Virus record (IMG/VR): IMGVR_UViG_3300045988_009456
Span: 1 to 5,972 of that record
Length of the DNA: 5,972 nucleotides
Reading direction: 5' to 3' (one strand)
From: a virus
Shown: positions 1-5,972 of the stretch, in pieces
Position numbering within the stretch: the first letter of the stretch is position 1
Layout: every line of letters begins with the position of its first letter
Notes under the pieces: model-generated
Database searches by the model: none
Told to the model about the DNA's origin: nothing
What the model saw: only the letters and a program-made list of their open reading frames with translations
Position numbers and translations under genes: made by a program

Positions 1-27
1 AATCAAAAAACAGACGAAGAAAAAAGG

Positions 28-54
28 GACACTCTAACAGTGTCACAGTGTCAC
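28..54 (+). repeat. Short inverted repeat GACACT(28-33)/AGTGTC(39-44) spanning the Rep stop codon, plus tandem direct repeat CAGTGTCA x2 (38-45, 46-53)
   Basis: Read directly. GACACT can pair with either AGTGTC copy (39-44 or 47-52). The element lies immediately 5' of the 13-bp stem-loop. Confidence 0.7.
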
Positions 55-55
55 C

Positions 56-89
56 TAGCCCAGTACCTATCAAGTAAGGTACTGGGCTA
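56..89 (+). repeat. Perfect 13-bp stem-loop (TAGCCCAGTACCT / AGGTACTGGGCTA) with 8-nt loop ATCAAGTA; candidate replication origin or end-of-operon terminator
   Basis: Left arm 56-68 is the exact reverse complement of right arm 77-89, and the loop is 69-76. It sits 19 nt after the Rep stop. No clean T-tract follows (TTGTCGTCT). Confidence 0.8.
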
Positions 90-148
90 TTGTCGTCTAA
101 AGACTCCATGTATCAATCTAATCAGTCTATCAAATAGCTATATCTTAT

Positions 149-191
149 CGCGCGTGCACGCGCGCGCGAAACGCGCACGCGCGCACGCGCG
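149..191 (+). repeat. GC-rich imperfect hairpin made of two 20-nt perfectly alternating pyrimidine-purine tracts around an AAA loop
   Basis: 149-168 CGCGCGTGCACGCGCGCGCG, loop 169-171 AAA, 172-191 CGCGCACGCGCGCACGCGCG. There are 21 stem positions, of which 19 pair; mismatches are 163/177 and 158/182. Composition is sharply unlike the A-rich remainder of the genome. Confidence 0.85.
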
Positions 192-205
192 GCTCTTCAG
201 CGCTA

Positions 206-235
206 TTGTTCGCAAGCTCACAAGCGCTGTATAAT
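206..235 (+). promoter_or_regulatory. Candidate sigma70/sigmaA-type promoter: TTGTTC (206-211), 18-nt spacer, TATAAT (230-235)
   Basis: There is a perfect -10 hexamer and a weak -35 (3/6). It lies in non-coding DNA upstream of the whole + strand gene string. The 7-bp inverted repeat CAGCGCT (198-204)/AGCGCTG (223-229) brackets the -35 and spacer. Host promoter rules are unknown. Confidence 0.3.
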
Positions 236-276
236 ATATAACTTGTTGTAGTCGTAGTAGTAGGCAATGTGGAAAA

Positions 277-442
277 GTTGAAAAGTACGAAAATTTAACG
301 ATAAAGCGTAAATAAAAGACAAAAAATACTGTTGAAAGTTTCGTTGAAAACTTGTTGAATTGTTGAAAGTTCATCAAAATGACGAAAAACATTGTGCAAC
401 TTTATGTTGAAAACCTGTTGAAAGTGTTGAAAGCGTTGAAAA
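277..442 (+). repeat. Iteron-like array: nine direct copies of GTTGAA(A) in one orientation
   Basis: Copies start at 277, 331, 343, 354 (GTTGAAT), 362, 406, 417, 426 and 435. They form two clusters of four (331-369 and 406-442) with 8-12 nt periodicity, plus an outlier at 277. A given hexamer is expected about once per 4 kb. Confidence 0.85.
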
Positions 443-597
443 CGCGCACAGCGCTAACAATGAATGAATTATCCGAGTTCCGCTTGCGCTACACACGGAA
501 GGGCGCTAAAGCGCCATTCAAAACAAAGGAGCAAAACCGGATTACAAAATTATTACAAAATGCAAAAAACATTGAAAGAACTCTTGACAAGTGGTAA
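379..597 (+). CDS. Hypothetical protein, 72 aa (doubtful; an alternative start ATG 460 gives 45 aa)
   Basis: Open frame from the ORF track. No convincing Shine-Dalgarno. Its first 20 codons are simply the second GTTGAAA repeat cluster read in frame (VENLLKVLKALK). It competes with the overlapping frame 464-649. Confidence 0.3.
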   Translation: MTKNIVQLYVENLLKVLKALKTRTALTMNELSEFRLRYTRKGAKAPFKTKEQNRITKLLQNAKNIERTLDKW

Positions 598-632
598 AAT
601 TAAATCAGAAAAAGAAAAGGAGGCAAAACACC

Positions 633-785
633 ATGAAAGGCTACGATGAATCTACAGGACTATTTAAATCCCGATACTACGCAAAAAAATACGCAAAAGG
701 CGATGAGGTAGCCGTAAAAGTTGAGGGTGGATACACAATAATGACCGCCGATTATTATTACAAAATCTGGAAAACACAAAAATGA
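633..785 (+). CDS. Hypothetical small Tyr/Lys-rich protein, 50 aa (MKGYDESTGLFKSRYYAKKYAKGDEVAVKVEGGYTIMTADYYYKIWKTQK)
   Basis: Strong SD AAGGAGG at 618-624, 8 nt before ATG 633. The track's GTG 591 start has no SD. The stop overlaps the next start in ATGA (782-785). Confidence 0.65.
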   Translation: MKGYDESTGLFKSRYYAKKYAKGDEVAVKVEGGYTIMTADYYYKIWKTQK

Positions 786-1189
786 AAGGATTGACAAAAA
801 TGCTTAGAAGCTATATCATGAACACAGATGGAAATGTACAGCTTGGAAGACATTTCAAGGTAAAAGAATTTGCTTGCAAAGATGGTAGTCCAATAGTATT
901 TATAGACGACTACTTATACACCGTCCTGGATATCCTGCGACATAAAATTGAAAAGCCAGTCGTAATCACCAGCGGATACCGTACACCAGAATGGAACGAA
1001 AAATGCGGGGGAGCAAAATACAGCTACCACATGCGCGGTATGGCAGCAGACATCCGGGCGAACGGAATGAGCGCAAAAGAACTTGCCAACAAACTGAATG
1101 CAATCATCCCGGATGAATGCGGCATTATCGTATACAACAGCTGGGTACATTTCGATGTACGGACCAGCAAATACAGAAAGGGGGTGTAA
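782..1189 (+). CDS. Zinc metallopeptidase, peptidase M15 family (M15_3 / YcbK-MepK-like cell-wall peptidase); putative lysin
   Basis: Motif string FKVKEFACKDG...VVITSGYRTPEWNEKCGGAKYSYHMRGMAADI...WVHFDVR matches the M15 pattern SGYR-x3-N-x3-GG-x3-S-x-H-x2-G-x-A-x-D ... VH-x-D. Predicted Zn ligands are H83, D90 and H123, with H-x6-D spacing. The start is uncertain: ATG 782, 800 and 818 are all in frame. Confidence 0.88.
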   Translation: MKGLTKMLRSYIMNTDGNVQLGRHFKVKEFACKDGSPIVFIDDYLYTVLDILRHKIEKPVVITSGYRTPEWNEKCGGAKYSYHMRGMAADIRANGMSAKELANKLNAIIPDECGIIVYNSWVHFDVRTSKYRKGV

Positions 1190-1191
1190 AA

Positions 1192-1308
1192 ATGGCGTTG
1201 ATTTCCATTAAGGAGGTCAAACAGGCAATCAAAATCATGATGCAGATCCTGGAAAAGCTCGACGAAATTTACCACGCACTGCACGACAGCGTCGAAGAAA
1301 AGGAGTAA
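1192..1308 (+). CDS. Hypothetical small helical/acidic protein, 38 aa (MALISIKEVKQAIKIMMQILEKLDEIYHALHDSVEEKE)
   Basis: ATG lies 2 nt after the peptidase stop, with an AAGGGGG run 6-7 nt upstream. It exactly fills the gap to the next gene and carries that gene's SD in its last codons. It is short, so support is moderate only. Confidence 0.45.
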   Translation: MALISIKEVKQAIKIMMQILEKLDEIYHALHDSVEEKE

Positions 1309-1312
1309 AACA

Positions 1313-1540
1313 ATGACGTACAAAACATGGAATGTAAGGGACCAGCCCAAAGAAACGCTAGAAAGACAGCTCGAAAAAAAATACAAAGAAATTAACAGCA
1401 ATTACAGAATGCTTAGAAGAGTGTCGAACATCGATGATGCAAAAATGCTGATAGATGAAATTTGGCAGATGAAAAGCTTCGCGAACACGATTGAGATGGA
1501 ATTAATGAGAAGGGAGTGTAACGATGGCACGACATCGTAA
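1313..1540 (+). CDS. Hypothetical protein, 75 aa
   Basis: SD AGGAG at 1301-1305, 7 nt before ATG 1313. The frame is open in an A-rich sequence. No motif recognised. Confidence 0.65.
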   Translation: MTYKTWNVRDQPKETLERQLEKKYKEINSNYRMLRRVSNIDDAKMLIDEIWQMKSFANTIEMELMRRECNDGTTS

Positions 1541-1646
1541 GAAAATGAACGGCGCAAAAGACCGCCGCATGTTCAACGCAACAGCACGAAAGACCAAAAC
1601 CATCAACCTAAGTCAAAAGCCCATGCGCGGCGGCATCCGGCTGTAA
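1524..1646 (+). CDS. Small highly basic DNA-binding/packaging protein, 40 aa (phiX J-like; gokushovirus ORF8/VP8-like)
   Basis: Translated by hand as MARHRKKMNGAKDRRMFNATARKTKTINLSQKPMRGGIRL. It is Arg/Lys-rich, with a C-terminal MRGGIRL of the kind I recall from gokushovirus ORF8 proteins. SD GGGAG at 1512-1516. It overlaps the previous ORF by 17 nt in another frame and is below the ORF track's length cut-off. Confidence 0.75.
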   Translation: MARHRKKMNGAKDRRMFNATARKTKTINLSQKPMRGGIRL

Positions 1647-1662
1647 AAGAAAGGAAAAAACA

Positions 1663-1902
1663 ATGGAACATCTGTATTTCGGAATTTGGGACAACGTAGC
1701 AAAGTGCTACGCATGGGTAGGCGAAAACAAGAACAACGCAACCTTTGCACGAATGTGCAACGTAATGGCAAAGGACGAAAAGACATTCATTGGGCAGGCA
1801 CCGGAAGACTATCTCGGCTACAAACTGGCAACGTTCAATGACGAAAGCGGCGTTTTCACCAACGACAAGGAGAAAGTGTGGGAGGGCAAAGCGGGTGAAT
1901 AA
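1663..1902 (+). CDS. Small conserved non-structural protein, 79 aa, VP5/ORF5-like (recollection-based)
   Basis: The pattern F-x-I/V-x-D-x-V/K-A-x-x-Y ... A-x-R ... PEDY-x-L-x-x-L/G-x-F-D/N-x-x-x-G-x-F resembles the small gokushovirus protein usually encoded next to VP3/VP4. AAAGGA lies 7 nt upstream of the ATG. Confidence 0.6.
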   Translation: MEHLYFGIWDNVAKCYAWVGENKNNATFARMCNVMAKDEKTFIGQAPEDYLGYKLATFNDESGVFTNDKEKVWEGKAGE

Positions 1903-1910
1903 ACGATACG

Positions 1911-1936
1911 AAGAAGGGCGAGAGCCCTTCTTTTCT
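1911..1936 (+). terminator. Intrinsic-terminator-like hairpin (stem AAGAAGGGC/GCCCTTCTT, GAGA tetraloop, T-rich tail)
   Basis: Arms 1911-1919 and 1924-1932 pair perfectly and the loop is 1920-1923. TTTTCT is at 1931-1936. It lies in the 49-nt gap between the VP5-like ORF and the scaffold gene. Confidence 0.5.
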
Positions 1937-1951
1937 GAACCGGGCGAAAAA

Positions 1952-2293
1952 ATGCGGAAGCAATACGTCTGGACAAGAAACGAAAAAGGGCAAGAAGTGC
2001 TACAAGAAACAGCGCCAATCGACATTCAGCAGGAAATCGAAAGCTATGCAGACGAATGCGACATTAAAAACATCGTTCGAAAAGCAAGCTTTGACCCGGA
2101 ATTTCTCAAAAGTCTATCCGAAGGCGCAATGACAGGGGCAGAAGTGGATGTGACGGAATGGCCGCAAAACATCCACGAATATCACCGAATGGTTGCAACC
2201 GCACAGGCAAACGCCATGAAAATCGAAGAACTGCAAAAAATGACAGCGGAAGAAGCAAAAGCAGAACCTAAAACAAAGGAGGGAGAAAAGTGA
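1952..2293 (+). CDS. VP3: Internal scaffolding protein, VP3-like, 113 aa
   Basis: It sits immediately upstream of VP1 and is coupled to it (GTGA overlap at 2290-2293). It has an ECDIKNIVRK motif like the ECDINxI motif I recall in gokushovirus VP3, and an acidic/Lys-rich C-terminus. The first ATG in frame is after the hairpin. The TTG 1790 start in the track overlaps the previous gene and has no SD. Confidence 0.6.
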   Translation: MRKQYVWTRNEKGQEVLQETAPIDIQQEIESYADECDIKNIVRKASFDPEFLKSLSEGAMTGAEVDVTEWPQNIHEYHRMVATAQANAMKIEELQKMTAEEAKAEPKTKEGEK

Positions 2294-3981
2294 ATCGAAA
2301 CAATGAACGACACTTTAACCAGGTTCCGAAAATGGAAGCAAGCCGAACCCGATTCAGGCGTGACCAGACGATTTTAACGACATTTGATTCCGGCAAACTG
2401 ATTCCGTTTTACGTTGACGAGGTGTTACCGGGAGACACATTCAGCGTGGATACATCGGCGATTATCCGAATGACCACACCAAAATACCCAGTGATGGACG
2501 ATGCATTCATTGATTTCTACTACTTCTACTGTCCTAATAGAATTCTGTGGGACAACTTCAAATACTTCATGGGCGAAGTCGAGGAGGCCCCGTGGATGCC
2601 AACAAAAACATACAAAGTACCAAAAATAAAAATCAACGAAGGAGGAACCGTAGCACCAAAAACGATCCCAAAAGAAAAATCAATCCTAGACTACATGGGA
2701 GTACCAACAAAAACAGAAAAAGGATTTAACATAAACGCCTTACCAATCAGAGCGTATGTGAAAATTTGGAACGAATTCTTCCGAGACGAAAACGTGGAAA
2801 ATGCCGCCACAATCAAAACAGACGATGAAGATGTGGCATACTTAGACAACTACGAAGACGATAATATAGAAGAAACTATTAAATACGCATACAGAGGCGG
2901 CAGATGCTTACCGGTAAACAAGTTCCACGACTACTTTACCAGCTGTCTGCCTTATCCTCAGCGCGGGCCGGAAGTAACGCTGCCAATGACAGGCAATGCA
3001 CCAATCAGATTAGGGAATGGAAACGGAGAATACCAAGAGAGCAACGGGCCAATAGAAATGGTAATAGGTGTATTAAACAAAAATACACCGGGATCTCTAA
3101 GCTATACAAACGCAACGGGAGCACCCGGAGAAAAAAAAGCGATGCAATTCACCGGAACAGAAAGAACGTCCAGCGAAACAGGAGGCGGCGGGTGGATGTA
3201 TGCAGACCTTGCATCAGTCACGGCAGCAACCGTCAACGATTTACGCAAAGCCGTAGCAGTACAGCAGTACTACGAGGCGATGGCACGAGGCGGCAGTCGA
3301 TACCGCGAACAGGTAAAGGCACTATGGAATGTGGTCATCTCAGACAAAACTGTACAAGTGCCAGAGTATCTAGGCGGCGGCAGATATCATGTCAACATTA
3401 ACCAAATCGTGCAGACCAGCGGACAGCAGGCAAACAACGATACGCCCATCGGCGAAACTGGCGCAATGTCAGTAACGCCAATCAACGAAAGTAGTTTCAC
3501 AAAATCCTTTGAAGAGCACGGATTTATCATTGGGGTATGCTGCGTAAGGCACAACCGAACTTATCAACAGGGTCTCGAAAGGTTCTGGAGCCGGGAAGAT
3601 AGACTCGACTATTACGTGCCACAATTCGCCAATTTGGGAGAGCAGCCGGTAAAGAAAAAAGAAATCATGTTGACCGGTAATGAAACTGACGAAGAAACAT
3701 TTGGCTATCAAGAAGCATGGGCAGACTACAGAATGAAGCCCAATCGTGTATCCGGCCTTATGAGAAGCAACGCAACAGGAACGCTAGACTTCTGGCACTA
3801 TGCAGACAACTATTCAGATGTGCCCACACTCTCGCAAGAGTGGATGACAGAAGGAAAAACCGAAATCGCAAGAACGCTTATCGTACAAAACGAGCCTCAA
3901 TTCTTCGGAGCAATCCGTGTAGCAAACAAGACCACAAGACGGATGCCGTTGTACAGCGTACCGGGCTTGTACAAAATGTAA
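2290..3981 (+). CDS. VP1: Major capsid protein VP1 (Microviridae F-protein family), 563 aa
   Basis: Motifs include SRTRFRRDQ..TTFDSGKLIPFYVDEVLPGDTF, FYCPNRILWDNF, TVNDLRKAVAVQQYYEAMARGGSRYREQVKALWNV and VPEYLGGG. GTG start with SD AAGGAGGG at 2276-2283. Confidence 0.95.
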   Translation: MNRNNERHFNQVPKMEASRTRFRRDQTILTTFDSGKLIPFYVDEVLPGDTFSVDTSAIIRMTTPKYPVMDDAFIDFYYFYCPNRILWDNFKYFMGEVEEAPWMPTKTYKVPKIKINEGGTVAPKTIPKEKSILDYMGVPTKTEKGFNINALPIRAYVKIWNEFFRDENVENAATIKTDDEDVAYLDNYEDDNIEETIKYAYRGGRCLPVNKFHDYFTSCLPYPQRGPEVTLPMTGNAPIRLGNGNGEYQESNGPIEMVIGVLNKNTPGSLSYTNATGAPGEKKAMQFTGTERTSSETGGGGWMYADLASVTAATVNDLRKAVAVQQYYEAMARGGSRYREQVKALWNVVISDKTVQVPEYLGGGRYHVNINQIVQTSGQQANNDTPIGETGAMSVTPINESSFTKSFEEHGFIIGVCCVRHNRTYQQGLERFWSREDRLDYYVPQFANLGEQPVKKKEIMLTGNETDEETFGYQEAWADYRMKPNRVSGLMRSNATGTLDFWHYADNYSDVPTLSQEWMTEGKTEIARTLIVQNEPQFFGAIRVANKTTRRMPLYSVPGLYKM

Positions 3982-3991
3982 AAAAGGAGGA

Positions 3992-4017
3992 AGCCCGGAG
4001 AAATCCGGGCTATTTTT
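3992..4017 (+). terminator. Intrinsic-terminator-like hairpin after VP1 (stem AGCCCGGA/TCCGGGCT, GAAA tetraloop, ATTTTT tail)
   Basis: Positions 3992-3999 pair with 4004-4011 (8 bp, 6 of them GC). The loop is 4000-4003 and T5 is at 4013-4017. It lies 11 nt after the VP1 stop and directly before the VP2 ATG. Confidence 0.6.
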
Positions 4018-4019
4018 AA

Positions 4020-4874
4020 ATGGCAGGATTATTAAGCTTTTTAAGAGCACTCAACATAGCGGGAAACGTAGCAAATACAATCGGAACATTTGCCGGAGCA
4101 GCAAAAAACATAGCAGGAGCATTCGGCGGATGGGGCCAAACAGGCAACAGCCAAAGCAGCGGCGGCAGCATACAGCAAGGTGGCGGGCACTCAGCAAGTG
4201 GGAGCCAGTCAGGTACCAACATACAGCAAGTTGACGAATGGCTAAAACAGGCATACGCATACCAAGGGCAAGAAGCGGCCATGCAGGGCAAATACAACAG
4301 TCAAAGCATGCTTAAACAGATGGGATATAACACCTTACAAGCAATCATGCAAGGCGTATATAATCACATCGAAAATGGCGTAGCCATGAACTACAACAGT
4401 GCCGAAGCACTAGCAAATCGAGAATGGCAAGAACACATGTCAAGCACTGCATACCAACGAGCCGTGGAGGACATGAAAAAAGCCGGACTGAATCCAATCC
4501 TAGCATATGCAAATGGAGGAGCGAGCACACCGGGGGGGAGTGCAGGAACAATCAGCGGAGCAAGTATGGGCTTAGCAAGCAGCAGTGCGCTAGGAGTAAG
4601 CCGGAGCGGAGGTTTTGTCCCAAACGCATACGAAAGCTCGAGCTGGTCACAAAGTGACTGGTACAACGCCGCGCAAAGCTGGCAACAAATGCTCAGCACA
4701 ACACACATGACACCTTACGGACTACAAAAAGCCTTAACAGACGTGGCAGACAACACAAGCAAAGCAATCGATAAGGCAACAGTAAAACAGCCAAACAAGA
4801 AAAATTATATCGCACCACAAGACAAAACAGGAGAATACGGAGAAAGACGAAAGCCGGGTGACTACTTAAAATGA
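4020..4874 (+). CDS. VP2: Minor capsid / DNA pilot protein VP2 (phiX H-like), 284 aa
   Basis: It has a hydrophobic Gly/Ala-rich N-terminus, a G/S/Q low-complexity tract, and the motif NREWQEHMSSTAYQRAVEDMKKAGLNPILAY typical of gokushovirus VP2. It lies between VP1 and Rep. Confidence 0.9.
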   Translation: MAGLLSFLRALNIAGNVANTIGTFAGAAKNIAGAFGGWGQTGNSQSSGGSIQQGGGHSASGSQSGTNIQQVDEWLKQAYAYQGQEAAMQGKYNSQSMLKQMGYNTLQAIMQGVYNHIENGVAMNYNSAEALANREWQEHMSSTAYQRAVEDMKKAGLNPILAYANGGASTPGGSAGTISGASMGLASSSALGVSRSGGFVPNAYESSSWSQSDWYNAAQSWQQMLSTTHMTPYGLQKALTDVADNTSKAIDKATVKQPNKKNYIAPQDKTGEYGERRKPGDYLK

Positions 4875-5890
4875 GTTGCTACAAGCCATTGATAAGGCTG
4901 TACAACCCTGAAAACAAAGACATAAGCGGGCGGGTGTACTCACTCGCCCGCTTTTCTGAAATATCGGGAAAGCAGCTAAAGTATGAAGATTTGATGTATC
5001 AAAAAAACATCATGTTGATACCATGCGGACAATGTATCGGATGCAGAATAAGGCAAAGAGAAGATTGGACAACACGGATAGAGCTGGAAGCGCGAGATTA
5101 CCCGAAAGAACAAGTGTGGTTTATAACATTAACCTATGATGACGAACACGTACCGGGAATGATCGTAAACACAGGCGAAATCATGCGAAAAGTACAATAC
5201 GTCTGGAAGCCGGGCGAGAAGCGCCCTGAGAGCGTCCAAACATTACTATATCCTGACATTCAAAAATTCTTAAAACGGCTCAGAAAGGCTTATAGGGGCA
5301 AATTACGCTATTTTGTAGCCGGAGAATACGGAGAACAAACCGCAAGACCACACTACCACATGATATTGTATGGATGGCAACCGAAAGACCTGGAACACCT
5401 ATACAAAATACAACACAATGGATATTACACAAGCAAATGGCTAGCAGACCTATGGGGCATGGGTCAAATACAGATAGCACAAGCAGTACCGGAAACATAT
5501 AGATATGTTGCGGGATACGTAACAAAAAAAATGTACGAGATAGACGGAGTAAAAGCAAACGCATACTATGAGCTAGGACAAACAAGACCTTTCGCATGTA
5601 TGAGCCTTAAACCGGGTTTAGGAGACAACTATTACGAAAAACACAAAGCAGAAATCTGGAGACAAGGCTATATACAGTGCACAAACGGCAAACACGCACA
5701 GATACCACGATACTATGAAAAGAAGATGGAAGTTGAAAACCCACAAAGATTGTGGAGAATTAAACAAAACAGACAAGCAGCGGCGATCGCAGAAAACCGA
5801 CTAAAGTACGAAAACGCAGACTTTGCAGAACAGTGCAAGACGAAAGAAAGAGTAATCAAAAAACAGACGAAGAAAAAAGGGACACTCTAA
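4871..5890 (+). CDS. VP4: Rolling-circle replication initiator VP4 (HUH endonuclease, phiX A-like), 339 aa
   Basis: Motif 1 is FITLTYDD. The HUH motif is RPHYHMILYG (H161/H163). The double-tyrosine catalytic motif YVAGYVTKK (Y212/Y216) parallels phiX174 A YVAKYVNKK. There is a Cys cluster at CGQCIGC. The start overlaps the VP2 stop in ATGA, and the last 37 nt lie in the terminal repeat. Confidence 0.95.
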   Translation: MSCYKPLIRLYNPENKDISGRVYSLARFSEISGKQLKYEDLMYQKNIMLIPCGQCIGCRIRQREDWTTRIELEARDYPKEQVWFITLTYDDEHVPGMIVNTGEIMRKVQYVWKPGEKRPESVQTLLYPDIQKFLKRLRKAYRGKLRYFVAGEYGEQTARPHYHMILYGWQPKDLEHLYKIQHNGYYTSKWLADLWGMGQIQIAQAVPETYRYVAGYVTKKMYEIDGVKANAYYELGQTRPFACMSLKPGLGDNYYEKHKAEIWRQGYIQCTNGKHAQIPRYYEKKMEVENPQRLWRIKQNRQAAAIAENRLKYENADFAEQCKTKERVIKKQTKKKGTL

Positions 5891-5972
5891 CAGTGTCACA
5901 GTGTCACCTAGCCCAGTACCTATCAAGTAAGGTACTGGGCTATTGTCGTCTAAAGACTCCATGTATCAATCT
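5854..5972. repeat. Terminal direct repeat, copy 2 (identical to 1-119)
   Basis: Same as copy 1. The window ends in the middle of unique sequence that continues at position 120. Confidence 0.95.

Follow-up and report, generated by a model that had tools for sequence, protein, structure and literature searches.

Peptidases of the M15_3 family have been known in small single-stranded DNA phages since 2012, when Roux et al. described them in five gokushoviruses and six alpaviruses from humans, showed repeated horizontal transfer of the gene, noted unknown ORFs adjacent to it and proposed that it plays the role of an endolysin (PMC3394797). Later work lists the family, PF08291, as an endolysin of 'some ssDNA viruses', and M15 genes are also carried by cultured microviruses, such as phiHBP1 and roseophages. 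Two phage enzymes that act on peptidoglycan have been studied at the bench. The endolysin of Burkholderia phage ST79, 'peptidase M15A' (PF08291), is active on peptidoglycan in vitro in zymogram and turbidity assays (PMC5025407). Gp7 of Ebor, a Tainavirinae microvirus of Rhodobacter, is an experimentally active peptidoglycan hydrolase, is present in trace amounts in purified virions and has been proposed to be a non-universal accessory cargo (PMC11980548).

The subject of this work is a stretch of viral DNA of 5,972 nt, referred to below as the window, in which a preliminary description had singled out a cell-wall peptidase gene and implied that its presence in a microvirus was new. That novelty falls away: relatives of the gene carry the label 'peptidase M15' in GenBank (KX513868, KX513876 and KX513877; in KT264791 the gene is unannotated) and were reported by Roux et al. 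(PMC3394797). Published accounts of the gene, of its horizontal origin and of a possible endolysin role go back to 2012, and its annotation is routine; the window supplies another example. What the window allows is a closer look at where the enzyme comes from, what accompanies it and how it might reach the cell wall.

An M15 peptidase in a gokushovirus genome

The first 119 nt of the window are an exact copy of its last 119 nt, and the window is thus a complete, circularly closed gokushovirus genome of 5853 nt. All recognisable genes lie on the + strand and, in Pfam and PHROG searches, make up the gokushovirus set (Table 1): VP1 (Phage_F), VP2, VP3 (Chlamy_scaf), VP4 Rep, VP5 (Phage_ORF5) and a J/VP8-like protein. 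This is the gene complement, on one strand of a 4.5–6 kb circle, by which we recognise Gokushovirinae. In GenBank, the genome comes closest to Gokushovirus WZ-2015a (KT264791) and Human gut gokushovirus (KX513868), with 83% nucleotide identity over 90–95% of its length. The peptidase gene occupies the interval between Rep and the J-like gene, where it had been placed before. A search of the window against Rfam gave no match. Promoter-like sites, one of which precedes the peptidase block, are no more numerous in this region than expected from shuffled sequence.

Table 1. Features of the window discussed in the text (positions in nt from the first letter of the window).
Feature	Position	Strand	Basis
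Promoter-like site TTGAAA-17-TAAAAT with TG, upstream of the peptidase block	572..600	+	Consensus match only
50-aa ORFan, ATGA overlap with ATG 782	633..785	+	tblastn
Shine-Dalgarno AAAGGA for ATG 800	786..791	+	AGGAG/GAGG/AAGGA motif 8–12 nt before the conserved ATG in relatives
Peptidase_M15_3 coding sequence	800..1189 (129 aa, conserved start); longest ORF from 782 (135 aa)	+	Pfam, PHROG, start conservation, pN/pS
H-x6-D zinc-binding motif SYHMRGMAAD (H83, D90)	1028..1051	+	Aligns to H154 and D161 of 1lbu; invariant in both alignments
HFD motif: H123 (predicted third zinc ligand) and D125	1148..1156	+	C-terminal end of the Pfam profile
ORF-B, 38-aa amphipathic-helix protein directly 3' of the peptidase	1192..1308	+	Conservation, pN/pS
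J/VP8-like DNA-binding protein	1524-1646	+	phrog_10695
VP5	1663-1902	+	Phage_ORF5
VP3 scaffold	about 1790-2293	+	Chlamy_scaf
VP1	2290-3981	+	Phage_F, E = 1e-139
VP2 pilot	4020-4874	+	
VP4/Rep	4871-5890	+	

The 135-aa frame at 782–1189 (+), picked out earlier for its M15 signature, is indeed a member of this family. It matches Peptidase_M15_3 (PF08291) with E = 6.6e-22 and 78.1 bits against a cut-off of 23.2, over positions 2–108 of the 108 of the profile, a score that as a sequence match is far beyond chance. It also matches PHROG 894 'endolysin' (E = 1.4e-41) and, marginally, Peptidase_M15_2 (28.9 against a cut-off of 27). With 40.8 bits against a cut-off of 185 for the equivalog NF053624 of NCBIfam, it is a relative but not a member of the MepK L,D-endopeptidases. 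The active-site residues had been numbered correctly: H83, D90 and H123 are encoded by CAC (1028-1030), GAC (1049-1051) and CAT (1148-1150), respectively. All three are unchanged in each of 30 close relatives; across the homologues from Clostridia, H83 and D90 are invariant and H123 nearly so. An H-x6-D motif with a distal His, the zinc triad of LAS/M15 enzymes, is thus in place.

A deeper profile that includes the Clostridia homologues finds the zinc D-Ala-D-Ala carboxypeptidase of Streptomyces albus (1lbu) with E = 3.3e-11. No other solved structure is significantly similar in sequence, and H83 and D90 come to lie opposite H154 and D161 of 1lbu. The same profile gives weak matches to VanY and to the Hedgehog N-domain, both LAS-fold zinc proteins. 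In the latter, the HVH motif has its second His opposite H123, whose equivalence to a third zinc ligand is drawn only from this weak LAS-fold alignment (E = 0.43). An AF2 model of the peptidase, built from a shallow alignment, is of moderate quality (pLDDT 69, pTM 0.67) and too weak to read the geometry of the site. Its best match in the PDB is again 1lbu (E = 6.5e-3, prob 1.0, TM 0.41), followed by VanY, LysECD7, ChiX and the RB49 endolysin; these matches are weak, yet all of them are LAS/M15 enzymes. Among the predicted viral structures of BFVD the model has 34 matches with E of at most 0.001, the best with E = 6e-11 and TM 0.6; nearly all that bear names are M15/M15A phage peptidases, with several annotated microvirus proteins among them.

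The family of the enzyme and its catalytic residues are therefore clear, and with a pN/pS of 0.19 against 82 relatives the gene is under purifying selection. Profile, motif and model comparisons support the view that the product is a single-domain M15-type (LAS-fold) zinc peptidase of peptidoglycan, and we infer that it is muralytic. The protein is small and basic, with 19 Lys and Arg to 14 Asp and Glu residues, and a C-terminal stretch beyond the Pfam domain, Y131-R132-K133, is invariant among close relatives.

Start site, neighbouring frames and the absence of a holin

The start codon of the longest ORF is not the conserved one. The relatives conserve a Met at the position of M7 (ATG at nt 800; 64 of the 82) or one codon upstream; the residues ahead of M7 are not conserved, and most database relatives are 129–130 aa long. 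The conserved ATG is served by the Shine-Dalgarno sequence listed in Table 1, and none was found for M1 (ATG 782). The preliminary description had regarded the peptidase as translationally coupled to the 50-aa ORF upstream. The ATGA overlap does exist, but the coupling is not conserved. Only two of the 82 related genomes contain this ORFan, which has no match in Pfam or PHROG, and the arrangement is for that reason a private accident of the present genome. The ORFan was rejected as a coupled partner also on the ground that the conserved peptidase start lies downstream of the overlap. Farther upstream, a 72-aa frame at 379-597, which some database entries (P0061, for example) show fused to the peptidase, was rejected as a gene: its pN/pS is 1.04 at low divergence, and it coincides with an array of GTTGAAA repeats. 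By these measures the region is conserved non-coding DNA.

On the downstream side, ORF-B is a real coding gene, found in all 82 relatives with about 80% identity and a pN/pS of 0.22 at saturated synonymous sites. It is also present, with 67–81% identity and beside the J-like gene, in seven genomes that lack the peptidase. Judged by this distribution, ORF-B is a core small gene of the gut gokushovirus group and not a peptidase-specific one. The predicted helix has a hydrophobic moment of up to 0.64 and the protein a net charge of -3. As a holin or chaperone dedicated to the peptidase it was rejected, being kept in the seven peptidase-less genomes and forming an acidic amphipathic helix rather than a transmembrane one. 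A hydrophobic antisense frame of 125 aa (1024-1401) was likewise set aside: just 27 of the 82 relatives keep at least 70% of it open, and hydrophobic antisense frames are to be expected opposite an A-rich strand.

The peptidase is encoded without a holin. On the Kyte-Doolittle scale with a 19-residue window, where the usual threshold for a transmembrane segment is 1.6, the highest value of any + strand frame is 1.02, at the N-terminus of VP2, in agreement with the earlier statement that the genome has no transmembrane-like frame on this strand. There is accordingly no holin-like frame on the + strand of the window with which a canonical holin–endolysin cassette could be formed. The N-terminus of the longest ORF, MLRSYIMNTDGNVQLGRHF, had been described as neither a signal nor a SAR sequence, and this stands: it is hydrophilic, and no segment of the peptidase exceeds 0.84 on the same scale. 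The conserved N-terminus, MLRSYI..., is also free of a secretion signal. Small transmembrane ORFs within 200 nt of the peptidase and on the same strand were found in none of the 82 microvirus genomes, as opposed to 20 of 45 assessable bacterial loci (Fisher p = 3e-11).

Nor did the search of the clade reveal a conserved transmembrane ORF. An embedded gene like E of phiX174 was considered and rejected: hydrophobic segments in alternate frames occur in 19 of 90 genomes, but they fall mainly within VP1, have no ATG and show no conservation. The peptidase-less relatives were searched for a membrane ORF that is mutually exclusive with the peptidase, and none was found; they yielded just a 22-aa frame in conserved intergenic DNA and one 24-aa transmembrane mini-ORF in KT264799. 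Two other peptidase-bearing microviruses, Dulem viruses 195 and 178, encode a 35-aa transmembrane ORF directly after VP2. The window has no room for such a gene, since its VP2 overlaps Rep directly.

Distribution, origin and probable host

Every complete genome in the VP1 clade of the window (at least 66% identity) carries a peptidase. Two close VP1 relatives, MG945781 and KT264792, have at the same locus an allele that is 46–49% identical, which indicates cassette-like replacement. Seven gokushoviruses with about 45% VP1/VP4 identity to the window are without the peptidase and have kept the core genes that flank it. This makes the peptidase an accessory gene, inserted into a backbone that is conserved, and the existence of related gokushoviruses without it means that it is not the basic lysis route of the lineage. 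It may not be needed for lysis at all, since these relatives evidently complete their cycle. Relatives of the peptidase as such are numerous: clustered at 90% identity, they make up more than 1300 groups, for the most part from contigs of 5–6 kb.

To place the gene among its bacterial and phage homologues, we used a scan that took one genome per bacterial species and was seeded with two exact motifs, so that its taxon sample is biased. It returned 52 non-microvirus loci, with no microviruses among them, that were 38–48% identical to the window protein, save for two outliers at 29–35%. About 46 of the 52 belong to Bacillota/Clostridia (Lachnospiraceae, Lacrimispora, Hungatella, Oscillospiraceae and Faecalibacterium). 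By bit score the preference for Clostridia homologues is modest: 98–116 for the scanned loci, compared with 105 for Faecalibacterium phages and 92–96 for Vibrio phages and SP6. The homologues in Clostridia prophages sit in cassettes of tail, membrane-protein, endolysin and integrase genes; in one of them (L095) the order is tail fibre, membrane proteins, M15 endolysin and integrases. Several bacterial copies have C-terminal wall-binding extensions, whereas the microvirus copy ends just past the catalytic domain. These homologues place the origin of the gene among prophage endolysins. Small membrane ORFs lie beside 20 of the 45 assessable bacterial copies and beside none of the 82 microvirus copies; it therefore appears that the enzyme was taken from a holin–endolysin cassette and the holin left behind.

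The same homologues bear on the host. Gokushovirus peptidases were linked to Faecalibacterium by Roux et al., who also described their affinity to Firmicutes homologues (PMC3394797), and gut gokushoviruses have been predicted by Shah et al. to infect Clostridiales (PMC10159846). In the window, strong Shine-Dalgarno sites precede most of the genes, which would fit a Clostridia-type host rather than one from Bacteroidota. The host is probably a member of Clostridia, and the distribution of the homologues is a separate line of evidence in favour of the published prediction, in which these Gram-positive bacteria are the hosts of gut gokushoviruses.

Proposed role and comparison with known systems

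The explanation that we favour, and consider reasonably probable as a whole, is that of a captured exit endolysin without a holin, gated by a separate and non-canonical breach of the membrane. An ancestor of this gut gokushovirus clade would have acquired the enzyme from a lysis cassette belonging to a Clostridia prophage or tailed phage, and the gene, equipped with a ribosome-binding site of its own, would have entered the genome immediately ahead of a small core gene. The enzyme would cut peptide stems or cross-links of peptidoglycan, most likely as an endolysin at exit. Having no export signal, it would build up harmlessly in the cytoplasm. With the enzyme gene captured alone, and not the holin, the breach would have to come from some other, non-canonical phage function, presumably the one that lets the peptidase-less relatives lyse their hosts; once the membrane is breached, the enzyme would reach the wall and destroy it. 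Action at exit and the need for a separate membrane lesion are what we infer from this arrangement.

In a narrower form of the proposal, the clade would run a holin-free minimal lysis module in ssDNA phages of Gram-positive Clostridia, its trimmed endolysin being let through the membrane by a protein with no transmembrane domain; we regard this as quite unlikely. The candidates for a gate are the ultra-conserved ORF-B and, working from within the cell, the glycine-rich N-terminus of VP2, the pilot protein. Should one of them prove to play that part, it would constitute a new way of gating an endolysin.

Several other readings were weighed against the captured endolysin. The enzyme could act at exit and reach the wall with no membrane-lesion factor of the phage, by a host route, by non-classical export or by means of its conserved basic C-terminal tail (KYRKGV). 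A host route or non-classical export has been described for LysA of mycobacteriophage Ms6 and Svl of pneumococcal phage SV1, and this reading would agree with a + strand free of holin-like, signal or SAR segments and with the invariance of Y131-R132-K133 outside the Pfam domain. It is nonetheless unlikely, though the strongest of these competitors: the conserved N-terminus has no secretion signal, no chaperone-like gene specific to the peptidase is present (the sole adjacent conserved gene also occurs in peptidase-less genomes), and unregulated export would lyse the cell prematurely, given that microviruses have little temporal gene control. A role at entry, in which a few packaged or capsid-associated copies open the thick Clostridial wall for a tail-less virion and its VP2 pilot tube, would suit the probable hosts, which are monoderm Clostridia with thick peptidoglycan, as well as the small size and basic charge of the protein, and has a parallel in the trace of Gp7 in Ebor virions (PMC11980548). 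However, the nearest homologues are prophage endolysins beside holin-like genes and not virion proteins, the product is a catalytic domain with no domain for attachment to capsid or VP2, the gene stands among non-structural small genes, and relatives with the same core genes exist without it; we therefore think an entry enzyme rather improbable.

The patchy distribution, with seven relatives without the gene and alleles swapped at the locus, together with the evident possibility of gokushovirus lysis in its absence, might suggest a dispensable passenger or a non-lytic role, be it remodelling of the wall, freeing of virions from debris or attack on neighbouring cells after lysis, with the basic gokushovirus mechanism doing the killing. 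We give this view little weight: the peptidase is retained by all complete genomes of the window's VP1 clade, it is under strong purifying selection, and 390 nt are a large cost in a genome of 5.85 kb. As to the possibility, raised earlier, that a bacterial or tailed-phage gene was misjoined to a microvirus contig during assembly, the foreign origin of the gene is the one thing in its favour. In 82 independent genomes, which come from numerous samples and countries, this gene is found at the same position; the two ends of the window join through the exact overlap of 119 nt; and the gene has a phage-typical Shine-Dalgarno sequence and compact spacing. An assembly chimera can in effect be dismissed.

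Gokushoviruses are among the most abundant phages of mammalian guts, and a captured endolysin without a holin provides a handle on what opens the membrane in these phages. The present analysis sharpens the question on two counts: a membrane step is missing, and the host is probably Gram-positive.

The single-gene lysis proteins of very small phages, such as E of phiX174, meet the same need, the lysis of the host, but are small membrane proteins that are embedded in other genes and block peptidoglycan synthesis, whereas the clade of the window has no conserved membrane ORF. 1lbu (M15A in MEROPS) shares the H-x6-D zinc motif and about 30% identity over the core with the window protein; it is a secreted bacterial enzyme with an additional N-terminal wall-binding domain, and the two may differ in bond specificity. 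Ebor is a microvirus of another subfamily and another host. It encodes a 45-aa membrane protein, Gp1, which has no counterpart in the window, and the HHpred template of its Gp7 is 6SSC, so that Gp7 may be a different class of enzyme. The endolysin of ST79, a single-domain protein of about 18 kDa (His-tagged), resembles the window protein in its Pfam family, yet belongs to a tailed dsDNA phage that also has a holin, LysB and LysC, unlike the window, which has no holin. The M15_3 endolysins of Clostridia prophages and of Faecalibacterium siphophages (FP_oengus, FP_Toutatis, Lelie and Aster) come nearer: they belong to the same Pfam family and to PHROG 894, share the motifs FxVKEFACKD, SGYRT, SYHxxGxAAD and VHxD, and are 38–48% identical. 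They are single-domain or modular and commonly stand beside holin-like ORFs, whereas the microvirus copy is trimmed to 129 aa and lacks a holin. The closest counterparts are the M15_3 peptidases of human-gut Gokushovirinae: the virus group, the gene and its place in the genome are all the same. With 66–84% protein identity to the window, they differ from it at the sequence level only, and to this shared arrangement the window adds its private upstream ORFan of 50 aa.

Conserved genes and probable replacement at the peptidase locus

The short gene immediately 3′ of the peptidase encodes a 38-aa protein that finds no match in Pfam, PHROG or NCBIfam; it is 67–81% identical across gokushoviruses whose capsid and Rep proteins are only ~45% identical. 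Its pN/pS is 0.22, a value obtained with synonymous sites saturated, and no other protein in this gut group is as well conserved. The 75-aa ORF that follows it is also a real gene. A weakly similar counterpart, carrying the motif EEAKxIxEEIYKxK, is found in peptidase-less relatives; there it is located upstream, not downstream, of the 38-aa gene, so the genes flanking the insertion site are arranged differently.

In MG945781 (1377–1763) and KT264792 (4215–4610), whose VP1 is close to that of the window (~75% identity), the peptidase is only 46–49% identical to the one described here, and it sits at the same locus, with the 38-aa gene directly 3′ of it. The presence of so divergent a peptidase at the same position in close VP1 relatives indicates replacement of an allele or cassette.

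Features of the window and of the compared genomes
Feature	Genome	Position	Strand	Description
Terminal direct repeat	Window	1–119 and 5854–5972		Exact, 119 nt
Two strong ssDNA hairpins	Window	56–89 and 149–191	+	Just past Rep stop
GTTGAAA array	Window	277–441	+	Iteron-like; 8 copies in 165 nt, long intergenic region
Promoter-like site	Window	791–819	+	TTGACA-17-TATCAT, near-consensus (11/12 match)
38-aa protein gene	Window	1192–1308	+	Amphipathic, heptad-like; unannotated
75-aa ORF	Window	1313–1540	+	pN/pS 0.28; in 56/82 relatives
24-aa mini-ORF	KT264799 (L088), peptidase-less	3972–4046		MVDVIQSIAIMLLSIAVIINAKRR; clear transmembrane segment, basic tail
35-aa single-pass membrane ORF	Dulem virus 195 (L142); Dulem virus 178 (L143)	2593–2700; 2621–2728		MSSDSLLLFFMVLIVLSCVPGLILLKAIVDWLKRH; coupled to VP2 end

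Non-coding elements and genome ends

The promoter-like site straddles the start of the peptidase, and most relatives keep its TTGAC, situated between the Shine–Dalgarno sequence and the ATG. The site could drive downstream genes as an internal promoter, or it could be no more than a conserved spacer. Further upstream, GTTGAAA occurs nine times in the window as a whole versus ~1 expected, a count reached by none of 200 shuffles. The 72-aa ‘ORF’ overlying the array (379–597) has a pN/pS near 1, so the conserved DNA there is non-coding and may be a promoter or origin region.

One of the two hairpins has a perfect 13-bp stem (dG −13.7, z −7.7), and the second consists of an alternating CG-rich palindrome (dG −26.5, z −3.1); both are candidate terminator or origin structures. 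The Rep stop codon lies within the terminal repeat, and the contig is a closed circle with a true genome length of 5,853 nt. Another peptidase-bearing contig, IMGVR_UViG_3300045988_007630, is 10.9 kb long, about twice the microvirus size, and includes a ~3.5-kb stretch in which hydrophobic frames crowd the + strand; a chimera, a concatemer or an inverted region may underlie this.

Small membrane ORFs in other microviruses

The 24-aa mini-ORF is located upstream of an ORF-C-like gene and was found in KT264799 only. Dulem viruses 195 and 178 are peptidase-bearing microviruses of a lineage other than that of the window, and their 35-aa membrane ORF is a candidate holin-like partner. Whereas these two viruses carry such an ORF at the VP2 end, the clade of the window lacks it.
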